From an uncultured Acidimicrobiales bacterium (lineage in GTDB: Bacteria > Actinomycetota > Acidimicrobiia > Acidimicrobiales > SHLQ01), in NCBI GenBank assembly GCA_937922235.1, contig CAKZVC010000033.1, positions 7,274 through 71,273 of the forward strand: a stretch of 64,000 nucleotides of DNA, in the 5' to 3' direction. Below the pieces are notes generated by a model that ran no database searches, was not told the DNA's origin, and was given only the letters and a program-made list of their open reading frames with translations. The position numbers and the translations under genes were made by a program. How positions within the stretch are numbered: position 1 is the stretch's first letter; the number at the start of each line of letters is the position of its first letter. Shown one piece after another: positions 1 to 64,000 of this stretch.

Positions 1-2
1 AC

Positions 3-152
3 GGCTCACACATCGCGCAGGGCACCGTGCTTGGCACGATCGGCGATGTTCCGGTCCGTTCCGCCTTCGCTGGTGAGATTCAGGGCTTCCTCGCTCTCGA
101 CGGCGAGAGAGTCACCGCCCGCCAACCAATCGCTTGGCTCCGGCAACCATGA
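3..152 (+). CDS. 3' end of a biotin/lipoyl-attachment-like (barrel-sandwich hybrid) protein, truncated by the window edge
   Basis: Manual translation GSHIAQGTVLGTIGDVPVRSAFAGEIQGFLALDGERVTARQPIAWLRQP*; its TGA overlaps the fabH ATG (ATGA). Confidence 0.55.
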   Translation, partial: GSHIAQGTVLGTIGDVPVRSAFAGEIQGFLALDGERVTARQPIAWLRQP

Positions 153-1081
153 GCGGCAGCCGAATTACCGGATGGGGCTCGAATCTTCCTGAGAAGGTTC
201 TTACCAACGACGACCTCGCTCAGGGCGGGCTCGAAACAAGTGACGAGTGGATCTTCGAACGCACCGGCATCCGCCAGCGCCACGTCGGCGGCTCAACTTC
301 ACAGATGTCGATCCATGCTGGCAAGCAAGCCCTCGACATGGCCGGTGTCACCGGTGACGACATCGACCTCGTCATCGTCGCCACGTCTACCCCCGATCAG
401 CTCATGCCTGGCACTTCCGCCACCGTGCACGCCGAGCTCGGCATCCGCGGCGGCGCCTGCGACATGCAAGCCGTTTGCTCCGGTTTCACCTATGCCCTGA
501 TGGCGGCAAATGGCCTGATCAGCACGGGCCTCGAGCGCATCCTCGTTATCGGAGCCGACACCCTCAGCGACTACGTCGACTGGGAAGACCGCAGCTCGGC
601 CATCCTGTTCGGCGACGGTGCAGGCGCTGTCGTGCTCGAGAAGCACAGCTCGGCCACCCTGCTCGGCTTCGACCTCGGCGCCGACGGACTCCACCGCCAC
701 ATCGGCTACACCGATCACGACGGCAAGATCACCATGGACGGCAAGGAAGTCTTCCGCACTGCGGTTCGAGCGGTCACCCAGTCGGCCAAGAACGCCATGG
801 AAGAAGCCGGCGTTACCGCCGACGACATCGATTGGTTTGTTCCACATCAGGCGAACGTCCGCATCATCGAATCGATTGCGGGTCGCCTCGGCATTCCGAT
901 GGAGAAGGCGGTCGTGACCATTCAAGACACCGCCAACAACTCGGCGGCCACTATTCCGATTGCGCTCGACACGGCGGTTCGTGACGCTCGCATCCAACCC
1001 GGTGACACGCTTTTGCTTGGCGGCTTTGGCTTTGGCATGACCTGGGCATCAGCAATCATGCGCTGGGAGCCAAATGACTGA
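149..1081 (+). CDS. fabH: 3-oxoacyl-ACP synthase III
   Basis: ETSDEWIFERTGI, AVCSGF (catalytic Cys), LFGDGAGA, PHQAN; start moved to ATG 149. Confidence 0.93.
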   Translation: MSGSRITGWGSNLPEKVLTNDDLAQGGLETSDEWIFERTGIRQRHVGGSTSQMSIHAGKQALDMAGVTGDDIDLVIVATSTPDQLMPGTSATVHAELGIRGGACDMQAVCSGFTYALMAANGLISTGLERILVIGADTLSDYVDWEDRSSAILFGDGAGAVVLEKHSSATLLGFDLGADGLHRHIGYTDHDGKITMDGKEVFRTAVRAVTQSAKNAMEEAGVTADDIDWFVPHQANVRIIESIAGRLGIPMEKAVVTIQDTANNSAATIPIALDTAVRDARIQPGDTLLLGGFGFGMTWASAIMRWEPND

Positions 1082-1793
1082 AAATACCGCTCGAGTCGCT
1101 CTTGTAACAGGAGCGAACCGAGGGATCGGTCTCGCAACCGCGCGAGCCCTTCGAGATGCCGGATTCCAGGTAGCCGCTACCTACCGGTCGACTCCGATCG
1201 ACGAACCGGGCATCACCGCAATCAAATGCGATGTCACCGATGCCGACTCTGTGGACGCTGCCTTCAAGGAAGTTGAGAGCTCACTCGGGCCCGTGACTGT
1301 GTTGATCTCGAACGCCGGGATCACCAAGGACGGGCTCGTCCTTCGGATGGCTGAGGACGATTTCACCTCGGTGATCGACTCGAACCTGACCGGTGGCTTC
1401 CGTGTCGCCAAGCGTGCCGTCAAGGGCATGATGAAAGCCCGCCACGGTCGCATCGTATTCATCAGCAGCATCGTTGGCCTCGGCGGACAGGCTGGACAGG
1501 CCAACTACGCGGCCTCAAAGGCGGGCTTGCATGGCCTGGCCCGCTCACTGGCCAAAGAGTTCGCCTCACGTGGCGTCACCGTCAACGTTGTCGCCCCGGG
1601 CCCAATCGCCACCGACATGACCGCCGCGCTCACCGAAGACCAACTCGCAGCCATGACCGATGTTGTCCCGGCCGGACGCATGGGCCAGCCGGAGGAGATC
1701 GCTGCTGCTGTCTCGTTTCTGGCCTCAGACGCCGCCGGATATATCACCGGCACCGTTTTGCCTGTCGACGGCGGCATGGCAATGGGGCTCTAA
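1074..1793 (+). CDS. fabG: 3-oxoacyl-ACP reductase
   Basis: SDR motifs TGANRGIG, NAGITKD, YAASKAG; fab operon context. Confidence 0.93.
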   Translation: MTENTARVALVTGANRGIGLATARALRDAGFQVAATYRSTPIDEPGITAIKCDVTDADSVDAAFKEVESSLGPVTVLISNAGITKDGLVLRMAEDDFTSVIDSNLTGGFRVAKRAVKGMMKARHGRIVFISSIVGLGGQAGQANYAASKAGLHGLARSLAKEFASRGVTVNVVAPGPIATDMTAALTEDQLAAMTDVVPAGRMGQPEEIAAAVSFLASDAAGYITGTVLPVDGGMAMGL

Positions 1794-1926
1794 CACGTCG
1801 TTGCCACTTCCGGTCAACATCCGTGGAGATCTACATGGCCGCATGGACATTCGTTTTCAGTCCCAGTACCCCAAATCGACCCTTCCCTACTAGTATCTAG
1901 CCACCTGCAATTCAGGAGAAAATGCA

Positions 1927-2163
1927 ATGAGTGATGACAATTTCGCACGATTCCAAAAGGTCGCCGCTGAGGCCCTTGACGTCGAAGCCGACAAGGTGAC
2001 GATGGAAGCATCGTTCGCCGACGATCTTGAGGCAGACAGCCTCGACTTGGTCGAGCTCGTGATGGATCTTGAAGAAGAGTTCGGCGTCGAGGTCGAAGAA
2101 GACGAGCTTGAGGGCATTGCGTCCGTCAAGAACGCATACGAGCTGATCACCAGCAAGCTCTAA
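1927..2163 (+). CDS. acpP: acyl carrier protein
   Basis: [14 protein letters not shown] phosphopantetheine motif; 78 aa, acidic; AGGAG SD. Confidence 0.95.
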
Positions 2164-3338
2164 TGCAGTTCCGCCGAGTCGCTGTCACCGGTGTCGGTGT
2201 CGTTGCCTCTTGTGGCATCGGCAAAGACGCATTCTGGAAGGGCCTTCTTAGCCCAGTAGAAGATGTCGAACGGCGGGTTCACGACTTCGATCCATCTCTG
2301 TACTTCGAGAACAAGAAGGAAGCTCGGCGAGCCGACCGGTTCTCGCAGTTCGCCTTTGCGGCCGCAGCCGAAGCGCTCGAACAGGCAGGCGAAATCGATG
2401 CGGCCCCGACACGCCGAGGCGTGTTCTTGGGCACCGGCATCGGCGGTCTGACCACCGTTGAAGAGCAGATCATCAACCGCCACGAAAACGGCGACCGACG
2501 TGTCTCGCCGTTCTTGGTGCCGATGATGATGGCCAACGCCGCTGCGGGTGGGCTGTCGATGCGCTACGGCTGGCAAGGTCCAGCAGAGAACACTGTCACC
2601 GCATGCGCGGCCGGCACCCACAGCATCGGCAATGGTGCTCGCTGGATCGCCGCCGACCGCTGCGATGCAGTGCTCGCGGGCGGATCTGAAGCAGCGTTCA
2701 CCGCCACGGCACTTGCGGGCTTCCGCAACATGACGGCGCTGTCGCCAAACAACCGGTCGATGCCGTTCGACGCGAAGCGCAACGGCTTCGCCATGGCTGA
2801 AGGTGCTGCGGTTCTCGTCCTTGAAGAGTGGGAACGTGCAGAAGCTCGCGGCGCCACGATTCTCGCCGAGGTCATGGGCGCAGCATCTACCGCTGATGCC
2901 CACCACATCACCGCCCCCTCCCCTGGCGGCGCAGGTGCGGTCAACTGCATGGAGCTCTCGCTCCAAGACGCAGGCTTGAACGCTGAAGACATCGTGCACA
3001 TCAACGCACACGGCACGTCGACGCCGCTCAACGATGCCGCCGAGGCCGAAGCGATCAACAAGGTGTTCGGCCACAAGCCCATCGTGACATCTACGAAGGG
3101 CGTCACCGGCCACGCGCTTGGCGCTGCCGGCGCAATCGAGGCTGCCGCCATCGTCTTGGCGATGCAGCACGAGTTGATCCCGCCAACAGCCGGGCACGAC
3201 GAGCTCGATCCTGACATGCCCGAGATCGACGTCGTCAAAGGCGAAGCTCGCCCATGGACGCCAGGACCTTCGATGTCGAACTCGTTCGGCTTCGGTGGCC
3301 ACAACGGCACGCTCATCCTCGGACCTGCTGGTTCGTAG
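2163..3338 (+). CDS. fabF: beta-ketoacyl-ACP synthase II
   Basis: TACAAG, NAHGTST, KGVTGHALGAAG, NSFGFGGHN. Confidence 0.93.
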   Translation: MQFRRVAVTGVGVVASCGIGKDAFWKGLLSPVEDVERRVHDFDPSLYFENKKEARRADRFSQFAFAAAAEALEQAGEIDAAPTRRGVFLGTGIGGLTTVEEQIINRHENGDRRVSPFLVPMMMANAAAGGLSMRYGWQGPAENTVTACAAGTHSIGNGARWIAADRCDAVLAGGSEAAFTATALAGFRNMTALSPNNRSMPFDAKRNGFAMAEGAAVLVLEEWERAEARGATILAEVMGAASTADAHHITAPSPGGAGAVNCMELSLQDAGLNAEDIVHINAHGTSTPLNDAAEAEAINKVFGHKPIVTSTKGVTGHALGAAGAIEAAAIVLAMQHELIPPTAGHDELDPDMPEIDVVKGEARPWTPGPSMSNSFGFGGHNGTLILGPAGS

Positions 3339-3887
3339 TTGACTCAGCACAATCCGTGGACAACGCATTCAACTGACGTTGCCTACGAAAACCCGTGGAT
3401 TCGGGTCGAGCACAGCGCAGTTACTACCCCCGGCGGGTCTGACGGCGTATATGGCGTTGTCCGGTTCAAGAACCGCGCCGTCGGCGTTGTGCCTGTCGAC
3501 GCCGACGATCACACGTGGCTCGTCGGGCAATACCGATATGCGCTCGACCAGTACAGCTGGGAGATTCCCGCTGGCGGCTGCCCCGAGGGTGAAGCGCTCG
3601 ACGAAACAGCACATCGCGAGCTCAAAGAGGAAACTGGCCTCATCGCCGCAACCCTCTCCCCCATCTTTGCCGACGTACACCTGACGAACTCGGTCACCGA
3701 CGAACGGGCCTGGGCCTACCTTGCAACCGATCTGACGATGTCAGACGCCGAGCCTGAGGACACCGAGGAGCTCGCCATCAAGCGACTGCCCGTCGACGAG
3801 GCCATCGGCATGGTTCTGCGCGGCGAAGTCCGTGATGCGTTCACAATCCTCGCGATGCTGCACCTTCACGCCACCCGAACCGGGTAG
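3339..3887 (+). CDS. NUDIX hydrolase (ADP-ribose pyrophosphatase-like)
   Basis: Nudix box GGCPEGEALDETAHRELKEETG. Confidence 0.9.
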   Translation: MTQHNPWTTHSTDVAYENPWIRVEHSAVTTPGGSDGVYGVVRFKNRAVGVVPVDADDHTWLVGQYRYALDQYSWEIPAGGCPEGEALDETAHRELKEETGLIAATLSPIFADVHLTNSVTDERAWAYLATDLTMSDAEPEDTEELAIKRLPVDEAIGMVLRGEVRDAFTILAMLHLHATRTG

Positions 3888-3907
3888 CACGACGCCAGTT
3901 CGGCGCC

Positions 3908-4660
3908 TTACTCCGACGCCGCAGCTTGGAGAATGTCGTCCGGCATGTCGAAGTTAGCGTAGACATCCTGGACATCATCGTTGTCATCGAGGATGTCGAT
4001 CATGTTCAGAATGGCCTTCGCATCCGACGCGCTCGTGATCTCGACCGTTGAGGTCGGCAACATCGTCAGGTCGGCGCTTTCGAACGCAATACCGTTCTCC
4101 TCGAGCGCATCGCGCAACCCGTTCAGGTCGGTTGGCTCGCAGGTAAGACGCCACGTGTCTCCTTCGTCGACAAGGTCTTCCCCACCGTGTTCGAGTGCGA
4201 CCATCATGAGGTCGTCTTCGTCAAGCGCCCGGTCGAGCGTGATGACGCCCTTGCGTTCGAACTGCCATGCCACTGCACCAGGTTCGGCCATCGAGCCGCC
4301 GTTCTTTGAGAACAGCGAGCGCATGTCGGCGCCGGTCCGGTTGCGGTTGTCGGTCAGCACCTCGACATACAGCGCAACCCCGGCAGGTGCGTAGCCCTCA
4401 TAGGTGATTGGCTCATAGTTGACGCCTTCAAGTTCGCCCGTGCCACGCTTGATGGCACGCTCGATCGTGTCGAGCGGCACCGACGAGTCACGCGCCTTCT
4501 GATACATCGTGCGCAGCGTCGCGTTTGCATCCATGTCGCCACCACCTTGGCGTGCGGCGACTTCAACCTGCTTGATCAACTTGGCAAACAGCTTGGCGCG
4601 CTTCTTATCAGCAGCGCCCTTCTTGTGCTTGATTGTCGCCCATTTGGAATGACCTGACAT
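3908..4660 (-). CDS. yebC: YebC/PmpR family protein
   Basis: MSGHSKWATIKHKK N-terminus, YEGY, LTDNRNRT. Confidence 0.95.
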   Translation of the reverse strand: MSGHSKWATIKHKKGAADKKRAKLFAKLIKQVEVAARQGGGDMDANATLRTMYQKARDSSVPLDTIERAIKRGTGELEGVNYEPITYEGYAPAGVALYVEVLTDNRNRTGADMRSLFSKNGGSMAEPGAVAWQFERKGVITLDRALDEDDLMMVALEHGGEDLVDEGDTWRLTCEPTDLNGLRDALEENGIAFESADLTMLPTSTVEITSASDAKAILNMIDILDDNDDVQDVYANFDMPDDILQAAASE

Positions 4661-4683
4661 GTTCCGGGTCCTTTCGACTGTCT

Positions 4684-5256
4684 CTAGCTCGCTAGTGATT
4701 CGAGAAAGAGACGGTGGATCTCTGAGCTCGACGAGAGCTCGGGGTGAAAGCCAGCGCCTAGCGCATTGCCAGACCGTACCAGGACGGCATCACCGCGAGC
4801 TTCAGCCAAGACGTCAACATCGTCGCCAATGCGCATAATTCGTGGCGCCCGAATAAAGACCGCATGCACTGGCTCGTTGGTCACGGTCGTTTCGATATCG
4901 GTCTCAAAGCTCTCGACCTGGCGCCCATAGCCGTTTCGCTTCACGGTTATGTCGAGCCGCCCAAACGATCGCTGATCGGGCCGACCATCTTCGATGTCGG
5001 TCGACAACAAAATGAGACCAGCACAGGTGCCAAAGACGGGCATACCGTCATCGAGGCGGTCCGCGATTGGATCGAACAATTCAGACGATTCCAACAGCAT
5101 CGACATCGTGGTCGACTCGCCACCGGGCATGACCAACGCATCGACGCTGTCAAGATGCTCGGGACGCTTCACTTCCCGAGCATCAGCACCAAGGTCGGTC
5201 AGTTTGTCGATGTGGGCCTGAAACGCGCCCTGCAGGGCAAGAACCCCGACGATCAC
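4684..5256 (-). CDS. pdxT: pyridoxal 5'-phosphate synthase glutaminase subunit
   Basis: GVLALQG, PGGEST, GTCAG, FHPEL. Confidence 0.95.
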
Positions 5257-6146
5257 CAGCCGCGGTCTTCGAACTTCAGGTCACCGAGCTCGTCCATGCC
5301 AATGCCAGTCATCGGTGCGCCGAGACCACGAGAGACCTTGGCCAGAATCGAGGCGTCGGTATAGTTCGTGGTGGCTTCAACAATCGCACGAGCACGAGGT
5401 GCTGGGTCGGCGCTCTTGAAGATGCCAGAGCCGACAAACACGGCGTCGGCTCCGAGCTGCATGGCAAGAGCGGCGTCTGCGGGAGTCGCCAATCCACCTG
5501 CGCAGAACAACGGCACGGGAAGCTTGCCAGTCTCGGCAATTTCCTGCACGAGTGGCAATGGAGCCTGAAGCTGCTTGGCCCACTCGAAGAGCTCTGCCGA
5601 GTCGGCCTGGGTGAGCTTCTTGATGTCGCCATTGATCGTGCGAAGGTGACGCACGGCCTGCACAACATCGCCGGTGCCAGCTTCGCCCTTCGAGCGAATC
5701 ATGCACGCACCTTCGGAGATGCGGCGGAGCGCCTCGCCGAGGTTTGTTGCGCCACAAACGAAGGGAACGGTGAACTTCCACTTGTCGATGTGATGGGTCT
5801 CATCGGCTGGGGTGAGCACTTCGGACTCGTCGACGTAGTCGACACCGAGGCTCTCGAGAATCTGTGCCTCGACAAAATGACCGATGCGGGCCTTGGCCAT
5901 AACCGGGATCGTGCAGATCTCCTGGATGCCCTCGATCATCTCTGGATCGCTCATACGGGCGACACCGCCATCGACACGAATGTCGGCCGGCACTCGCTCG
6001 AGGGCCATAACCGCAACTGCGCCCGCGTCTTCAGCGATCTTTGCTTGCTCAGGATTGACGACGTCCATAATGACGCCGCCCTTCAACATCTCGGCAAGGC
6101 CACGCTTGACCAGGGGTGTACCGGTGGAGGTCGACTGCTCGTTCAT
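5253..6146 (-). CDS. pdxS: pyridoxal 5'-phosphate synthase lyase subunit
   Basis: [32 protein letters not shown]. Confidence 0.96.
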
Positions 6147-6228
6147 AAACACCACCCTAGGAGGGAAAACCCCAAGGTACGAAGGTCACCTGGGAGTCTT
6201 TTTGGTGACTTTTTCGGTGGGGTGAGGA

Positions 6229-7365
6229 TTACCCGTCTTTGAGTGCGTTCGCTTCGTTGGCGCTGATCTCTGCTGAGGTTCCTGCTGGGGTCAGGCTGAC
6301 CCACGTTTGCCCTGGGGCGAGGCCGATGACTTCGCCCTCTGGCGTAAGCAAGGTGAACGGGTCTCGTGGAAACTCTCGGCTCCATTCACCCTCGATACGG
6401 AAGCCGTCGGAGTAGACCACGACATCGCCCGATCCGACCGTTACTGCGTCAACGGACGCACGGTCGATTTGGCTTGGCAAGTACGTGGTGGTGAGCACGA
6501 CAACGTTGGCCGGAGTGATCTGGTTTCCGTCACGGGTTTGGTGCGGCTCGGTGAATCGCTTCTCTTCCTGGTGGAAGCGCAGGTATCCGCCATCGGTTGC
6601 CGACCATACGTAGATGGCATCGGTACGGGCCTTGACCCGCACGCCGGCCGATGGCTGACCGAGCTCGGCAATGTTGCGTGAGTAGTCAAAGACGGGGGAT
6701 GGTGGTTCGCCGCCATCGGCCCGGTCGATCAGCTTGGCCGGGTTAGCGACAAGATTGTTCGGAGCCCGGAAACCGCTTATGCGGCGAAACTCCGAATGCC
6801 CAAAGTCGGCGCTGGAACGAACAAGCAGGTCGTTGTTCTCGGCCTGGCGAAGCTGACCGCTGACTCCATCGTTTGCGCCGGAGTAGCCAAACACCGGCCG
6901 GTTGAGGTTTGACACGATGTCGATATCGGACGTGCGCCCCGAACGGACCGATCCGACCTCTTCAGGCAGGACCGAATGAAATACTGCAGCAAAGCGAGTT
7001 GCGGACTGTTCGATCCGTTCTTCGTACACGATGTCGGCCTGGTCGAGGCCGAGCAGCGCAGCACGCGCCGCCTGATCGTTGTTTGAGATCTTGACCACAA
7101 CCGCAGCGTGCGCCGCCGGGTCGCCTTCGCCGATCGGCTCACCGCTGAGCGGGTAGAGGGGCCCAAGATCGGGCGCCTCAGTCGTCGTAGTTGTCGACTC
7201 GGACGTCGTGGAGGTTTCGACCTCGGTCGTGGTAGTCGTTTCTGCCTCGGTCGTCGACGTGGTGGTTTCGGCCGTCTCGGCATCTGCGCCATCATCACCA
7301 CCGCATGCGGTCGCGAGAAGAGACAGCGCCAACAGCGCGGCGAGAACACGGATCAACTTGTGCAT
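6229..7365 (-). CDS. DUF3048-like lipoprotein with Thr/Glu-rich linker
   Basis: Lipobox LATAC; VVVKISN, GLDQADIVYE, VGSVRSGR, APNNL typical of DUF3048. Confidence 0.8.
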   Translation of the reverse strand: MHKLIRVLAALLALSLLATACGGDDGADAETAETTTSTTEAETTTTTEVETSTTSESTTTTTEAPDLGPLYPLSGEPIGEGDPAAHAAVVVKISNNDQAARAALLGLDQADIVYEERIEQSATRFAAVFHSVLPEEVGSVRSGRTSDIDIVSNLNRPVFGYSGANDGVSGQLRQAENNDLLVRSSADFGHSEFRRISGFRAPNNLVANPAKLIDRADGGEPPSPVFDYSRNIAELGQPSAGVRVKARTDAIYVWSATDGGYLRFHQEEKRFTEPHQTRDGNQITPANVVVLTTTYLPSQIDRASVDAVTVGSGDVVVYSDGFRIEGEWSREFPRDPFTLLTPEGEVIGLAPGQTWVSLTPAGTSAEISANEANALKDG

Positions 7366-8066
7366 TACAGCTCCCAGAGAACTTCGATTCGGTGGTCGAG
7401 GGGCACACGTTGATCAGCCGGGGGAATCAGCAGAGCTGCCCCCAGTGCGTCTGCTCCATCAATGTCGGTCGACCGCCCGTCGATTCGCTCCAATGCGGAA
7501 CGGAGTCCCGGTGGGTACCGGGTGAGTCCAACACCGGAGATGTCGAACGCGATGACGCCTGCGTCGCCGGTTCCCCAGCGACGGGCCATCTCGCGTTGTG
7601 CCCCGGTGATAAACGGCTGCGCTGACGCAGCGAGTGTCTCGTACTGAACCGAGCCACTTGAGAGTTTGGTGAGACCATGAGCCACGACACCCTCCATCTC
7701 GATGACGTCGAGCATCTCGAGCAGACCGGTCGTCGCGATCAAGACATTGTTCGCACCCGACAGGGCAACCAGGTTGCATGCCGGACTGTCGATCACCATG
7801 ACCTCGGGCTGATCAATACCGGAGGTCAGGCAGAGGTTCTCGACCGTGTTGAGAATTCGTTCGCCCTCTTTCGCCCCAAGCGGACGAGCGCCGAGCTTGG
7901 AAACAAGCGACGAATCAGAGTTGCGCCACATCAACCACACAACAAGTGCGGCTGCAGGAATCGCCAGAAGATAGAACGGCCACCAGGCAAACACGCCCAA
8001 CAACACGAACAGCACGAGTGTGGCGATAGCAGGCAGCGCAAAGATCGCAAGAATCCTGGAGTTCAT
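7365..8066 (-). CDS. HtpX/M48-like membrane protein with degenerate zinc motif
   Basis: N-terminal TM helices, VENLC..GI..P, TTGLLEMLD.IEMEGVVAHGL (HExxH lost), LTRYPPGL. Confidence 0.7.
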   Translation of the reverse strand: MNSRILAIFALPAIATLVLFVLLGVFAWWPFYLLAIPAAALVVWLMWRNSDSSLVSKLGARPLGAKEGERILNTVENLCLTSGIDQPEVMVIDSPACNLVALSGANNVLIATTGLLEMLDVIEMEGVVAHGLTKLSSGSVQYETLAASAQPFITGAQREMARRWGTGDAGVIAFDISGVGLTRYPPGLRSALERIDGRSTDIDGADALGAALLIPPADQRVPLDHRIEVLWEL

Positions 8067-8139
8067 ACATACCTTCGTCGTCGTGGCGCACCCATGATAG
8101 GGGCACGTGCGTGGCATCGGGCTTCACCGATGAACAGAA

Positions 8140-9216
8140 TCATCCGGCGGTGATCGCTCGACGGTAGGCGGAGAGGTACAGGTCAGCCAATCGCCGCATG
8201 GAGAACTCGCTCACACGCTCCGATCCGCTAGCGATGAGCTCGTCTCGGCGGGCCGGGCTGGCGAGTACTTGGTCGAGTTCACGAGCCAGCTTGTTGGGAT
8301 CCCCTGGTGGAACGAGCGCGCCGTCAAGACCGTTTCGGGTCACCTTGGCATAGCCAGGGATGTCGCTAGCGACCACCGCCGTCTCCGCTGCCATTGCTTC
8401 GAGGAGCACAATGCCGAACGACTCGCCGTGCAACGACGGAGCGCAGAAAATGTCGGCGCCAAGCATGCGGTCGATCTTTTCGTCTTCATCGATCTCGCCA
8501 AGCCACGAGATCCGCGGGTCGCCGGCGTAGAGGCCTTGCAACCCCGGTGTCTCCGGCCCAACACCGCCGACCCAGAGCCGGACGTCCGGAGGCAGCTGTT
8601 GAAATGCATCGAGCAGCACGCTGAGGCCCTTACGCTCTTCGTGGCGAGCAATGAAGAAGATCGTGGGGCCTTCAGTCTTGGTTGCGGTGCCTTCGCGATA
8701 GCGAGACACATCGACAGCGTTGAACGCGCGCTCATAGGTGCCACCGAGCGCTTGGATCGCCAGCTCTTCTGCATCGTCGGACACGGCGTATCTGATGGCG
8801 ATGCGCTTGGCTCCGCGCGAAGTGAGCGGCTTGAAAATGTCGTACGCCACGCTGTGCCCGGCTCGATGGAACGTGCCGACGATTGGAGCCGGCTTGACCA
8901 ACAGCGCGGTCATTGTCGGACCGGGGGCGATCGGCTCGTGCAGATGAAGCACGTCGAACTCTTCATCTCGCAGCGCACGGATCGTTCGAAGCTGGGCTGC
9001 AGGGTCGGGTGCAAGTGGAACGATCGATCCGTTGGCCCCGGTCGGCACACAATTTCCGAGTGGCGTCACAAAGGGCTCGGGAGGTGGCCCATCGCATGGA
9101 CCCAAGACTCGCACGTATTCACCTCGAGCTCGGATTGCTCGGGCCAAGCCGAGAATCTGCCCTTGCACTCCCCCAGGAACCGTCAGGCTGTACGGGCTGA
9201 TCATCCCGATCCTCAT
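8140..9216 (-). CDS. pimA: phosphatidylinositol alpha-mannosyltransferase (GT4)
   Basis: MRIGMISPYSLTVPGGVQ, HLHEP, ESFGIVLLEAMA; follows pgsA-patA. Confidence 0.88.
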   Translation of the reverse strand: MRIGMISPYSLTVPGGVQGQILGLARAIRARGEYVRVLGPCDGPPPEPFVTPLGNCVPTGANGSIVPLAPDPAAQLRTIRALRDEEFDVLHLHEPIAPGPTMTALLVKPAPIVGTFHRAGHSVAYDIFKPLTSRGAKRIAIRYAVSDDAEELAIQALGGTYERAFNAVDVSRYREGTATKTEGPTIFFIARHEERKGLSVLLDAFQQLPPDVRLWVGGVGPETPGLQGLYAGDPRISWLGEIDEDEKIDRMLGADIFCAPSLHGESFGIVLLEAMAAETAVVASDIPGYAKVTRNGLDGALVPPGDPNKLARELDQVLASPARRDELIASGSERVSEFSMRRLADLYLSAYRRAITAG

Positions 9217-10142
9217 GCGAGCTCCCGCAGCACTTCGGGTACGGGGCGGCCAAGCGCCCGGTAGTCGCTCGGCCAGCCGGGCTGGAGGACATGCCACTGC
9301 TCGGGGGCCTTGCGCACAAACCGTTCAAGCTCGTCTGCGAGCGATTGCGTTACCCGTTGCACGTCGGCGCGGAAGCCGCCTTGCCGTGTGGCATCAACCG
9401 GAGGGCGAACTTCAGCAACGTGCCGCGAACCATCGAAGTAGACCGCCACTGGGAGCAGAGGTGATCCGGTGCGGAGGCCGAGGGTTGCTGGGCCCGCTGG
9501 CAGCAGGGTCTCTTCGCCGAAGAATCTCACTGGCACCGACGTCGCCCCGGCAACAACGCGATCGCTCAGCAGGCAGACGATCGAGCCGTTGGTGATCGCC
9601 CGCAGAACCGCAGGTCCGGCGTCTGGCCCGACCGCCACCACTTCCATGCCGAGTGACTCTCGGAACGACTTGAACCAGTCGAAGAGCTCGGGAGGCTCAA
9701 GCGGCTCAACCACGGCTGTCACCTTGAAGCCATGCACCTGGGTCAGCCAAAACGCCGCCCATTCCCAACCCCCAAGGTGCGGCAGCACAAGGATCGGCGG
9801 CGTTCCGGCCTCAAGTGCCTCGGTGATGTGTTCGAAGCCCGTGTAGCTGAAGCCGGCGTCAATTTCTTCGGCGGAGAGCCCGGGCAGCCGAAAGCTGTCG
9901 AGGTAGTAGCGGCCATACGCTCCGAACGTCTTGGCGACGGCGCGGTGTTTCTCCGACGACGACAGCTTTCTGCCGGTCGAGCGTTCGATGTTTCGTTCGA
10001 CGATGACCCGACGATCACCGGCGAGAAACGAGGCAACCGTGCTACCGAGCGCCACAACAGCGCCGCTTAGCTTGCGGGGCGCGCGTTGAGCGGCCAGCGC
10101 ACCCAGGCGGTGGATCGTCAAGCTGTCGGGGCGAGGGAACAT
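9213..10142 (-). CDS. patA: phosphatidylinositol mannoside acyltransferase
   Basis: LPHLGGWE, CLLSDR, PEQWH; PIM operon order. Confidence 0.85.
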   Translation of the reverse strand: MFPRPDSLTIHRLGALAAQRAPRKLSGAVVALGSTVASFLAGDRRVIVERNIERSTGRKLSSSEKHRAVAKTFGAYGRYYLDSFRLPGLSAEEIDAGFSYTGFEHITEALEAGTPPILVLPHLGGWEWAAFWLTQVHGFKVTAVVEPLEPPELFDWFKSFRESLGMEVVAVGPDAGPAVLRAITNGSIVCLLSDRVVAGATSVPVRFFGEETLLPAGPATLGLRTGSPLLPVAVYFDGSRHVAEVRPPVDATRQGGFRADVQRVTQSLADELERFVRKAPEQWHVLQPGWPSDYRALGRPVPEVLRELA

Positions 10143-10154
10143 GAGTGGTTCCGC

Positions 10155-10844
10155 TTACCGCCGATCGGTTTTGCGCTTGGCGGATTGGGTCGTGCGGCGA
10201 GCCTCGCGAGCACGTCGGCGAGTGACCGGACCCGGCGCAGGTGTCGGGCGGCCAACGCTGGCCTGCTTCCACACCTTGAAGAATCGCTGCACGGCCGTGA
10301 CCGCAGTGAGCGCAAGCATGACCCATAGAACCACGAGCAACAGGCTTGCGTTGATGGACCCAAGGCCCAGACCAACACCAAGTGCAATGAAGCGCTCGGC
10401 GCGCTCCATGAGGCCACCCTTCGCGTCGAAACCGAGGGACTCGGCCTTTGCTCGCTGGTAACTGATCATGACGGCAAGGCCCATGATTGCGACCGGCAGC
10501 ATATGCATCTGGTCGTCACGTGTTGCCGAGAGATGCCAGGCAACACCGCTGAACAACATGATGTCGGTGAGCCGATCGGAGACCGAATCGAAGTAGGCGC
10601 CGCGCATGGAAGAGGTTCCGGCGGCCTTTGCGATGGCGCCGTCCAGCAGGTCGGGCAGACCGGTGCAGATCATCAACACCAGGCCGATCGCCAGGTTGCC
10701 CGAACCAATCACGACTGCGGCCACCGCCGACATACCAATACCGACGAGTGTCATCACATCTGCGGTGATTCCCATGTTGACCAGGGCTGCGCCAACTGGC
10801 TGCACGTTCTTGTCGACCTGGTCTCGAAAGTTTCCGTCAAACAT
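10155..10844 (-). CDS. pgsA: CDP-alcohol phosphatidyltransferase (phosphatidylinositol phosphate synthase)
   Basis: DLLDGAIA...GAYFDSVSDR motif; RAKAESLG. Confidence 0.88.
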   Translation of the reverse strand: MFDGNFRDQVDKNVQPVGAALVNMGITADVMTLVGIGMSAVAAVVIGSGNLAIGLVLMICTGLPDLLDGAIAKAAGTSSMRGAYFDSVSDRLTDIMLFSGVAWHLSATRDDQMHMLPVAIMGLAVMISYQRAKAESLGFDAKGGLMERAERFIALGVGLGLGSINASLLLVVLWVMLALTAVTAVQRFFKVWKQASVGRPTPAPGPVTRRRAREARRTTQSAKRKTDRR

Positions 10845-10898
10845 GGATTCTCCTCGTCGTGACTCCACTGGAGGTTAGCTGTGATTACGATCTGGTCC

Positions 10899-11399
10899 AT
10901 GCGTGACCGTTACGAATCCCTCAAGCCCAACAACCTGGTGGCCTCGATGGCCTCGATGCCCAGGCGTTGGAAAGATGCCATTCGCGTTGACCCGCCGAAG
11001 GACATCGAGGACTTCTTCAACGTGTCGACCTCGAGCGGCAACCCCGCCGAGCTTGTTGGCAATGTTGTCGCCCAGCTCAAGATTCTCGAAGATGCGATTC
11101 GCACGACGAGCTACAACATTCCTGAGACCCTGCCGGTTGAAGCCATCGCTGCAGCCAAGAACCTGGGCTCGGGCCCCTGGCCGTCGAGCGCGGCAGACGC
11201 TCGCGACGAGCTGACGGCCGCGTTCAACGCCCTCGAAGAGCGCCTGCGGGGCCTGAACACCCACGACTGGGCGAAATCGGCAACCGTTGAAGGTGGGGGT
11301 GACTCACTATCGGTTCTGCAGCTCGCTCAAGGCGCAAGCCGAGTTGCTGCGACCGCGCTACCTCTCGTCGAGCGAGCAATCCGAGAAGCCGCCGACTAA
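10899..11399 (+). CDS. hypothetical helical protein (possibly DinB-like fold)
   Basis: Clean ORF with GC3-rich codons, divergent from pgsA; fold is a guess. Confidence 0.65.
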   Translation: MRDRYESLKPNNLVASMASMPRRWKDAIRVDPPKDIEDFFNVSTSSGNPAELVGNVVAQLKILEDAIRTTSYNIPETLPVEAIAAAKNLGSGPWPSSAADARDELTAAFNALEERLRGLNTHDWAKSATVEGGGDSLSVLQLAQGASRVAATALPLVERAIREAAD

Positions 11400-11407
11400 C
11401 CGCTCTC

Positions 11408-11458
11408 CAAAATTTCGTGGTTTCAACACATCCACGGTGCGCGAACCACGAAATTTTC
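11408..11458. terminator. bidirectional hairpin between convergent genes
   Basis: AAAATTTCGTGGTT ... AACCACGAAATTTT inverted repeat. Confidence 0.55.
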
Positions 11459-11460
11459 GG

Positions 11461-12018
11461 CTAGCTAGGCTCTAGGCCCTGACTCGCTGGCTCTAGGCCA
11501 GCCCAGTCTTCTGGGTTGTCTTCAGCAAAGACGTGGATGACTTCGGCATCTACGCCGTCGACCATTGCAAACCCACGCTGCTTCGGCGGCGACTCGTTCG
11601 AGTACATAAGGATCCGCCAGGTAGGACGGCTGCGCAGACCGCGCCAGGCCATCTGGGCGGAAGCATGCCCAACGGGGAACCCAACAGCCTTGGTGGCTTC
11701 GACCAACGCGTCTTGCTCATCGACGGCGAGGTCCCAGCCACCCTGCAGGTGATACAGACCAACAATGACCAGCGCGACCGCAGCGAGCGCTACGCCGCCA
11801 TTCATCAGCGGCGACGTGTCGCCTGTTCCGAGGAACCACAGCACGAGCAGCAGTCCGCCGATGGCGATGTACAAGATGCCGGGGATGCGGCGCTTGCTGT
11901 TGTTCGGAAACAGGTAGGGGCCAACGAAGTCGGCCGCGTTCAGATCGTCCGGAAGTTCGTCGACGTACTCGTCGTCGAGATCGATATCGGTGGGTTCGAC
12001 ACTCTCGTCACTGGCCAT
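11461..12018 (-). CDS. hypothetical membrane protein (2 TM, acidic N-terminus)
   Basis: VGPYLFPNNSKRR, two hydrophobic helices, WRGLRSRPTW. Confidence 0.75.
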   Translation of the reverse strand: MASDESVEPTDIDLDDEYVDELPDDLNAADFVGPYLFPNNSKRRIPGILYIAIGGLLLVLWFLGTGDTSPLMNGGVALAAVALVIVGLYHLQGGWDLAVDEQDALVEATKAVGFPVGHASAQMAWRGLRSRPTWRILMYSNESPPKQRGFAMVDGVDAEVIHVFAEDNPEDWAGLEPASQGLEPS

Positions 12019-12027
12019 GACGCCAGG

Positions 12028-12606
12028 TTATTGGGCAATCAGCGCTTCGACGTCTTCGCGCAGCGATCCGGAACGACGTTTTGACGTCCAGGTTCCGTCA
12101 TCATTGACGAACACGAACGTGCCTTGCGATCCGACGCCGAAACGTTCCCAGATGACGTCGCCATTTGTGAACGTCGGGAACGTGTTTGCACCCGTCGTAT
12201 CCAGGAAGCTGGCCTTCGACTCTTCGTCAGAGCTCAGTCCAGGCACGCCAATGAACTGGACTTGATCTCCAAACTCTCTCTCGACCTCCACGACCGTGGG
12301 GGCTTCGCCGCGTCAAGTAGGTCACCAGGGGGCCCAGAACCAAAAGACCACGTCTTTGTTCTGGGCGTCGGCGAGGTTAAAGCTCGGTCCGCCAAAGGTA
12401 TCGAACTCGCCCTCAAGAAAGGCGTTCGCTCCGGGAGCACCAGCCTGTGCTGACTCGACCGGAGCGGTTGATGCACCGTTGCCGCACGCCGTGGCGACGA
12501 GTCCAACAAGCGTGAGCAGAATCACCAAACGTCGGGCTAAGCCCAACTGTTGAGATGAAGCGCTCGAGCGCACGCCAGATTGCATAGAAGAAACGGTACT
12601 GCTCAC
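12028..12606 (-). CDS. TlpA/redoxin-family lipoprotein, probable selenoprotein with UxxU active site
   Basis: ORFs 12322..12606 and 12028..12291 are in frame and joined by TGG-TGA-CCT-ACT-TGA-CGC, giving FWAPW-U-P-T-U-RGEAP at the CxxC position; lipobox VATAC. Confidence 0.85.
12284..12303 (-). promoter_or_regulatory. bacterial SECIS-like hairpin
   Basis: GCC-C-CCAC-GGUC-GUGG-A-GGU; loop begins 17 nt after the second UGA and 26 nt after the first; GGUC loop like the E. coli fdhF SECIS. Confidence 0.75.
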
Positions 12607-12676
12607 AGAAGCTCTATCGGACGATCCCTGGCAATTCTCAACCTTTCCTCACCGTCTGTTCATACGAATAGACAGG

Positions 12677-13279
12677 TCAGGTCGGCCACGCCGACCGCAG
12701 GCGCGACCACGAGTCCGACAAGCTCTCGGGAAGGGCCCTGGCCTCGGCGATGCTCGTGAGAAAATTCGTGTCGCCCGACCAACGAGGCAGCACGTGGACA
12801 TGCATGTGGTCGGGAACTCCAGCACCAGAGGCTCGGCCAAGGTTCATGCCCATGTTGACGCCGTCAGGCTGGTACTCGGCCTTTACTGCAGTGATCCCCA
12901 TCCGGACGCCTTCCCACAGCTCCTGGAAGGTGGCGGGGTCGAGGTCTTCGATGTTCACGGCGGCCTTCTTTGGCAGCACCATCAGATGACCGGACGTGTA
13001 CGGGTAGGCGTTGAGCAGCGCGAAGCAGTGCTCGCCTCGCCAAAGGATGTAAGTAATCGAATCGTCCAAGCCGGATTGCTCGATTCCCTCAAACAGTGTC
13101 AGATTTTCGGCAAGGCCTTTCGATCGCTCGTCGTCCTCGGCGAGGATGTACGGGATTCGCCACCCCGCCCACAGGCGAGCCATCTGCTCCCGACCCGACA
13201 ACGTGTTGTTGAGCTGTTGGCTTCCTGTCGACGACGACGACGGATCTCCAGCGGAAGTCTGGAGCGAATCATCGCTCAC
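12677..13279 (-). CDS. HIT-family hydrolase (Ap4A phosphorylase-like)
   Basis: LNAYPYTSGHLMV, HMHVHVLPRWSGD; follows thrS as in other Actinobacteria. Confidence 0.92.
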   Translation of the reverse strand: MSDDSLQTSAGDPSSSSTGSQQLNNTLSGREQMARLWAGWRIPYILAEDDERSKGLAENLTLFEGIEQSGLDDSITYILWRGEHCFALLNAYPYTSGHLMVLPKKAAVNIEDLDPATFQELWEGVRMGITAVKAEYQPDGVNMGMNLGRASGAGVPDHMHVHVLPRWSGDTNFLTSIAEARALPESLSDSWSRLRSAWPT

Positions 13280-15240
13280 GCCTTGGTCTCGATCTCCTCG
13301 TTGAGCATCGCGATGAAGTCGTCCACCGGCACGTCACGGTCGACGTCCTGCACCCCCCGCTTGTTGACACCCAGCGTGCGGTTCTCAACGTCGTCATCGC
13401 CAACGACAAGTACGTATGGCGTCTTCTCGATCTTGGCGTTTCGCACGCGCTTGCCCAGCCCGTCGTTTGCGGGATCGACCGCAACGCGGAAGCCCTGTTC
13501 CTTGAACATGGCGTACAGCTCATCGACGTACCCGTCGTGAACCTCGGCCACGGGAAGGATCTTGATTTGGGTCGGCGCGAGCCATGCCGGGAAGTTGCCA
13601 GCGTAGTGCTCGATAAGGACACCAAAGAACCGTTCGATCGAACCCATGAGGGCCCGGTGGATCATGACTGGTTGCTTGCGCTCGCCATCAGCGGCGACGT
13701 ATTCAAGGTCGAAGCGATCGGGCAGGTTGAAATCGAGCTGGATCGTGGACAACTGCCACGCTCGGCCGATCGCGTCGCGCACGTCCACGTCGATCTTTGG
13801 TCCGTAGAACGCGCCGCCACCCTCATCGACGACGTAATCGAGCCCCTGCTTCTCCAACGCTGCCTTCAGGCCGGCGGTTGCGGACTCCCAGATCTCATCG
13901 TCGCCGACCGACTTCTCCTCAGGGCGAGTCGAGAGCTTTGCCTGGAAGTCCTCGAAGCCGAACGCCCGCAACACCGACAGCACGAAGTCGAGCAACGAGG
14001 CGAGCTCGTCTTCGATCATTTCGCGGGTGCAGAAGATGTGACTGTCGTCCTGGGTAAAGCCACGGCTTCGCATGAGTCCGTGCACGGCGCCAGACAATTC
14101 GTATCGGTAAACCGTGCCGAGCTCGAAGATCCGCATCGGCAGATCGCGGTACGAGCGCTGGTCGCTCTTGTAGACCATCACGTGAAACGGACAGTTCATT
14201 GGCTTCGGGTAGTAGGTGGCGCCGTCCATCTCCATGGGCGGATACATGCCGTCGGCGTAGAAGTCGAGGTGCCCGGAGGTCTCCCACAGCACCGACTTCG
14301 CAAGATGTGGGCTGTAGGCGAACTCGTAGCCGCCGTTCTCGTGCCGATCGCGGCTGTAGTCCTCCATCAGCTTGCGGATGACCGCACCCTTGGGGTGCCA
14401 CACGGCCAACCCCGGCCCGAGTTCATCGGGCCACGACACAAGGTCCATCTCGCGAGCGAGACGGCGATGATCTCGTTTCTCGGCCTCTTCGAGGCGATGC
14501 AAGTGCGCCTTCAGATCCTTCTTGTTCGCCCAGGCGGTGCCGTAGATTCGCTGCAGCATCGGGCGCTTCTCGTCACCACGCCAGTAGGCGCCGGCGACCT
14601 TCATCAGCTTGACGTGTTCGAGCTTGGACGTGCTTGGCACGTGCGGGCCTGTGCACATGTCGAGGAACGTGTCGGAGTTTCGGTAGTAGCTGACCGTGTC
14701 ACCACTCAACTCACCCGCATCCTCTGACGAAGCACCGCCGCTGCGCACGCCCTCGATGATCTCCAGCTTGTACGGCTCGTCCTTGAACAGTTCGAGCGCT
14801 TCTTCGATCGAGATCTCGTGGCGCTCGAACGGCTGGTCGGCCTTGACGAGCTCCTTCATCCGCTTCTCGATCGCTTCGAGATCGTCGTCGGAGAGGGTCT
14901 TGCCATCGGGCAAGTCGAAGTCGTAATAGAACCCGTGCTCGATGGGTGGACCGATCGCGAATCGGGCGCCCGGATGCAGATCGAGAATGGCCTGAGCCAT
15001 CAAGTGTGCGGCCGAATGGCGGATGGTGTGCAACCCGGCATCATCGCTGCCAGTTACCAAGGCAACCGTCGCACCGTCGGTCAACGGCACGTCGAGGTCG
15101 ACCTCGGTTCCGTCAACGACAGCGATCAACGCAGCTTTGGCAAGACCCGGCCCGATATCGGCAGCCAAGTCGGCGGCAGTAGACCCTGATGGAAGCTCTC
15201 GGCTTGATCCATCGGGCAACGACACAGTTACAGCACTCAT
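13276..15240 (-). CDS. thrS: threonine--tRNA ligase
   Basis: TGS domain, RHSAAHL, GAYWRGDE, KPMNCP, GAFYGPKID. Confidence 0.97.
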   Translation of the reverse strand: MSAVTVSLPDGSSRELPSGSTAADLAADIGPGLAKAALIAVVDGTEVDLDVPLTDGATVALVTGSDDAGLHTIRHSAAHLMAQAILDLHPGARFAIGPPIEHGFYYDFDLPDGKTLSDDDLEAIEKRMKELVKADQPFERHEISIEEALELFKDEPYKLEIIEGVRSGGASSEDAGELSGDTVSYYRNSDTFLDMCTGPHVPSTSKLEHVKLMKVAGAYWRGDEKRPMLQRIYGTAWANKKDLKAHLHRLEEAEKRDHRRLAREMDLVSWPDELGPGLAVWHPKGAVIRKLMEDYSRDRHENGGYEFAYSPHLAKSVLWETSGHLDFYADGMYPPMEMDGATYYPKPMNCPFHVMVYKSDQRSYRDLPMRIFELGTVYRYELSGAVHGLMRSRGFTQDDSHIFCTREMIEDELASLLDFVLSVLRAFGFEDFQAKLSTRPEEKSVGDDEIWESATAGLKAALEKQGLDYVVDEGGGAFYGPKIDVDVRDAIGRAWQLSTIQLDFNLPDRFDLEYVAADGERKQPVMIHRALMGSIERFFGVLIEHYAGNFPAWLAPTQIKILPVAEVHDGYVDELYAMFKEQGFRVAVDPANDGLGKRVRNAKIEKTPYVLVVGDDDVENRTLGVNKRGVQDVDRDVPVDDFIAMLNEEIETKA

Positions 15241-15338
15241 ATGTCAAGAAACACTACCGTCTTGCCGAGACACCTATTGGTGTTGGTTGAGGACACTCAA
15301 CTAGCCTGGCACCACGCGCGGCGTACGAAGGGAATTTC

Positions 15339-16379
15339 ATGAAGTTTACGACCCGGTCGCTTGCAGCAGCCTCCGCTGTAGCAATTGCCTCCAGCGTGCT
15401 CGCAGTAGCACCCGCAGCCGCACAGGAAACGTGTGGTGGCAAGGCCGCCACGATCTCCTCGGATGCTGCAGTTATTCGTGGAACCGAAGGCAACGACGTG
15501 ATCATCGCCGGCCCCGGAAACAACCGGATCGAAGCCCTCGGCGGGGACGACATCATCTGCGGCCGTGCAGGTGACGACGAGATCATCGCTGGCGACGGAA
15601 ACGACTTCATCCGCGCCGGCGGCGGCGCCGACACCGTGTTCGGTGGCGAAGGAGCCGACCGCATGTTCGGCGGTTGGGGCGGAGACACGCTCAATGGCGG
15701 ACCTGGCACCGACCGTCTCTGGGGCGAACAGAACCAAGACAAGCTCAATGGCGGTCCAGGCAACGACATCATCCGCGGCGGTTTCGCGATCGATGAGCTC
15801 AACGGCGGCGACGGCGACGACCTTATGGTCGCCGGATTCGGACGCGACATCCTCTTCGGCGGACCCGGAGACGATCGCATGTACGGCCAGGGCTATGCAG
15901 ACGTAATGGACGGTGGCCTCGGCGACGACTGGATGCACGGTGGCCCCGGTCCCGACGACATGCTCGGCGGCCTCGGACGCGACACCATGATCGGCGGACC
16001 CGACGACGACTTCATGCTCGGCGATGACCGCAAGCAATACCTCGAAGGCGGCACCACCATCACCCATCCAGGTGGCAACGACACCATGAACGGTGGCCCC
16101 GGCAACGATTACCTCGGCGGCGAAGGCGGCAACGACATTCTGCTCGGCAACCAGGGCCTCGACGTGGTCGACGGCTTCCACGGCAACGACCGGGTCGAAG
16201 GCAACCTCGCCAACGACCTCCTCAGCGGAGGCGCAGGCAACGATGTCGTCATCGGCGGCTCAGGCGCCGACCGATGCTGGCCAGAGTTCGTCGTCGTCAC
16301 CGCAGGCGTTGTGCCCCCAGCCAACGCCAACGACAGCACCAGCCAGTGCGAGCTCATCAACCCCGTCCTGCAGCGTTAA
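15339..16379 (+). CDS. secreted calcium-binding protein with hemolysin-type GGxGxD repeats
   Basis: Signal peptide ending AAA-Q, TCGG.. start, many GGxGxDxLx nonapeptides. Confidence 0.88.
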   Translation: MKFTTRSLAAASAVAIASSVLAVAPAAAQETCGGKAATISSDAAVIRGTEGNDVIIAGPGNNRIEALGGDDIICGRAGDDEIIAGDGNDFIRAGGGADTVFGGEGADRMFGGWGGDTLNGGPGTDRLWGEQNQDKLNGGPGNDIIRGGFAIDELNGGDGDDLMVAGFGRDILFGGPGDDRMYGQGYADVMDGGLGDDWMHGGPGPDDMLGGLGRDTMIGGPDDDFMLGDDRKQYLEGGTTITHPGGNDTMNGGPGNDYLGGEGGNDILLGNQGLDVVDGFHGNDRVEGNLANDLLSGGAGNDVVIGGSGADRCWPEFVVVTAGVVPPANANDSTSQCELINPVLQR

Positions 16380-16381
16380 CA

Positions 16382-16436
16382 CGCTCGGACTTCCGCCGAG
16401 AACCGCGGCAGCTGACATGGTCGCTACGCGAGCTCC
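16382..16436 (+). repeat. REP-like intergenic element, family A, copy 1
   Basis: CGCTCGGACTTCCGCCGAGA..CATGGTCGCTACGCGAGCTCC, near-identical to 31380-31434. Confidence 0.75.
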
Positions 16437-16518
16437 CCGCCGTTCGCTTCGCTCACTAACCGAGTTTGTTGCTGACGCCCCAAACATCGCACTGCTGCAA
16501 GCGAGATTTCGAACCTGG

Positions 16519-17634
16519 CTATAGAACTACACCAAGTAGTTCGGCGGCGTTGCTGCTGGGTTCGCCTTGGGCTACTGCGGCGTCGATCGCCGCTACCGCC
16601 GCAGGTACATCGAGGTCGTCGTCAAGCGCGGAGCGTACCGCGTCGACAGGACCGTCGCCCTTGCCTGCGGCGCGCCATTGATCGAGTCGTGACGTTGCCT
16701 CGGTAAGGAGCGAATCGTTCCACGACCACTCCGTGCTGCGATAGTGCTGCGAAAGCACGGCAAGGCGCACGGCCATCGGGTCGTAGCTCTCGAGCAGGTC
16801 GCGTACGAAGATCAGATTGCCGGTCGACTTACTCATCGGTTCGCCGTTCAGGTGCACGCACGACTGATGCATCCAGTGTCCGGTGGTTTCGATGCCGGCC
16901 CGGTCGAGCTGGGCGGCACAGAACTCGTGATGGGGATAGACAAGGTCGCAGCCGCCGCCATGCAGATCGACGCCGCCGAGCTCGCGAATCGACAGTGCGA
17001 CGCACTCGATGTGCCATCCCGGACGCCCACTCCCCCACGGCGCCTCCCACGACGGTTCGTCGTCCGCCGATGGCTGCCAAAGAACCGTGTCGAGCGGATG
17101 CCGCTTCCTGCTGTCGGTTGGATCCTCGCCCCGACGCTCGCCGATCGTTCGCATATCGACCCGGGTGTAGCCACTGATCTCGCCGAAACCCTCGGACGCC
17201 AAATGATCGAAGTAGACCCATCCGTCAACGTCGTACGCGTCGCTGTTCGCGAGCATCTTGGCGATCAGACCGCGAATGTCGGGAATTGCCGAGGTCGCCC
17301 GCGGTTCGCTCCACGGTTCGAGCACACCGAGGGCTTCGAGGTCGTCGTCGAACTGCCGCTTTTGTCCGAACGACAGGTCGAGGTAGTTGACCTGATCCCG
17401 CCGAGCTCTCTCGAGCAGATCGTTGTCGATGTCGGTGATGTTGCGCACCATGCGTACCTCGTGGCCGAGGTCAGCCAAGCGCCGGTGCAACACGTCATAG
17501 GTGACATAGGTAGCGGCGTGACCCATGTGGGTAGCGTCGTATGGGGTGATGCCGCAGATGTAAATTCGAGCGATTGGCCCGGGCGCGAACGGCCGAACCC
17601 TGCCAGAGGCGGTATCGAATAGCTGGAGCGACAT
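16519..17634 (-). CDS. mshC: L-cysteine:GlcN-Ins ligase (mycothiol synthesis), CysRS paralogue
   Basis: CGITPYDATHMGHA, GRPGWHIEC, PMSKS; lacks anticodon-binding domain. Confidence 0.85.
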   Translation of the reverse strand: MSLQLFDTASGRVRPFAPGPIARIYICGITPYDATHMGHAATYVTYDVLHRRLADLGHEVRMVRNITDIDNDLLERARRDQVNYLDLSFGQKRQFDDDLEALGVLEPWSEPRATSAIPDIRGLIAKMLANSDAYDVDGWVYFDHLASEGFGEISGYTRVDMRTIGERRGEDPTDSRKRHPLDTVLWQPSADDEPSWEAPWGSGRPGWHIECVALSIRELGGVDLHGGGCDLVYPHHEFCAAQLDRAGIETTGHWMHQSCVHLNGEPMSKSTGNLIFVRDLLESYDPMAVRLAVLSQHYRSTEWSWNDSLLTEATSRLDQWRAAGKGDGPVDAVRSALDDDLDVPAAVAAIDAAVAQGEPSSNAAELLGVVL

Positions 17635-17692
17635 ACCGCAACGTTAGCCGCCGGCCTGGACGGGCCGCGCTGAGTGTTGAAGACTCCCACCT

Positions 17693-18460
17693 ATGGGATT
17701 GCTCGAAGGCAAAAACGTTCTGATCACCGGTGTACTCACAGATGCCTCCTTGGCATTTGGGGTCGCTCAACTCGCACAGCGAGAGGGGGCGAATCTGATC
17801 CTCACGGGAGCCGGCCGAGGCTTGCGGCTCACCGAGAAAACCGCTCGCAAACTCGACACTGAGCCTGAGGTCCTCGAGTTCGATGTCACGAACCCCGATC
17901 ACGTTCCAGCGGTCCGCAACCACCTCGAGTCGACCTGGGGCCGCGTCGATGCAGCGCTTCATGCCATTGGCTTTGCGCCCGAGTCGTGCCTTGGCGATGA
18001 CTTCATGGCCGCCCCATGGGACGACGTGAAGGTCGCCTTGGAGATCTCGACGTACAGCTACAAGACCCTCGCTGAAGTCGTGTGTCCGCTTATGACCGGA
18101 GGCGGCTCCGTTGTCGGCCTCGACTTCGATGCGACCGTTGCATGGCCGGCGTACAACTGGATGGGCGTAGCAAAGGCCGCCCTCGAATCAGCGAACCGCT
18201 ATCTGGCCAGGACCCATGGCGAGAACAACATTCGCTTCAACCTCGTGGCCGCTGGCCCGATTCGCACGATCGCTGCGAAGTCGATTCCGGCGTTCGCCAA
18301 GTTCGAGGACGTCTGGGATGACAAGGCACCGCTTGGTTGGGATGTCCGCGACAGTTCGGCAGTTGCTCGTACCACAGTGGCGATGCTGAGCGACTGGCTT
18401 CCAGCGACCACCGGCTCGATGATCTATGCCGACGGTGGCTACAACGCGATGGGCGCCTAG
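17693..18460 (+). CDS. fabI: enoyl-ACP reductase (InhA/FabI type)
   Basis: ITGVLTDASLAF, HAIGFAP, YNWMGVAKAALES, AAGPIRT. Confidence 0.93.
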   Translation: MGLLEGKNVLITGVLTDASLAFGVAQLAQREGANLILTGAGRGLRLTEKTARKLDTEPEVLEFDVTNPDHVPAVRNHLESTWGRVDAALHAIGFAPESCLGDDFMAAPWDDVKVALEISTYSYKTLAEVVCPLMTGGGSVVGLDFDATVAWPAYNWMGVAKAALESANRYLARTHGENNIRFNLVAAGPIRTIAAKSIPAFAKFEDVWDDKAPLGWDVRDSSAVARTTVAMLSDWLPATTGSMIYADGGYNAMGA

Positions 18461-19315
18461 TTGAACAACGACCGACGGCTGCTCGTCGTTGGCGGCACCG
18501 GGTTTCTCGGCGGACGGCTGTGTCAACGCGCTGTTGCTGACGGCTGGGACGTGCATGCCACGCACCTCACCTCGGCAGTGGAGAACGACGGCTCGGTCGG
18601 GTGGCACCGCTGCGACATTACGGATGCCGATGCAGTCACATCGGTCATCTCCGAGCTTGTGCCGACTCACATCATCAACGCGGCGTACCGCCAGTCGGGC
18701 GACGCCGTCCACGCCATCTGTTGCGATGCTGCAGAGACGATGGCGCGTGCTGCCTCAGCGATCGATGCCAAGTTCGCGCACATCTCGACCGACTTGGTCT
18801 TCGATGGCAACCTCGGGCGACCGTACGTCGAGTCCGACCCGACGTCGCCACTCGGGTTGTACGGGGAGGCGAAGACGCTTGCCGAACAGCGCGTGGCGTC
18901 GGCACATGCGTCGGCATCGATCGTGCGGACCTCGCTCATCTACGGCGCCCCCGACGCGCCGCAAGAGCGCCTCACCCGCCGAGCCCATGATGAACGCGAG
19001 GCTGGCGGGATCGCGTTCTTCATCGATGAATGGCGCACACCTGTCCACGTTGAGGACCTTGCCGCTGGGGTCATGACTCTGCTCGACACCGAGCACTCTG
19101 GCCTCATCCACCTCGCTGGCGACGAACGTCTCAACCGCCTGGAGTTCGCACAGCTACTCGCCAACGGGTTAGGGCTCGACCCAACAACGCTCGTTGGCCG
19201 CACGCAAGACCCAACGCTCGGACCGCGAGCCAAAGACGTCAGCCTGAACACCGACCTCAGCCAAACACTCGGCATCGCCCTCCCCGGCCCAACCAAACGC
19301 CTGAGAGATTTGTGA
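18461..19315 (+). CDS. RmlD-like SDR oxidoreductase
   Basis: GGTGFLG, HISTDLVFDG, YGEAK, RTPVHVEDLA. Confidence 0.85.
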   Translation: MNNDRRLLVVGGTGFLGGRLCQRAVADGWDVHATHLTSAVENDGSVGWHRCDITDADAVTSVISELVPTHIINAAYRQSGDAVHAICCDAAETMARAASAIDAKFAHISTDLVFDGNLGRPYVESDPTSPLGLYGEAKTLAEQRVASAHASASIVRTSLIYGAPDAPQERLTRRAHDEREAGGIAFFIDEWRTPVHVEDLAAGVMTLLDTEHSGLIHLAGDERLNRLEFAQLLANGLGLDPTTLVGRTQDPTLGPRAKDVSLNTDLSQTLGIALPGPTKRLRDL

Positions 19316-19318
19316 CGA

Positions 19319-19343
19319 TTTTCTGACCGTTACGGTCGGTTTT
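19319..19343. repeat. REP-like hairpin core, family C, copy 1
   Basis: TTTTCTGACCGTTACGGTCGGTTTT, matches 37491-37515. Confidence 0.55.
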
Positions 19344-19437
19344 TCTGTACAAAAACCTCATCGTCCACGTCGACAGCTGACCTCGATGTGTCTACCGGTC
19401 TACTCAAGGGGCCCGATCGGCGCGACGATGACACGGT

Positions 19438-19614
19438 ATGGCCTCCAGCATTGCCGCGCTCCTCGTGAATAGCCCGACACCTGCTGCGCCCGCGCCCACC
19501 GCTCCCCCTGCTCCGGCGCCGTCCCCTGCTCCAACGCGCCCAATCGAGCCAGCTCCCTCGCCGTTCGATCCATCGTGGCCCGCCGACCGTCCGGCGCCGC
19601 CGCCCAAAGCATGA
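19438..19614 (+). CDS. 58-aa proline-rich peptide ending PAPPPKA
   Basis: Manual translation MASSIAALLVNSPTPAAPAPTAPPAPAPSPAPTRPIEPAPSPFDPSWPADRPAPPPKA*; ATGA overlap with the next gene. Confidence 0.65.
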   Translation: MASSIAALLVNSPTPAAPAPTAPPAPAPSPAPTRPIEPAPSPFDPSWPADRPAPPPKA

Positions 19615-20633
19615 CCTCGCAATCGAGCGCCATCAGTAGTGAGGTGGTCAAGCGGCTTCATCTCAATCTGTTGATCCAGGGTGCAGCCGTCGACACGTCG
19701 ACCTCGCTCGATCCCGACCCCGATCTGCGCGCAGAGAACGGCATGGATCTCAATCCGTTGAGCCAACGCGTCGGCATCGGCATGCAACTCAGCCAGATGG
19801 AGGCGCGATCGTTCCTGCTCTCGGGTCGCACAGGCGGCAAGCCCAAACACTTCTGGAACGCAATCGACAAGCCTTCGCATCCATTCCACAACAGCCGATT
19901 GCTCCGCGACCATGCCCGTGAGCTCGCCGATCAGACATACGAAACAACACGAGCCCAAGCGATCACGGTCGGCATTGCGCAAAAGTGGGACAAAACCCAC
20001 GATCGTCAGCTACTGGCGAACATCAAAGAGCTTCATGTCTACGAGTCGACCCGACGCAACGAGCTTGCTCAGCTAGCAAACAACCTTGCGTCGGCCCAAT
20101 GGGGTATCCCGTTGGCCCAGCTTCGCGGCGAGTTGCGATCGGACAACTCGCCCGGCCTGATGTTTAGTGGGCAGAAACGACCAACACAGTGGCGAGAGGC
20201 CCTGCTGTCGATGTGCTCGGCCGGCTGGTGCCGAGTGGTCTTCGATACGACGCCTCGAGTCGAGGCACGAGCCATCGTCTTCCCATTGCTTCGCCACGAA
20301 CTCGCGAAGGGCATCGCCGAACTCGCAACCTCGCACGGGCTCGCCAGCCTCGACGACGAGACGTATGCGGCGGTTGTAGAGGCGACCGATCTCATTTATC
20401 TCGAGCGCCCGGGCATGCAGGTCGGCCCCAGCTTGTTCCAGCGATGGACCGCGACGTTGCCGCCGTCGATCTCCGTGGCGACCGGACTCACGCATCTCTC
20501 CTTAGCCGAGCCCGACATCGTCGAAACCGCACTCATCGCCGTCATCGAAGACCCGTTAGCTGCGACCGAAATCATGCGCCACCTGTGCTCGGCTTCCATT
20601 ATCGACCTTGGCGAGGAAGCTCCCGAGAGCTAG
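19611..20633 (+). CDS. uncharacterised protein with ARAIVFPLLRHELAKG motif
   Basis: 340-aa ORF; KRLHLNLLIQGAA and HELAKGIAE motifs; function unknown. Confidence 0.75.
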   Translation: MTSQSSAISSEVVKRLHLNLLIQGAAVDTSTSLDPDPDLRAENGMDLNPLSQRVGIGMQLSQMEARSFLLSGRTGGKPKHFWNAIDKPSHPFHNSRLLRDHARELADQTYETTRAQAITVGIAQKWDKTHDRQLLANIKELHVYESTRRNELAQLANNLASAQWGIPLAQLRGELRSDNSPGLMFSGQKRPTQWREALLSMCSAGWCRVVFDTTPRVEARAIVFPLLRHELAKGIAELATSHGLASLDDETYAAVVEATDLIYLERPGMQVGPSLFQRWTATLPPSISVATGLTHLSLAEPDIVETALIAVIEDPLAATEIMRHLCSASIIDLGEEAPES

Positions 20634-20653
20634 AGCACTTCTCGCAGCGCGGG

Positions 20654-21283
20654 CTATGGCCGGACAACCAGCACCGTGCCAGTCACGAGCGACACCGACG
20701 CGGGCTCTCCGAGCAGCTCGTTGCTGATTCCGCGGGTGGTTCCCGCTGGCAGAGTCTCGCCTTCGAGCGGCCACCGAAGCCCGGTGGTCTGGACGCCGTG
20801 TGCGTCGCCGCCCGTAGGAACGATCGACACGATGTCGCCGGCATCTCCCTCGAGAGCAAGAGTTTGCCCGCCGTGGAGCACCGTTGCTCGTCCGCTGGCG
20901 GTGCGAATTTCGACCTCGGCAGTCATGCGCCGACTGAGCGCAGCCCAGTTCCCGAGTTCGTGGTCAAGCCGGCCACCTTCGACCCCGAGCGCAACGATGC
21001 GGTCGACGCCTGCATCTGCTGCGTGCGCAAGGGCGAGCTCGAGATCGGTCTCATCTTTGTCGCTTGCGAATTCGATGATCTCCGCTCCCTCCGCGACGGC
21101 CCAAGCGTGATCGCCCTCGGTCGCTGAATCGAGGTCACCAATCAACACATGCAGAGGTAATCCGTGGCTGCGAGCAATGCGAACCCCACCATCGGCAGCG
21201 ATAACCAAGTCGGCCTCGCCCACTCCTTCGAGCAGGCTCTTATCGGGGACATCTCCCCCTATGAGTACGACGGCAACGCGCAT
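20654..21283 (-). CDS. thiN: thiamine diphosphokinase
   Basis: IAADGG, GDLDS, KDETDLELAL, GGRLDH, GLRWPL, GISNE. Confidence 0.93.
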   Translation of the reverse strand: MRVAVVLIGGDVPDKSLLEGVGEADLVIAADGGVRIARSHGLPLHVLIGDLDSATEGDHAWAVAEGAEIIEFASDKDETDLELALAHAADAGVDRIVALGVEGGRLDHELGNWAALSRRMTAEVEIRTASGRATVLHGGQTLALEGDAGDIVSIVPTGGDAHGVQTTGLRWPLEGETLPAGTTRGISNELLGEPASVSLVTGTVLVVRP

Positions 21284-21306
21284 ACGCCGAGGTTAGGCGA
21301 GGACCA

Positions 21307-22005
21307 CTATCGAGGTAGGTACTCGATCGGGACCGCCAGGGTTGCGCCGCTTTGCACTTCGATGCCAACAACGATGGCGATAACTTCGCCAATCGCGTTT
21401 ACTACGGGCCCGCCCGACCATCCTGAGTCAACTGTGGCGCTGATGACGTACACATCTGGTCGACCAATGCCGTAGTAGCTGCCCGACGTCCGGTCGATGA
21501 TCTCTCCGGTCGTCACTTCGATTCGCCCATTTGCGGGGACCCCGCCAATGGCAACCGTCTCGCCGAGCTCCGCCGGTGCTGTCGCAGGCAGAAGCGAGCT
21601 GGATAGCACCGTGCCACGCAAGACAGCAAGATCATGCTGACGCGAGATGTCCCGGTCGACAACGGCGATGTCGTCTTCGCCAACCTTGGCTTCGCGTGCG
21701 TTGATCAGCGCGTGGGCGACGGTGGCAATTCGCCCATCGGCAAGTTGAAACGCAGTGCCCCGTTCGATGAGTCCATCAGAGGACACAGCAAGCGGGGCCA
21801 CCGCTGCTGTGTCGAGTGAATTGGCACCGGCAGCCACGACCACTGCCGGTGCCAACTCGACCGGCAAAGCCGGATCCGACGATGGGGTCTCGTCGGCAGA
21901 GGCTACGCCGATCATCACTACGAGAAGAAAGCCAAATGCCATACCAACCAGCATTTGCATCTTCAGACGCTGTGATGCGCCTAAGTGATGACGCATAACC
22001 TCCAC
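21307..22005 (-). CDS. secreted or membrane trypsin-like serine protease
   Basis: TVAHAL (His), HDLAVL (Asp), GWSGGPV (Ser); N-terminal hydrophobic segment. Confidence 0.8.
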   Translation of the reverse strand: MEVMRHHLGASQRLKMQMLVGMAFGFLLVVMIGVASADETPSSDPALPVELAPAVVVAAGANSLDTAAVAPLAVSSDGLIERGTAFQLADGRIATVAHALINAREAKVGEDDIAVVDRDISRQHDLAVLRGTVLSSSLLPATAPAELGETVAIGGVPANGRIEVTTGEIIDRTSGSYYGIGRPDVYVISATVDSGWSGGPVVNAIGEVIAIVVGIEVQSGATLAVPIEYLPR

Positions 22006-22151
22006 ACGTCAAGAAGTACCAGTGTCCTGGCCATCACTTCATGGGCAATACGGCCCCGGATAGCCAATTTTGGTGCGCTCCGCCCGTATCCGTCGATCAA
22101 CGCTTGCGGCGCCACGCAGTGAGCGAGGTGCCTACTTTGGCGTCGAGATCT

Positions 22152-22313
22152 TTACTGGAAGTCGAGGTGAAGGTGATCGTCCTCGCGAAGTGCGAGCGCA
22201 GTACGTAGCGAATAGCCAGGACCGCCACAAACCCAACAACCGGGGTCGTCGTCGGCCGTCCAGGCAACCTCGCACGGCAAGCACCGAAAACGAACGCGCT
22301 GCTGGTTGAGCAT
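22152..22313 (-). CDS. small zinc-finger-like protein
   Basis: CLPCEVAW...CWVCG, two CxxC pairs in 53 aa. Confidence 0.55.
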   Translation of the reverse strand: MLNQQRVRFRCLPCEVAWTADDDPGCWVCGGPGYSLRTALALREDDHLHLDFQ

Positions 22314-22419
22314 GGGGATCGAACTTGTGGACGCTGGCGCCATACAAGCCAATCGGCATTGCGACATTCGAAATAAGCGCCGCTCGTTTCGAAAGACGAT
22401 CCCGTTGCCTGCTGCTGCG

Positions 22420-23121
22420 TTACGGAACGGTGTTGCTGCTTCCCGGAATCATCCGGGCCCAACACAAGAAGAAGTCGGTGTTCGGGTCGAGCAAGCTCTG
22501 GGTGTTCTCGGGGCAATTGCCACGCTCGGGCCCGATCTCGACAACCTTGCCATCGGACGTACCCGATGCGCACGAGCGCTCACGTGGCACGTTCCCGACA
22601 AGGGCAAAGCAGTCGCCAACGTCGAGTTGAGCTGATGGCGGCACTCTCGGAGCGTTGTCGCGATCGCCACCGGCAAAGGCCGTCACGATCAAAATGCCGA
22701 GGAGTAATCCGAGCACCAGCAGTACTGGCATGGACGCCCAGACGCTGATCGAGCCGTCGCCCGATTCCTCATCGATTGTGCGGCTCGCTGCTTGGCGGGG
22801 AGTTTTTGCAGCAGGCCGTTTCGCCGCAGGCCGAGCTGGTTGGGCCGTAGCGGCACGAGGCGTGTTCGTGCGGGCGGGTGTCGCCGTTGCACGCCGCGGC
22901 TTGAGGCCATTGTCGTACTCACTCTTCTTCTTTGGATCGGAGAGTACGTTCCATGCAACGTTGACCTGCTGCATTGCCTTCTCGGCTCGACGCGCGTCGG
23001 TTGGAGACCGTCCCTGCTGCCGGTCGGGGTGCAATGCCCTGGCGCGGCGGAGATACGCCTTGCGTATCTCTTGGGTCGTAGATCCCTGCTTGACGCCGAG
23101 GGTGTCGTAATGGGTTCCCAT
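22420..23121 (-). CDS. membrane-anchored J-domain protein with C-terminal Cys-containing extracytoplasmic domain
   Basis: HYDTLGV, LHPDR J-domain, one TM helix, VGDC...C...CP...C. Confidence 0.85.
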   Translation of the reverse strand: MGTHYDTLGVKQGSTTQEIRKAYLRRARALHPDRQQGRSPTDARRAEKAMQQVNVAWNVLSDPKKKSEYDNGLKPRRATATPARTNTPRAATAQPARPAAKRPAAKTPRQAASRTIDEESGDGSISVWASMPVLLVLGLLLGILIVTAFAGGDRDNAPRVPPSAQLDVGDCFALVGNVPRERSCASGTSDGKVVEIGPERGNCPENTQSLLDPNTDFFLCWARMIPGSSNTVP

Positions 23122-23204
23122 TGCAGAATAAACGTTAACCGTTCGCTACCAGTAGGCCAGTATCAGACCACCCCTGCAAGTTAGCGAAGACCTACGATCG
23201 ATGC

Positions 23205-23516
23205 ATGGCGCTGATTTCGTGCACCAACTGCGGTGAGGATGAGAACCTCGACGGAGAACGTGATGGCGAGACCATCACAATCACGTGCGCCGAATGCGGT
23301 TTGGTGTGGGATCGCGATCTGACACCGAGCTGCTCGACGTGCGGATCGACCGATGTCCGGCCTGCATTTCAGGCGATTGTCGATAAGAGCCGAGGCACCC
23401 AGCTATCGATTCAGTCGATGCGGCTGCGATATCTGTGCCCCGATTGCGAGCCCGACCTCCTTGCTGACTACCTCGCCAGCAAGTCGCCGCTCCCACCCGA
23501 CGAACTCCCCTTCTAG
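23205..23516 (+). CDS. zinc-ribbon hypothetical protein
   Basis: Four CxxC pairs in 103 aa. Confidence 0.75.
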   Translation: MALISCTNCGEDENLDGERDGETITITCAECGLVWDRDLTPSCSTCGSTDVRPAFQAIVDKSRGTQLSIQSMRLRYLCPDCEPDLLADYLASKSPLPPDELPF

Positions 23517-23525
23517 AACAGCTCC

Positions 23526-23538
23526 GGGGTCTGACCCC
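23526..23538. repeat. GGGGTCTGACCCC palindrome (REP-like, family B)
   Basis: Same core as the 34-bp tandem repeat at 31271; between convergent genes. Confidence 0.6.
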
Positions 23539-23554
23539 AAACTTTGTTGGAGGA

Positions 23555-24859
23555 CTACCTGGCGAGGAGCTGTTCGGCGACTTTTTCGAGGCCGGCCGAT
23601 CGGGAACCCTTGATGAGCACGGCGGTGGATGGGTCGAGTTCGGTGAGCATCGATGCCGGGTCGTCGACGGGATCACTGCCGTACAGGTTGGTGCCCACAG
23701 CGATCATCTCGATGCCAGCGGCCTCGATCTCAGAGGCGATCTGACGGTGATCGTCACCTTCGGACGGGCCGAGCTCGCCCATGTACCCCACCACGGCAAC
23801 CTTGCGCTCGTGCGACAACGCGGCGAGCGATTCGAGCGCTCCTCGCATCGAGGTCGGGTTGGCGTTGTAGCTGTCGTTGATGATGAGCGCACCCGATGCG
23901 GTGTGGCCAATCTCCATGCGCCACGGAGAGATGACCGCGTTCGTGAGGCCTGCCTCGACCTGTTCGATCGTGGCTCCAAGCCACAGTGCCGTTCCGGCTG
24001 CGGCTGCAACGTTTGTGGCCATATGGGCACCGCGTGTCGACGGGGTGGCCGTGACACTTCCCCATTCGGTGTCGAGTACAAACGTGGCTCGGAGCTCGTC
24101 GTCGAGCGACACCGAACGGACGTGCACGTTGCAGCCCGAGGAGGCTCCGAAGGTCAGCACGGCGGCGCTGGTTCGGTCGGCCATCGGGGTCACGTACGGG
24201 TTGTCGCCGTTGAGAACGGCTAGACCGCTCGACGGCAACGCCTCGACGAGTTCGCCCTTCGCGATTGCGATGTTGTCGACCGACCCGAATTCGCCGGTGT
24301 GCGCTGCGGCAACGGTAGTGATGATTCCGATGGTCGGCGAGGCGATGCTGCAGAGCTCGGCAACGTGCCCGATACCTCGTGACCCCATCTCGATGATCGC
24401 CGCGTGGGCATCGTCGGGCGTGTTGAGAAGCGTGAGCGGCACCCCAATCTCGTTGTTGAACGACCGGGTGGATGCGTGGGTGTGCATTGCCTGACCCATC
24501 GCCCCGGCGAGTAGATCTTTGGTCGACGTCTTTCCCACCGAACCGGTGATGCCGATGACCGGGCCGGGAATGCGTGCCCGAGCAGCACGGGCGAGGTCGC
24601 GCAGAGCCGCCGTTGTGTCGGCCACCTCAACACCAACTCCCGACGTTGGCGGTTTGTGCGTGAGGTAGGCCGAAGCTCCTTCGGCCACTGCGGCGTCGAT
24701 GAAGTCGTGGCCGTCGCGCTCGGCGACGAGCGGCACGAAGAGTTGACCGGCGGTAATCGCTCGACTGTCTTGAGTCGCCCCATCGATTTCGACGTCGGCG
24801 TGCTCGTCGGCGACTGTTCCGTTCGTTGCGGCGGCTATGTCAGCAGTAGTGAACTTCAC
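23555..24859 (-). CDS. murF: UDP-N-acetylmuramoyl-tripeptide--D-Ala-D-Ala ligase
   Basis: ITGSVGKTSTK, SFNNEIGVP, NDSYNANP, IKGSR. Confidence 0.95.
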   Translation of the reverse strand: MKFTTADIAAATNGTVADEHADVEIDGATQDSRAITAGQLFVPLVAERDGHDFIDAAVAEGASAYLTHKPPTSGVGVEVADTTAALRDLARAARARIPGPVIGITGSVGKTSTKDLLAGAMGQAMHTHASTRSFNNEIGVPLTLLNTPDDAHAAIIEMGSRGIGHVAELCSIASPTIGIITTVAAAHTGEFGSVDNIAIAKGELVEALPSSGLAVLNGDNPYVTPMADRTSAAVLTFGASSGCNVHVRSVSLDDELRATFVLDTEWGSVTATPSTRGAHMATNVAAAAGTALWLGATIEQVEAGLTNAVISPWRMEIGHTASGALIINDSYNANPTSMRGALESLAALSHERKVAVVGYMGELGPSEGDDHRQIASEIEAAGIEMIAVGTNLYGSDPVDDPASMLTELDPSTAVLIKGSRSAGLEKVAEQLLAR

Positions 24860-24953
24860 GGCCTGGACGTTAGCCGTCGACCAGGCTCAGGTGACGCTCC
24901 GTCCGCCCCGGCCACTTCCCCTAGACGCGAACGATTTCGCTAGGGTGAGGCTC

Positions 24954-26003
24954 GTGACGAACTCCAGCGCCCTCCCCCGTCTCGTTGTTCTCTTTGGAGG
25001 CCAGTCAGCCGAACACGACGTGTCATGTGTGACGGCCAAGCATGTGCTCGCCGCGGCCCGAAGCGATCGTTTCGAAATCATGCCGGTCGGCATTAGCCGC
25101 GACGGCCAATGGTCGCTGGTGGCGCCGAGTTCCGATGCCGACGCCCTCGACCCCACCGGCGAGCCGGTCGACCCCTTCTCGCTGCTCCGTGAAACCGCTG
25201 ATTCTGGCGGTGCAGTGTTGCCGCTGTTGCATGGCCCGATGGGCGAGGATGGCACGATCCAGGGCATGTGCGAGCTCGCGGGTGTTCCCTACGCCGGTTC
25301 AGGGGTGCTCGGCAGCGCTCTCGCCATGGACAAAATCGCGGCCAAGAACGCGCTGGCTGCCGCTGGCGTTCCTCAGGCTGCGTGGTTCGGGTTCAACCGT
25401 GACGAAATCACCGATGCGACCGCCGGAAACCTGCTGCGAGAGCTCGGCAGTCCTGTCTTCGTGAAGCCCGCAAACATGGGGTCTTCTGTTGGCGTCAGCC
25501 GAGCCGAAACCGTCGAAGAAGTAGCCGCTGCTCTCGAACTTGCTGCGTCGTACGACGAATGGCTGGTCGTCGAAGAGGCAATCGAAGGTCGAGAGATCGA
25601 GATCAGCGTGCTTGGCAACCGATCGCCACGCACGTCACTGCCCGGCGAGATCGTTGCGGGCGCCGATTTTTACACCTACGAGGACAAGTACCACGACGGT
25701 GTGGCCAAGCTTCTGATCCCAGCGCCACTCGACGATTCTGAGATCGCCGACATGCAAGCGATGGCTATCGCCGCCTACCGGGCCCTCCGGGTGGAAGGTC
25801 TCGCCCGCGCTGACTTCTTCTACGAAGCCGCCGGCCGTGGATGGCTCGTAAACGAGCTGAACACCATGCCCGGGTTTACGCCGATCTCGATGTACCCGAA
25901 GATGTGGCAGGCATCAGGCCTCGACTACCCAGACCTGATCGACGAGCTCGTGTCGCTCGCCTACGACAAACACCAACGCCGCCAGACAAACACCCGACGC
26001 TGA
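24954..26003 (+). CDS. ddl: D-alanine--D-alanine ligase
   Basis: FGGQSAEHDVS, LHGPMGEDG, VKPANMGSSVG, NELNTMPGFT; start estimated. Confidence 0.95.
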   Translation: MTNSSALPRLVVLFGGQSAEHDVSCVTAKHVLAAARSDRFEIMPVGISRDGQWSLVAPSSDADALDPTGEPVDPFSLLRETADSGGAVLPLLHGPMGEDGTIQGMCELAGVPYAGSGVLGSALAMDKIAAKNALAAAGVPQAAWFGFNRDEITDATAGNLLRELGSPVFVKPANMGSSVGVSRAETVEEVAAALELAASYDEWLVVEEAIEGREIEISVLGNRSPRTSLPGEIVAGADFYTYEDKYHDGVAKLLIPAPLDDSEIADMQAMAIAAYRALRVEGLARADFFYEAAGRGWLVNELNTMPGFTPISMYPKMWQASGLDYPDLIDELVSLAYDKHQRRQTNTRR

Positions 26004-26049
26004 TTCCAGACGACGGGACGCCACTCCGGGTATTCACTTTGCCTATTCG

Positions 26050-26592
26050 CTAGGAGTCCCAGCGCCAGGCGCCGATTGGGGACTTCCCGTCGTAGTGCTG
26101 TTCGTACGGCATAATCGACCAGCCCATTTCAAGCTGCGGATGTACTGGACGCCCCGGCTTGCTGTCGAAAAGGGGTGCACCCGGATCGACAGCCCAGACT
26201 GCGCCATCGGCAGGCCCGCCGCACACGACACCGAGATCCGCGTAGCCAGCAGCAATGAACGCCAGGTCGTCGAGTGTGCAGGGAGCGGTCGTTGTGTACT
26301 TGATCTCTAGCTCGTCCCACTCGTTCAGGCCTCTAACGGCTCTTTGAGGCCGTACTGCAAAGAGATCCTTGAGGGGCCAAAGGCTGATGCCAGGGAGCAA
26401 GTTCGCTCGTTGTTCGACGAAGAGGCCATCACTGAACTCGAGCAATTCCTTGAACTCACCAGTGATATCGAGCTGGAGGTGCTCCTCGTACCTCGATATG
26501 TCCGCTGGTGTAGCGCCGACAGGTTTTGCGGATACGCCGTACTGCTCTTCGAGTAGAGAAACCCACGGCAGCAGGGCATCTAGCAGAGTCAT
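26050..26592 (-). CDS. SMI1/KNR4-like (SUKH) protein
   Basis: GATPADISRYEEHLQLDITGEFKELLEFSDG signature; real start probably ATG 26592. Confidence 0.6.
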   Translation of the reverse strand: MTLLDALLPWVSLLEEQYGVSAKPVGATPADISRYEEHLQLDITGEFKELLEFSDGLFVEQRANLLPGISLWPLKDLFAVRPQRAVRGLNEWDELEIKYTTTAPCTLDDLAFIAAGYADLGVVCGGPADGAVWAVDPGAPLFDSKPGRPVHPQLEMGWSIMPYEQHYDGKSPIGAWRWDS

Positions 26593-26686
26593 GAAGCGCA
26601 GGTTAGAACGCGGGACGTGCTCCGCATGGGCGAAGTCTGTCTGGCGCGCACGCGCTCCCCTGAAGCGTTCGTGCCGGCTGCGCCGC

Positions 26687-28969
26687 TTACCAGCCGCCTG
26701 AGGAGCCTCCTCCGAAGCCGCCGCCTCCGCCGCCCCAGCCACCGGTGCTGCCGCCGCCGAAGCCGCCACCAAATCCACCGCCGAAGCCTCCTCCGCCACC
26801 GCCGCCACCCCAGCCACCACCGCGATGCGAGCGTCCGCCGCCGTGGCCGCGGAACCCGCCACCGCCGATGATGATGCCGCCGCCAAAGCCACCACCAAAG
26901 CCGCCGCGTCCATTGTGACGCTGACGTCGTTGAGCTTCTCGGTAGAGCTCGTCGGCGGTGATCTCGATCTGTTGGGCGTCCTTGGTCGCGCGGACGGGGT
27001 CGGTGTCGGCCAGGGCCTCAATGCCGCGGAGCTTCCCGCGAAGATTGTCGATGTCCGCCTGAGCCTGCTTGGCACGCCGTGACGAGAACATATGGCTTTG
27101 CACATGCCGGTCGGCCCGATCAACCGCGACCGATGCAGATCGGATCTCGCTGAGGGCCTGGTTTCGAAGCCGCTGCCGCTCGCCCACCGTTGCCTCGAAT
27201 TCCTCGAGCTCGGTATTCACGATCGATTCGACCTGCCCGGCAATTTCCATTGCCTGGAGATACGCCGGCGGATTGATGCGCAGCGCTCCTTCTGCGGCTT
27301 CTTGCATACGGGCAACGTGCTGGGCGACTTCGGGTGCACGAGACGGAACGTCGTGGCGATGCTCGTTGACGTAGTTGATCAGCAAGCGCGCGTCGTCTGC
27401 CGAGGCTGCCACCGCGGACGGTGCCCCTTCCTTCGCCGCGGCCAGAAGCACATCGAGTTCGTCGAGCTCGTCGAGGAGTTCGTCGGCGAGATCGACTGCG
27501 TTCTGGGCTTTGTCGAGCTCGGCGTTCACCATTCGCATGATGGACAGATCGCGTGGAATCTCGCCGAACGACTCCGATGCGAGCGTGCTTTGTTCGGCAC
27601 GGTCGAGCTGACGGTCTGCCTCGTCGGGATGCCCAAGCACGTTCTCAAACGACTCGGTTGCGTGCTCGCTCGACCATCCGTGCATGAGCGAACGGAGCTG
27701 CATCACGCGGCCGCGTTGGCCCGAGACCTCGGGGCTCATGTTCGTTCGGCGTACCGAGGTCTCGGCGTGCCGTTGTTCGAGCGATTCGAGGTCGCCGGCG
27801 ACCGACGCAACTTCCTCGGCGATCGGCTCGAGGTCGCCCTCCATCAGGTCGACGTCGATGCGCATCGCCAACGGATCAAGCAGATCAAGCGCCGCGGCGA
27901 GCTCGGCGAGGCGGCTACGACCAGACCCAACTTCCCACCCCTCGGCCTCACGAGCGTCCGCGGCGTTCATGCCAGAGGAAATTCGGTCGCTGGTCTCACG
28001 ATGTTTAGCGGCGAGCTCGTCAGGCTTACCCCGGAGCTCGTCGATCACGCCTTCGAGCGCGGTCACGTTCGTCTCGGCATCCTCTACGACAGCGAGAGCA
28101 TCGGCGACGTGGCCTTCAACCTCGGTCTGATCCTCGATGCTGTATCCGGCCACGTCATCGCGGGTGACTTCGCTAACCGGCGACCAAGCCTCATACAGGG
28201 TTCGTGACGATTCGGCGGCAGCAAGCTGGGCGGCGTTCAATCGCGCCATGGCGTTGCCTGTGATTCGACCGCCAGCAATCGTTGCTTCCTGCTCGGCGTC
28301 ATACCAGCGAGCTTGCACGTCGGTCACGCGTTTGGCGTTTGCCTCAAAGCGTTCGGCTGCTACTTCACCACGGGAGCTGCGGGTTCGATTCTTCGTGTAG
28401 ATCCAGGCCCCACCGCCTACGAGCGCAGCAGTTCCGAGGATGCCGCCCCCAACGGGAACGGTGTAGTCGGGTGGTGTCGTGCTCAGCCCCTCGACGGTGC
28501 CACCAACTCCACTCGACAGACCAGCGCTGATTTCGCCGTTTGCGAAGAACACGTTCATTCGGCCGACGATGTCGTTCGAGTCGTCATCCAATCGCTCGTC
28601 GAGATCGTCTCCGTAGGCAACCACGGTGTGCCGGTCGCCGGTCGATACGGCAAGCAGAACCGTGTTATCCGCAACGTTGCCGGGCGAGTTGAAGATGGCC
28701 GGGCACGCAGCGCGGACCTGGCCGGCAAGGCGAGCATCGATGCTGCCATTGCCGCTAATGACCTGATCGGTGGCGTACACCGCGAAGTCGACGCCGGTCT
28801 CCTCCTCGGCCGACTGAATTGCGGCTCGCAAGCCTGATTCGTCGCTAAGACCGCCGAGCTCATCGGTGAGGTCACAGGCGTCGGCCTGCGCTCCGACCGT
28901 CGGCGCTGTGGTGAGCAGCGCCACCACGAGTGCGGCTAGGGCGAGAATGATCGAACGGGTTCGTGCCAT
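26687..28969 (-). CDS. TPM-domain membrane protein with long coiled coil and Gly-rich tail
   Basis: Signal peptide, VLLAVSTGDR TPM-like domain, TM helix, helical repeats, GGFGGGSSGGW end. Confidence 0.8.
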   Translation of the reverse strand: MARTRSIILALAALVVALLTTAPTVGAQADACDLTDELGGLSDESGLRAAIQSAEEETGVDFAVYATDQVISGNGSIDARLAGQVRAACPAIFNSPGNVADNTVLLAVSTGDRHTVVAYGDDLDERLDDDSNDIVGRMNVFFANGEISAGLSSGVGGTVEGLSTTPPDYTVPVGGGILGTAALVGGGAWIYTKNRTRSSRGEVAAERFEANAKRVTDVQARWYDAEQEATIAGGRITGNAMARLNAAQLAAAESSRTLYEAWSPVSEVTRDDVAGYSIEDQTEVEGHVADALAVVEDAETNVTALEGVIDELRGKPDELAAKHRETSDRISSGMNAADAREAEGWEVGSGRSRLAELAAALDLLDPLAMRIDVDLMEGDLEPIAEEVASVAGDLESLEQRHAETSVRRTNMSPEVSGQRGRVMQLRSLMHGWSSEHATESFENVLGHPDEADRQLDRAEQSTLASESFGEIPRDLSIMRMVNAELDKAQNAVDLADELLDELDELDVLLAAAKEGAPSAVAASADDARLLINYVNEHRHDVPSRAPEVAQHVARMQEAAEGALRINPPAYLQAMEIAGQVESIVNTELEEFEATVGERQRLRNQALSEIRSASVAVDRADRHVQSHMFSSRRAKQAQADIDNLRGKLRGIEALADTDPVRATKDAQQIEITADELYREAQRRQRHNGRGGFGGGFGGGIIIGGGGFRGHGGGRSHRGGGWGGGGGGGGFGGGFGGGFGGGSTGGWGGGGGGFGGGSSGGW

Positions 28970-28992
28970 GCATCGACCCTAGCGATTCGGGC

Positions 28993-31017
28993 TTAGCTGG
29001 TGCGATTTAGCTCGGGGAACAGCCCGTGAAGTTCGGTGGCGAGCGGGGTGACGAGAGCTGACGAGAAGGTGCGCGTGAGGTGATGGCGATCGCGACGAAC
29101 GATCATGTCGTCGATGACCGCCGGACAATGGGTCTCATTGCACAAGAACCTCGTCATGTCGATGACTGGGAGCTCTGCTGCGTGTGCCGCGTCGATGAGC
29201 ACATCGGCGCCAACGAATGCCTCAGCGACCGGCGTGGCACACGACGAGAGGTCGATGATTGCGGGCGCAGCGCAGTCGACGCCGATGACCTTCCCCCGTG
29301 GGGTCGGCGAGATGATCGCAGCCTTGCTCGGTAGCGCAGCCAGCTGACGGAACACACCGGTGTAGCCGCTCGTGGGGTCGTCTGCTTCTTCCCGAAACGC
29401 GGTCGGCATCGTGAGGACAAGGTCAACATCGTGGGTTCGAACAACATCCTCGAGCTCTCGAAGCGTGTTACTTGCCCACTCTTCGCATCGATCAGGCCCC
29501 GCAAGTCCGGCCGGGAGGCGACATGTCGACCGAATGTTCGTGAGAAGATGCCAGCGCTCTTGGTCGGCGAGCCGTTCAAGCGCGGGGGTCCAATGGGCCG
29601 CATGAGAGTTGCCAATCACAAGCACCACGGTCTCGCTTGTCAGGTCACCGAACGAGCACAACGGACGTGGGCCATCGGTTCGATTGGCGACGCAGCCTCG
29701 GTCGTACACATCGGGTAGATCCCGACGCAGGTGGACAAACGATGGCGTCAACTCGTCGGCCCGGAGCTGCACGCCCAGAACTTCCGTCTCGATTGTCTCG
29801 ATTGCTGTTGAGGTTGGGGCTGCGCCTCCGCTGCCCGTTGTTGTCCCCAACAACACCGCACCAAATCCGAACCCGACAGCGGCTGTCGCCCCGGTGAGGG
29901 CAAGGCCTCGAATCGGACGGGACACGAGAAAGTCGGCACGGCGAGTCGGTTGTTCAATCCACCGGTAGGACGCCATCGATGGGACAACCGACGCTGCGAC
30001 GACACCCACGCGAGCCCACACCGGCAACGGGCCAAGGACGGCGACCGCAAGCCAGAGCACAGGCCAATGCCAGAGGTAGATCGAATACGAGCGAGCACCA
30101 ATCCACTGCATGGGTGCCGCCTCAGATAACCGGACGAGGACCGAGCCCGTCGCATGGGGCGCAGCGAGCAGAACTGCGACCGTGCCGATCGTGGGGGCCA
30201 ACGCTGCGAACCCTGGGAACTGCGTCGACGAATCGAACAGAAGCACGCTCGCGACAATGGACGCGAACCCACCGTAAAGAATGCGCTTCGCAATCCATGG
30301 CGGGCCAGCGTCAAGACGGGTAGATACCGTTGTCGCTGCGAGGGCAGCGACACCCCCGAGCGAGAGTTCCCACACCCGAGTGGTCGTGACGAAATACGCC
30401 TGATCGGGAGCAGTGCTGACCATTCGAACACCAACGATGAACGATGCGGCCGTCACCACAATGGCCATGAGCGCGACCGCACGTTTCGATGATCGGGCGA
30501 GTGCGGCTGCCGCCAGGACGAGGATGGGCCAGGCCGCGTAAAATTGTTCTTCGACGCTCAGCGACCAGAAGTGCTGCACGGGCGAGGCCAGTTCGGACCC
30601 GCCGTGGTAATCGATGGACCGTTCGGCGAATAGCCAGTTCACGATGTACAGCGCCGAACGTTGGATGTCCCACGAGATCGACTGGCCGTATAGCTGTGGT
30701 GCAGCGATACCTGGGGCCCATCGGGGGACGATGAACACGATGCTGCTGATACACGTGAGCACCGCGAACGATGCGGGCAGAAGCCGTCGGGCCCGCTTGG
30801 CATAGAACCGCAACAGCCGAATCGAGCCGGTGTCCTCATACTCACGGACGAGGGCCGAGGTGATCAGAAATCCCGAGATGACGAAGAAGACATCGACTCC
30901 GACGTAGCCACCTGCGAAACCGGCGAGCCCGGCGTGGTAGAGCACGACGAGCACCACAGCAACCGCTCGAAGGCCTTCGATATCAAGGCGAAAGTGCGCG
31001 GTAGGTCGTTGATCCAC
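28993..31017 (-). CDS. acyltransferase-3 / SGNH fusion (OafA/OatA-like O-acetyltransferase)
   Basis: FRLDIEGLRAVAV, GVDVFFVISGFLIT, HFWSLSVEEQFY, GNSHA, DRHHLT. Confidence 0.9.
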   Translation of the reverse strand: MDQRPTAHFRLDIEGLRAVAVVLVVLYHAGLAGFAGGYVGVDVFFVISGFLITSALVREYEDTGSIRLLRFYAKRARRLLPASFAVLTCISSIVFIVPRWAPGIAAPQLYGQSISWDIQRSALYIVNWLFAERSIDYHGGSELASPVQHFWSLSVEEQFYAAWPILVLAAAALARSSKRAVALMAIVVTAASFIVGVRMVSTAPDQAYFVTTTRVWELSLGGVAALAATTVSTRLDAGPPWIAKRILYGGFASIVASVLLFDSSTQFPGFAALAPTIGTVAVLLAAPHATGSVLVRLSEAAPMQWIGARSYSIYLWHWPVLWLAVAVLGPLPVWARVGVVAASVVPSMASYRWIEQPTRRADFLVSRPIRGLALTGATAAVGFGFGAVLLGTTTGSGGAAPTSTAIETIETEVLGVQLRADELTPSFVHLRRDLPDVYDRGCVANRTDGPRPLCSFGDLTSETVVLVIGNSHAAHWTPALERLADQERWHLLTNIRSTCRLPAGLAGPDRCEEWASNTLRELEDVVRTHDVDLVLTMPTAFREEADDPTSGYTGVFRQLAALPSKAAIISPTPRGKVIGVDCAAPAIIDLSSCATPVAEAFVGADVLIDAAHAAELPVIDMTRFLCNETHCPAVIDDMIVRRDRHHLTRTFSSALVTPLATELHGLFPELNRTS

Positions 31018-31108
31018 CTAGGCCTATCGGCCTATACGTCCGCACGATGAGCACCCCACTTTGGGGTATTCGTGCAACTTTTTGGCTGCTCGGGCGTCAT
31101 TACGTGAC

Positions 31109-31270
31109 GTGAACGCAATACCTGACCAGAAAGAAACATCAATCTCTTTGTCCACCGGACAGACCGTGAAGGTCACCCTGTGGATCGCCCTGGCTCTGGT
31201 ACTCGCCGTCGTTCTCGCCATGGCCCTCGCCACCCCAGTAATGACCGCCTTCGGCATGGCACCCCTCTAA
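31109..31270 (+). CDS. small single-TM membrane protein
   Basis: 53 aa with strongly hydrophobic VTLWIALALVLAVVLAMALA. Confidence 0.5.
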   Translation: MNAIPDQKETSISLSTGQTVKVTLWIALALVLAVVLAMALATPVMTAFGMAPL

Positions 31271-31372
31271 ATCGCGCGGCTTTCGGGGTCAGACCCTCCC
31301 GGTCATCGCGCGGCTTTCGGGGTCAGACCCTCCCGGTCATCGCGCGGCTTTCGGGGTCAGACCCTCCAGGTG
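31271..31372 (+). repeat. 3 tandem copies of a 34-bp unit ATCGCGCGGCTTTCGGGGTCAGACCCTCCCGGTC
   Basis: Units start at 31271, 31305 and 31339; no spacers; fourth copy at 31500-31533. Confidence 0.9.
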
Positions 31373-31379
31373 ACTATTT

Positions 31380-31571
31380 CGCTCGGACTTCCGCCGAGAT
31401 CCGCGGTTGCCTACATGGTCGCTACGCGAGCTCCGCTCCCCATTTGGGCTTGAGGAAGGCGATGTTTGAAGCGTCAGCGGCAAACTCGAGTTCGCGGTCA
31501 TCGCGCGGCTTTCGGGGTCAGACCCTCCCGGTCATCGGAAGCGCAAACGGAGAGCGGAGCTCGCGTAGCGA
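31380..31571. repeat. REP-like family A copy 2 plus inverted partial copy flanking the fourth 34-bp unit
   Basis: 31380-31434 matches 16382-16436; 31552-31571 is the reverse complement of 31419-31438. Confidence 0.75.
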
Positions 31572-31614
31572 ACTTCGGAAGCGAAGTGGGGTCTCGACCG
31601 GAAGTGTCGAGGTG

Positions 31615-32202
31615 TTAAGGCACCAGAGCTACGTGGAGAAAGCGGAGAAGCTCTTGGCGTCGTTCGGCGAGCGATCGAAGGCTTGGCTCGACTCCCATGG
31701 CGCGGAGCACTTCGACTTCGGTGGCTACGCCCATGATCGTTGAGTAGAGCGAGAAGAGGAGGAGTCGGGCGTCGTCGCCACGGACTCGGCCTTCTTTGAG
31801 GGCGATCTCGAGCGAGTGCTGTGCGGCGTCGATGTGGTTGGCCAGTCGTGATGACAGCTGCACTGCGACCATCGATCCGGGGCGTGACGCCTCGCGGAGT
31901 AGACCTAGCAGTGCTGGACGTTGAACCGCGAGGCGAAACACCACGCGGACCGTTCCTTCGACTTGGGCCCACACGTCGTTCGGATCGACGCGTTCGACCA
32001 CCTGGTCGAGCTCGGCGATGAACTGGTTGGCTGCTTCATCGAGCACGGCTTCGAAGAGCGCTTGTTTCGACTTGAAGTAGTAGAGAATCGACTGTTTACG
32101 TAAGCCGAGTTCGCGGGCGAGGGCGTCGAGCGAGGTGCCATCGACGCCGGTAGTGCCGAAGGAATCCAGCGCCGTATCGAGAATCCGCTGCTGCGTGCTC
32201 AC
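31615..32202 (-). CDS. TetR/AcrR family regulator
   Basis: RILDTALDSF..G..GTSLDALARELGLRKQSILYYFKSK HTH; divergent from the lipid operon. Confidence 0.9.
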   Translation of the reverse strand: MSTQQRILDTALDSFGTTGVDGTSLDALARELGLRKQSILYYFKSKQALFEAVLDEAANQFIAELDQVVERVDPNDVWAQVEGTVRVVFRLAVQRPALLGLLREASRPGSMVAVQLSSRLANHIDAAQHSLEIALKEGRVRGDDARLLLFSLYSTIMGVATEVEVLRAMGVEPSLRSLAERRQELLRFLHVALVP

Positions 32203-32277
32203 GTCCCGACAATAACCAGAAACCGGATCTCTCTACCAATTGGTAGAAAGCGGGCGAATGCTGCTAGAACAAGAGGC

Positions 32278-34662
32278 GTGATCAGCGAGAGTCTTGCGGG
32301 AAAACGAATCGCCGTGACCGGATCGACCGGCTTCTTGGGCACAGCGCTCATCGAACGCCTCGTTCGTTCGGTCCCCGACTGCGAACTCATCTTGTTGGTA
32401 CGCCCTGGACGACGGGGCGCCCAAGCTCGCGTCACGCGAGACGTCCTCAAGAACGACGCCTTCAACGGCCTGCGCAATGAGCTTGGCAAGGACGCGTTTG
32501 CCGAGCTGTGCGAACGTCGGGTTACCGCCGTGGCGGGCGATGTCGGAACCGATGGGCTTGGGCTCTCCGACGACGACCTCAAGCTCTGGCTTAGCGCCGA
32601 TGTGATCATCCACTCCGCAGCGACGGTGTCGTTCGACTCGCCGCTCGATACCGCCGTCGAGGTCAACCTGCTCGGCCCCCAGCGCATTGCGAACCTGTGC
32701 AATGCACACGGCGTCACCCCTCACCTTGTTGCGGTGTCGACGTGTTACGTGGCCGGCAGCCGCCGCGGCTCCGCCCCCGAACAGCTCGTCGACGAAAGCC
32801 CATACTTCGTCGACGTGAACTGGCGACGCGAGGTCGAAGCGGCGCGCCGCAGCCGCCTCGACGAAGAGACGGCAAGCCGTCAACCCGCTCGCCTCACCCA
32901 GTTCCGAGCCGAAGCACAGCGCGAACTCGGCGCTGTCGGAACCCCAGCACTCGCGGCGAAGACCGAGACGATTCGCCAAGCGTGGGTCACGACCCAAATG
33001 GTCGAGAACGGTCGAGCTCGCGCCTCGTCGCTTGGTTTCCCCGACGCCTACGCCTACACCAAAGCCCTCGGTGAGCTCGCCGTGGTCGAGACCCGCGGCG
33101 ACGTGCCGATTTCGATCGTGCGTCCGTCGATCATCGAGTCCGCATGGTCCGAACCAGTCGCCGGTTGGATTCGCGGATTCCGCATGGCCGAGCCGGTCAT
33201 CATCTCCTACGCACGCGGGCTGCTCAGCGAGTTCCCCGGCGTCCCCGAAGGTGTCGTCGACGTCATCCCAGTCGACATGGTGGTCGCCGCAATTATCGCC
33301 GTCGCCGCCCGCGGCCCCAAGGACGACGGCCCCGATGTCACCCAGGTCGCGTCGGGCAGCGCCAACCCGCTCCGCTACAAGAACCTCGTCGACTACGCCG
33401 AAGACTGGTTCACACGCAACCCGATCTACGACGAGCTCGGTCAGCCAATCGCTGTTGCGGCATGGCAGTTCCCCGGTCGCGGCCGAGTTGAACGTCAGCT
33501 GGTACGGGCCCGTACCAGCCTTGAACGAGCCGATCAGGTGCTCGAGAAGCTGCCGCTTCGTGGCCGCACCGCCGAGTACGCCATGCAGCTCCAGGCTCGC
33601 AAGGAACTCCTCGACCAGGCGTCGGGCTACGTCGAGCTGTACGGCGCATACGCCGAGTGCGAGGCCTTGTATGGCCTCGACAACTTGCTCGGCCTTTGGG
33701 ACGAGCTCACCCCTGAGGACCAAGCAGCATTCGGCTTCGACCCGCGAGTCATCGACTGGAAGCATTACGTCCAGAACGTGCACCTTCCTTCGGTCGTGCG
33801 CCAGGCTCGCGCGAAGACCACGCCCGGCAAGAAGACCGGCCCAACTCGAAGCACGCGCCTCCGAGCGCAGGTGCTGTCCCCAGACCGCCAACTGGCCGTC
33901 TTCGATCTCGAGAACACGATCATCGCATCGAACGTCGTCACCTCGTTTGCCTGGCTCGCAACTCGCAACCTCTCCCCCAGTGAGCGAATGGTGTTTGCGG
34001 CAAAGGCCTTGTCGCAAGGCCCGGGATGGCTGGCGCTCGACCGCAAAGACCGCAGCGATTTCCTGCGCAGCTTCTACCGCAACTACCGCGGTGCCACCAC
34101 GGCTCAGATCGAAACCGACGCCCAAGAGCTCCTCAGCGACTATCTGCTGTCGAAGTCGTTCCCGGCAGCGATTCGTCGCGTGCGTGAGCACCGGGCGCTC
34201 GGTCATCGCACGTTGTTGATCACTGGAGCGCTCGACTTCGTGATCGAACCGCTCCGCCCGCTGTTCGACGACGTCATTTCTGCCGAAATGAGCCAGGTGA
34301 ACGGCCGCTACACCGGCGGCATGCGATCGGTTCCGCCAACGGCTGAGAACCGCTACCAGGCCCTCGCCGACTTTGCCGAAGCCCACAGTATCGATCTCCG
34401 TGAAGCCGTCGCCTACGCCGACTCCTCGAGCGATCTTCCGATGCTCGAAGCGGTCGGCTTCCCGGTTGCGGTAAACCCCGAAACCAAACTGGCCGCCATT
34501 GCCCGCAAGCGCGGCTGGCTTGTCGAAGACTTCCAGAAGCAGTCTGGCGCTCCCGCCCGACGACTTCCCATTGCGCCTCGAACAGGCGCCCGATCAGAAC
34601 CACTGCTGAGCTCGATGATGAATCGCGGCTCGGGTCTCGCCAAGGAGAAGACTCGCCGATGA
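32278..34662 (+). CDS. fatty acyl-CoA reductase-like (NAD_binding_4/Sterile) domain fused to HAD-IB hydrolase
   Basis: TGSTGFLG, YAYTKALGE, IVRPSII, DVIPVD; C-terminal VFDLENTII and YADSSSDLPML..VNP. Confidence 0.85.
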   Translation: MISESLAGKRIAVTGSTGFLGTALIERLVRSVPDCELILLVRPGRRGAQARVTRDVLKNDAFNGLRNELGKDAFAELCERRVTAVAGDVGTDGLGLSDDDLKLWLSADVIIHSAATVSFDSPLDTAVEVNLLGPQRIANLCNAHGVTPHLVAVSTCYVAGSRRGSAPEQLVDESPYFVDVNWRREVEAARRSRLDEETASRQPARLTQFRAEAQRELGAVGTPALAAKTETIRQAWVTTQMVENGRARASSLGFPDAYAYTKALGELAVVETRGDVPISIVRPSIIESAWSEPVAGWIRGFRMAEPVIISYARGLLSEFPGVPEGVVDVIPVDMVVAAIIAVAARGPKDDGPDVTQVASGSANPLRYKNLVDYAEDWFTRNPIYDELGQPIAVAAWQFPGRGRVERQLVRARTSLERADQVLEKLPLRGRTAEYAMQLQARKELLDQASGYVELYGAYAECEALYGLDNLLGLWDELTPEDQAAFGFDPRVIDWKHYVQNVHLPSVVRQARAKTTPGKKTGPTRSTRLRAQVLSPDRQLAVFDLENTIIASNVVTSFAWLATRNLSPSERMVFAAKALSQGPGWLALDRKDRSDFLRSFYRNYRGATTAQIETDAQELLSDYLLSKSFPAAIRRVREHRALGHRTLLITGALDFVIEPLRPLFDDVISAEMSQVNGRYTGGMRSVPPTAENRYQALADFAEAHSIDLREAVAYADSSSDLPMLEAVGFPVAVNPETKLAAIARKRGWLVEDFQKQSGAPARRLPIAPRTGARSEPLLSSMMNRGSGLAKEKTRR

Positions 34663-36266
34663 GCCCTCGTAAAGCTCCACGTCCAGGCCTCGTGCTAGAC
34701 GTAGATGCCTCCACCCCACCCGTCTTGTTCCACCACGGTGAGAACTTCCGGATGGAGAAGCTGCCGGTTGGCCGGTCGCGCATCATCTACCCAGCCGAGC
34801 CACTGCGCGGCCTTGAAGATCCCGATCAGGCCATCCGTGATGCGCTCGACAACCCGATCGACTCCGAGCCGCTCAAGGCGCTTATGTCCCCCGACATGAA
34901 GCTCACGATCGCGTTCGACGACATCAGCTTGCCACTGCCTCCCATGCGCAAGCCCGACATCCGCCAACGCGTCATCGAAGCTGTGCTCGATATCGCCGCT
35001 GAGGTCGGCGTCGACGACGTACACATCATCGCGGCACTTGCGCTCCACCGCCGGATGACCGAGGACGAGCTACGCCACGCGGTCGGCGACCGGGTCTACG
35101 ACGCCTTCGCGCCAAGCGGCCGCCTCTACAACCACGACGCCGAAGACCCCGACGGCATGACGCACTTGGGCAAGACCGAGCACGGCGAAGAGGTGCAGAT
35201 CTCCAAGCGTGCAGTCGACAGCGACCTGACCGTCTACGTCAACATCAACCTCGTGTCGATGGATGGCGGCCATAAGAGCACCGCAACCGGGCTCTCGGGT
35301 TACACGGCGCTGCGCCATCATCACAACGTCGACACGATGCAGAAGTCGAAGTCGTTCATGGATCCGCCGAACTCCGAGCTCCATACGAAGAACTGGCGCC
35401 AGGGTGACGTCATCCGCAGTGCTGGCGTGAAGATCTTCCAGATCGAGACGACCATCAACAACAACACGTTCGGCGAAACCGGCCCTCTCTCGATGCTGCA
35501 GAAGCGTGAGTGGGAATGGACCGGGCGAGACCGGGCCAAGTTCCTCGCCATGCAGGGCGGGCTCAACTACATGACGCCGTCCGCTCGGCGCAAGGTGTTC
35601 CACAACTGGAAGGCTCCGTACGAGCTGACCTCAGTCCAAGCCGGCGAGATCGAAGCCGTACACAAGGTCACCACCGAAAACACCTTTGCCCAGCACCTCG
35701 TGCCGGTCGAGGGGCAGACCGACATCATGACGATGGGCTTGCCGTACATCAGCCCGTACAACGTCAACTCGGTCATGAACCCGATCCTGGTGGCGGTCCT
35801 CGGGCTCGGCTACTTCTTCAACCTGTACCGCGGCAAGCCGCTGGTCCGCGAGGGTGGCGTTCTCATCATGAGCCACCCAACACCGTGGGACTTCAACCCG
35901 GTCCACCACCCCAGCTACATCGACTTCTTCGAGCAGGTGCTCGCCGAGACGACCGATCCTCACGAGATCGAGCGCAAGTACGAAAAGCAGTACGCAGAAG
36001 ACGAGTGGTACCGCCACCTGTATCGCACCAGTTACGCCTACCACGGCGTCCACCCGTTCTACATGTGGTACTGGTGCAGCCACGCGCTGCAGCATCTTGG
36101 CCAGGTCATCATTGTCGGCGGCGACCCGAAGGCCGTTCGTCGTCTCGGGTTCCGACCCGCATCAACGCTCCAGGATGCACTTGAGATGGCCACGGACACC
36201 GTCGGGCCGCAGCCGACGATCACCCACTACCACAACCCGCCAATGCTGATGGCGGACGTGAAGTAG
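34659..36266 (+). CDS. lactate racemase (LarA/DUF2088)-like domain protein
   Basis: ALDNPIDSEPL, TIAFDDIS, ALALHRRMT, NHDAED, DGGHKS typical of the LarA N-domain. Confidence 0.75.
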   Translation: MSPRKAPRPGLVLDVDASTPPVLFHHGENFRMEKLPVGRSRIIYPAEPLRGLEDPDQAIRDALDNPIDSEPLKALMSPDMKLTIAFDDISLPLPPMRKPDIRQRVIEAVLDIAAEVGVDDVHIIAALALHRRMTEDELRHAVGDRVYDAFAPSGRLYNHDAEDPDGMTHLGKTEHGEEVQISKRAVDSDLTVYVNINLVSMDGGHKSTATGLSGYTALRHHHNVDTMQKSKSFMDPPNSELHTKNWRQGDVIRSAGVKIFQIETTINNNTFGETGPLSMLQKREWEWTGRDRAKFLAMQGGLNYMTPSARRKVFHNWKAPYELTSVQAGEIEAVHKVTTENTFAQHLVPVEGQTDIMTMGLPYISPYNVNSVMNPILVAVLGLGYFFNLYRGKPLVREGGVLIMSHPTPWDFNPVHHPSYIDFFEQVLAETTDPHEIERKYEKQYAEDEWYRHLYRTSYAYHGVHPFYMWYWCSHALQHLGQVIIVGGDPKAVRRLGFRPASTLQDALEMATDTVGPQPTITHYHNPPMLMADVK

Positions 36267-36271
36267 GCGAG

Positions 36272-37252
36272 ATGACTGCTGTATCGAACTACCGAGCAAA
36301 GATGTCTCAGCGTCTTGCCGGCACCGAAGTTCCTCTCGTTGGCCGGCTTCGCCGACCGTTGCAAGCACTTCCGTTCCCGTACACGGCGCCATCGGTGCCG
36401 CAGTCTGTCGAGATCCCCGAAAAGCGCGGTGTGACTGGCACGGACTTCCCCACTGATTGGGCCCGCACCGAACCGGCTCGACGCACTCGGGCGGTGCTAA
36501 TCGATGGCGTTGTTCGCCCGGTGATGAGCGGACTAGCTCAGCCGACCCGCCGCGGCACCGACCGTTTGTCAGACCTCACCGGCCCCGCAGTGTTCGCGGC
36601 CAACCACCACAGCCACGTCGACACCCCACTGCTCCTGAGCTCGCTACCGACTCCCTGGCGCCACCGTGCTGTTGTCGGCGCCGCTGCTGATTACTTCTTT
36701 GGCACCCGAATCACCGGCACCCTTTCGGCGTTAGTCATCGGCGCCATTCCCATCGACAGGACGAAGATCAGTCGGACGTCCACCGACTTGGCGCGTGACC
36801 TGATCAGCGAGGGATGGTCACTCGTCGTGTTCCCTGAAGGCGGACGCAGCCCGGATGGCTGGGGTCAGCCGTTCCGCGGCGGGGCAGCCTTCATCGCCCA
36901 GCGCACCAACGTGCCAGTGGTCCCTGTCCACATCGAAGGCACGGGTCGGATTCTGCGCAAGGGCAAAAGCACCCCGACCCGCAGTCGCACGACAATCACC
37001 TTCGGTGAACCGCTGTACTGCCGCGACGACGAAGATGCACGAGCGTTCAACACTCGGATCGAAGCCCGAGTGGCCGAGCTCGCCGACGAAGCGATGACGA
37101 ACTGGTGGGATGCGCGCAAGCGTGCCCATGATCAGGGGACGCCATCGCTTACCGGCCCGCAGACCGCAAGCTGGCGACGAGTATGGGAACTCGATGCCGA
37201 CGGCCCAGAGCGACGCTCATCGAGGTCGACGTGGCCCAAGGGCAAGGCCTAA
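36272..37252 (+). CDS. PlsC-like lysophospholipid acyltransferase
   Basis: NHHSHVD (HxxxxD), GAAADYFF, VFPEGGRS. Confidence 0.88.
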   Translation: MTAVSNYRAKMSQRLAGTEVPLVGRLRRPLQALPFPYTAPSVPQSVEIPEKRGVTGTDFPTDWARTEPARRTRAVLIDGVVRPVMSGLAQPTRRGTDRLSDLTGPAVFAANHHSHVDTPLLLSSLPTPWRHRAVVGAAADYFFGTRITGTLSALVIGAIPIDRTKISRTSTDLARDLISEGWSLVVFPEGGRSPDGWGQPFRGGAAFIAQRTNVPVVPVHIEGTGRILRKGKSTPTRSRTTITFGEPLYCRDDEDARAFNTRIEARVAELADEAMTNWWDARKRAHDQGTPSLTGPQTASWRRVWELDADGPERRSSRSTWPKGKA

Positions 37253-37266
37253 TCACGCGGTTCTTC

Positions 37267-37290
37267 ATTTCGTTGACTTCTCAACGAAAT
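37267..37290 (+). terminator. hairpin after the lipid operon
   Basis: ATTTCGTTGA-CTTC-TCAACGAAAT perfect 10-bp stem. Confidence 0.55.
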
Positions 37291-37299
37291 TGACTCGCT

Positions 37300-37317
37300 G
37301 GGACCCATGTGGGACCC
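37300..37317. promoter_or_regulatory. GGGACC direct repeat with 11-bp period (candidate SARP/BTAD operator)
   Basis: GGGACCC-ATGT-GGGACCC; the same arrangement occurs at 40582-40598. Confidence 0.4.
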
Positions 37318-37334
37318 GGTATCAGTAGAACGAT

Positions 37335-37445
37335 GCACATGGACGGCGGTTCATGTCGCTCGGTGTGAGCGGCTGCTCTCCTTGGGCATCCAGGTATTGA
37401 AGTTCCTCAACAGACTTCCCTCTGCCTGGATGCCCAGGAGGGCAA
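37335..37445 (+). ncRNA. candidate structured small RNA
   Basis: Two short hairpins, then a ~20-bp stem (37374-37394 / 37425-37444) with a C/U-rich loop; no family recognised; strand inferred. Confidence 0.3.
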
Positions 37446-37477
37446 CACGGTCTCGACGCTGAGGGCACACCCATGTC

Positions 37478-37529
37478 GGATCTCTGCCCCTTTTCAGACC
37501 TGACAGGTCGGTTTTGGGGCAGAAATCTC
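37478..37529. repeat. REP-like hairpin, family C, copy 2
   Basis: TCTGCCCC-TTTTCAGACCTGACAGGTCGGTTTT-GGGGCAGA. Confidence 0.55.
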
Positions 37530-37705
37530 GTAGGCCGTTGCGCGGCGCTATTGAGCGATTATTGATCGCCAGTCTTTGCTAAATGCTATCCTCACTTCTG
37601 GGCATGTATTTTGGTAGACCCCAGCAGGTGATCCTGTTGTGGACTACAGCCGTTCGGGTTGCTCGAACTATTCTCACGACGGATGGGTAGAAAGACGGGA
37701 CACGC

Positions 37706-40450
37706 GTGAAGGTTGGGGACGGTCAGCAATGGCGAGAGCGCATATCGTCACTTGTTTTCTCCAGCGACCATCCAACGGTCATCGCCGCCCCTCCAGGCTT
37801 CGGAGTTTCAACCCTCGCGGCCTATCTGGGATCATCGGTTCACCCGACACCAGCATCGGTAGTCGACCTACACGCTGTCGACGTCGCCGAGCTCTCAATC
37901 GATGCACTCCGACAACAGCACGTGGTGTTCGTGGCGCGGGAGATACCGGACCTCACGAAGATCCCTGGGGCTCAGCTGATCAGTCATTCGCAGCTTCGGT
38001 TCACCGAAGACGAGGCAATCGAGGTCGCCGAAGCTCACGGCGTTGACGCATCGGTTGCCCGATCTATCCATTTGTTCACTGCAGGCTGGCCAGGCTATTT
38101 CAACGCCTGCCTCGACGTGCTTTCCCAGGACGCACGAACCACAAGTTCGCCTCCCATCACCGCCGACGATGCCTACGATCGACTTCACAAGGGACCGCAC
38201 CTGCGCGCCCTCATCAGCACGTGTACCGCCGATCTCACCCCGACCGATCACTCCCAGATTGCGCAACTCACTCACTTCACCAAGATCTCCCCCGGACTGG
38301 TCGAGGCTCTGCTCGGCCCGAAAGGACTCAGTCGAATTCAACGATCCGGTCTGCCGATCGTCGAAACCCAACCCGGTTGGTACGAGATCCTCGAGCCCGT
38401 GCGAGGCGTTCTCCGATCGAGCTCCACACTCGATGAGCAAACCGCTCGCAAGCTTGCACCCGAGCTCATTGCTGAGGCCGGCATGGTTGCCGGCGCCCGA
38501 ATTCTCCTGGCCGCGGGTCAGCCAGCCGCCGCGGCGACTGCCCTCCGGTCGGTACCCGTGCACGAACTCGACGAAGGCAGCCAGCCGACACTTCTGTCGC
38601 TGCTACGAACCGTCCTCGATAGCGAGAAGGACGACGGTTCGCTTCGACTTCGTCTGGCGAGGGTGTACCACAACCATGGCGATCTCGTGTCGCTTCGACG
38701 GTCACTCGAAGATGCCACCGTTGCGGCGATCGATCAGCTTCGCCCCGATCTTGAGCTCGAGGCTCAATCCGAGCTGTTGTTACTCGACCTCGACATTGTC
38801 GACCATGAGATCGTTCGCGACAGGCTCGAGATCCTCCAGTCGAAGGCCAAAGACCACGCAAACCAGTCATCACTCATTCGTCTTCGCGAAGTGGCACTCA
38901 TGCTCGAGTCCGAACGTGAGGAGCTCGACCACATCTACTCAGCTGCGTCCCGACTCGAATCTGTTGCGAACGATTGGGAGTTGATTGGCGAGAACGCCCG
39001 TGCTGCAGCCACCCTGCGCATGCTTGCGAGCCGCCCCCTCTTCCACCTTGGCCGCCACGCCAAAGGTGTCGAAGTTGCCAAACGTGCCTGCGAGCTTTCG
39101 CAGCAACACCCGCAAGGGCATCTCAAGAGTCTTCTTCTTCTCGCCCGCGAGCTTGCGATGACTGCCGACCACGAGAGCTTTCTGCCAATCGCCGATCGGG
39201 TCAGCGAGCTCGCTCCTGCTTCCGGCTTGGCTTGGATCGACGCGTACGACAACTGGGCGCGCATGGTCATGGCAGGGTTCGCTCTCGACGACCAAGGCGT
39301 GATGGCGCACCAGCGGCGGGGCGAATCGCTCATGCCGCGCGAACTGTTAGAGCACGGCACCGGTGCAATCTTCTTTTCCGATGCTGCGACCGCCGCCGCA
39401 ACAGCGGGTGAACTCGAGTCCGCCTCGACGTTCCTTGACCGCGCATTGCAGCGTCGTGCACTTGCACCGCTCGATGTCGGCTGCGCTGAAGTGTTGGTGC
39501 TTGCCTACCGTAGAGATCCGCAATGCAAGGACGCGCTCGAGGTGCTCGCGACGACGACTCCGATCCCCGCAGAACGCAAATGGCGCCTCGACCTTGCCGT
39601 CGAGCTCGCACTCGGCGAGCCGAGTTCTTCGCGTCACGACGAGGCGGTGCAGCACGGACTTGAACGGGTCTATGACTCGACGATTCGAGCATTTGCCGCA
39701 ACCTCTGCCCCCGAAAGCGTGTCGCTGAAGTTGCTGGGCGACTTCGCAGTCCAGCGAGGGTCGCGAAGTATTCCAGTTGCAGGCGGTAAGGCGACCGAGC
39801 TCGTGAAGTTCCTTGGCGTTCGGATGAAAGCCGTGCCCGCCGACGTCGTCATCGACTACCTGTGGGGCAATGTCAGCACCGACGTTGGCCTTCGCCGACT
39901 GAAGAACGTCGTGAGCCGGGCCCGGGCCAGCCTGGGCCAGGACGCAATCGAACGTCGCGGTCAGACGGTAGGACTTGGCGCCCACGTGACATCGGATCTT
40001 GCTGAGTTGCGTACGCTTCTTCGCCATTTGCGAGTCGAACCGAATGACACCACTGCCGCCCGACGCTGTGTCGAGCTGTATGCCGGACCGTTGCTCGAAC
40101 TCGATGTGTATGACGACTGGGTAGCCGCAGAACGTGAGTCGCTCGCAGCAGCGGTGTTGTCGGCGCTTGAGCTAGTGGTCGATGCCGCTGATGCCCCGAG
40201 CGCATGGACGCTCGACGCACTCGCCCGGATTCAACCCAACGACGATCGGCCGTATATGGCTGTCGCGGATCTTGCGGAACGACAACAGGACGCGACAACC
40301 CTCCGACTTGCGCTTGCACAAGTTCGGAGGATCTGTCTTGCCTTGGACCTCGACGTGCCGGCCGGGTATGACCGGCTGCACGCGAGAATTACCGAGCTAG
40401 CCGTGCCAGACGCCGTTGGCGCTTTCGAGGGTTCCGGAGGCAACAGCTGA
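37706..40450 (+). CDS. large regulator: MalT-like degenerate NTPase, helical TPR-like region, C-terminal winged-helix/BTAD
   Basis: IAAPPGFGVSTL, LRFTEDEA, TAGWP; C-terminal LKLLGDFAV, IDYLWG, ELYAGPLL..YDDWVAAERE. Confidence 0.8.
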   Translation: MKVGDGQQWRERISSLVFSSDHPTVIAAPPGFGVSTLAAYLGSSVHPTPASVVDLHAVDVAELSIDALRQQHVVFVAREIPDLTKIPGAQLISHSQLRFTEDEAIEVAEAHGVDASVARSIHLFTAGWPGYFNACLDVLSQDARTTSSPPITADDAYDRLHKGPHLRALISTCTADLTPTDHSQIAQLTHFTKISPGLVEALLGPKGLSRIQRSGLPIVETQPGWYEILEPVRGVLRSSSTLDEQTARKLAPELIAEAGMVAGARILLAAGQPAAAATALRSVPVHELDEGSQPTLLSLLRTVLDSEKDDGSLRLRLARVYHNHGDLVSLRRSLEDATVAAIDQLRPDLELEAQSELLLLDLDIVDHEIVRDRLEILQSKAKDHANQSSLIRLREVALMLESEREELDHIYSAASRLESVANDWELIGENARAAATLRMLASRPLFHLGRHAKGVEVAKRACELSQQHPQGHLKSLLLLARELAMTADHESFLPIADRVSELAPASGLAWIDAYDNWARMVMAGFALDDQGVMAHQRRGESLMPRELLEHGTGAIFFSDAATAAATAGELESASTFLDRALQRRALAPLDVGCAEVLVLAYRRDPQCKDALEVLATTTPIPAERKWRLDLAVELALGEPSSSRHDEAVQHGLERVYDSTIRAFAATSAPESVSLKLLGDFAVQRGSRSIPVAGGKATELVKFLGVRMKAVPADVVIDYLWGNVSTDVGLRRLKNVVSRARASLGQDAIERRGQTVGLGAHVTSDLAELRTLLRHLRVEPNDTTAARRCVELYAGPLLELDVYDDWVAAERESLAAAVLSALELVVDAADAPSAWTLDALARIQPNDDRPYMAVADLAERQQDATTLRLALAQVRRICLALDLDVPAGYDRLHARITELAVPDAVGAFEGSGGNS

Positions 40451-40510
40451 GCCAATAGCGGCTCCGATCATGGTCGACGCAATGAAGATGTATCGCTTGA
40501 AGGTGTGCAT
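40397..40510 (-). CDS. 37-aa secreted peptide precursor (candidate signalling peptide)
   Basis: MHTFKRYIFIASTMIGAAIGSAVASGTLESANGVWHG*; GAAAGGGA SD 6 nt upstream; basic n-region, hydrophobic core, short polar tail. Confidence 0.65.
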   Translation of the reverse strand: MHTFKRYIFIASTMIGAAIGSAVASGTLESANGVWHG

Positions 40511-40581
40511 TGGTGAGTCCCTTTCGTTGAGGTGCTCACAACGAACCAATGCCTCGTCCCACGCTGGTTAGCGATCTCGCA

Positions 40582-40598
40582 GGGACCGCGGAGGGACC
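40582..40598. promoter_or_regulatory. GGGACC direct repeat with 11-bp period upstream of the peptide gene
   Basis: GGGACC-GCGGA-GGGACC about 70 nt upstream of the peptide ATG. Confidence 0.4.
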
Positions 40599-40768
40599 TC
40601 GCTCAGCGCGGTCTTGCCGGCGGGTGCCGAACGGCGACAAATCAACAACGGGGTCTCACCACTGGCGCGCAGCATTGCGCTCGGTGACATCGTCACCGAG
40701 CAAATCCGTTCGAGAACCCATCAGATTTGCTGGGCCCGCAGGGCCGGCCGGATGTGAGAACTGACGGA

Positions 40769-41374
40769 TCAGCTCGTGCCGAGGCACGCTGCGATCGCGT
40801 TTGCCTCGATCGCGTTGCGCCCGAGGCCGAAGTTCGGATCGGCAAACAGGAAGTCTGCCTGTGCCTCAACCAGCACCTCGACGATGCAGCTCGCGTTCGC
40901 GGCCGTTCTCCCCTGACGGCGCAGCGAGGCAACCGCCACTTCGGCTGCGCCATCGTCGACGACGTCGTCGTCGTCATTGTTTGCCAACGCCGACGCAGCG
41001 CTGACCGAGTGTTGTTGGGGTTCCACTACCGACGGCTCGCGCTGAGCTACCCGATCATCGCCAATCGAGGTGCCAAGCACGTCAACGGAGACACATCGAG
41101 CGGTAGCGGCAACAAAAGCGTCGCGACGTTCTTCGGTCCGTTCGAGACGGGGGTCGGCCGCGTCCAACCGATCGAGCGCGATCAACGAATCGGCAATGCA
41201 GGTGGCCTCGGCCTCTGAGACGCCGGTCGTCTGAACGGCAGCGATCGCATCGTCGCGCACGAATTCGTCCGCACAGCTAGCGAGTACAACGATTGCGGGA
41301 ACCACCCAAAGACAGGCCTGTGCGCGCAACGAGATAGGCCGACGCGCAACTCGAGCGAAAACGGACGAACCCAT
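40769..41374 (-). CDS. hypothetical lipoprotein with duplicated A.CI helical motif
   Basis: Lipobox LASC; EAEATCIADSL and ANASCIVEVL repeats. Confidence 0.7.
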   Translation of the reverse strand: MGSSVFARVARRPISLRAQACLWVVPAIVVLASCADEFVRDDAIAAVQTTGVSEAEATCIADSLIALDRLDAADPRLERTEERRDAFVAATARCVSVDVLGTSIGDDRVAQREPSVVEPQQHSVSAASALANNDDDDVVDDGAAEVAVASLRRQGRTAANASCIVEVLVEAQADFLFADPNFGLGRNAIEANAIAACLGTS

Positions 41375-41402
41375 GCGGTGCCAATCGGCATGTACGGCCA
41401 GG

Positions 41403-41419
41403 TATTGAGCGCCCCAATA
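41403..41419. promoter_or_regulatory. candidate LysR-type operator
   Basis: TATTG-N7-CAATA palindrome containing T-N11-A, upstream of the aconitase-LysR operon. Confidence 0.35.
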
Positions 41420-41472
41420 GGGCGCCCCGCACGGCTAGGATGAAGGCGTTTGCCAACCACCTGAGGTATCCC

Positions 41473-43755
41473 GTGGCCGTGTACGCCAACACTCCAATCG
41501 AACTGATCAACGCCGTGTACGGCACGCTCGACGAGCGCCTTGCGAAGGGTCGTGAGCGCCTTGGGCGAGCGTTGACGCTGACCGAGAAGATCCTCATCAA
41601 TCACCTTGACGATGTGGACACCGGCGGCATGGATCGTGGCGTGAGCTACACCGACCTTCGCCCTGACCGGGTCGCCATGCAGGACGCAACCGCGCAGATG
41701 GCCTGGCTCCAGTTCATGACGGCTGGCCTCCCACAAACCGCAGTACCAACCACCACCCATTGCGACCACCTCATCCAGGCCCGTGTCGATGGAAAGACCG
41801 ACCTCGCGGTCGCCGCCGACACCAACAAAGAGGTGTACCAATTCCTCCAGGACGTCAGCGCAAAGTTCGGCGGCGGTTTCTGGGCCCCAGGATCAGGAAT
41901 TATCCACCAGGTCGTACTCGAGAACTACGCCTTCCCGGGCGGCATGATGCTCGGCACCGATAGCCACACACCAAACGCTGGCGGTCTCGGCATGATCGCC
42001 GTTGGCGTGGGCGGCGCCGACGCTGTCGACGTCATGACGGGCTTCCCGTGGAACGTTCGTTGGCCAAAGGCCATCGGCGTGCACCTCACCGGAGAGCTGT
42101 CTGGTTGGGCGGCACCCAAGGACGTCATCTTGAAGGTCGCCGAGATCCTGACCGTCAAGGGCGGCACCGGCGCCATCGTCGAGTACTTCGGACCAGGAGC
42201 CGAGAGCCTGTCAGCAACTGGCAAAGCCACGATCTGCAACATGGGTGCCGAGATCGGCGCGACCACCTCGGTCTTTGCGTACGACGATGCGACGAGCCGC
42301 TACCTCAAGGCCACCGGCCGTGAAGAGATCGACGACGCGGCACGCAACGTTGCCCATCACCTACGTGCCGACGACGAGGTCTACGCCAACCCTGGCGACT
42401 ACTTCGACCAGGTCATCGAGATCGACCTCAACACGCTCGAGCCACTCATCAACGGCCCACACACTCCCGACCTCGCCCGCCCGCTCAGCAAGCTCGGTGC
42501 CGAAGCCGAGCTCAACGGATGGCCGAAGGAAATCTCCGCAGCGCTTATCGGCTCGTGCACGAACTCGTCGTATGAGGACATCAGCCGTGCGGCCTCGATC
42601 GCCCGCGACGCGGCGGCAAAGGGACTGACTGCGAAGGTGCCATTCATGGTCACGCCCGGCTCTGAGGCAACCATGCGGACCATCGAACGCGACGGCTTTC
42701 TCGCCGACCTCGAAGCCATCGGCGGCGTCGTGCTCGCCAACGCCTGCGGTCCGTGCATTGGTCAGTGGAAGCGCGATGATCGCGAAGGCAGCGAGGGCAC
42801 CGCAAACAGCATCGTCACCTCGTACAACCGCAACTTCCCGAAGCGCAACGATGGCGACGGCGCAACGCTCGCCTTTGTGACCTCACCGGAAACCACCGTG
42901 GCGCTCGCTCTTGCTGGCCGCCTCGACTTCGACCCGAAGACCGACACGCTCACCAACGACGCTGGCGACGAGGTCATGCTCACAGTCGGCGACGCCATCG
43001 AGCTCCCAAGCGCTGGCTTTGAAGACGGCACGTCGATGTTTATCGCTCCCCCAGAGGACGCCTCGGGCATCGAAGTCTCCGTGTCTCCTGACTCCGACCG
43101 CCTCCAGCTCCTCACCCCATTCCCGAAGTGGGATGGGAACGACTACCTCGAGCTGCCGATCCTTGGCAAAGGCATGGGCAAGGTCACAACCGACCACATC
43201 TCGATGGCCGGTCCATGGCTCAAGTACCGCGGCCACCTCGAGAACATCTCGGGCAACCTCTACCTCGGAGTTGTCAACGCCTACACCGGCGAGAGCGAGC
43301 TGGCTGTCGACCCGAGCGATGGTCAGACCAAGAGCTACCCAAACATCGCCAAGAGCTTGCACGAGAAGGGCATCAACTGGGTATTCATCGGTGACGAGAA
43401 CGTCGGCGAAGGTTCCAGCCGCGAGCACGCCGCAATGGAGCCACGCTTTCGTGGATGCCATGCAGTGTTCGCCAAGTCGTTCGCTCGAATCCACGAGACC
43501 AACCTCAAGAAGCAGGGTGTGTTGGCGTTGACCTTTGCTGACCCCGACTTCTGGCTCGCTATCGAAGAGGGCGACACCATCTCGATCACCGGTCTCTCTG
43601 AGCTCGCCCCGGGCAAACAGGTTCAGTGTGTACTGCACAAGGCCGACGGCGAAAGCATCGAGTTCCTCACGAACCAGACGCTCTCTCAGGACCAGATCGA
43701 ATGGTTCCACGCTGGTTCAGCGCTCAACTTGATCCGCGAACAGACGGGCGGCTGA
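41473..43755 (+). CDS. acnA: aconitate hydratase (mitochondrial-type)
   Basis: LRPDRVAMQDATAQMA, GTDSHTPN, IGSCTNSSYED, ANACGPCIGQW, GSSREHAA. Confidence 0.92.
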   Translation: MAVYANTPIELINAVYGTLDERLAKGRERLGRALTLTEKILINHLDDVDTGGMDRGVSYTDLRPDRVAMQDATAQMAWLQFMTAGLPQTAVPTTTHCDHLIQARVDGKTDLAVAADTNKEVYQFLQDVSAKFGGGFWAPGSGIIHQVVLENYAFPGGMMLGTDSHTPNAGGLGMIAVGVGGADAVDVMTGFPWNVRWPKAIGVHLTGELSGWAAPKDVILKVAEILTVKGGTGAIVEYFGPGAESLSATGKATICNMGAEIGATTSVFAYDDATSRYLKATGREEIDDAARNVAHHLRADDEVYANPGDYFDQVIEIDLNTLEPLINGPHTPDLARPLSKLGAEAELNGWPKEISAALIGSCTNSSYEDISRAASIARDAAAKGLTAKVPFMVTPGSEATMRTIERDGFLADLEAIGGVVLANACGPCIGQWKRDDREGSEGTANSIVTSYNRNFPKRNDGDGATLAFVTSPETTVALALAGRLDFDPKTDTLTNDAGDEVMLTVGDAIELPSAGFEDGTSMFIAPPEDASGIEVSVSPDSDRLQLLTPFPKWDGNDYLELPILGKGMGKVTTDHISMAGPWLKYRGHLENISGNLYLGVVNAYTGESELAVDPSDGQTKSYPNIAKSLHEKGINWVFIGDENVGEGSSREHAAMEPRFRGCHAVFAKSFARIHETNLKKQGVLALTFADPDFWLAIEEGDTISITGLSELAPGKQVQCVLHKADGESIEFLTNQTLSQDQIEWFHAGSALNLIREQTGG

Positions 43756-43764
43756 TCACCCGGC

Positions 43765-44685
43765 ATGGATCTTCGCCAACTCAACGCGATCGTCGCAGTC
43801 TCCGAGCACCGCAGTTTCTCCGCGGCTGCCCGGGCGCTGCACACGGTGCAGTCAAACGTGTCCACCCATGTGGCTCGCCTTGAGCGAGAGCTCGACGCCA
43901 TCCTCGTCGATCGGCGTACGGGTGAGCTGACGGCGGAGGGCGAAGTCGTTGTCCTCCGAGCGCTGCGAATCAAAGCTGAGCTTCAGGCCATTCCCGCTGA
44001 CGTGTCGGCGCTTCGCGATGACATCCGGGGTACGGTTCGCTTTGGCATCATCGGCACGACGGGCCGTTGGCTGGTTCCTGCACTTCTCTCTGCCCTAAAG
44101 GACTCCTTCCCCGGCGTGCATCTCGTTGTCGTCGATGCAACCACGACGGGCCTCCTTCCCCAGCTGCAGAGCGGTCAGCTCACGATGGCGGTGTTGAACC
44201 TGCCGCTGAGCGAACCCGAGCTAGCGTCCGAGCCCTTGTTCGACGAGGAACGCATTCTGATCGTTCCGAACGCTCATCCGCTGGCCAAGGAAGAACGAGT
44301 CACCCTCGCTGACCTTGCGAAGTACGAGCTGGTACTGCCTCCGGAGGGCACGCAGTTCCGCAATGAGGTCGACGAAGCAGCAGCCGAGCTTGGCGTGGTC
44401 CTCAAGCCGGCTGCAGAGCTTGACGGTATGCGCCTCCTCGCCTCGCTCGCCTTCCAAGGCTACGCACCGGCACTGGTTCCAGCGACGGCGGCCCCATTCG
44501 GTGAAGGCGAGAATTGGAGCATCGTCAACGTCGATGACATGTCGACTCGCAGCGTTGGTCTCGCGTACCGCCGCTGGACCACTCTGCCTGCTCCAGCACG
44601 TGCGGTTCAGCAAGTGATCTCCGAGGTAGTTGCCGCTCGAGGTGCTCAGCAGCCGGGTCTGCACGTCACCATCTCGGACGACTGA
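43765..44685 (+). CDS. LysR family regulator
   Basis: MDLRQL..SFSAAARALHTVQSNVS HTH plus substrate-binding domain. Confidence 0.93.
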   Translation: MDLRQLNAIVAVSEHRSFSAAARALHTVQSNVSTHVARLERELDAILVDRRTGELTAEGEVVVLRALRIKAELQAIPADVSALRDDIRGTVRFGIIGTTGRWLVPALLSALKDSFPGVHLVVVDATTTGLLPQLQSGQLTMAVLNLPLSEPELASEPLFDEERILIVPNAHPLAKEERVTLADLAKYELVLPPEGTQFRNEVDEAAAELGVVLKPAAELDGMRLLASLAFQGYAPALVPATAAPFGEGENWSIVNVDDMSTRSVGLAYRRWTTLPAPARAVQQVISEVVAARGAQQPGLHVTISDD

Positions 44686-44697
44686 CAGTCCCGACAG

Positions 44698-45111
44698 TTA
44701 CGGGTTGTTGTTGTCCTTGATGTTGGTGTTGAGGTTGGTATTTCCCTTGCCCTTGCCCGGAATGTCCTTCTGACAGATCAACCCGTCGAGGTTCGCATCA
44801 ACGTTCTGGCCATTCTTTTTGGTCGAGTTGTTTGGAATGAGATTCCAACCGTTCGGACACCCTCTCGGATCCTCGATCGCACCCTCGTCAGCGTCGATTG
44901 CGGCCGTACCGAAGCCAGCATTCACATTGGCGAGCTCTGCTTCCAATGCTCCGCCGATCATCGGCAGAGCGATCATGATGGCGATCACAACACCGCCGAT
45001 CAAAACCGCATACTCGACCATGGCAGCACCACGATCGGATACAGAGGTTGGTGCTTCAGGGTGATCGGTGCCGCCGGCTCGACGGTCCAAGGCATGAGAA
45101 GTTTGAACCAT
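44698..45111 (-). CDS. Flp/TadE-type pilin-like protein with C-terminal Cys/Ca-binding tail
   Basis: DRG-AAMVEYAVL class III signal, TM helix, then CPNGW...DANLDGLIC. Confidence 0.75.
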   Translation of the reverse strand: MVQTSHALDRRAGGTDHPEAPTSVSDRGAAMVEYAVLIGGVVIAIMIALPMIGGALEAELANVNAGFGTAAIDADEGAIEDPRGCPNGWNLIPNNSTKKNGQNVDANLDGLICQKDIPGKGKGNTNLNTNIKDNNNP

Positions 45112-45250
45112 GAAGACTGATTCGGTCGACCCACTCGAATTCCCGACTGCCAATTGTCACGATCTTTAGGCGACATAGGTATCGATCTGGGTACTACGTC
45201 ACGTTCCCTCACCTGTCATCGGGGTGCAGTTCCCGCATAGACTCTCTCCC

Positions 45251-46585
45251 GTGACGGCCACTGATACCGATGTCGAACGCAGCACTCGCCAGATTCGACG
45301 CGGAAGCGACGGCCGGCGACATGTCATCGTGCGCATCGCGGCTGATGCCGAGGCGGCGCTAACCAGCGCCGATGCTGGATTAATCGCTGGGGGTGCAGGC
45401 GCCGCACGCGAGCAAGGCATCCCGCTCGTTCTCGAGTTTCGCGCCAACGGACCAGCTGCTGAGGAAGAACTCGCCGTCACCTTTGCCATCGGCGCTGCTG
45501 CTCGTCAGCTCACTGCCTGCTCGGGGCGCGTGCCAATGATCGGCGTGCTCCATGGCGATGCCGTCGCCGGGCCAGCGTTACTGCTCGGGCTTCTCGACCA
45601 TGTGATCGTCGTCGATCAGAGCCACGCGTTTGTCAGCGGCCCAAACATGGTCAGCGAATTCACGGGCGTCGAATTCAACCGCACCGAGCTGGGCGGCAGC
45701 TCCGTGCTCGCAAATCAGGCGGGGCTTGCCAGCCTCGTCGCCCCCGATATCGATACGGCGTACGCCCTCGTCGACGAACTCCTCACGGTCCTGCCAGCCA
45801 ACAACGAGGAGCCTCCGCCCATTCTTGAGACAGCCGATCCGGTCGAGCGTGCCGTTCCTGAAGCGGCCGACATCATCCCCGACTCGGCCACGGGCGCCTA
45901 CGACGTCCGCGATGTCATCACCGCCGTTGTCGATGATGACTGGTTCCTCGAACTGCGATCAACGTTCGCCACGAACCTCGTCACCGGGCTAGCAACTGTT
46001 GGCGGCCTGCCAGTTGGCATCGTCGCCAACCAGCCGATGGCGATTGCGGGCACCCTCGACATCCCGTCATCGCAAAAGGGCGGCCGGTTTGTTGCGTTCT
46101 GCGATGCGTTCAATCTGCCCATCGTCACGTTCGTCGACACGTCCGGGTTCTACCCCGGCAAAGACCTCGAGTGGCGAGGCATGATTCGCTACGGCGCCCA
46201 GCTGGCCTTTGCGTACGCGCGAGCCACGGTCCCGCGCATCAACGTCACGCTGCGCAAGAGCTACGGCGGGGCGTACATCGTCATGGACTCGAAGAACATG
46301 GGCAACGACCTCGCCTTCGCGTGGCCATCAGCTGAGATCGCAGTTATGGGGGCGAAGGGAGCGGTCGAGATCCTCCATCGCAAGGCCGATGAGACCGAGC
46401 GGGCCGAGCTTGAAGCTGCCTACGAGAAGCGTCTACTCAACCCCTACATCGCGGCTCAACGCGGCACGGTCGATGCTGTCATTTCACCGGCGCAAACCCG
46501 CACCGAAATCGGTCTCGGGCTGCAGCTTTTGGCCTCAAAGCGTGAGATCTTGCCCCGCCGCAAACACGACAACACACCAGTTTGA
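45251..46585 (+). CDS. acyl-CoA carboxylase carboxyltransferase (beta) subunit
   Basis: VGIVANQP, FCDAFNLPIVTFVDTSGF, RKSYGGAY, RKHDNTP. Confidence 0.9.
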   Translation: MTATDTDVERSTRQIRRGSDGRRHVIVRIAADAEAALTSADAGLIAGGAGAAREQGIPLVLEFRANGPAAEEELAVTFAIGAAARQLTACSGRVPMIGVLHGDAVAGPALLLGLLDHVIVVDQSHAFVSGPNMVSEFTGVEFNRTELGGSSVLANQAGLASLVAPDIDTAYALVDELLTVLPANNEEPPPILETADPVERAVPEAADIIPDSATGAYDVRDVITAVVDDDWFLELRSTFATNLVTGLATVGGLPVGIVANQPMAIAGTLDIPSSQKGGRFVAFCDAFNLPIVTFVDTSGFYPGKDLEWRGMIRYGAQLAFAYARATVPRINVTLRKSYGGAYIVMDSKNMGNDLAFAWPSAEIAVMGAKGAVEILHRKADETERAELEAAYEKRLLNPYIAAQRGTVDAVISPAQTRTEIGLGLQLLASKREILPRRKHDNTPV

Positions 46586-46744
46586 CGCCCGACCGGCAAA
46601 ACATCCCAAAAATCAACGCCTCCATTCCGCTCGGGTGAGTCCGATAGCACCTGTAGGCATATAGTTAAGTCCGGTTGCATACCGCTCAATGAGGAGCTGG
46701 ACGGGCAGCCCAGATTTCTCGTCCCTTAGATCCTGGAGATATTC

Positions 46745-48013
46745 GTGAGCGAAAGCATCACCATTACCGACAACCGCACCGGCGAGAGCATCGAGGTACC
46801 CATCGAGAACGGTGCTGTCGATGCGGGTGCATGGAAGAAATTCCTTCCCGGTACATGGTTCTTGGATCCGGCATTCGGCACGACCGCAAGCACCGAGTCA
46901 GCCATCACGTTCCTCGACGGCGGCAACGGTGTGCTCGAATACCGCGGCTACCCCATCGACCAGCTCGCGGAGAAGTCATCACACCTCGAAGTTGCGTACC
47001 TGCTGCTGAATGGCGAGCTCCCCAACGAGTCCGAGCTCAGTGCGTGGAACGACGAGATCACGCACCACACCTACCTTCACGAGAACTACCGCCGTCACGT
47101 GCACGATGCGTTCCACTACGACGCCCACCCGATGGGGCTGCTCACCTCGAGCGTTGCTGGCTTGTCGACCTTCTACCCAGAGTCGAAGGACATCGAAGAT
47201 CCCGAGAACCGCATGCATCAGATCGTGCGACTCATCGCCAAGATGCCCACGATTGCGGCATCGGCCTACCGGTTCAGCAAGGGACTCCCGTTCGTTTTCC
47301 CTCGCAACGATCTTGACTACGCGTCGAACTTCTTGTCGATGATGTTCTCGATCGCTGAAGACGACTATGTGCCGGATCCGGCGCTTCGGCGTGCAATGGA
47401 GATCCTCTTTATCTTGCATGCCGACCACGAGCAGAACTGCTCGACGACCGCTGCCCGCGTTGTCGGCTCAGCCCACGCCGACCCGTATGTGTCGGTTGCT
47501 GCTGCCTGTGCCGCTCTCTATGGCCCTCGCCACGGTGGAGCGAACGAGGCAGTGCTTCGCATGCTCGCCGAAATCGGAAGCTACGAGAACGTTCCGGCCT
47601 ACATGGAGCGCGTGAAGAGCGGCGAAGAGCGCCTGATGGGCTTTGGCCACCGGGTGTACAAGAACTACGACCCACGAGCTCGCATCATCAAGGACGCCGC
47701 ACACGACGTCTTCAAAGTCACCGGACAGAACCCTCTGCTCGATATTGCGCTCAAGCTCGAAGAGGTCGCTCTGGCCGATCCGTACTTCATCGACCGCAAG
47801 CTCTACCCGAACGTCGACTTCTATTCTGGCCTGATCTACCAGTCGATGGGCTTCCCCGTCGAAATGTTCACCGTGCTCTTCGCAATTCCTCGCACCGTTG
47901 GCTGGTTGGCCCACTGGCAGGAGATGCTCGAGATGGAGAGCCGCATTGCTCGGCCACGCCAGGTATACACCGGCGTTGCATCACGTGACTACACCCCGAT
48001 CGGTGATCGCTAA
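46745..48013 (+). CDS. gltA: citrate synthase
   Basis: LEYRGYPI, HADHEQNCST, HGGANEA, GFGHRVYK, YPNVDFYSG. Confidence 0.96.
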   Translation: MSESITITDNRTGESIEVPIENGAVDAGAWKKFLPGTWFLDPAFGTTASTESAITFLDGGNGVLEYRGYPIDQLAEKSSHLEVAYLLLNGELPNESELSAWNDEITHHTYLHENYRRHVHDAFHYDAHPMGLLTSSVAGLSTFYPESKDIEDPENRMHQIVRLIAKMPTIAASAYRFSKGLPFVFPRNDLDYASNFLSMMFSIAEDDYVPDPALRRAMEILFILHADHEQNCSTTAARVVGSAHADPYVSVAAACAALYGPRHGGANEAVLRMLAEIGSYENVPAYMERVKSGEERLMGFGHRVYKNYDPRARIIKDAAHDVFKVTGQNPLLDIALKLEEVALADPYFIDRKLYPNVDFYSGLIYQSMGFPVEMFTVLFAIPRTVGWLAHWQEMLEMESRIARPRQVYTGVASRDYTPIGDR

Positions 48014-48079
48014 CTCGTCAAACCGAGACGTCATTCGGCCGATGCCAGTGAAATCAGCCAACGGTCTACTCTTGGCCCA

Positions 48080-50302
48080 ATGACGTACCGCCTGGTTTCA
48101 CGCGCCTTCCGGGGCTCCCGATCCAGGTTCGCGCCCGCCCTGACGGTGCTCGCGCTCACATCGACGCTGGTCCTCACGCCACCCGTTGGTGCTCAAGACG
48201 CTGGTCCTCCATCGCCCGATCGGCCGGAAGAGGCCGTGACGGTTCCCAGCCGGGACCAGACGGGGTTTGATCCTCATGTTGGCGAAGAACAGATCGGTGA
48301 CGACACGGTCGCCCAGCTAGCTGAAGATCCAAGCACTGCTCCTCCAGGCACACGCGTGAACGTTGAGGTGTATGGCCCGAATCTGCAACAGGTCCGCACC
48401 CAAATCCGCTCATTCGGCGGCGAGATCTATGGTTCGGTCCCCGGGTTCTTTGTCGAGGCTCGCGTTCCCGTCGAGTTTCTCTCTTCGCTCAACAGCGCTG
48501 ACGGTGTTACTCGCGTGTCGAGCGTGACTCGGGCAAGCACGATCAAGCCGAAGTCGTTCAACAGCAACAACAGCGCGTTGGCCAACACTGTCGCAACCAC
48601 CTTCCAGATGGAGGCGTGGCACACCGTCGGCCACACCGGCGCTGGCCAAAAAGTCGGCATTCTTGACATCTTCGGCACCGAGGAGCTCGAGTTTGCGATT
48701 GCACAAGGTCGGGTGCCTGCTCCTGCTGGGGCATTCTGCCTGGACAGCGGCAGCTCGTGCTCGATCACACTTCGAAGCGGTGGCCCCCATGGCGTTGCCG
48801 TGGCGGAGATCATTCATCAGATGGCACCTGATGCCGAGCTCTACTTCGCGACAGTGACGACACTAAGCGATCTTGCCGCAGCCATCGATTGGTTCGCAGC
48901 CCAGGGTGTCACCGTGATCAACCGGTCAGAGACGTCGGAGTTCGACGGGCCGGGCGACGGCACTGGCCCGACCGCATCTCTCGTCGAACGAGCGGTCGAT
49001 CTCGACATGGTGTGGGTCGCTGCAGGTGGCAACGCCTCGGGCGGAGACAACCGTGCGGGCCAGAACTGGCTTGGCGAGTTCAATGACCCCGATGGCAACG
49101 GCTTCCATAACTGGGCTGATGGGTCCGAACGTATGGGCTTCACCTGCAGCTTCTTGCTCGGCATGCGCTGGGATGATTGGGACAGCGACTCGATCGCCAC
49201 CGACTACGACATCTGGATCTACGACGACGAGAACGATCGCATCCCAGAGGCCAAAGGCGAAGACACGCAAAATGAAGCTGCTCATCGACCGCTCGAACAT
49301 GTAAAGACCAAGTGCTCGGGTGCTACCGACCGCGATTATTTGGCGATTCGACGCTTTGGCGATCCTGAGCCCGATGGTGTCGACACGCTACAGATCTTGG
49401 GCAATCAGACACTTTTTGACGAATGGGTAAACACCAGCTCGGCTACCGGCCCTGGGGCAGATTCAAAGAGCCCTGGCGCGGTAACTGTCGGCGCAACCCA
49501 GTCAGCAAACTCGCTGTCGCTTGCCGAATACTCTTCGCATGGCCCAACGATCGATGGCCGCAACGGTGTCGATGTTGCGGCGCCCTCGTGCCTTCCCATT
49601 CCGGTGTTCTTCAACTTCTGTTTCTCAGGAACGAGCGCCAGCGCACCGGTCATGACTGGTGTTGTCGCTGTCCTTCGAGGTGCGCGAGTTGTCGAGTCGG
49701 CCCCGCAGATCGACGAGGTTCTCCCCCGCATCACCAGCGATGAAGGTGTCCCGGGCCCTGATCCCCAGTACGGCGTTGGCTCGCTTCGTCTTCCGCCGCC
49801 AAGCTTCCTCGGCGCCCGAACTGTCCTTCCAACGTGCAATGGCATTCCCGCAACGCTCGTGGGCACCGACGGCGACGATGTGCTCGTCGGCACTGACGGC
49901 GACGATGTCATCATCGGCGGCCGTGGCAACGATCGGATTAGTGGCCTCGATGGTAACGACCTCATCTGCGGTGGCTTCGGCGACGACATCTTGGACGGCG
50001 GTGCTGGCGACGACATCATCCTGGCTGGACCGGGCGCCGACGTTGCACGAGGCCGTGCCGGAAGCGACTCAATCTTCGGCGGCCACGGACATGACGAGCT
50101 CGAAGGCAACGCTGGCAACGACGAGATTCGCGGCTTTGCCGGACGTGACTACGTCAAGGGTGGTCTCGGCGACGATGTGGTCTTCGGTGGCCCCGGCAAC
50201 GATCGGATCGTCGGCGGCAAAGGCCTCGATGAGCTCTTCGGCGGCAACGGTGTTGATCGCTGCCGCGAGCCAATCGAAGTAGCCGTCAGCTGCCGCAACT
50301 AG
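48080..50302 (+). CDS. secreted S8 subtilase with C-terminal GGxGxD calcium-binding repeats
   Basis: Catalytic triad GILD, HGVAVAE, FSGTSASAP; TCNG then nonapeptide repeats. Confidence 0.88.
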   Translation: MTYRLVSRAFRGSRSRFAPALTVLALTSTLVLTPPVGAQDAGPPSPDRPEEAVTVPSRDQTGFDPHVGEEQIGDDTVAQLAEDPSTAPPGTRVNVEVYGPNLQQVRTQIRSFGGEIYGSVPGFFVEARVPVEFLSSLNSADGVTRVSSVTRASTIKPKSFNSNNSALANTVATTFQMEAWHTVGHTGAGQKVGILDIFGTEELEFAIAQGRVPAPAGAFCLDSGSSCSITLRSGGPHGVAVAEIIHQMAPDAELYFATVTTLSDLAAAIDWFAAQGVTVINRSETSEFDGPGDGTGPTASLVERAVDLDMVWVAAGGNASGGDNRAGQNWLGEFNDPDGNGFHNWADGSERMGFTCSFLLGMRWDDWDSDSIATDYDIWIYDDENDRIPEAKGEDTQNEAAHRPLEHVKTKCSGATDRDYLAIRRFGDPEPDGVDTLQILGNQTLFDEWVNTSSATGPGADSKSPGAVTVGATQSANSLSLAEYSSHGPTIDGRNGVDVAAPSCLPIPVFFNFCFSGTSASAPVMTGVVAVLRGARVVESAPQIDEVLPRITSDEGVPGPDPQYGVGSLRLPPPSFLGARTVLPTCNGIPATLVGTDGDDVLVGTDGDDVIIGGRGNDRISGLDGNDLICGGFGDDILDGGAGDDIILAGPGADVARGRAGSDSIFGGHGHDELEGNAGNDEIRGFAGRDYVKGGLGDDVVFGGPGNDRIVGGKGLDELFGGNGVDRCREPIEVAVSCRN

Positions 50303-50321
50303 CGACGAGTTTGACCTGCCC

Positions 50322-50993
50322 TTAGTCGAGGATGATGTCGGCTGGACCTTGGCCGGCTAGCCAGTGTTTGCGGCAGCGCAGTTCGTAGGTGACTTCGGGG
50401 GCACGTTCGGGGTCGTCTACGACGACGAGCTCGCCTTCATAGACCTGGATGCCGTCGACGATTCGGGCGTTGTGGGTCGCTCGGTCGCCGCACCAGCAGC
50501 GGGCTTCGCACTGGATTGCCTCGCACACGTCGGCGAGTTCGAGCAGGCGTGCCGTGCCGTCGAAGAGCTTGCCTCGGAAGTCGGTGAGCAGGCCAAACGC
50601 AAAGACATCGAGGCCATGCTGGTCGACGATCTCGGCCAGCTGCTCGATTTGTTCAGACGTGTAGAACTGGACTTCGTCGCACACTAAGTAGTCGAGGGGT
50701 TCGCCGTTGTTGTTCGCGATCTCGTGAATGTCGACAGTTGGATCGATCACGACGGCATCGGCGCTCACGCCAAGGCGGGAGCTGACTCTCGCACCCTTGC
50801 GATCGAGCATGCTGCACAGTGCCCCACGGAGCCCGCCGTGGGTGAGGTTGTGGTGGATCTGGAGCGCTTGGGTCGACTTTCCCGAGCCCATCGTGCCGAA
50901 CTGAAACCGCAGCACGCCGATGACCGACGTCGACCGGCGACGGGTTCCGGGGATGGTTTGCTGGACGGAAATGTGGGAAGACGTATCGCTCAT
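50322..50993 (-). CDS. tdk: thymidine kinase
   Basis: GTMGSGKST, CDEVQF, FGLLTDFRG, CWCG zinc site; start uncertain. Confidence 0.92.
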   Translation of the reverse strand: MSDTSSHISVQQTIPGTRRRSTSVIGVLRFQFGTMGSGKSTQALQIHHNLTHGGLRGALCSMLDRKGARVSSRLGVSADAVVIDPTVDIHEIANNNGEPLDYLVCDEVQFYTSEQIEQLAEIVDQHGLDVFAFGLLTDFRGKLFDGTARLLELADVCEAIQCEARCWCGDRATHNARIVDGIQVYEGELVVVDDPERAPEVTYELRCRKHWLAGQGPADIILD

Positions 50994-53900
50994 GAACAAC
51001 CGCTAGACGAGCCGCAGTCGCGGCAGGCGTAACAGCTTCCCGCACGAACCATCTGTGTGCCGCACTGGCCGCAAAAAGGTGCCGTCGAGCCGTGCTCGGC
51101 GTGCGGAGTTGGTGATGCGGTCGCAGCCTTTGGAGGGTCGGCGATGACGTCTTGGCCCTGTACCGACGGTGTTGTTGCCTCGACGACTCCGGGCAGCGTT
51201 GGTTGGCTTCGCTCGCCGGTGGTCAAGATGTTGCGCGAGGTGCGCTCGTCGAGCGTCATGTATTCGACAGCCAAACGACGGAAGAGGTAGTCCATCAGGC
51301 TCGAGGCGAGCCGCAGGTCGGCATCGTCGGTCATCCCGGCGGGTTCGAAGCGCATGCCGACGAACGCGTCGACAAATGCGCTGAGCGGCACGCCGTACTG
51401 GAGGCCGTGACTCACCGAAATGGCAAAGGCATCCATGATGCCAGCAAGGGTTGAGCCCTGCTTGGAGACCCGGATGAACAGCTCGCCGGGGCGGCCATCT
51501 TCGTATTCGCCAACGGTGACAAAGCCCTTACAATCTGCAACGCGGAACTCGAACGTGCGTGATGCTCGAGACCGGGGCAACTTCTCGCGTTCGGGCACCC
51601 GAGCCTGAGCGGCAACGACCGCATCGGCTGCGCCTGCAGGAGTGTCGGTGGTCTCCGACGACTTGGCAGTGAGGGGCTGGCCGACCTTGCAGTTGTCTCG
51701 GTAGAGCGCCACGGCTTTGAGGCCGGACTTCCAGCCGTCGATCATGATCTGTTCGAACTCGTCGATGCTGGTCGACTCGGGGGTGTTGACGGTCTTGGAG
51801 ATGGCCCCGGAGAGGAATGGCTGCACGGCCGCCATCATCTTGATGTGGCCTTCGGGGGCGATGACGTTGTCGCCCATCGAGCACGCAAACACCGCAACGT
51901 GTTCGTCGGCCAGGCCCGGTGCGCCAAGAACCGACCCCGTATCAGAAATGTGCGCTTCGATTGCGGTTACGGCGCTCTCGTCGTAGCCGAGTTGGGTGAG
52001 CGCCCGGCCGACGCCCTGGTTCACGATCGACATCGTGCCGCCGCCGACGAGCTTCTTCATCTTGACGAGGCCGAGGTCGGGCTCGATGCCCGTGGTGTCG
52101 CAGTCCATCATGAAGCTGATGGTGCCAGTTGGGGCCAGCACCGTGGCTTGAGCGTTTCGCACGCCGTGCTTGGCTGCGCGGACGCACGTGTCGTCCCACG
52201 CCGCGTTCGCCGCGTCTAGGAGCTCGTCTGGGACGAGCTCGGCGTCGATGTGGGCAACTGCACCGCGGTGCATGCCGAGGACGCGCTGGACGTTCTCTGC
52301 GTCTGCGGCGTAGCCGTCAAACGGGCCGACCTTCTCGGCGAGGCGGGTCGACATGTTGTACGCCGAGCCACCCATAAGGGCGGTAATCGCTCCAGCGATA
52401 GCACGGCCGCGGTCGGAGTCGTACGGGGCCCCGACAGCCATGAGGAGTGCACCAAGGTTGGCGTAGCCCAAGCCGAGCTGGCGGAACTTGCGGGTGTTCT
52501 CGCCGATCTTTTCCGTGGGATAGTCGGCGGGGCCAACAATGATCTCTTGGGCGGCAACAATGATGTCGACCGCCGAAATGAACTCGTCGATCTCAAACTG
52601 GCGGCCCGTCTCTTCGGGGCGATGGAAGGCAAGCAGGTTCAAGCTGGCAAGGTTGCACGCGCTGTTGTCGATGTGCATGTACTCGCTGCAATTCTTCACG
52701 ACGAGTCCGTTGACGACATAGGAATGGTTGCGCGGTTCACAAAGGTTGTAGGTCACCTCGGCCGGTTGGTGTTCACGAGATACCAGCCGCGTGCTGGTCT
52801 TGACGTTGTACGGCGTCTTCTTTCGCGCCGCGAAGATCTCATCAAGTCGACCGGCCTTCGAGGACAATCCAAACCCGATGTGGTTTGCGAACCTGTCGAT
52901 GCTGGATGACGAGATGCGAAGGTCGTACATCGCCGACGACCCGTAGCCAACCGTCGTGCCATCCTGTCGCACGTAGTGAAAGCCAGAATCGCCAGCACCG
53001 CATGTCTCGTAAATGCGGCTTGACACACCGAATTGAGTCAACAGACGTTGCGCGCCGCGCAGAAGCTTCTTGGACGTCGACCCTAAGCCAACGTAGTGGC
53101 CCTTTGACTCGTTGAAGACAACAGTGCCGTCAGCATCAAACAAGCCGCGCAGGAACGACGCAGCGATCTCTGCTGGAGCCTGCTCGATAGACCATGGGAC
53201 TTCCTTCTCAGCTGATCTCACGGGAAGAACGCCGAGTGACTCCACGAAGCGCGTGAACGCTCCGCGAGTCATGCGGAGCTGGACTGTGCCGTTCTCCTGA
53301 GTCGAGGGTCTTGGAGACACACCGTTATTGATCTCCGTCATGAGCGCTTGGTGTAGCGGCATCAGTTCGTCTTGTTCGTCCTGTGTTCCGTAGATCGCAG
53401 AAATCGTGTTCTTTGTGATGCATCCGTCGCCAACGATCCACCCAAGATAGTGAGCAAACTCGTCGGTCCATTTCTCCGGAAGTACAAGCTCGCCTTTCGA
53501 GTACCCCTTCAAACGGTAGGCGGAGGCGTTTGTAGACACTGGCAACGAGTAGTCAGCTGCAACGGTCTTCGACTCGACATCAAGCGTTGCAACCTCATCG
53601 GTTTCCGTCAGGTTCTCAGCGGCGACCCAGCCGCGGTTCGTCGTGAACAGGCTGTGGTTCGGGGTGCAGCGCACCTCCATACCGTTCGCGAACTCGAGCC
53701 GCATGATCGGGTTCATGCCGGTGATCATGATCGCTTCGGGAGAGGTAAGCAGCGTTGCCTTTTCCGGTGCGTCCACGTTGGTGATGTCGTGGGTGTACAC
53801 CTGGAAGGTCTCGCCATCTTGCACGCGCCTAGTCAGCTCATCGAAACGGATAAGCCCTCGGTCGGTATGGACTAGCGAGTCGCCCGTGAAACACGGGTTA

Positions 53901-54958
53901 CTTCCGTTGATTCTCCCGGCGTTTGGGGTGGTGTGCCAGCGGTTGATCGTGGTGTCGTACTGGATGCCGGGGTCGGCGCATTCCCAGGCAGCGGTTGCGA
54001 TCTCGCGCAGGAGCTCACGAGCGGGCATTGTCTTTTGGATGCTGCCGTCGAGCACGGAACGCAGGTGCCAGTCAGCGCCTTCCTCGACGGCCTGCATGAA
54101 CTCGTCGGTGACCCGAACCGAGTTGTTGGCGTTCTGATATTGAATCGAGAACGAATCGGCGCCATCGAGGTCCATGTCGAAGCCGGCGTCTCGCAGTGCT
54201 CGGGCCTTTTGTTCTTCTTTGGCCTTGCACCAAACAAACTCTTGGACGTCGGGATGGCTGACATCGAGCATGACCATCTTGGCGGCTCGGCGCGTCTTGC
54301 CACCGCTCTTGATCGTGCCGGCCGATGCGTCGGCGCCGCGCATGAAGCTGACCGGGCCCGAAGCTGTTCCACCACCTTCGAGGTGTTCGACCGACGAACG
54401 GATCTTTGAGAGGTTCACGCCGGCACCCGATCCGCCCTTGAAGATCATCCCTTCTTCGGCGTACCAGTTGAGGATCGACTCCATGGTGTCGTCAACGGAC
54501 AGGATGAAGCAGGCCGATGCCTGTTGCGGGACGCCCTTCACGCCAATGTTGAACCACACCGGGCTGTTGAAGGCCATCCGCTGCGACACGATGAGGAACT
54601 TCAACTCGTCGGAGAAGATGGCTGCTTCGTCTTCGTTCGCGAAGTAGTCGCCTACGCGGCCCCACTGCGTGATCGTGTCAACCACACGGTCGGCCACCTG
54701 ACGAAGCGATGTCTCGCGCTCGGGAGTGTTGAGCGTTCCGCGGAAATACTTCTGGGCCAAGATGTTCGATGCGTTCACCGACCAGGACGCCGGCACCTCG
54801 ATGTTGGTTTGCTCGAACGCAACTGAACCGTCACGCCAATCGTGCAGACGGGCGTCGCGTCGTTCCCAGTCGAAGAGGTCGTACACATCAGCGCCCGCAA
54901 CGGTATGTCTGCGGGTAAGGCCGAGGGTGGAGCCGACCGAGGGTGAGGTGAGCGACAT
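50990..54958 (-). CDS. nrdJ: vitamin B12-dependent (class II) ribonucleotide reductase, intein-containing
   Basis: FNSPVWFN, ASACFI, SNPC..SEY, ACNLAS, APTGTIS, C-terminal TSCPD/zinc ribbon. Confidence 0.95.
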   Translation of the reverse strand: MSLTSPSVGSTLGLTRRHTVAGADVYDLFDWERRDARLHDWRDGSVAFEQTNIEVPASWSVNASNILAQKYFRGTLNTPERETSLRQVADRVVDTITQWGRVGDYFANEDEAAIFSDELKFLIVSQRMAFNSPVWFNIGVKGVPQQASACFILSVDDTMESILNWYAEEGMIFKGGSGAGVNLSKIRSSVEHLEGGGTASGPVSFMRGADASAGTIKSGGKTRRAAKMVMLDVSHPDVQEFVWCKAKEEQKARALRDAGFDMDLDGADSFSIQYQNANNSVRVTDEFMQAVEEGADWHLRSVLDGSIQKTMPARELLREIATAAWECADPGIQYDTTINRWHTTPNAGRINGSNPCFTGDSLVHTDRGLIRFDELTRRVQDGETFQVYTHDITNVDAPEKATLLTSPEAIMITGMNPIMRLEFANGMEVRCTPNHSLFTTNRGWVAAENLTETDEVATLDVESKTVAADYSLPVSTNASAYRLKGYSKGELVLPEKWTDEFAHYLGWIVGDGCITKNTISAIYGTQDEQDELMPLHQALMTEINNGVSPRPSTQENGTVQLRMTRGAFTRFVESLGVLPVRSAEKEVPWSIEQAPAEIAASFLRGLFDADGTVVFNESKGHYVGLGSTSKKLLRGAQRLLTQFGVSSRIYETCGAGDSGFHYVRQDGTTVGYGSSAMYDLRISSSSIDRFANHIGFGLSSKAGRLDEIFAARKKTPYNVKTSTRLVSREHQPAEVTYNLCEPRNHSYVVNGLVVKNCSEYMHIDNSACNLASLNLLAFHRPEETGRQFEIDEFISAVDIIVAAQEIIVGPADYPTEKIGENTRKFRQLGLGYANLGALLMAVGAPYDSDRGRAIAGAITALMGGSAYNMSTRLAEKVGPFDGYAADAENVQRVLGMHRGAVAHIDAELVPDELLDAANAAWDDTCVRAAKHGVRNAQATVLAPTGTISFMMDCDTTGIEPDLGLVKMKKLVGGGTMSIVNQGVGRALTQLGYDESAVTAIEAHISDTGSVLGAPGLADEHVAVFACSMGDNVIAPEGHIKMMAAVQPFLSGAISKTVNTPESTSIDEFEQIMIDGWKSGLKAVALYRDNCKVGQPLTAKSSETTDTPAGAADAVVAAQARVPEREKLPRSRASRTFEFRVADCKGFVTVGEYEDGRPGELFIRVSKQGSTLAGIMDAFAISVSHGLQYGVPLSAFVDAFVGMRFEPAGMTDDADLRLASSLMDYLFRRLAVEYMTLDERTSRNILTTGERSQPTLPGVVEATTPSVQGQDVIADPPKAATASPTPHAEHGSTAPFCGQCGTQMVRAGSCYACRDCGSSSGCS
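52691..53893 (-). mobile_element. intein with LAGLIDADG homing endonuclease (401 aa)
   Basis: NP|CFTGDSLV ... CTPNH ... YLGWIVGDG ... FLRGLFDADG ... HSYVVNGLVVKN|CSEY. Confidence 0.92.
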
Positions 54959-55072
54959 GATAGTCCTGTCCGAGGCGTCGCCTCATGAATCATGGGTATC
55001 TATAAACACTCGCCCACTCGCAGATGTTCCTTGAGAGAAGGCGATTGCACAGAAATGTGGCCGAACGCGTTC

Positions 55073-55165
55073 GCAGTCGGAGAAGGGTCCCCGGGGTCAG
55101 TTTCCGCGTGAACCCAATGGATGCTGCGGTTACTCCAGCGTGCCTAAGTCCCCTACTCCGACTGC
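55073..55165 (-). promoter_or_regulatory. structured 5' leader candidate of nrdJ
   Basis: 15-bp inverted repeat with 14/15 match (55073-55087 / 55151-55165) enclosing ~63 nt. Confidence 0.4.
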
Positions 55166-55240
55166 AGAGATCACGATAGGGACGAGTGCCTGTGAGCGAA
55201 AAGGGGATGACCTGTGAATATTCGGTGGATTTGTGGCGAG

Positions 55241-55249
55241 TTATCCACA
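55241..55249 (+). promoter_or_regulatory. DnaA box
   Basis: TTATCCACA perfect consensus upstream of nrdJ; mismatched copies nearby. Confidence 0.45.
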
Positions 55250-55307
55250 TAACCGCAGCGTTTGTTGTGCGTTCGACCCACGGGAACGGTCGATATCGTT
55301 GCGAGTC

Positions 55308-56051
55308 ATGGACCAACTTTTCCCCACGGCTGTGGAGAACGTCGACGCCGTAGCCCTCTATGCCGCCGACAAACGCACTCCGCCGCGGGGAAGACCATGG
55401 GTTGTTGCGAACATGATTTCGAGTATCGATGGAGCCATCGAACTCGATGGCTTGTCGGGAGGTCTTGGCGGCCCGGGTGACAAGCAGGTCTTCCGTGCAC
55501 TTCGAGGCATTGCCGATGTCATCATCGCAGCCTCGGGAACCGTGATTGCCGAGAATTATCGCCGGGCCCAGACGCCCGAGGACATCCAGGAAATGCGGGT
55601 CGAACGAGGCCAGACCGCACTCCCCCGCATCGCCATCGTCAGCAACTCCCTGAGCATCGAGGCCGATCATCGGATCTTCGACCCTGAAGCTCGCCCGCTA
55701 ATCATCACGCCGCGCAACGCTCCCTCAGCTCGAGAGGCTGAGCTCTCGGAAATTGCCGACATCATCCACGCAGGCGACGACACCGTCGATCTCCACGAAG
55801 CACTGCGCGCTCTCCGCCAGCTGGGAGCAAACACCGTGTTGGTCGAAGGCGGTCCCACGCTCAACGCCGCGTTCGTTGCCGAAGATCTGCTCGACGAGTT
55901 CTGTCTGTCGTTCTCACCGCTGGTTGCCGGCGGCAGCGGACCCCGGGTCGTGGGATCCATCGACAGCTCCCCGGCCCATGCCATGGCCCTCGACCGGGTA
56001 CTGCATCAGGACAGCTTTCTGTTTCATCGCTACCTGCGGGCACGCGACTAG
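55308..56051 (+). CDS. RibD C-terminal domain (pyrimidine reductase-like) protein
   Basis: WVVANMISSIDG, LRGIADVI, VEGGPTLN, LLDEFCLS. Confidence 0.88.
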   Translation: MDQLFPTAVENVDAVALYAADKRTPPRGRPWVVANMISSIDGAIELDGLSGGLGGPGDKQVFRALRGIADVIIAASGTVIAENYRRAQTPEDIQEMRVERGQTALPRIAIVSNSLSIEADHRIFDPEARPLIITPRNAPSAREAELSEIADIIHAGDDTVDLHEALRALRQLGANTVLVEGGPTLNAAFVAEDLLDEFCLSFSPLVAGGSGPRVVGSIDSSPAHAMALDRVLHQDSFLFHRYLRARD

Positions 56052-56057
56052 CCATCG

Positions 56058-56447
56058 CTAGCCCCGGATCGTCATGTGGTCGATGATGATCTGCTGACCG
56101 ATCTCGAGCTGAGACCCGCCGGTGAGGACTTTGAGTTCATCGACGATGGGGCGAACGTCTTCGCCCGGACGAGCGACTTCGCTCGCAATAGCCCACAACG
56201 TGTCGCCCGGGCGCACAACGTAGACCTCGATTGCGTCGACGATCTCGGCATCGGGCGACACCGGCTGGACTGGACTGTTGGCTGCTGCGTCACCGCCGAA
56301 ACCAACAAAGGCGATGATGATGACCAACCCGAGTACTGCGGCGAGCAGCAGGTTGATCGACGATGCAGGCGTGCTCGGTGCCGGATGGGTACGAACACGA
56401 GGGCGAACGGTGACTGGCTGGGTCTGGGTCGTGAAAGTCATGGTCAT
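56058..56447 (-). CDS. membrane LysM protein (ChiZ/YneA-like SOS division inhibitor candidate)
   Basis: TM helix plus YVVRPGDTLWAIA LysM; divergent from lexA. Confidence 0.85.
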   Translation of the reverse strand: MTMTFTTQTQPVTVRPRVRTHPAPSTPASSINLLLAAVLGLVIIIAFVGFGGDAAANSPVQPVSPDAEIVDAIEVYVVRPGDTLWAIASEVARPGEDVRPIVDELKVLTGGSQLEIGQQIIIDHMTIRG

Positions 56448-56610
56448 CAGTATTCTCCTGGGGTGTGACACTCACCGGGAAACCGTTGAAACGTCAGTGT
56501 TTTCTGACACATTTCTTCCGGATTTCCCAGAGGATCGAGCGGCCGCAGCCGCTCGATCGAAAGGACTGGCCTCCACCCCACTTCGAGAATTCTCGAAGGT
56601 CCTTGACCGG

Positions 56611-56707
56611 GTACGGTTGTTCGGCGAACATGTGTTTGGCGAACTTCCGTTCCCTATGTATAGTTCGAACAGTTGTACGATGCAACACTGATATCGAAAG
56701 TTTGTTC
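56611..56707. promoter_or_regulatory. cluster of five LexA (GAAC-N4-GTTC) boxes
   Basis: GTACggttGTTC 56611, GAACatgtGTTT 56626, GAACttccGTTC 56641, GAACagttGTAC 56667, GAAAgtttGTTC 56696. Confidence 0.8.
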
Positions 56708-56758
56708 GATATCGACGAAGTACAGCCCAACGAACTCCAAAACCACGAAAGCGACATC

Positions 56759-57391
56759 ATGAGCGGTACCAATCTGACCGAACGCCAGCAGTCGATCCTC
56801 GACTTCATCGATACCCAAAACCGGGAGCGGGGCTATCCCCCGTCCGTAAGGGAAATCGGCGCAGCCGTCGGCCTCACCTCCCCATCCACCGTGCACAGCC
56901 ACCTCAACACGCTCCAGAAGCTGGGCTACCTCCGACGTGACCCGTCGAAGCCTCGCGCCATCGAAGTGCGCTACGACCCGAACTCCGGCGCCGTCATGGA
57001 ACGCGCTGCGGTCACCCACGTGCCGCTCGTGGGCGACGTCGCCGCAGGCACCGACGTGCTCGCACACGAGAACGTCGAAGAGCTCATGCCACTGCCAACG
57101 GAATTCACCGGCGAGGGCGAGCTCTACATGCTGCGTGTTCGCGGCGAGTCGATGATCAATGCCGGCATCCACGACGGCGACTTCGTCGTGGTCTGCCGCC
57201 AGAACACCGCCCAGAACGGCGAGATCGTCATCGCCGGAATTCCGGGCGAAGAGGCAACCGTCAAGACCTATAGCGCAAAGGGCAACACCGTCACGCTGCT
57301 ACCAGCGAACGACAGCCTCGAGCCGATGGTCTTCGAACCAGGCGAGGTCGAAGTCTTCGGCAAGGTCGTGACCGTCCTTCGCCGCTACTAA
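56759..57391 (+). CDS. lexA: SOS repressor LexA
   Basis: GYPPSVREIG, VAAG cleavage site, GESM (Ser), TVK (Lys). Confidence 0.96.
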   Translation: MSGTNLTERQQSILDFIDTQNRERGYPPSVREIGAAVGLTSPSTVHSHLNTLQKLGYLRRDPSKPRAIEVRYDPNSGAVMERAAVTHVPLVGDVAAGTDVLAHENVEELMPLPTEFTGEGELYMLRVRGESMINAGIHDGDFVVVCRQNTAQNGEIVIAGIPGEEATVKTYSAKGNTVTLLPANDSLEPMVFEPGEVEVFGKVVTVLRRY

Positions 57392-57533
57392 TCAGCCGTA
57401 GCCATATGACCGGAGGTGAAGCGAGGTCAGCGCTTTACCTTCGGTACAGGTTCAACGCACCCGGCAATACTCACCTTGTCGATAGACGAGGTCGCTTTCG
57501 CTCACCGATGGAGCTCCTTGACGGATGTTGCGG

Positions 57534-57905
57534 CTACGTCGCCGAGCTTTCGCTTCCCAGGCCCTTGTAGTGCCAGGCCGCGATTCCAGCGACAATCAAT
57601 CCGTCCAGTAGCGCCAGTCCCTGTCCTAACGGACGACTCACCATTCCCGTCACGACGACAACGATCATGAGTATTGGGTATGGAGCGATCATCGAGAGGT
57701 TCAGCTTCGCCAACTTTGCCGTATCGACCTTGGGAAGAAGCGCCAAGATAATCAGTGCATGCCTGAGGATGAGAGCGCCAATACCGATCAGCAATAACAA
57801 CCCGCTTGCGGTCCCGAAGATGGCGTTGGCCATGAGTGGCAAGCGGAGTTCGTGGGACATCTCGCGCTGCGAGAGTGTGATCGAAGTCATGTCGGATTCA
57901 GTCAT
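57534..57905 (-). CDS. small multi-TM membrane protein
   Basis: Hydrophobic C-terminal part of ORF 57534..58841 (LMANAIF...); divergent from AraC. Confidence 0.6.
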   Translation of the reverse strand: MTESDMTSITLSQREMSHELRLPLMANAIFGTASGLLLLIGIGALILRHALIILALLPKVDTAKLAKLNLSMIAPYPILMIVVVVTGMVSRPLGQGLALLDGLIVAGIAAWHYKGLGSESSAT

Positions 57906-58044
57906 GTTTAGCCTTGCTCTAGGTGGCCGTTGCTTGTTCGAAGTGGACGTTGCTTGTTCGAAGAATGTGCAGACCCGGCCATGCAAGCCAGGAAACGCTA
58001 TTAGTGTGAGTCTGGTGAGTGGCGAGCGGTCCGCAAGTGAGTCG

Positions 58045-58749
58045 ATGCTCGTCATCGATGCCGGACGGATCCTGTTCGTGACAACGGTCGGCGAGGTGCC
58101 AGAGCATCGTGCGATGGTTCCTCTGTTTGCTGCTGGTCTCGATGGCGAGTACGGGATCACCGTCGGCGGAGTTGAGCGACGCTTCCGCACATCGATCGCC
58201 CCGGCCGACCTTGTCCGTCGAGTAAACGGTTTTGAAAAACGTATGGCTGTCATGGCGATCGACCCTCTTTTAGCTCCGGCCATGCCCGCAAGCCCGACGC
58301 TCTGCCTCGAGGCTCTGGACGACCTCGTCGAAGACTTCAGCCCAGCCGCATGGGTGAGATTGTGTTCAGCCATCGGGCTCGCCAAAACCGATGCCGAACA
58401 CCCGGCTGAGCTCGTCGAAGCAGTGCGCCTCGTGAGGCAGTCCAGCGAGGAGAACGTTCCGGGCAAAGCGATAGCGAGCGAGGTCGGTTTCTCTCTATCC
58501 CATCTGCAGCACCTCTTCCGAATCCACCTTGGGACATCGATGCGTTCGTACCGAACGTGGTGCCGATTCGTGAGACTCGCGAGTGCCACAGCCGAAGGAC
58601 AGAGCCTCACCGCGGGCGCTTCTACAGCGGGATTCTTCGACTCGGCACATCTCACGCGATCCTTCAACCACACCTTTGGCGTCCCGCCGTCGTTCGTATC
58701 CGGTAGCGAAGTCAAGATCCACGTCGTGTCCTCGAGCCAAGAACTCTGA
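58045..58749 (+). CDS. AraC family regulator
   Basis: IASEVGFSLSHLQHLFR, AGFFDSAHLTRSF..FGVPPS; start uncertain. Confidence 0.85.
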   Translation: MLVIDAGRILFVTTVGEVPEHRAMVPLFAAGLDGEYGITVGGVERRFRTSIAPADLVRRVNGFEKRMAVMAIDPLLAPAMPASPTLCLEALDDLVEDFSPAAWVRLCSAIGLAKTDAEHPAELVEAVRLVRQSSEENVPGKAIASEVGFSLSHLQHLFRIHLGTSMRSYRTWCRFVRLASATAEGQSLTAGASTAGFFDSAHLTRSFNHTFGVPPSFVSGSEVKIHVVSSSQEL

Positions 58750-58851
58750 ATGCGGCGTCTCACAACAACAGTCTGAACACCGACCGCCAACCACGCTTGT
58801 ACATTCGAACGACGCCCAGTCCGGAAACGTTGAGTTTCCACACCTCTTTAG

Positions 58852-58900
58852 TGGTGGCGGGGGCAGGATTACACCTGCGGCCTTCGGGTTATGAGCCCGA
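58852..58900 (-). pseudogene. 3' remnant of tRNA-fMet(CAT), possible att scar
   Basis: TCGGGCTCATAACCCGAAGGCCGCAGGTGTAATCCTGCCCCCGCCACCA; intact anticodon arm, damaged T-loop, no D-arm or 5' acceptor strand. Confidence 0.8.
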
Positions 58901-58941
58901 AGACGTTGTCCATGACTTTCGAAGCAAGTCTTCGTCAGCGC

Positions 58942-60009
58942 CTAGACGCCGGTTCGGAGTAGTTCTTCTAGGGCCTGATAGGCCATCACCAAGGGCACCT
59001 CATTGAGGTGCTCTTGTTGCGTATGGGCCAAGGTTGCGTCCCCGGGCCCGAAGTTCACCGCAGGGATGCCCTGTTCGGCGAAGAACGCCACGTCGGTCCA
59101 ACCAAGCTTGGCCCGCACGAGGATGTCGTTGCGCCCAATAAACGAGGCCATCAGAGGATGGCGCAGATCGGGTCGTGCTGGTGGCGACATATCGGTCAAC
59201 TCAAGCGTGTCGCCCTCTTCCATAAACGGAGCGACAACCGAGCGTACGTACGCTTCAGCCTCAGCAGGCGTGCGGTCAGGTGCGAAACGGTGGTTCACGG
59301 TGACGCTCGCAGCATCGGGCACGACGTTGCCCGCTACTCCCCCGTCAATGAACACGGCCTGCAGCGCTTCTCGGTATTTGCAGCCATCGATGACCGGCTC
59401 GCGGAATGGCAAGTCATCGAGGGTGGCGAGCAGCGCACCCATCCGGTGGATTGCGTTGCGACCCATCCATGGGCGAGCGGTGTGGGCCCGTGCGCCGCGC
59501 AGAGTGATCTTGGCCCGCATGGTTCCTTGGCATCCAGCTTCGACTACGGCGTCGGTTGGCTCGCCCAGAATGGCAACATCTGCTGCGAGCAGATCGGGGA
59601 CCTTCTCGAAAAGCTCACGCAAGCCATTGTGTTCGATCGCTACCTCTTCTCGGGCGTAGAACACATAGGTGACGTCGACCATTGGCTCAGTGACCGTGCG
59701 TGCGAGCTCGAGCATGACTGCGAGGCCGCCCTTCATGTCGGAGGCGCCGAGCCCGTGGAGGACCTGTCCCTCGATTCGAGCGGTTGCGTTGTTATTGACC
59801 GGCACCGTGTCGAGGTGCCCACCGAGCGCAACGCGGAACTTGCGGTTTAGGTTGGTGCGAGCAACCACATTGTCGCCAATGCGAGTGACTTCGAGGCCAG
59901 GGACCTTTGAAAGCTCGGCCTCAAACCAGTCAGCGATTGGCCCTTCCTCGAAACTCACCGACGGCATGTCGATCAGGTCGGCGGTCAGTTGCAGAAGCGG
60001 ATGAACCAT
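58942..60009 (-). CDS. dapE: succinyl-diaminopimelate desuccinylase
   Basis: GHLDTVP, GLGASDMKGG, REEV, AHTARPW, GWTDVA. Confidence 0.92.
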   Translation of the reverse strand: MVHPLLQLTADLIDMPSVSFEEGPIADWFEAELSKVPGLEVTRIGDNVVARTNLNRKFRVALGGHLDTVPVNNNATARIEGQVLHGLGASDMKGGLAVMLELARTVTEPMVDVTYVFYAREEVAIEHNGLRELFEKVPDLLAADVAILGEPTDAVVEAGCQGTMRAKITLRGARAHTARPWMGRNAIHRMGALLATLDDLPFREPVIDGCKYREALQAVFIDGGVAGNVVPDAASVTVNHRFAPDRTPAEAEAYVRSVVAPFMEEGDTLELTDMSPPARPDLRHPLMASFIGRNDILVRAKLGWTDVAFFAEQGIPAVNFGPGDATLAHTQQEHLNEVPLVMAYQALEELLRTGV

Positions 60010-60019
60010 ACGTCGCAGG

Positions 60020-61138
60020 CTAACCGGCGGGCATTGCGGCGAGTCGGCGTTCGAGCTCGGCGATTGCGTCATCATCTTGGACGACGGCAACACGGATGTA
60101 GTTGTCGCTGACCTTGCCGTAGAAGTCGCCAGGAGAGACGATCAGGCCGACATCTCGGGCAAGCTTCTCGGCCCAATGCCACCCGTCGCCACCAGGGGTC
60201 GGAACCCACAGGTAGAACCCGCCGCCCGGCATCGTGGCCTCGAGCCCCATCTTCGCCAGGAACTCGATCATTGCCTGCATACGACGCTTGTAGGCCGCCT
60301 TCTGTGCGGTGACATGCTCTTGGTCGCCAAGGGCAACGGCGGCCGCGTGCTGAGTTGGACCTGGAACCATGGCACCAACGTGCTTTCGGATCTCGCGCAA
60401 CCAATGAACGAGCTCGGGGTCGCCGGCGTAGTAGCCAGCGCGGACACCGGCCAGGTTGGAACGCTTCGACAAGCTGTGGACTGCGAGTACGCCGTCAAGG
60501 CCATGCTGGAGGATTGTCTCCTTTGGCCTGTCCCACGTGAACTCGATGTAGCACTCGTCGCTGATGACCGGGACACCGTGTGTACGGCCCCATGCGGCGG
60601 CAGCACCGAGGTCATCGATGCCTCCGGCAGGGTTTCCTGGTGTGTTGATCCAGAGCAGCAGCGCCCGGTCGATGTCGGCCTGATCGATCGCGTCGAGACG
60701 GATCCGCCATTGGTCGTCGACTGGTACGGGCACGGCCCGGCAGCCGGCAAGATCGGCGCCCATCTCGTAACTCGGATAGCTCACGGCGGGATACAACACC
60801 GTGTCTTTCGATGGGTCCTTGAGGTGAAGCCAATGTGGAAGGCCAGCAACAAACTCTTTGAGACCGACGGTTGCGCCAATCTGGTTGAGCGGGACAGTCA
60901 CAGCACATTGGCTTGAGAGCCAGTCGGCGGCGGCTTGGAGGAACTCTGGAGTTCCCGTTGATGGTGGGTAGCCACGCTCTAGGCCCGAGCTCGCGAGCGC
61001 GTCGACGACCGCCTGAGGAGGGGCATCGTGGGGCGCTCCGATCGACATGTTGATGGCCGTTCCGTGAAGCTCGACCGCCATGTCCTTGAAGGCGTTCAGA
61101 CGGTCGTAGGGGTATGGCGGGAGGACGTACTGCGTCAT
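60020..61138 (-). CDS. dapC: succinyl-diaminopimelate aminotransferase
   Basis: WINTPGNP, SDECY, HSLSKRSNLAG; adjacent to dapE. Confidence 0.88.
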   Translation of the reverse strand: MTQYVLPPYPYDRLNAFKDMAVELHGTAINMSIGAPHDAPPQAVVDALASSGLERGYPPSTGTPEFLQAAADWLSSQCAVTVPLNQIGATVGLKEFVAGLPHWLHLKDPSKDTVLYPAVSYPSYEMGADLAGCRAVPVPVDDQWRIRLDAIDQADIDRALLLWINTPGNPAGGIDDLGAAAAWGRTHGVPVISDECYIEFTWDRPKETILQHGLDGVLAVHSLSKRSNLAGVRAGYYAGDPELVHWLREIRKHVGAMVPGPTQHAAAVALGDQEHVTAQKAAYKRRMQAMIEFLAKMGLEATMPGGGFYLWVPTPGGDGWHWAEKLARDVGLIVSPGDFYGKVSDNYIRVAVVQDDDAIAELERRLAAMPAG

Positions 61139-61148
61139 GGACGCAACT

Positions 61149-62576
61149 CTAAACGGCAGTGTCCTCGTCGGCTCGGTCCGGGTCGGCTTCTTCCCAGGGT
61201 TCGTCGGGTTCAACAATCATGCTGTCGCCAATCAAGAACTCGCGTAGTCGCCCTTTGGAATCAGGGTCGAGCCGAGCTCGAACTGTCATGCCATTGTCAC
61301 CAGCGAGCTCGGTGAGCACCTGACCTTCACGGTGCACCTTGGCCAGCACGTCGCCGCGGTCGTATGGGATCACGAGCTCAACAAGCTCGGTCAGCGAGCG
61401 AAGTCGGTCGCTGATCGTCTCGAGAAGCAGATCGAGCCCGGTGCCGTCATGGGCAGACACGCCGACCGATCCCGGATAGCGGCTCTGCAGGCCCGAAATA
61501 TCGGGCTGCAGGTCGATCTTGTTGAACACCATCAGCTCAGGGACGTCGGTGGCGCCGATGGCGTTCAGCGTGCGACGAACCGCATCGATGTTGCCCTGCA
61601 CGTCTGGCGCTGAGGCATCAACGACGTGCAGCAGGAGGTCGGCGTCGATGACGACATCGAGGGTGCTTTTGAACGCCTCGACCAACTGGGTGGGAAGCTT
61701 GCGAACGAACCCAACCGTGTCGGTAAGGAACACCATCTCGCCGCCGCGCATCGACAGCTTGCGGGTGGTGGCGTCGAGCGTTGCGAACAGGCGATCTTCG
61801 GCGAGCACATCGGCGTTTGTGAGACGGTTCAGCACCGACGACTTGCCCGCGTTCGTGTAGCCCACGAGCGCCACCCGACGATTCGACGTGCGCTTTCGGG
61901 CCTTCGACTGGACCTCACGGTTCTTGGCCAGCTTTCGAAGGTCGTCCTCGAGCTTATGCACTCGTCGGACGAGGCGACGCCGGTCGACCTCGAGCTGGGT
62001 TTCACCAGGACCGCGCGTACCGATGCCGCCGCCCTGTTGGGAGAACGTGCGACTTGAGCTACGCAACCGCGGCAGGCGGTATTTGAGCTGGGCCAGCTCG
62101 ACCTGCGCCTTGCCTTCCGTGCTCGAAGCGTTCTGGGCAAAGATGTCGAGAATGACGGCCGTGCGATCGAGCGCCGACCGTCCGAGAAGTTTCTCGAGGT
62201 TGCCTTGTTGGGCCGGGCTGAGCTCGTCGTCAAAAACGACGGTGTCGGAGTCGACCGCAAGCGACATGTCTTTGATCTCTTGCGCCTTGCCCTTGCCCAC
62301 AAAGGTCGCGGCGTCCGGAGCTTGGCGGCGCTGGTGAATGCGACCAACCTCATCGGCGCCTGCGGTGTCGACGAGCAGCGCGAGCTCATCGAGGGACGCG
62401 TCAGTTTCGTCGGCGCTGCCGTCGGGCATCGTGACGCCGACTAGGACGATGCGCTCTCGGAAACTTCTGTCGATGAGACCGGACGACTCGCCGCCGTATT
62501 CGCCAAACGCTCCACGGTGATCAGAGGTGAAATCGGTCGGGTTGACCTCGCCCGAGCCCGAATAATCGTCACCCAC
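61149..62576 (-). CDS. hflX: GTPase HflX
   Basis: GTRGPGETQLE, GYTNAGKSS, FATLD, DTVGF, NKID; start estimated. Confidence 0.95.
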   Translation of the reverse strand: MGDDYSGSGEVNPTDFTSDHRGAFGEYGGESSGLIDRSFRERIVLVGVTMPDGSADETDASLDELALLVDTAGADEVGRIHQRRQAPDAATFVGKGKAQEIKDMSLAVDSDTVVFDDELSPAQQGNLEKLLGRSALDRTAVILDIFAQNASSTEGKAQVELAQLKYRLPRLRSSSRTFSQQGGGIGTRGPGETQLEVDRRRLVRRVHKLEDDLRKLAKNREVQSKARKRTSNRRVALVGYTNAGKSSVLNRLTNADVLAEDRLFATLDATTRKLSMRGGEMVFLTDTVGFVRKLPTQLVEAFKSTLDVVIDADLLLHVVDASAPDVQGNIDAVRRTLNAIGATDVPELMVFNKIDLQPDISGLQSRYPGSVGVSAHDGTGLDLLLETISDRLRSLTELVELVIPYDRGDVLAKVHREGQVLTELAGDNGMTVRARLDPDSKGRLREFLIGDSMIVEPDEPWEEADPDRADEDTAV

Positions 62577-63381
62577 GAGGTACCTCGATGCTGGCGACGA
62601 AGGTTGCCGGCCCATGAAGGACAGCGCTGGTCCGTTCGGTCGTGGCAACGTCGATGGTCGCTGCGCCTCCAGGCATCACGACCGTAACCCGCTCGCCGGC
62701 GAGTCCCCATTCGTGCACCCGTTGGGCGGAGACAGTCGCCCCCGAACCGCAGGCTTGAGTGATGCCTGCACCGCGCTCCCAAACAGAGAGCTCGATCTGG
62801 TCATCGCCGCTCTGACGAACAAAATGCGCGTTTACACCGTGCGGGAAATGCGCTTCGATCTGCGGGCCGACGAGGGCTAGGTCGATAGAGGCCGGGTCGT
62901 CCACTTCGAGCACCACGTGCGGATTGCCAACCGCCCCGATCGCCCAACGATGCACCTCGCCAAGCCCGTCGATGCCATCGAGAAACGACGTAGTCCGGGG
63001 CTCGTCACCGGCGGTTACGGGCCCCATATCGGCAGCCACTGATGCAGTGGACGGATCGTCGGTCGGCGATAGCGAACACGAGCGCACTCCGGCAAGCGTG
63101 TCGACACCGATTTCGAGTGAGGTGACGTTGCGGCGCATCGCAACGGCTTGCACAAAGCAGCGAAGCCCGTTGCCAGAGATCTCCGCTGACGATCCGTCAG
63201 CGTTAAACAGCCGCATCACCACCGTTGATCCAGTGTCGATGCCAAAGATCAGGCCGTCTGCTCCGAGGCTTGTACGTCGATCGCATAGCTCGACGGCCAG
63301 TGCCGGGGCGCGTTCAGGGATCTCGTCAACGAAGGTGACGAGAAAGTCGTTTGCTAATCCGTGGTGTTTAGTGAGGTGCAT
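62569..63381 (-). CDS. dapF: diaminopimelate epimerase
   Basis: KHHGLANDF, EISGNGLRC, VGNPH, WERGAGITQACGSG. Confidence 0.93.
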   Translation of the reverse strand: MHLTKHHGLANDFLVTFVDEIPERAPALAVELCDRRTSLGADGLIFGIDTGSTVVMRLFNADGSSAEISGNGLRCFVQAVAMRRNVTSLEIGVDTLAGVRSCSLSPTDDPSTASVAADMGPVTAGDEPRTTSFLDGIDGLGEVHRWAIGAVGNPHVVLEVDDPASIDLALVGPQIEAHFPHGVNAHFVRQSGDDQIELSVWERGAGITQACGSGATVSAQRVHEWGLAGERVTVVMPGGAATIDVATTERTSAVLHGPATFVASIEVPRG

Positions 63382-63479
63382 TCGGATCCAGTATGGCCGA
63401 CGCATCCCCAGATCAACATCGGCCCGAGCGTTGAGGCGGCGGTTGCGACCGTACCACTTGGCCTATTGCTGCTCTACGT

Positions 63480-63824
63480 GTGGCCTGGGACGCTGGAGGT
63501 ATGTGGAAGGAAGACGACGCTCCCCCGCAGCGAGCTAACGCATTGCCGAGCTCAGTTCGCCGTGCCCACACGGCGGCCCGACGACCAAAGATCGCCCATG
63601 TGTTCACGGCGCTGTCGTCTCTCTGCGGCGGATTCGCTGCGCTCTTCATCACGATTGCGTTGACATCGGGCATGTGCCTTGGCGATGCCTCCGATTGCGG
63701 AGCCGTTGGCGAGGCCACCCTCCTCTTTGGCATCTTCACCGTTCCGATCGGTGTAGCGCTGGGCGCAGTCATCGGTGGAGCGCAAGTTGATCGAGCAGCT
63801 AGGGCCTACCGACCAGAGATGTAG
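63480..63824 (+). CDS. hypothetical 2-TM membrane protein
   Basis: Two hydrophobic helices flanking a C-x5-C loop; start uncertain. Confidence 0.5.
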   Translation: MAWDAGGMWKEDDAPPQRANALPSSVRRAHTAARRPKIAHVFTALSSLCGGFAALFITIALTSGMCLGDASDCGAVGEATLLFGIFTVPIGVALGAVIGGAQVDRAARAYRPEM

Positions 63825-63999
63825 CCCGGGCAATCGCTTCGCCATGTGACATCGTGCCACCGGCATCGAGGTCGACCCACTCGATCCGCGGGTCTCGCTC
63901 GAACCACTTCATCTGGCGCCGAGCGAACCGACGAGTCCGCACCCGAGCAGTCTCGAGCGCTTCGTCGAGCGGGACGCCGTCTTCGAGGTGGCTGAGCAG
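63799..63999 (-). CDS. miaA: 3' end of tRNA dimethylallyltransferase (truncated by the window edge)
   Basis: Manual translation ...TRRFARRQMKWFERDPRIEW...; miaA-dapF-hflX synteny. Confidence 0.85.
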   Translation of the reverse strand: MLSHLEDGVPLDEALETARVRTRRFARRQMKWFERDPRIEWVDLDAGGTMSHGEAIARATSLVGRP

Positions 64000-64000
64000 C

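What the first reader, a model, noticed from the sequence alone, without database searches (positions are those of the whole stretch)
12028..12606. Redoxin lipoprotein with a double-selenocysteine UxxU active site and one shared SECIS
Seen: the minus strand reads TTC TGG GCC CCC TGG TGA CCT ACT TGA CGC GGC GAA GCC, i.e. FWAPW-U-P-T-U-RGEA. Both Cys of the TlpA WCxxC motif are UGA (12324-12322, 12315-12313) and the frame continues as a redoxin fold. A hairpin CCAC-GGUC-GUGG lies 26 and 17 nt after the UGAs. Known: bacterial SECIS elements sit just 3' of the UGA, and UxxU is rare (SelL family). Inference: an exported diselenide oxidoreductase decoded twice from one SECIS. The usual cis-Pro position also appears to read SQG rather than xQP.
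Basis: partly seen in the sequence, partly recalled or inferred. Interest (0 to 1): 0.88.

Follow-up and report, generated by a model that had tools for sequence, protein, structure and literature searches.

The report
Double-selenocysteine exported redox lipoprotein gene
This gene from a marine actinobacterium encodes a membrane-anchored, exported redox protein in which both active-site cysteines are replaced by selenocysteine, read from two UGA codons that share one RNA hairpin; it is real and conserved, but belongs to a kind already described.

Summary
Window 12606-12028 (minus strand) reads through two in-frame TGA codons as ...FWFWAPW-U-PT-U-RGEAP... in a 192-aa thioredoxin-fold lipoprotein.

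It is not chance or error:
- I verified 33 distinct homologous genes with W-U-P-[F/T/H]-U: 27 in 22 related genomes and 6 in Acidimicrobiales/Actinomycetota MAG records.
- All carry a hairpin with an invariant GGUC loop, 26 nt after the first UGA and 17 nt after the second.
- Three stem pairs switch by double changes at least 4, 6 and 7 times on the family tree and are never broken.
- The genome encodes selA, selB, selD and two tRNA-Sec genes.
- TGA also ends some of these same genes, so the code is standard.
- A glutathione peroxidase in the same genome and E. coli fdhF have the same GGUC loop, 21 and 18 nt after their UGA.

The nearest solved relatives are the M. tuberculosis extracytoplasmic oxidants DsbF and DsbE, not TlpA or SelL.

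The cis-proline is Gly here. It is Arg, as in peroxiredoxins, in 29 of 33 clade members.

UxxU redoxins with one bacterial SECIS are already in print, so this is a new member of a known kind. Selenium insertion, the diselenide and the activity remain untested.

The parts
12028..12606 (-). Coding sequence of the UxxU redoxin lipoprotein: 192 codons plus a TAA stop. The start is uncertain: GTG 12606, ATG 12585 or TTG 12546.
   Evidence: translation with TGA=U; split into two ORFs under table 11; Redoxin 33 bits, Thioredoxin 33.1, AhpC-TSA 31.2, all above their cut-offs.
12484..12606 (-). Lipoprotein signal peptide ending in the lipobox V-A-T-A-C (Cys41 codon at 12486-12484). It has an RR n-region and the hydrophobic core LVILLTLVGLV.
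   Evidence: Read. [AST]-A-C-G is conserved in the homologues. lgt and lspA are in the genome. No signal-peptide predictor was available.
12322..12324 (-). First in-frame UGA (U95), at the place of the N-terminal Cys of the WCxxC motif.
   Evidence: It aligns with Cys in DsbF/DsbE and in CxxC homologues. It is TGA in all 33 UxxU genes and in the UxxC paralogues.
12313..12315 (-). Second in-frame UGA (U98), at the place of the C-terminal Cys of the WCxxC motif.
   Evidence: It is TGA in 33 of 33 genes of the UxxU clade and TGC/TGT in the 5 close UxxC paralogues.
12284..12303 (-). SECIS-like hairpin: an 8-position stem (GCCCCCAC / GUGGAGGU, with one C.A mismatch) closing the loop GGUC (12295-12292).
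   Evidence: loop invariant 32/32; three pairs covary and are never broken; covariation 0.356 against 0.183 shuffled, 0/500; 4, 6 and 7 changes on the tree; same loop in the genome's own GPx and in E. coli fdhF.
12031..12429 (-). Thioredoxin-fold (DsbE/DsbF-like) domain, residues about 60-192.
   Evidence: The AF2 model has pLDDT 89-98 per 10-residue block from residue 61. Foldseek gives 3IOS TM 0.85 and 1LU4 TM 0.84. phmmer gives 1.7e-18 and 1.8e-16.
12121..12123 (-). Gly162 codon at the position of the conserved cis-proline.
   Evidence: Alignment to DsbF; column tally; the model's strand starts at residue 163.

Best explanation
The gene encodes a genuine selenoprotein: an exported, lipid-anchored thioredoxin-fold oxidoreductase of the actinobacterial DsbE/DsbF (MPT53) type. 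Both active-site cysteines are replaced by selenocysteine (W-U95-P-T-U98). While the mRNA is translated, SelB carrying Sec-tRNA(Sec) binds the GGUC-loop hairpin that lies inside the coding sequence. It delivers Sec first at the UGA 26 nt upstream of the loop and then, two codons later, at the UGA 17 nt upstream. One SECIS therefore serves both codons. The precursor is exported, lipidated on Cys41 and tethered to the outer face of the cytoplasmic membrane. There the two selenols cycle between a diselenide and a selenolate form to exchange redox equivalents with envelope proteins or small oxidants. Shown here: the double UGA, the covarying hairpin, the Sec machinery, the fold, and the family relationship. 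Inferred: Sec at both codons, the diselenide, export, and the direction of the redox reaction.
For: (1) Both UGAs sit exactly where DsbF, DsbE and 24 CxxC homologues have Cys.

(2) The double UGA is conserved. There are 27 distinct W-U-P-[FT]-U genes in 22 genomes: 20 of the 26 same-genus genomes including the window's own, and 2 of 11 from other genera of the family. Six more occur in Acidimicrobiales/Actinomycetota MAG records. Identity to the window protein falls as low as 40%.

(3) Coding continues past both UGAs. Mean pairwise differences at codon positions 1/2/3 are 0.289/0.133/0.564 downstream of the hairpin, against 0.304/0.220/0.509 upstream of the first UGA.

(4) The hairpin is conserved and covaries. 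The GGUC loop is invariant in 32/32 rows. Pair 36-45 is UA in 20 and CG in 12; pair 37-44 is AU in 20 and GC in 12; pair 33-48 is CG 24, UA 5, GC 2, UG 1. None is ever broken. The covariation score is 0.356 against 0.183 for shuffles (0/500 reach it) and at most 0.139 for slid controls. The switches need at least 4, 6 and 7 changes on the tree. The 37-44 switch forces paired amino-acid changes, PTVV to PAVA.

(5) selA (384 bits), selB (282) and selD (267) all score above their cut-offs. There are two tRNA-Sec genes with anticodon UCA.

(6) TGA is also an ordinary stop: 6 of the 27 UxxU genes and 5 of the 7 UxxC genes end in TGA. Neighbouring genes are intact under table 11.

(7) The same GGUC loop follows the UGA of the genome's own GPx at 21 nt (PF00255, 127.6 bits) and of E. 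coli fdhF at 18 nt. UxxC paralogues that have only the first UGA carry the same hairpin at 26 nt.

(8) The nearest structures are DsbF (3IOS) and DsbE (1LU4), which are reported to be oxidants (PMC3853704, passages read).

(9) Contigs of runs from three studies show no variant at either TGA.
Against: - There is no direct evidence of selenium, of a full-length protein, or of expression.
- The 81 nt after the first UGA do not fold better than shuffles (z = +1.2).
- Rfam finds nothing, either at gathering threshold or at E <= 10.
- The stem has a C.A mismatch at pair 34-47 in 26 of 32 rows.
- The first UGA is 8 nt further from the loop than in E. coli fdhF, and rebinding of SelB within two codons is assumed, not shown.
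- No redox-partner gene lies beside the gene in the window or in the two other loci examined.
- The window's copy lacks both the cis-Pro of DsbE/DsbF and the Arg of most of its own clade.
- The genome is only 87.5% complete.
Confidence: 0.8

Rival explanations
1. The clade is a selenium-based peroxidase rather than a protein-disulfide oxidant. One Sec attacks a peroxide, the other resolves the selenenic acid to a diselenide, and Arg at the cis-Pro position activates the attacking residue as it does in peroxiredoxins. The decoding would be the same as in the best explanation; only the chemistry differs.
For: Arg occupies the cis-Pro column in 29 of 33 UxxU genes. It occupies that column in 0 of 5 close UxxC paralogues and 0 of 24 CxxC homologues. 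[quoted passage not shown] AhpC-TSA is among the Pfam hits (31.2 bits).
Against: The window's own copy has Gly there, two others have Ser and one has Gln. The peroxiredoxin PxxxTxxC signature is absent. The nearest characterised relatives are oxidants of protein thiols. No activity was measured.
Confidence: 0.25
2. One or both UGAs are read as cysteine rather than selenocysteine, through a tRNA-Sec-like tRNA-Cys (tRNA-ReC/selC*) or through mischarged tRNA-Sec delivered by SelB to the same SECIS.
For: A 2026 study found tRNA-ReC-like genes more often in genomes with UXXU-type hydrogenases and warns that such UGAs may be read as Cys (PMC13582414, passages read). This genome has two tRNA-Sec genes.
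Against: The two genes differ by 1 nt. Both have anticodon UCA and a G after the acceptor stem. That G marks tRNA-Sec and U marks tRNA-ReC is recalled, not tested. The next RF01852 matches are tRNA-Ser, tRNA-Leu and one CUA tRNA; none has a GCA or UCA anticodon. The 'SelB-like' frame nearby is EF-Tu (593 bits).
Confidence: 0.07
3. The gene is a pseudogene, an assembly error, or a product terminated at the first UGA.
For: Under table 11 the frame is cut in two. No RNA run holding the stretch was listed (this is not evidence either way).
Against: The double TGA is conserved in 33 genes, with a coding signature beyond it. No variant appears at either TGA in contigs from three studies. The hairpin covaries.
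Confidence: 0.02
4. The lineage has reassigned TGA to a standard amino acid (for example Trp or Gly) throughout the genome.
For: Many in-frame TGAs appear in redoxin paralogues of this lineage.
Against: The TGAs fall only at Cys positions of redox motifs. 11 of the 34 genes examined end in a TGA stop at the homologous end. thrS and the other neighbours are full length under table 11. A complete Sec system is present.
Confidence: 0.01

Closest known systems
Mycobacterium tuberculosis DsbF (Rv1677, PDB 3IOS) and DsbE/MPT53 (Rv2878c, PDB 1LU4)
   Same: These are the best matches by sequence and by fold. phmmer gives 1.7e-18 and 1.8e-16; the family profile gives 7.8e-55 and 3.2e-43; Foldseek TM is 0.85 and 0.84. 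They share the active-site context WFWAPW-C-P-[TF]-C, a single thioredoxin-like domain, an extracytoplasmic location, and actinobacterial origin. They are reported to be oxidants that fold reduced hirudin (PMC3853704).
   Different: Both catalytic residues are UGA-encoded here. The cis-Pro is Gly here and Arg in most of the clade. Identity is only 30-32%. No DsbD/CcdA-type gene lies adjacent.
'Prx-like thiol:disulfide oxidoreductase' selenoprotein family (PF00578; motifs UxxC and UxxU, 1-2 Sec) of the prokaryotic selenoproteome reviews
   Same: It has a PF00578 hit above the cut-off and UxxC and UxxU forms within one family (tables in PMC13188914 and PMC9312934, passages read).
   Different: The reviews' representative is another protein that I could not fetch, so orthology is untested. 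The review text holds no occurrence of Acidimicrobi-, Actinobacteria, DsbE or lipoprotein.
SelL (selenoprotein L), the UxxU diselenide family
   Same: A UxxU motif in place of CxxC in a thioredoxin-like fold. Its bacterial members were reported to use one in-frame SECIS for two UGAs (recalled; the paper was not held; it is cited in PMC2398784).
   Different: It is a different family: PF13911 (AhpC-TSA_2) is not among the Pfam hits at E <= 0.01. The protein here is a lipoprotein.
E. coli fdhF SECIS
   Same: Identical apical loop GGUC on a short G+C-rich stem inside the coding sequence. The loop starts 18 nt after the UGA, against 17 nt for the second UGA here.
   Different: Here a second UGA lies 26 nt upstream of the loop. 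Stem sequence and length differ. No Rfam family matches.
UXXU-type Group 4 [NiFeSe] hydrogenases
   Same: Two UGAs three codons apart, with the proposal that one downstream SECIS serves both (PMC13582414, discussion passages read).
   Different: That protein is unrelated and its Sec residues are metal ligands. Those genomes often carry tRNA-ReC; none was found here.

Membership tests
Bacterial SelB/SECIS-dependent selenoprotein | In-frame UGA where homologues have Cys | tested here: met
   U95 and U98 align with the two Cys of DsbF/DsbE and of 24 CxxC homologues.
Bacterial SelB/SECIS-dependent selenoprotein | Stem-loop just 3' of the UGA with G in the first two loop positions, conserved among UGA-bearing homologues | tested here: met
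   The GGUC loop is invariant in 32/32 rows. Three pairs covary and are never broken. The same loop occurs in the genome's own GPx and in E. coli fdhF.
Bacterial SelB/SECIS-dependent selenoprotein | selA, selB, selD and tRNA-Sec in the genome | tested here: met
   All four score above their curated cut-offs.
Bacterial SelB/SECIS-dependent selenoprotein | Selenium found in the protein | not testable with these tools
   Needs 75Se labelling or mass spectrometry.
Actinobacterial DsbE/DsbF (MPT53) oxidoreductases | Closest sequence and fold match; single thioredoxin-like domain with the W-C-P-x-C context | tested here: met
   The next best structures (ResA and others) score far lower.
Actinobacterial DsbE/DsbF (MPT53) oxidoreductases | Secreted or lipid-anchored | tested here: met
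   Signal peptide with lipobox read from the sequence and conserved. lgt and lspA are present. No predictor was run.
Actinobacterial DsbE/DsbF (MPT53) oxidoreductases | cis-Pro before strand beta-3 | tested here: not met
   Gly162 is in the window copy. The column is Pro in 0 of 27 UxxU genes (Arg 23, Ser 2, Gly 1, Gln 1); the six extra genes all have Arg.
Actinobacterial DsbE/DsbF (MPT53) oxidoreductases | Oxidant activity (oxidative folding of hirudin) | not testable with these tools
   A biochemical assay is needed.
SelL | Membership of the PRXL2/AhpC-TSA_2 (PF13911) family | tested here: not met
   It is not among the five Pfam families at E <= 0.01.
'Prx-like thiol:disulfide oxidoreductase' (UxxC/UxxU) | PF00578 domain with Sec in a UxxC or UxxU motif | tested here: met
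   PF00578 scores 31.2 bits against a cut-off of 26; motif. Family definition taken from the review tables.
'Prx-like thiol:disulfide oxidoreductase' (UxxC/UxxU) | Orthology to the reviews' representative protein | not tested
   That sequence could not be obtained with these tools.
TlpA / ResA cytochrome-maturation reductases | Score over the NCBIfam cut-off; link to ccdA / cytochrome c genes | tested here: not met
   ResA scores 39.3 against 170 and TlpA 31 against 230. The neighbours are thrS, HIT, pgsA-like, an acyltransferase and a glycosyltransferase.
Peroxiredoxin | Arg at the cis-Pro position and a PxxxTxxC motif | tested here: not met
   The window copy has Gly and the motif W-U-P-T-U. 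Arg is present in 29 of 33 clade members.

The most novel reading that the evidence does not exclude
This Acidimicrobiales clade is a natural extracytoplasmic diselenide catalyst that needs no membrane re-oxidase. On this reading oxygen or peroxide re-forms the diselenide directly. The clade-specific change of the cis-Pro to Arg marks a shift of a DsbE/DsbF scaffold towards peroxiredoxin-like chemistry. One SECIS works in two registers (17 and 26 nt), and UxxC paralogues in the same genomes provide a built-in control for how a second Sec codon is added.
Probability: 0.25. Interest if true: 0.65.

Novelty: new member of a known kind. Interest (0 to 1): 0.45.

Why it matters
Proteins with a natural Sec-x-x-Sec site are few. 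As far as I recall, only SelL has been shown experimentally to form a diselenide.

This clade offers three things:
- 33 natural sequences of a UxxU protein whose closest relatives have solved structures and assays (DsbE/DsbF).
- A compact SECIS whose loop matches that of E. coli fdhF.
- Sister UxxC paralogues that share the same hairpin.

That makes it a convenient system for asking how one bacterial SECIS serves two UGAs three codons apart. It can also show what a diselenide does outside the cytoplasm of an aerobic marine bacterium.

There is a practical point for annotation. Gene callers split these genes in two, and no NCBIfam model reaches its cut-off on this protein.

Tried and rejected
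- Rfam found no match, on the whole window at gathering scores or on 12150-12420 at E <= 10. Bacterial SECIS elements are poorly covered there.
- A single-sequence fold of the 81 nt after the first UGA was no better than shuffles (z +1.2). Only the comparative analysis shows the hairpin.
- I suspected that a second, SelB-like factor beside the tRNA-Sec pair might point to Cys recoding. The frame is EF-Tu (593 bits) and the two tRNAs are near-identical tRNA-Sec genes, so I dropped the idea.
- Other RF01852 sub-threshold matches are tRNA-Ser, tRNA-Leu and one CUA tRNA.
- The genome-wide scan for TGA followed by a GGTC-loop hairpin gave 322 sites, 73 of them in open frames. TAG gave 103/20 and TAA 29/6. 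In this G+C-rich DNA the counts are no test; the scan served only to pick candidates. Three of the five candidates tested had no Pfam family and no further support.
- No redox-partner gene lies beside the gene in the window or beside UxxU genes in two other genomes. The genome holds two DsbD_TM/CcdA-type genes elsewhere. No VKOR was found in this 87.5%-complete assembly.
- The look-up of sequencing runs listed no RNA holder.
- The outer helix that RNAalifold adds (columns 9-15 with 63-69) has 7 broken cells of 32 at its only varying pair, so I did not adopt it.
- The rows are the 150 listed; 162 more matches were not listed. 'Not found' in the other genomes therefore means not among the listed rows.
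- Rows dropped: of 34 distinct motif-bearing stretches, 2 (the SPH-U-PTC type) were left out of alignment A1. Identical DNA stretches were collapsed. Of 37 CxxC homologues, 24 went into alignment A2 and 13 near-duplicates or fragments were left out by eye.
- The tree is a 'quick' tree rooted at the midpoint. The UxxU branch has SH-aLRT 86, so the order CxxC to UxxC to UxxU is suggested, not shown.
The supplements of PMC13582414 and of the selenoproteome surveys may list this family.

Full report
**Observation**

The minus strand of the window reads ccc tgg TGA cct act TGA cgc ggc gaa gcc ccc acg gtc gtg gag gtc. With TGA read as U, 12606-12028 is one frame of 192 codons ending in TAA. Its only two TGAs are U95 (12324-12322) and U98 (12315-12313), giving ...FWFWAPW-U-PT-U-RGEAPTVVEVE.... 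Under the standard code the frame is listed as two ORFs of 94 and 87 aa. The protein scores above the Pfam cut-offs for Redoxin (33 bits), Thioredoxin (33.1) and AhpC-TSA (31.2). No NCBIfam model reaches its cut-off: ResA scores 39.3 against 170 and TlpA 31 against 230.

**Is it a selenoprotein gene?**

The window's genome has 118 contigs and is 87.5% complete. It holds the full Sec machinery:
- selA: 384 bits.
- selB, directly downstream of selA: 282 bits.
- selD: 267 bits.
- Two tRNA-Sec genes above the Rfam gathering score. ARAGORN calls both tRNA-SeC with anticodon UCA. They differ by one base and lie in inverted orientation about 1.9 kb apart.

A search of 60 relatives found many homologues with in-frame TGAs. 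Reading the loci gave 27 distinct genes with W-U-P-[F/T]-U in 22 genomes:
- 20 of the 26 genomes of the same genus, including the window's own.
- 2 of 11 genomes from other genera of the family.
- None among the listed matches of 24 genomes from other families of the order. (150 rows were listed and 162 were not.)

Five close paralogues read W-U-P-T-C or W-U-T-S-C, and two distant ones read SPH-U-PTC. A scan of named genome records added six more UxxU genes from records titled Acidimicrobiales or Actinomycetota MAGs; three of them read U-P-H-U. Across the 33 genes the dipeptide between the two Sec is PF in 28, PH in 3 and PT in 2, one of which is the window's copy.

Two further results exclude a reassigned code, a pseudogene or an error:
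- TGA is also a normal stop. 6 of the 27 UxxU genes and 5 of the 7 UxxC genes end in TGA at the homologous end. thrS and the other neighbours are intact under table 11.
- Beyond the second UGA the genes keep a coding signature. Mean pairwise differences at codon positions 1/2/3 are 0.289/0.133/0.564 past the hairpin, against 0.304/0.220/0.509 before the first UGA.

Contigs of four public runs from three coded studies cover the site and show no other letter at either TGA. Relatives in those runs differ at the codon between the two TGAs.

**The hairpin**

I aligned 32 stretches of 78 nt: 27 UxxU and 5 UxxC. Two SPH-U-PTC rows were left out. The alignment has no gaps.
- The loop GGUC is invariant.
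- It starts 26 nt after the first UGA and 17 nt after the second in every row.
- Of the eight stem positions, two never vary.
- Pair 36-45 is UA in 20 rows and CG in 12.
- Pair 37-44 is AU in 20 rows and GC in 12.
- Pair 33-48 is CG 24, UA 5, GC 2, UG 1.
- None of these three pairs has a broken cell.
- Pair 34-47 is a C.A mismatch in 26 rows and becomes CG or UA in 6.

The covariation score is 0.356, against 0.183 for shuffles (0 of 500 reach it) and at most 0.139 when the partners are slid by one to three columns. On the protein tree these switches need at least 4, 6 and 7 changes, so they are not one inherited event. The 37-44 switch changes two amino acids together (PTVV to PAVA), which points to selection on the RNA.

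The single sequence does not fold better than shuffles, and Rfam has no match.

The same loop occurs in other selenoprotein genes:
- A glutathione peroxidase in the same genome (PF00255, 127.6 bits, NVASK-U-G), 21 nt after its UGA on a 7-bp stem.
- A conserved 106-aa protein with no Pfam family, 23 nt after its UGA.
- E. coli fdhF, 18 nt after its UGA.

The UxxC paralogues, which have only the first UGA, keep the same hairpin at 26 nt. Both registers are therefore used in this lineage. I saw no second conserved hairpin in the 57 nt after the second UGA.

**What the protein is**

The N-terminus has an RR motif, a hydrophobic core and the lipobox V-A-T-A-C (Cys41). The [AST]-A-C-G box recurs in the homologues. 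Some tandem copies carry long acidic or Thr/Pro-rich linkers after it. lgt and lspA are present.

An AlphaFold2 model built on a 58-row alignment is confident from residue 61 on (pLDDT 89-98 per block), and the helix starts right after U95.

The best solved relatives are M. tuberculosis DsbF (3IOS) and DsbE/MPT53 (1LU4):

| Measure | DsbF (3IOS) | DsbE (1LU4) |
|---|---|---|
| phmmer E-value | 1.7e-18 | 1.8e-16 |
| Family-profile E-value | 7.8e-55 | 3.2e-43 |
| Foldseek TM | 0.85 | 0.84 |

ResA-type structures follow at TM of about 0.77 and 19% identity. In the passages I read of PMC3853704, DsbE and DsbF are described as extracytoplasmic oxidants. They fold reduced hirudin, do not reduce insulin and do not isomerise scrambled RNase. 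Their membrane partner is only proposed.

In a quick maximum-likelihood tree the 27 UxxU genes form one side of a branch (SH-aLRT 86). They sit next to the UxxC paralogues, inside CxxC homologues from other Actinomycetota. The root is not inferred.

**The cis-proline**

Gly162 (12123-12121) aligns with the Pro of the QQP of DsbF and lies just before the model's strand 163-167.

| Group | Residue at the cis-Pro column |
|---|---|
| 27 UxxU genes | Arg 23, Ser 2, Gly 1 (the window), Gln 1, Pro 0 |
| 6 extra UxxU genes | Arg 6 |
| 5 close UxxC paralogues | Pro 5 |
| 24 CxxC homologues | Pro 15, Ser 8, Thr 1 |

Loss of the proline is therefore not confined to the selenoproteins. Arg, however, is confined to the UxxU clade in this sample. 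[quoted passage not shown] This is the basis of the rival reading that the clade acts on peroxides.

**Context**

The gene lies between thrS plus a HIT-family gene on one side, and two small unknown genes, a CDP-alcohol phosphatidyltransferase, a lipid-A-type acyltransferase and a GT1/GT4 glycosyltransferase on the other. From memory, this order resembles the actinobacterial phosphatidylinositol-mannoside cluster. No redox partner is adjacent here or beside UxxU genes in two other genomes. The genome has two CcdA/DsbD-type genes elsewhere, and no VKOR was detected.

**Comparison with what is known**

- A full-text search for 'UxxU' with 'selenocysteine' returned six papers.
- Two reviews list a predicted family 'Prx-like thiol:disulfide oxidoreductase' (PF00578) with UxxC and UxxU forms and one or two Sec (PMC13188914 and PMC9312934, table passages). 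By that definition the protein here belongs to it.
- The ocean-sampling survey reports UxxU in a different, SelP-N-like 'Prx-like 2' family and cites SelL (PMC2398784, passages).
- I could not read the SelL paper. I recall that it showed a diselenide and proposed one in-frame SECIS for two UGAs in its bacterial members.
- A 2026 paper proposes the same for UXXU hydrogenases and warns of Cys recoding by tRNA-ReC (PMC13582414, passages). No such tRNA was found here.
- The 2026 review has no occurrence of Acidimicrobi-, Actinobacteria, DsbE or lipoprotein.
- 'Selenoprotein' with 'Acidimicrobiia' returned two papers, neither on this family.

I therefore found no printed description of a DsbE/DsbF-type UxxU lipoprotein. 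Subscription journals and supplements were not searchable.

**Verdict**

The finding is real and well supported as a double-Sec gene with one shared SECIS. It is a new member of a known kind, not a new kind.

Noticed in passing
L133:1-318 (+) = G000:C77:4934-5251; also L137-L142: A 106-aa ORF with no Pfam family reads ...IDFIPPIG-U-GRTKYDV... through an in-frame TGA. A GGUC-loop hairpin follows 23 nt later. The TGA is kept in 17 of the 18 same-genus genomes searched (69-86% identity), and no match was found in 12 genomes from other families. It is a candidate selenoprotein family of unknown function.
   Followed up: partly
L132:1-471 (-) = G000:C64:67702-68172: A glutathione peroxidase (PF00255, 127.6 bits) with UGA at the NVASK-U-G site and a 7-bp GGUC-loop hairpin 21 nt downstream. 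selA, selB, selD and a UxxC redoxin paralogue lie on the same contig.
   Followed up: partly
L014:1502-1581 (+) = G000:C40:64234-64313: An 80-nt tRNA-like gene with anticodon CUA and an 8-bp acceptor stem. ARAGORN calls it tRNA-Pyl, and it scores 43 bits on the tRNA-Sec model. No PylS was found in the genome (best match 22 bits against a cut-off of 178). It remains unexplained.
   Followed up: partly
L012:73-166 (+) and L011:1499-1592 (-) = G000:C41: Two tRNA-Sec genes that differ by one base lie in inverted orientation about 1.9 kb apart, close to the contig end, next to a sigma-70 gene. This could be a true duplication or an assembly effect.
   Followed up: partly
L020-L041, L047-L052 (column of window residue 162): Arg replaces the cis-proline in 29 of 33 UxxU genes. 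It does so in none of the 5 close UxxC paralogues and none of the 24 CxxC homologues examined. This is the residue found at that position in peroxiredoxins.
   Followed up: partly
L028, L030, L031, L035, L038 (two UxxU genes each): Several genomes carry two UxxU genes in tandem. The second copy has a long acidic or Thr/Pro-rich linker between the lipobox and the domain. Three MAG genes (L048-L050) read U-P-H-U, the dipeptide that I recall from DsbA.
   Followed up: no
L028:3008-3457 (+), L032:113-562 (-), G000:C18:95237-95551: A more distant redoxin paralogue family reads SPH-U-PTC. Its sequence after the UGA is different and lacks the GGUC-loop hairpin.
   Followed up: no
window 15339-16379 (+): A 346-aa ORF with seven RTX calcium-binding nonapeptide stretches (HemolysinCabind, 172.7 bits) lies beside thrS. 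A 294-aa ORF overlaps it on the other strand.
   Followed up: no
window 8140-15240 (-): The gene order is thrS, HIT, [redoxin], two small unknown ORFs, a CDP-alcohol phosphatidyltransferase, a lipid-A-type acyltransferase and a glycosyltransferase. From memory this resembles the actinobacterial phosphatidylinositol-mannoside cluster, with the redoxin gene inserted.
   Followed up: no
L010 = G000:C64:54052-57942: The selD match (297 aa) lies in an open frame of 736 aa. This could be a fusion with another domain or just a long spurious frame in G+C-rich DNA.
   Followed up: no

Follow-up and report, generated by a model that had tools for sequence, protein, structure and literature searches.

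A TetR-linked reductase-HAD, LarA-type and PlsC-type operon from a marine Acidimicrobiia bacterium as a probable compact relative of the elb ether-lipid cluster

Organization of the locus

The window, by which we mean the whole 64,000-nucleotide stretch of DNA analysed, contains three genes on one strand and a divergent gene for a TetR-family regulator, all four confirmed at their coordinates by an ORF check (Table 1). The source is a marine Acidimicrobiia bacterium, and the genomes that hold the operon come from marine and aquatic metagenomes. The first-pass annotation had described tightly coupled reductase-HAD, LarA-like and PlsC genes beside a TetR gene, and this description is borne out by the reading frames and their domains. 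In the nucleotide sequence, the LarA start codon overlaps the TGA stop of the fusion gene as ATGA, and 5 bases separate the LarA stop codon from the ATG of the acyltransferase gene.

Table 1. Features of the locus, in window positions
Feature	Position	Strand	Basis
TetR-family regulator gene, 195 aa	31615..32202	-	Pfam TetR_N E 1.4e-13; divergent from operon
Perfect 16-bp palindrome TCTACCAATTGGTAGA, candidate TetR operator (no binding data)	32232..32247	.	Repeat search and sequence reading
Acyl-reductase::HAD-IB fusion gene, 794 aa	32278..34662	+	Pfam and NCBIfam
Reductase-like domain (fatty acyl-CoA/ACP reductase), aa 1-520	~32278-33837		Motifs GSTGFLG, YAYTK
HAD-IB phosphatase-like domain, aa 539-737	~33892-34488		Motif I FDLENT
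LarA-superfamily (LarAH14/15/16, ElbC-type) gene, 535 aa	34659..36266	+	Pfam Lar_N, NF052592
PlsC/LPLAT-type acyltransferase gene, 326 aa	36272..37252	+	Pfam Acyltransferase

We compared the locus with those of 20 relatives, one of which is cut, leaving 19 with full flanks. The order reductase-HAD, LarA, PlsC is repeated in all 19 of these Acidimicrobiia loci at 43-78% protein identity, and this repetition is far beyond chance. An MDR Zn-dehydrogenase gene lies inside the operon in 19/19 relatives and is missing from the window; the orthologue of the source genome is found on a separate contig, C37. The operon consists of genuine genes that are coupled in translation and keep their synteny across Acidimicrobiia.

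The 75-bp region between the TetR gene and the operon contains the palindrome, whose arms were placed at 32229-32239 and 32240-32250 by the repeat search. Of the 20 loci compared, 14 have a divergent TetR homologue (37-58% identity), and each of the 14 relatives with a TetR-reductase intergenic region shows a palindrome of the form (T/C)TACCAnnTGGTA(G/A) upstream of its reductase start. Two of these, L107 and L114, carry a mismatch in one half-site; they were missed by the exact-arm script and added by eye. A TetR_N helix-turn-helix and a palindromic site in a common intergenic region are the two marks of a divergently regulated TetR locus, and both are found here, with DNA binding inferred.

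The reductase-HAD fusion and the acyltransferase

The fusion product matches the Pfam families NAD_binding_4 (E 2.9e-57) and HAD (E 7.3e-26), while its Sterile domain remains below threshold (31.8 bits against a cut-off of 35.4). The phosphatase-like part scores 109.3 bits against TIGR01490 HAD-IB (NCBIfam cut-off 98.3) and carries motif IV as ADSSSDLPML. Motif I departs from DxDxT, reading D-L-E-N-T, as had been noticed at first reading: the nucleophile Asp is kept, and the general acid/base Asp at position +2 is Glu. FDLENT is identical in 19/19 Acidimicrobiia relatives, and is therefore a conserved variant and no sign of decay. Of 11 standalone ElbB-type HADs, 8 have DxDGT as motif I and 3 have DLEGT.

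The acyltransferase belongs to PF01553 (E 2.8e-20; 72.9 bits, cut-off 23), and its motifs NHHSHVD (HX4D) and FPEGGRS are those of PlsC/LPLAT enzymes. Its score against TIGR00530 falls under the cut-off (61.6 vs 102.95), so it is no equivalog of the housekeeping PlsC.

The LarA homologue and its cofactor genes

The 535-aa product matches Lar_N in Pfam (E 1e-39) and scores 881.5 bits against NF052592 'LarAH14/15/16' (NCBIfam cut-off 740), which meets the requirement for membership of that family. In the alignment to 5HUQ, with reference numbering from L. plantarum LarA, D72, R75, H108, H174, K184 and H200 correspond to D88, L91, H130, N197, K206 and H222. A check of the nickel-pincer ligands, proposed in the first-pass annotation, gave a divided answer. 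The lysine that tethers the nickel-pincer nucleotide, NPN (K206), the nickel-ligand histidine (H222), the ribose-binding aspartate (D88) and one catalytic histidine (H130) are kept, and all four, together with N197, are invariant in 30/30 family members. Racemisation or epimerisation calls for two catalytic histidines, H108 and H174, and the second position is Asn in 30/30. R75, the residue that binds the carboxylate of the substrate and the phosphate of NPN, is likewise replaced, by Leu in 27/30 members and Val in 3/30. With the carboxylate Arg and the second His lost throughout the family, classical 2-hydroxy-acid racemisation is unlikely. The Asn at the H174 position agrees with the absence of H174 from LarA groups 14 and 15, as given in PMC12611868 (section 2.1). 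The protein belongs to the LarA family by descent and is unlikely to be a racemase.

The AF2 model (pLDDT 92.3, pTM 0.91) has the two-domain LarA fold. Foldseek returned 9Q3K as the best PDB match (E 2e-35, TM 0.77/0.86), with 5HUQ at TM 0.64/0.78, and the structures nearest to the model are those of the single-histidine enzymes 9Q3K and 9Q3J.

The absence of larB, larC and larE, remarked on earlier, holds for the window, since none lies on its contig, but not for the genome, which carries larB (C38:7819-8436), larC (C38:6677-7780) and larE (C23:35471-36238), each over its cut-off. The window's LarA homologue is the sole Lar_N gene of this genome. Within Acidimicrobiia, all 28 genomes that carry this LarA type have LarC, against 1 of the 123 that do not; in Myxococcota the counts are 37/37 carriers and 44/84 others. 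Among five ElbD-locus genomes, one (G154, completeness unknown) lacks a LarC match. We consider it highly probable that the LarA homologue is an NPN-dependent enzyme, with NPN binding and hydride transfer both inferred. Purified Frankia LarAH14 showed no activity, in seven hydroxy-acid assays only (PMC7583248).

Homology to the elb cluster

The M. xanthus ether-lipid operon elbABCDE (MXAN_1531 to MXAN_1527) is that of Lorenzen et al. 2014, as presented in the reviews PMC9131029 and PMC13012113. PMC9131029 counts ElbB among the HAD-like phosphohydrolases, gives ElbC as of "unknown function", and reports that in M. xanthus alkyl and vinyl ether lipids require elbD, that fatty aldehyde was detected and fatty alcohol was not, and that the steps are unassigned. 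Our comparisons used MAG loci titled Myxococcales, Polyangiaceae, Myxococcota and similar as proxies, not M. xanthus DK1622 or MXAN_1527-1531.

Each module of the operon has a homologue in this system: the reductase in the ElbD N-terminus, the HAD domain in ElbB, the LarA homologue in the gene at the elbC position, with 45-49% identity along the full length, and the acyltransferase in the ElbD C-terminus. Residues 1-520 of the fusion align over 95-100% of the query with the N-terminus of ~1450-aa ElbD-type proteins at 27-38% identity in most of the 120 matches listed, and the reductase is 29% identical to a Myxococcales ElbD-type protein over 535 columns (E 4e-52). The HAD domain is 31% identical to an ElbB-position protein (218 columns, E 2e-29), and the acyltransferase 36% identical to the C-terminal acyltransferase of a Myxococcales ElbD-type protein (139 columns, E 5e-22). 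The AAADYFF block of the acyltransferase is common to ElbD acyltransferase domains, and in the alignment of ElbD proteins the columns DYFF, NHxSHxD and FPEGTR do not vary.

ElbD-type loci titled Myxococcales, Polyangiaceae, Bradymonadaceae, Acidobacteriota and Pyrinomonadaceae have a Lar_N gene between the HAD gene and the ElbD-type gene; along its entire length, the encoded protein is 45-50% identical to the LarA homologue of the window. The order HAD-LarA-ElbD was seen in eight loci and in three large Myxococcota genomes; in one further locus the HAD gene is 2.4 kb off, and two others have LarA-ElbD. No LarA gene was found near four ElbD-type loci, where only the nearby region and not the whole genome was covered. 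The first-pass annotation had placed HAD and DUF2088 genes in the elb cluster, and this is correct: ElbB is described as HAD-like, and a Lar_N gene occupies the elbC position. In ElbD-bearing genomes, the genome-wide best matches of all four modules lie inside the elb locus (reductase 5/5 and acyltransferase 4/5, both within ElbD; HAD 5/5), so the earlier phrase 're-partitioned Elb-like pathway' is fair.

Phylogenetic profiling, also suggested earlier, was carried out on 121 sampled Myxococcota genomes, 39 of which have an ElbD-type protein. The same 39 genomes make up the ElbC-type set: 37 have a match over the cut-off, and the other two are G222 (724 bits) and G271 (split); the remaining 82 have no ElbC-type match above 221 bits. 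The two types co-occur in 39/39 genomes, and the ElbC-type protein is a core elb part. The genomes are related to one another, and the co-occurrence counts therefore overstate the support.

The operon has the ElbD-type reductase and AGPAT-type acyltransferase domains of an elb locus, here in two separate genes, and its ElbB (HAD) and ElbC homologues adjoin the reductase. Pfam found no AMP-binding (ACS) or PP-binding (ACP) domain in the three operon proteins, and the operon holds no ElbE/ElbA NAD-dependent epimerase/dehydratase (SDR) genes. We are very confident that the operon is homologous to the elb type.

Proposed pathway and alternatives

On balance, we lean towards reading the locus as a TetR-repressed, compact actinobacterial form of elb, most likely making 1-O-alkyl-glycerolipids, a product that is inferred. 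That the product is an ether lipid at all is only somewhat favoured, in the absence of lipid data for the organism, and the lack of the ACS, ACP and SDR parts counts against this reading. In our literature search, no paper tied ether lipids to LarA or DUF2088, and no ether lipids reported from Acidimicrobiia came up among the search results listed.

The reductase and acyltransferase domains would also suit fatty-alcohol lipid synthesis, and the operon might make ester-type neutral lipids without an ether bond (fatty alcohols, wax-ester-like lipids or acylglycerols): the reductase would give the alcohol, PlsC would esterify it, the HAD domain would dephosphorylate and the LarA-type protein would tune a side reaction. 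Bacterial wax synthases, however, usually belong to the WS/DGAT family and not to PlsC. This explanation, which we consider unlikely, also leaves a strictly conserved NPN enzyme without a role and is at odds with the 39/39 co-occurrence of the ElbC type with ElbD. Published evidence falls on both sides: in PMC11868695, Pontiella has ElbD homologues and ether lipids were not detected, so such homologues are no guarantee of ether lipids, whereas the sole experimentally studied homologous cluster is required for ether lipids, according to PMC9131029.

For the 1-O-alkyl-glycerolipid pathway that we prefer, the reductase domain would convert acyl-CoA or acyl-ACP from the general pool to a fatty aldehyde or alcohol, without an ACS/ACP module. 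NPN would serve the LarA-type enzyme as a temporary store of hydride in a redox-neutral step, without racemisation, on a substrate of the glycerol-phosphate type. In the preferred version of this step, the hemiacetal of fatty aldehyde and glycerol-3-phosphate would lose water and the glycerol C2 hydride would pass to the alkyl C1', giving 1-alkyl-dihydroxyacetone phosphate. Put more broadly, such 'borrowed-hydrogen' catalysis would move hydride from glycerol-phosphate C2 (or the fatty alcohol) to an oxocarbenium or hemiacetal carbon, forming alkyl-DHAP or alkylglycerol phosphate in a redox-neutral manner. The ketone would then be reduced by the Zn-dehydrogenase (unlinked on C37 here, in the operon in relatives), PlsC would acylate sn-2 and the HAD domain would take off the phosphate. 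TetR may bind the conserved palindrome and let go on a lipid signal.

Formation of the ether bond by the LarA-type enzyme is a speculative part of this pathway, as the chemistry is without direct support. We hold just as tentatively the wider proposal that the ElbC-type LarA homologue is the missing ether-bond former of the aerobic bacterial elb pathway, acting by NPN 'borrowed-hydrogen' catalysis. If true, lipid metabolism would gain its first NPN enzyme, and the LarA family its first non-isomerase member.

The LarA-type enzyme might instead work on the backbone or head group, for example as an isomerase of a glycerol-phosphate, sugar-phosphate or glycerate moiety, through a 1,2-hydride shift or an epimerisation in one direction, ahead of PlsC acylation and HAD trimming. 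The LarA enzymes known so far isomerise small hydroxy acids and sugar acids (PMC11770544), a hydride shift to the adjacent carbon has been proposed for single-His LarAHs (Desguin 2020), and the closest solved relatives, encoded among glycolytic genes, seem to hold a phosphorylated polyol, according to PMC12611868 (section 2.6). We nevertheless regard this as improbable: Arg is replaced by Leu/Val and the second His by Asn in 30/30 members, which makes classical 2-hydroxy-acid racemisation unlikely, and no sugar or hydroxy-acid genes were found beside the operon in the 20 relatives with the selected queries used.

TetR-type repression is common in substrate-induced pathways, and together with the conserved operator-like palindrome and the marine and aquatic metagenomes of the operon holders it could point to inducible salvage or remodelling of exogenous lipids (e.g. 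alkylglycerols, abundant in marine settings) and not to de novo synthesis. We give this very little credence, as acyl reductase and PlsC are anabolic modules, no transporter or lipase was syntenic in relatives among the selected queries, and the homologous M. xanthus operon is biosynthetic (PMC9131029).

Comparison with known systems

Compared with groups 14/15 of the LarA superfamily (Desguin 2020) and with the single-histidine LarA-like enzymes LarA_Sp and LarA_Bw (PDB 9Q2U, 9Q3K, 9Q3J; PMC12611868), the window protein has the same LarA fold (TM 0.77/0.86 to 9Q3K), Lys tether, Ni-ligand His, ribose-binding Asp and single catalytic His, the same Asn for the second catalytic His, and a similar length of ~500 aa, longer than classical LarA. 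It differs in being only 18-23% identical to the LarA_Sp/LarA_Bw structures, in having Leu for Arg75/Lys76, and in lying among lipid genes and not glycolytic genes.

The logic inferred for the operon may match that of the eukaryote/myxobacterial AGPS route (FAR, GNPAT, alkyl-DHAP synthase and acyl/alkyl-DHAP reductase), with a reductase-derived chain, a DHAP-level intermediate, ketone reduction and then sn-2 acylation. The window operon lacks an AGPS-type flavoenzyme, and has an NPN enzyme at the unexplained position.

Relative to M. xanthus elbABCDE, the window operon lacks the acyl-CoA synthetase and carrier-protein domain; its reductase is fused to HAD and not to ACS-ACP-AT, and its acyltransferase is a gene of its own. 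SDR genes (ElbA, ElbE) are missing, and relatives have the Zn-dehydrogenase instead, unlinked in the window's genome. HAD motif I is DxExT, and a divergent TetR stands over the operon. The two systems have homologous reductase, HAD, LarA-type (elbC position) and AGPAT-type acyltransferase modules, and in both the functions of HAD, LarA-type protein and reductase lie side by side. LarA-type genes from different phyla share 45-50% identity, and their link to larC is equally strict.

Organization of the operon

The four genes delineated by the first-pass annotation, three plus-strand genes and a TetR gene diverging from them, were recovered among the ORFs of the window at exactly the same coordinates (see the table). 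The stop codon of the fusion is overlapped by the LarA start (ATGA), and 5 bases lie between the LarA stop and the PlsC start. In the fusion, a Sterile domain is only sub-threshold in Pfam, and the HAD-IB region exceeds the NCBIfam cut-off for TIGR01490 (109 bits). The LarA homologue scores 881.5 bits (cut-off 740) against NF052592, 'NPN-dependent hydroxyacid isomerase, LarAH14/15/16 family', NPN being the nickel-pincer nucleotide; its nearest homologues, with 77-93% identity, are MAG proteins named Acidimicrobiales or Acidimicrobiia. The PlsC protein contains the HX4D and FPEGGRS motifs and shares a DYFF block that is invariant in the acyltransferase domains of ElbD, the multidomain protein of myxobacterial ether-lipid synthesis.

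The departure of HAD motif I from DxDxT, remarked on earlier, holds: the fusion reads FDLENT, invariant in all 19 Acidimicrobiia loci with the HAD region present. Standalone ElbB-type HADs have DxDGT in 8 of 11 cases and DLEGT in the other 3. Taken together, these counts identify Glu at Asp+2 as a recurrent, conserved variant, and its conservation across loci rules out decay of the motif.

Rfam gave nothing over the gathering score in 30500-38200, a sigma-70 promoter scan found none, and the two terminator-like sites are below the shuffled mean of 4.1. Window DNA was found in marine and aquatic metagenome runs, with no RNA run listed for the stretch. The operon is real.

Features of the operon, its surroundings and loci elsewhere (window positions unless a contig is named)
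Feature	Coordinates	Strand	Assignment
TetR gene	31615-32202	-	Pfam TetR_N
Reductase-HAD fusion, 794 aa	32278-34662	+	NAD_binding_4 (male-sterility/FAR type, E 2.9e-57) + HAD-IB
LarA homologue, 535 aa	34659-36266	+	Lar_N; NF052592
Acyltransferase, 326 aa	36272-37252	+	PF01553
Perfect palindrome, 16 bp	32232-32247		TetR/operon intergenic region
34-bp unit, three exact tandem copies	31271-31372		spacer downstream of TetR gene
34-bp unit, fourth copy, 130 bp on	31500-31533		spacer downstream of TetR gene
Two inverted arms, ~20 bp	about 31404-31433; about 31550-31575		between and after the 34-bp copies
187-aa ORF	31180-31743		
914-aa ORF	37706-40450	+	no Pfam or NCBIfam match
Genes for AT3+SGNH membrane acyltransferase (674 aa) and TPM-domain protein (760 aa)	26687-31017	-	
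Zn-dehydrogenase orthologue	G000:C37:87026-88237 (L130:8027-9238)		
larC and ElbC-type gene (L105)	G128:C18:22875-26563		
ElbC-type gene in fragments	G250:C1:875010-875975		
larC with two TAA stops	G250:C1:576892-578022		

Relationship to the elb system

According to reviews (PMC9131029; PMC13012113), the alkyl and vinyl ether lipids of M. xanthus require elbD, which encodes a FAR-ACS-ACP-AGPAT protein; elbB encodes a HAD, and elbA (MXAN_1531) and elbE (MXAN_1527) encode SDRs. Reviews continue to give elbC (MXAN_1529) as of 'unknown function' (PMC9131029).

The first 520 residues of the fusion align with the N-terminal part of ~1450-aa proteins that have the exact ElbD architecture; for most of the 120 matches listed, identity is 27-38% and query coverage 95-100%. 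We located ElbD-type loci by scanning contigs with an alignment of ElbD-type proteins, followed by tblastn mapping. Among the matches listed, a LarA-type gene lies directly upstream of the ElbD-type gene in 11 loci (L013, L014, which is cut, L015, L016, L019, L020, L021, L022, L023, L025 and L028), with a HAD gene ahead of it in 9 of the 11. The titles of these loci name Polyangiaceae, Myxococcales, Bradymonadaceae, 'Deltaproteobacteria', Acidobacteriota and Pyrinomonadaceae. Within the loci L017, L026, L027 and L029, no LarA-type gene was seen beside the ElbD-type gene. The HAD and DUF2088 genes that the first-pass annotation placed in the elb cluster do occur ahead of the ElbD-type gene in Myxococcota-titled loci.

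Against the Myxococcales locus L020, the window proteins align at 49% over 525 columns (LarA-type), 31% over 218 (HAD), 36% over 139 (acyltransferase) and 29% over 535 (reductase). When five genomes that carry ElbD were searched as a whole, the top match fell inside the elb locus for the reductase (5/5), the HAD (5/5) and PlsC (4/5). Three large Myxococcota genomes have the order HAD-LarA-ElbD(-SDR); in a fourth, HAD-LarA is unlinked to ElbD, an arrangement also described in review. ElbC is thus predicted to be LarA-type, an assignment that rests on gene order and Myxococcota-titled loci, no record named M. xanthus having been compared.

The LarA-type protein and its cofactor genes

Alignment with L. 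plantarum LarA (5HUQ, residue given first) shows that the nickel-pincer ligands are kept. The Lys (K184/K206), the Asp (D72/D88), the Ni-His (H200/H222) and one catalytic His (H108/H130) are present, whereas the second catalytic His (H174/N197) and the Arg (R75/L91) are replaced. Across 30 family members, 20 from Acidimicrobiia and 10 linked to ElbD, residues D88, H130, N195, N197, K206, H221 and H222 are invariant, which indicates strict selection on the cofactor site together with a single catalytic His; position 91 is Leu or Val. The residues needed for racemising a 2-hydroxy acid are absent, and on the residues of the 5HUQ alignment and the 30 members a classical 2-hydroxy-acid racemase was rejected as unlikely. 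The window protein agrees with the statement that LarA groups 14 and 15 are without H174 (PMC12611868), and fits the suggestion that these groups may carry out another hydride-mediated reaction (PMC7583248).

Confidence in the AF2 model is high (pLDDT 92.3). Its closest structures are 9Q3K (TM 0.77/0.86) and 9Q3J (0.72/0.85), both single-histidine LarA-like enzymes for which a phosphorylated polyol was built as a tentative ligand (PMC12611868). The cofactor synthesis genes that the first-pass annotation did not see in the window are present in the genome, with larC and larB as neighbours on contig C38 and larE on C23. No other Lar_N gene was found in the window's genome.

Conservation of the operon and relocation of a dehydrogenase

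Among 151 genomes of the class Acidimicrobiia, 28 have a LarAH14/15/16 protein over cut-off, nearly all of them members of the window's taxonomic order, and 20 such loci were fetched; 9 of the 35 other sampled genomes of that order lacked it. In 19/19 relatives with full flanks the genes run reductase-HAD, LarA, PlsC; the 20th locus ends at a contig edge. A divergent TetR gene is present at 14 of the 20 loci, and a palindrome of like form to that of the window occupies the same place in all 14 (two were judged by eye, one half-site with a mismatch). We take the palindrome to be the phylogenetic footprint of a putative operator, binding by TetR being inferred.

A gene of ~1.2 kb lies between the fusion and LarA genes in 19/19 relatives and is absent from the window operon; the copy in the relative L106 is an MDR Zn-dehydrogenase. 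Three runs, belonging to two studies, contain contigs that span the junction at 34659 with 0-1 differences, so the three-gene form is real and an assembly artefact was rejected; two of the runs (X1, X2) may themselves represent the source sample. The window's genome has one close Zn-dehydrogenase homologue, on contig C37 (56% identity, E 3.5e-134), standing alone with unrelated genes on either side. In 5/5 relatives its best match, at 52-56%, is the operon dehydrogenase, with no further hit above 38%. In the window's genome the gene was relocated, not lost. It adjoins a divergent SerA-like D-2-hydroxyacid dehydrogenase gene and a DUF1015 gene.

Neighbouring features

The 34-bp unit near the TetR gene has 37 copies (<=3 mismatches) spread over 12 of the genome's contigs and is a dispersed REP/MITE-like repeat; the 187-aa ORF is probably an artefact of it. 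Downstream of the operon, the 914-aa ORF is placed by protein-atlas features (score 0.98) near regulators of the BTAD/AfsR-SARP type that contain AAA/TPR parts; contig C57 carries a paralogue of it at 36% identity. Upstream, the AT3+SGNH acyltransferase is a weak relative of SucT. Neither gene accompanies the operon at any of the 20 loci from relatives, and both were rejected as operon members for that reason.

Co-occurrence across genomes

ElbD-type proteins occur in 39 of 121 Myxococcota genomes sampled, 37 of which have an ElbC-type protein over cut-off and two of which have full-length or split matches just under it; the other 82 have no ElbC-type match >221 bits. In the 151 Acidimicrobiia genomes, LarC is present in 28/28 with a LarAH14/15/16-type LarA, against 1/123 without; the corresponding counts in the 121 Myxococcota genomes are 37/37 and 44/84. 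LarC is also present in 4/5 ElbD-locus genomes. Because related genomes are not independent, these counts are suggestive, not statistical. In the Actinomycetota, the family is over cut-off in 73/301 sampled genomes, including three flagged unpublished (G358, G413, G485); without six flagged genomes the count is 70/295.

In one genome from another family of the class (L105), larC lies ~1 kb from the ElbC-type gene and divergent to it, a physical link of cofactor synthesis and lipid operon. A 1.8-Mb Myxococcota genome (G250) has a fragmented ElbC-type gene with several stops and an interrupted larC, and no ElbD-type protein was found in it; the system seems to be decaying as a whole in this reduced genome. 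Two metagenomic ORFs, P0142 (1460 aa) and P0143 (1542 aa), encode in a single frame the Pfam domains of the reductase, the HAD and the Zn-dehydrogenase, to which P0142 adds Lar_N; they are either natural fusions of operon genes or read-through gene calls.

Discussion

We propose a mechanism of which no step has been shown. The reductase would draw on the general acyl-thioester pool to give a fatty aldehyde or alcohol, and the NPN enzyme would shuttle hydride, without net redox change, on a substrate of the glycerol-phosphate type. In the preferred version, a hemiacetal of aldehyde and glycerol-3-phosphate would be converted to 1-alkyl-DHAP with the C2 hydride, the ketone would be reduced by the Zn-dehydrogenase (by the SDR ElbE in myxobacteria), and sn-2 acylation by PlsC and dephosphorylation by the HAD would follow. 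This would explain why only one His is kept and the carboxylate site is lost, as well as the strict ElbC-ElbD-LarC association and the observation of aldehyde but no alcohol in M. xanthus (PMC9131029). PF10520, the CarF/PEDS1-type desaturase of plasmalogen synthesis, had no match in the window's genome or in any control genome, so this negative carries no weight.

In the full-text literature, we found no paper joining ether lipid with lactate racemase, or DUF2088 with ether. The word 'lipid' is absent from the main text of the NPN paper PMC7583248, lipids appear in PMC11796402, also on NPN, only in a reference title, and a sponge-symbiont preprint on elb clusters leaves LarA and DUF2088 unmentioned. 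The search did not cover the supplementary tables of Desguin 2020; Tables S1 and S3 there, which give the gene context and the residues of each LarAH group, may already name lipid-type neighbours of group 14.

The Actinomycetota count suggests that many actinobacteria, including marine Acidimicrobiia, may be unrecognised sources of the non-isoprenoid alkyl glycerol ethers that serve as environmental biomarkers. Formation of the ether bond in elb, the main aerobic bacterial pathway, has been unsolved since 2014. The evidence points towards a nickel-cofactor step, since ElbC-type proteins belong to the LarA family and have their NPN site intact, show strict co-occurrence with ElbD and larC, and are retained in a minimal actinobacterial operon of three or four genes. 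If such a step is true, NPN chemistry would widen beyond racemases. The window operon makes the ether-forming chemistry testable, and is a new variant of the known, biochemically unsolved elb system.

What the first reader, a model, noticed from the sequence alone, without database searches (positions are those of the whole stretch)
37706..40598. Hidden secreted peptide paired with a MalT-like/TPR/BTAD regulator: candidate peptide-signalling system
Seen: a 37-aa minus-strand ORF (40510-40397) with a strong SD, MHTFKRYIFIASTMIGAAIGSAVASGTLESA-NGVWHG, convergent with and overlapping the last 18 codons of a 914-aa regulator. GGGACC repeats with 11-bp period occur both upstream of the peptide (40582) and upstream of the regulator (37300). 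Known: RRNPP systems pair a TPR receptor with an adjacent small signal-peptide gene releasing a short C-terminal peptide, and SARPs bind 11-bp-period direct repeats. Inference: an analogous quorum-sensing circuit on a different receptor architecture, with mature peptide near NGVWHG. Caveat: the two repeats are oriented oppositely relative to their putative transcripts.
Basis: partly seen in the sequence, partly recalled or inferred. Interest (0 to 1): 0.82.

Follow-up and report, generated by a model that had tools for sequence, protein, structure and literature searches.

The report
Peptide gene paired with STAND-SARP regulator
A marine actinobacterium carries a conserved two-gene cassette, a large sensor-type transcription factor and a tiny exported-looking peptide gene that share one operator motif, and it may be a peptide signalling system of a kind so far described only in Firmicutes.

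Summary
The 37-aa minus-strand ORF (40510-40397) is a real, conserved gene. Convergent homologues lie at the 3' end of regulator homologues in 18 of 26 assessable loci from several Acidimicrobiales families. They share a K/R N-terminus, an apolar stretch and a C-terminal A-x-G-x-(W/F/Y/H)-x-x motif.

The 914-aa protein has no Pfam hit of its own. By family profile and by fold it is a MalT-like STAND NTPase (Walker A lysine lost), a TPR-like superhelix and a C-terminal SARP domain.

GGGACC-N5-GGGACC occurs only twice in the 4.4-Mb assembly: once before the regulator's leader and once before the peptide gene. Both sites are conserved in orthologues with classic SARP promoter geometry.

Shown: a self-contained, probably auto-activated regulator-peptide module.

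Inferred, about 40%: the peptide is exported, its C-terminal part is re-imported, and the regulator's TPR senses it (RRNPP-like logic on non-homologous parts).

Main rival, about 35%: an AfsR/AfsS-like arrangement in which the peptide is only the output.

No binding, export or expression data could be obtained.

The parts
37300..37316 (+). Operator 1: GGGACC-N5-GGGACC direct repeats, 11-bp period, upstream of the regulator's leader
   Evidence: Exact match. One of only 2 such pairs in the genome. Conserved in 5 of 5 orthologues in the same orientation.
37326..37331 (+). -10-like hexamer TAGAAC, 8 bp after the heptamer GGGACCC
   Evidence: Orthologues have TAAAAC, TATAAC, TAGACA and GACACT at the same 8-bp distance. 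SARP geometry as quoted in PMC10936776 (passages). Inferred promoter; no transcription start data.
37339..37354 (+). Invariant 16-mer ATGGACGGCGGTTCAT (imperfect palindrome/hairpin) at the predicted transcript start
   Evidence: Invariant in 5 of 5 orthologues. Unique in the genome. Also present in metagenome locus L070.
37339..37705 (+). Long putative 5' leader of the regulator, with stem-loops
   Evidence: Alignment A3. RNAalifold on 4 sequences predicts 24 pairs, 3 with compensatory changes. No Rfam match.
37706..40450 (+). 914-aa regulator. MalT-like STAND NTPase (about residues 1-240, Walker A is GFGVS, lysine lost). TPR-like helical sensor (about 241-667). SARP domain, wHTH plus BTA (about 668-900). 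Disordered tail 901-914.
40397..40510 (-). 37-aa small ORF. Residues 1-24 are signal-peptide-like or TM-like (40439-40510). Residues 25-37, SGTLESANGVWHG, form the conserved tail (40400-40438). Stop codon at 40397-40399.
   Evidence: Called as a 37-aa protein in the public collection.
40518..40523 (-). Shine-Dalgarno-like AAGGGA
40524..40547 (-). 5'-UTR stem-loop (TTCGTTG ... CAACGAA) just upstream of the SD
   Evidence: Read from the sequence. Partly conserved in orthologues. Not tested further.
40555..40560 (-). Third hexamer GGGACG, inverted relative to the two repeats, near the predicted transcription start of the small ORF
   Evidence: At the same position in 5 of 5 orthologues (GGGACG x4, GGTACC x1) and in the paralogue (GGTACG). 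Also in G603 and G672.
40565..40572 (-). -10-like element (GCTAAC/TAACCA), 8 bp after the heptamer GGTCCCT
   Evidence: Orthologues have GCTGAC, GCTGAC, GCTCAC and ACTAAC at the same distance. Inferred.
40582..40598 (-). Operator 2: the same hexamer pair, 72 nt upstream of the small ORF's ATG, at about -24 to -40 of the inferred promoter

Best explanation
This is a self-contained two-gene cassette.

Shown or strongly supported:
- The 914-aa cytoplasmic protein is a STAND-type regulator: a MalT-like NTPase domain with a dead P-loop, a TPR-like sensor superhelix and a C-terminal SARP DNA-binding/activation domain.
- Its likely operators are pairs of GG(G/T)ACC hexamers spaced 11 bp apart. They overlap the -35 region of two promoters: one for its own long-leadered mRNA and one for the convergent 37-aa gene.
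- The 37-aa gene encodes a pre-peptide with a K/R N-terminus, an apolar segment, an A-x-A-like site and a 13-residue tail ending A-N-G-V-W-H-G.

Inferred:
- The pre-peptide is exported by Sec and cut.
- Its C-terminal part accumulates outside the cell and is taken up by an oligopeptide permease.
- It binds the regulator's TPR domain and switches on SARP-mediated activation of both promoters. This would be a positive-feedback, density-dependent circuit.

That is RRNPP logic (closest to PlcR/PapR, and to convergent group III SHP/Rgg) built from non-homologous parts. My confidence is about 0.85 that the module and operator relation are real, and about 0.4 that the full signalling loop exists.
For: Small ORF conservation:
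- It is conserved, always convergent, in 18 of 26 assessable regulator loci.
- All six GxWxG-type copies are exactly 37 aa with an ATG start.
- dN/dS is 0.07-0.48 over the 10 orthologue pairs. Variable columns by codon position are 26/10/29 of 37.
- A peptide HMM hits only 2 of 92,832 six-frame segments of the genome, each beside one of the 2 regulator paralogues. Both were training rows.
- Control: 44 of 418 long ORFs have some convergent hydrophobic small ORF by my loose filter, but only 2 of 418 also carry the tail motif, as many as there are regulator paralogues; their identity was not printed.

C-terminal motif: A at -7 in 14 of 17, G at -5 in 14 of 17, aromatic at -3 in 17 of 17. Positions -6, -4, -2 and -1 vary.

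Divergence in close pairs:
- G021/G019 differ in the peptide by only two amino-acid changes, both in the last four residues, beside 3 synonymous changes.
- G009/L070 differ at 3 of the first 23 residues against about 8 of the last 14 (my count).

Operators:
- Only 2 pairs exist in 4.4 Mb, and both flank the regulator.
- Both sites are conserved in orthologues, each with an 8-bp gap to a -10-like hexamer. This matches the published SARP geometry (PMC10936776, passages).
- Hexamer density is 13.15 per kb in the 170 nt upstream of 17 peptide ORFs, 1.02 per kb in the rest of those loci and 0.35 per kb genome-wide.
- The paralogue uses CGTACC instead.

Regulator fold. The 18-codon overlap falls in a disordered, non-conserved tail of the regulator.

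Module character: neighbours beyond the peptide gene differ between loci, so this is a two-gene module.

Permissive only: three OppA-type binding-protein genes are present.

Precedent: group III shp genes lie downstream of rgg in convergent orientation (PMC3679016, passages).
Against: - There is no evidence of export, cleavage, re-import or binding.
- The apolar run is uninterrupted for 18-28 residues in 14 of 17 peptides. That is long for a signal peptide and fits an uncleaved membrane micro-protein.
- I had no SignalP; the A-x-A sites are my own reading, and many alternative -3/-1 sites exist.
- The strict operator occurs nowhere else in the assembly (87.5% complete), so no output regulon is visible.
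- Eight family loci lack a detectable peptide: G699, G519, G570, G472, G397, G348, G092 and G196.
- Divergence concentrated in the tail is not uniform. G020/G041 differ only in the signal part. G700/G729 change mostly the signal part.
- The regulator's 59-60% identity beside 95-98% flanks sits in genomes only about 82% identical in flank DNA. That need not mean pherotype-like diversification.
- Walker A is degenerate, so the usual STAND nucleotide switch may not operate.
Confidence: 0.4

Rival explanations
1. AfsR/AfsS-like arrangement. The STAND-SARP regulator senses some other cue (a metabolite or a phosphorylation). It activates its own gene and the small gene. The small product is only the output: a secreted bioactive peptide, or a single-pass membrane micro-protein whose conserved C-terminal motif acts at the outer face of the membrane. 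The peptide does not feed back on the regulator.
For: SARPs are typically activators of adjacent production genes. AfsR (SARP, NOD and TPR) activates the small gene afsS through a 22-bp box of two 11-bp repeats (PMC10936776, passages). The same domain set, the operator geometry and a small target gene are found here. The long apolar run in 14 of 17 peptides fits a membrane anchor. A cytoplasmic regulator cannot see an extracellular C-terminus unless the peptide is re-imported.
Against: The domain order is permuted relative to AfsR. The peptide resembles no AfsS-like or other known family. The strict one-to-one pairing of peptide and regulator paralogues, each with its own operator variant, together with conserved-scaffold and variable-position tails, is what ligand-receptor pairs show, though it does not exclude this rival.
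Confidence: 0.35
2. The small product stays in the cell or membrane and modulates the regulator directly. For example, it tethers or sequesters the regulator at the membrane, or acts as a small co-activator or anti-activator, without an extracellular step.
For: MalT-type regulators are controlled by protein partners (8bob is titled 'negative regulation of the maltose system'). The peptide has a TM-like apolar run and a positively charged N-terminus.
Against: With an N-in topology only about 6 residues would face the cytoplasm. The conserved motif is at the opposite, C-terminal end. Pro-rich linkers after the apolar part in G672, G700 and G729 look like secreted pro-regions.
Confidence: 0.12
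3. The small ORF is a type I toxin-like hydrophobic peptide, or a chance antisense ORF, and the convergent overlap serves antisense control of the regulator mRNA.
For: Small hydrophobic ORFs are common: 44 of 418 long ORFs have one by my loose filter. In this window the two transcripts would overlap.
Against: Family-wide conservation of length, start codon, SD and C-terminal motif. dN/dS is below 0.5. The overlap is not conserved: the small ORF's stop lies from 3 nt inside to 237 nt beyond the regulator's stop in other loci. It has its own operator-bearing promoter.
Confidence: 0.05

Closest known systems
RRNPP peptide quorum sensing, especially PlcR/PapR of the Bacillus cereus group
   Same: A two-gene module of a cytoplasmic helical-repeat (TPR-type) receptor that is itself a transcription factor, plus an adjacent small gene. 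The small product has a signal-peptide-like N-terminus and a conserved C-terminal segment. The operator sits before both the peptide gene and the receptor gene. (The PlcR/PapR details are recalled; the general RRNPP definition is from abstracts and passages of PMC10075063.)
   Different: The receptor is not homologous. It has a STAND NTPase module and a C-terminal SARP (wHTH plus BTA) domain instead of an N-terminal XRE-type HTH, and no Pfam or PDB match to RRNPP proteins. The host is Actinomycetota (Acidimicrobiales), where signals are described as typically small molecules (PMC10075063 passage). Peptide binding is untested.
SHP/Rgg group III of streptococci
   Same: The small gene lies downstream of the regulator gene in convergent orientation. 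The precursor is short, with a basic N-terminus followed by a hydrophobic stretch, and the active part is C-terminal (PMC3679016 passages).
   Different: There is no Rgg homology. The precursors here are longer (33-55 aa) and have an A-x-A-like site and a polar/aromatic tail rather than an all-hydrophobic one. The export route is unknown.
AfsR/AfsS of Streptomyces
   Same: The same three domain types (SARP, STAND/NOD NTPase, TPR). The fold of the C-terminal 249 columns matches AfsR's SARP domain (8hvr_I, TMt 0.59). The target is a neighbouring small gene whose promoter carries two 11-bp-period direct repeats over the -35 region (PMC10936776 passages).
   Different: The domain order is reversed (NTPase-TPR-SARP). 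The Walker A lysine is lost. The small product looks exported or membrane-bound and is unrelated to AfsS. The regulator's own promoter carries the same box.
MalT (LAL/STAND transcription activators)
   Same: The N-terminal NTPase plus arm domains match MalT by profile (E 5.7e-25) and by fold. A helical sensor follows, and the DNA-binding domain is C-terminal.
   Different: The DNA-binding domain is SARP rather than LuxR-type HTH. The P-loop lysine is replaced (GFGVS) in this clade. The candidate ligand is a gene-encoded peptide, not a sugar.

Membership tests
RRNPP receptors | Receptor homologous to Rap/Rgg/NprR/PlcR/PrgX (TPR-type fold with their HTH or phosphatase module) | tested here: not met
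   No RRNPP family among Pfam or NCBIfam hits of the protein or of 40 relatives. No RRNPP chain in the PDB profile search (6 hits). None among the Foldseek rows shown to me.
RRNPP receptors | Adjacent small gene encoding an exported pro-peptide | tested here: inconclusive
   The adjacent small gene is conserved in 18 of 26 assessable loci. Signal-like features are read by eye and by script. No signal-peptide predictor or experiment was available.
RRNPP receptors | Mature peptide binds the receptor's TPR domain and changes its activity | not testable with these tools
   Needs ITC or fluorescence polarization and reporter assays.
SARP regulators | OmpR-type winged HTH followed by a bacterial transcriptional activation (BTA) domain | tested here: met
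   Model residues about 668-900. Foldseek 8hvr_I and 8k60_I (AfsR SARP), TMt 0.59, 247-249 columns. BTAD in 8 of 40 and Trans_reg_C in 2 of 40 relatives. The window protein itself is below Pfam thresholds.
SARP regulators | Target promoters with direct repeats at 11-bp (or 22-bp) spacing, the 3' repeat 8 bp from the -10 element | tested here: met
   Sequence geometry at both sites and in orthologues. The criterion is taken from PMC10936776. Binding itself is not tested, and the -10 elements are inferred.
STAND / MalT-like NTPases | P-loop NTPase domain with a Walker A GxxxxGK[ST] motif | tested here: not met
   The domain is homologous to MalT. The motif reads PPGFGVST: glycines kept, lysine replaced by valine. 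The four orthologues (G020, G041, G022, G009) also lack the lysine, and G039 and G704 have it degenerate. It is intact (GFGKT/S) in G021, G019, G572, G603, G672, G700, G729 and G636.
STAND / MalT-like NTPases | Helical arm and repeat sensor domain after the NTPase | tested here: met
   All-helical residues about 241-667 with pLDDT above 90. Best Foldseek hit is 6mfv_A, a STAND protein with TPR.
AfsR/AfsS pair | Small target protein homologous to AfsS, and the AfsR domain order SARP-NOD-TPR | tested here: not met
   The order here is NTPase-TPR-SARP. The peptide has no family hit and no usable Atlas look-alike.

The most novel reading that the evidence does not exclude
A previously undescribed class of cytoplasmic-receptor peptide quorum sensing in Actinomycetota. 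A Sec-exported pre-peptide of about 37 aa releases a C-terminal A-x-G-x-W-x-x pheromone. The TPR sensor of a STAND-SARP transcription factor with a dead P-loop senses it. The factor then auto-activates both genes from GG(G/T)ACC 11-bp repeats. Orthogonal paralogous cassettes (different tails, different operator hexamers) coexist in one genome.
Probability: 0.38. Interest if true: 0.85.

Novelty: new variant of a known kind. Interest (0 to 1): 0.72.

Why it matters
Peptide signalling through a cytoplasmic receptor (RRNPP) is described as a Firmicutes trait. For Actinomycetota the literature I saw speaks of small-molecule signals (PMC10075063 passage). My two searches aimed at Acidimicrobiia or at STAND/BTAD with peptide pheromones returned nothing on such a system.

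A conserved peptide-regulator cassette in uncultured marine Acidimicrobiales, built on a STAND-SARP scaffold, would matter in several ways:
- It would be an independent invention of the same logic.
- It would give large SARP/STAND regulators, whose ligands are mostly unknown, a candidate gene-encoded ligand.
- It would supply a compact, orthogonal peptide, receptor and operator triplet that can be tested with synthetic peptides.

Even under the rival reading it defines a new small-protein family, together with its dedicated regulator and operator.

Tried and rejected
- **Complex prediction.** Full-length regulator alignment A1 with peptide alignment A5 (collected): no verdict. It is not used as evidence either way.
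- **Sequencing runs**: no RNA holder listed, only 5 DNA metagenome runs from 2 studies. Read laying was therefore not run, and nothing can be said about expression.
- **Rfam** on 36900-41500: only one chance-level hit (E 0.98). The sigma-70 consensus scan found 0 promoters.
- **Protein Atlas** for the peptide: no usable hit.
- **Homologue search with the peptide**: only the identical 37-aa protein came back. The word index cannot reach relatives this short.
- **The search for related loci.** Alignments A1 and A2 were too divergent. P0002 alone found nothing in genome contigs. A4 found the 4 known orthologous MAG loci. A4 found nothing in metagenome contigs. A DNA pattern of the invariant 16-mer plus the repeats found one further locus, L070.
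- **A conserved third gene.** ORFs beyond the peptide gene in 10 loci belong to unrelated families: methyltransferase, FAD monooxygenase, DinB_2, PALP, nitroreductase, EamA, or none. I found no dedicated modification or export enzyme. Those ORFs were picked by eye for length and GC3, so gene calls there are rough.
- **'Pherotype-like hypervariability' as an argument.** I considered it and rejected it as a strong argument. Flank DNA identity is only 80.6-84.0%, so 59-60% identity of a regulator can be ordinary fast evolution.
- **Peptide-receptor covariation.** Not attempted: 17-18 related pairs are too few and are confounded by shared descent.
- **Tree**: this is the quick tree, because the careful search did not finish. 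G014, G472 and L070 were left out of it. G699 sits on a very long branch, and my stop-to-stop ORF for it may be wrong.
- **Supplements** were closed. Fleuchot et al. 2011 (the SHP classification) was not seen; only its summary in PMC3679016 was.
Full report
**What is there.** The window is high-GC DNA of a marine Acidimicrobiales MAG. Its orthologous loci are titled 'uncultured Acidimicrobiales bacterium' and 'Acidimicrobiia bacterium', and the DNA holders are marine or aquatic metagenomes.

On the plus strand, a 914-aa ORF runs from 37706 to 40450. On the minus strand, an ATG at 40510 opens a 37-codon ORF that ends at TAG 40397. The two overlap tail to tail by 54 nt. GGGACC-N5-GGGACC is exact at 37300 and at 40582. 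Shuffles expect 0.02 exact matches per window. A scan of the whole 4.4-Mb assembly finds these two pairs and no others, also when GGTACC-type variants on either strand are allowed.

**The regulator.** On its own it hits no Pfam or NCBIfam family; cut into pieces it gives only a weak TPR_14. An exhaustive search finds 919 relatives at E<=0.001, mostly 900-1000 aa long.
- A 40-member profile matches MalT (8bob_C) over profile positions 8-332 at E 5.7e-25.
- Members hit BTAD (8 of 40), nSTAND_NTPase5 (8 of 40), AAA_22 (6 of 40), AAA_16 (4 of 40), Trans_reg_C (2 of 40) and several TPR families.
- The AlphaFold model is confident: pLDDT 92.0, pTM 0.71.
- Foldseek returns a STAND-TPR protein (6mfv_A, E 8.6e-9), the AfsR SARP domain (8hvr_I, TMt 0.59 over 249 columns) and MalT.

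The architecture is therefore a MalT-like NTPase, then a helical sensor, then a C-terminal SARP domain. That is the AfsR domain set in reverse order.

The Walker A lysine is replaced in this protein and in its four orthologues (GFGVS/A/G). The motif is degenerate in G039 and G704, absent from the truncated paralogue, and intact in the other eight peptide-linked relatives.

Residues 901-914 are disordered and not conserved. The overlap with the small ORF therefore costs the regulator nothing. The conserved frame there is the small ORF's: 'FEGS' in the regulator tail is simply the antisense of 'GTLE'.

**The small ORF is a real gene family.** A tblastn of the peptide against the fetched loci found full-length matches, in the same convergent position, in the three orthologues G020, G022 and G009 and, more weakly, in the genome's own paralogue on contig C57; G041 was added. 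All six copies are 37 aa with an ATG start and end in G-x-W-x-G. More distant regulators (about 30% identity) in G021, G019, G014 and G039 carry 33-37-aa convergent ORFs.

A sample of 401 genomes of the order gave 21 with a family member at E<=1e-60. I examined 17 loci:
- 7 had a convergent small ORF of the same build (G572, G603, G672, G700, G729, G636, G704).
- 8 had none (G699, G519, G570, G472, G397, G348, G092, G196).
- 2 had too little downstream sequence (G559, G435).

A metagenome contig found through the leader motif adds one more. The total is 18 loci with the ORF, 8 without and 2 not assessable.

In a quick tree of 25 regulators, the 16 peptide-linked rows need only one change of label. 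The peptide-less rows (6, plus the 2 unassessable) form a group with SH-aLRT 93. G699 is a long-branch outlier.

Evidence that it codes for protein:
- dN/dS is 0.07-0.48 over the 10 orthologue pairs, and the second codon position is the least variable: 26/10/29 variable columns of 37.
- A profile of ten peptides finds only the two copies in 92,832 six-frame segments of the genome, each next to one of the two regulator paralogues. Both were training rows.
- As a control, 44 of 418 long ORFs in the genome have some convergent hydrophobic small ORF by my loose filter. Only 2 of 418 also carry the tail motif, as many as there are regulator paralogues; the script did not print which ORFs they were.

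**What the peptides look like**. Each has M-x-x-x-K/R(K/R), then an Ala/Gly/Ser/Thr/Val-rich apolar stretch, then a tail. The last seven residues are the best conserved part: mean pairwise identity 0.36, against 0.19 and 0.22 for two other 7-residue windows. A is at -7 (14 of 17), G at -5 (14 of 17) and an aromatic residue at -3 (17 of 17: W 11, F 4, Y 1, H 1). Positions -6, -4, -2 and -1 vary.

In G672, G700 and G729, a Pro-containing linker separates a classical-looking signal peptide from the tail. An A-x-A-like site about 10-13 residues from the end is present in most. In the window it is AVA|SGTLESANGVWHG. Other -3/-1 sites exist, and I had no predictor.

Against cleavage, the apolar run is 18-28 residues in 14 of 17, which is also what a transmembrane helix looks like.

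**Operators.** Upstream of the small ORF, the orthologues keep two GG(T/G)(A/C)CC hexamers 11-12 bp apart. After an 8-bp gap counted from the heptamer comes a hexamer GCTAAC, GCTGAC, GCTCAC or ACTAAC. A third, inverted hexamer (GGGACG) follows.

The paralogue has the same layout built from CGTACC and GGTACG. That is a change of operator together with a change of regulator and peptide.

Upstream of the regulator, 5 of 5 orthologues keep GGGACC-N5-GG(G/T)ACC(C). Then come 8 bp, a hexamer TAGAAC, TAAAAC, TATAAC, TAGACA or GACACT, 5-7 bp, and an invariant ATGGACGGCGGTTCAT. This is the published SARP promoter rule: direct repeats one helical turn apart, with the 3' repeat 8 bp from the -10 (PMC10936776, passages).

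Across 17 peptide loci:
- The hexamer is 13.15 per kb in the 170 nt upstream of the small ORF, 1.02 per kb in the rest of the loci and 0.35 per kb in the genome.
- Strict pairs lie next to the small ORF in 10 of 16 peptide-linked loci and upstream of the regulator in 8 of 16.
- In 6 peptide-less loci there is none of the GG(G/T)ACC type, and one CGGACG-type hit.

I still cannot say which way the protomers face.

**Context.** In the three closest genomes the flanking genes are 87-98% identical in protein: LarA-like 97-98%, aconitase 95-96%, LysR 95%, acyltransferase 87-89%. The regulator is 59-60%, the peptide 51-59% and the 201-aa ORF next door 40-54% identical. Flank DNA is only 80.6-84.0% identical, against 64-68% in the cassette. 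So this is fast evolution, but not by itself proof of diversifying selection.

In other families the genes beyond the peptide gene are unrelated to one another, so the unit is the two-gene pair. The coding overlap is not conserved: the small ORF's stop lies from 3 nt inside to 237 nt beyond the regulator's stop. The convergent orientation is kept in 18 of 18.

**Mechanism.** Shown or strongly supported: a real small gene, tied one-to-one to a STAND-SARP regulator, with the regulator's probable operator on both promoters. The cassette is therefore very likely auto-activated.

Inferred: the product is exported and its C-terminal part is the active moiety. A further inference is that this moiety returns through an oligopeptide permease and is the ligand of the TPR sensor. 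Three OppA-type genes are present, which is only permissive.

Points for the loop:
- The conserved-scaffold, variable-position tail.
- Paralogue orthogonality.
- Amino-acid changes confined to the tail in G021/G019 (T30N and N32T, each a two-base change, beside 3 synonymous changes).
- Changes concentrated in the tail in G009/L070.

Points against:
- G020/G041 and G700/G729 do not show that pattern.
- No other operator pair, and hence no visible output regulon, exists in this assembly.
- The apolar run is TM-like.

I put the full signalling loop at about 0.4 and an AfsR/AfsS-like 'regulator plus small output gene' at about 0.35. An intracellular or membrane modulator gets about 0.12, and toxin, antisense or chance about 0.05.

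**Comparison with the known.** It works most like RRNPP systems (PlcR/PapR; convergent group III SHP/Rgg, PMC3679016 passages). It is not a member of that family, because the receptor is not homologous. It shares its domain set and promoter logic with AfsR/AfsS, but it is permuted and the small product is unrelated. Searches for such a system in Acidimicrobiia or Actinomycetota returned nothing pertinent in the listings I saw. PMC10075063 describes actinobacterial signals as typically small molecules.

**Limits.** The tree is a quick one. Gene calls in relatives are my own ORF scans.

Noticed in passing
window 40769-41374 (-): A 201-aa ORF with a lipoprotein-type signal (…VVLASC at residues 29-34) and no Pfam or NCBIfam hit; by eye its mature part looks like two Cys-containing half-repeats (my reading, not tested). 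It is only 40-54% identical in the three syntenic genomes whose flanks are 87-98% identical. It lies just upstream of operator 2 on the peptide's strand. It is not found next to the module in other families, so it is probably not part of it.
   Followed up: partly
window 37339-37705 (+): The regulator's roughly 370-nt leader starts with an invariant 16-mer that can form a 6-bp hairpin. Further stem-loops follow, and one pair shows CG to UA compensation in 2 of 4 sequences. A strong 17-bp inverted repeat lies at about 37381-37439 (my reading of the sequence). There is no Rfam match. The leader could be a regulatory RNA element of its own.
   Followed up: partly
window 37268-37300 (-) versus 40511-40548 (-): On the minus strand, operator 1 is followed by TTTCGTTGA-gaag-TCAACGAAA-ATG. 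This resembles the hairpin and TCAACGAAAGG leader of the small ORF at operator 2. The 39-aa ORF that follows (37268-37149) is not hydrophobic and overlaps the acyltransferase gene's end. It is possibly a remnant of a duplication, and remains unexplained.
   Followed up: no
G000 contig C57, about 32959-35750 (loci L016, L032, L045): A second, diverged cassette in the same genome. Its regulator is 775 aa, lacks the P-loop region, has a shortened C-terminus and is 36% identical to the window's regulator. Its peptide is 37 aa and ends in ATGTWHG. Its operator is CGTACC-N5-CGTACC plus an inverted GGTACG.
   Followed up: partly
window 41440-43755 (+): The aconitase scores as the mitochondrial-type equivalog: TIGR01340, 1041.6 bits against a cut-off of 825.35.
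   Followed up: no
window 32278-37252 (+): A conserved gene row lies upstream: a fused thioester-reductase/SDR plus HAD-IB phosphatase protein (794 aa), a LarA-family NPN-dependent hydroxyacid isomerase (LarAH14/15/16, 881.5 bits) and an acyltransferase. It is syntenic in three relatives.
   Followed up: no
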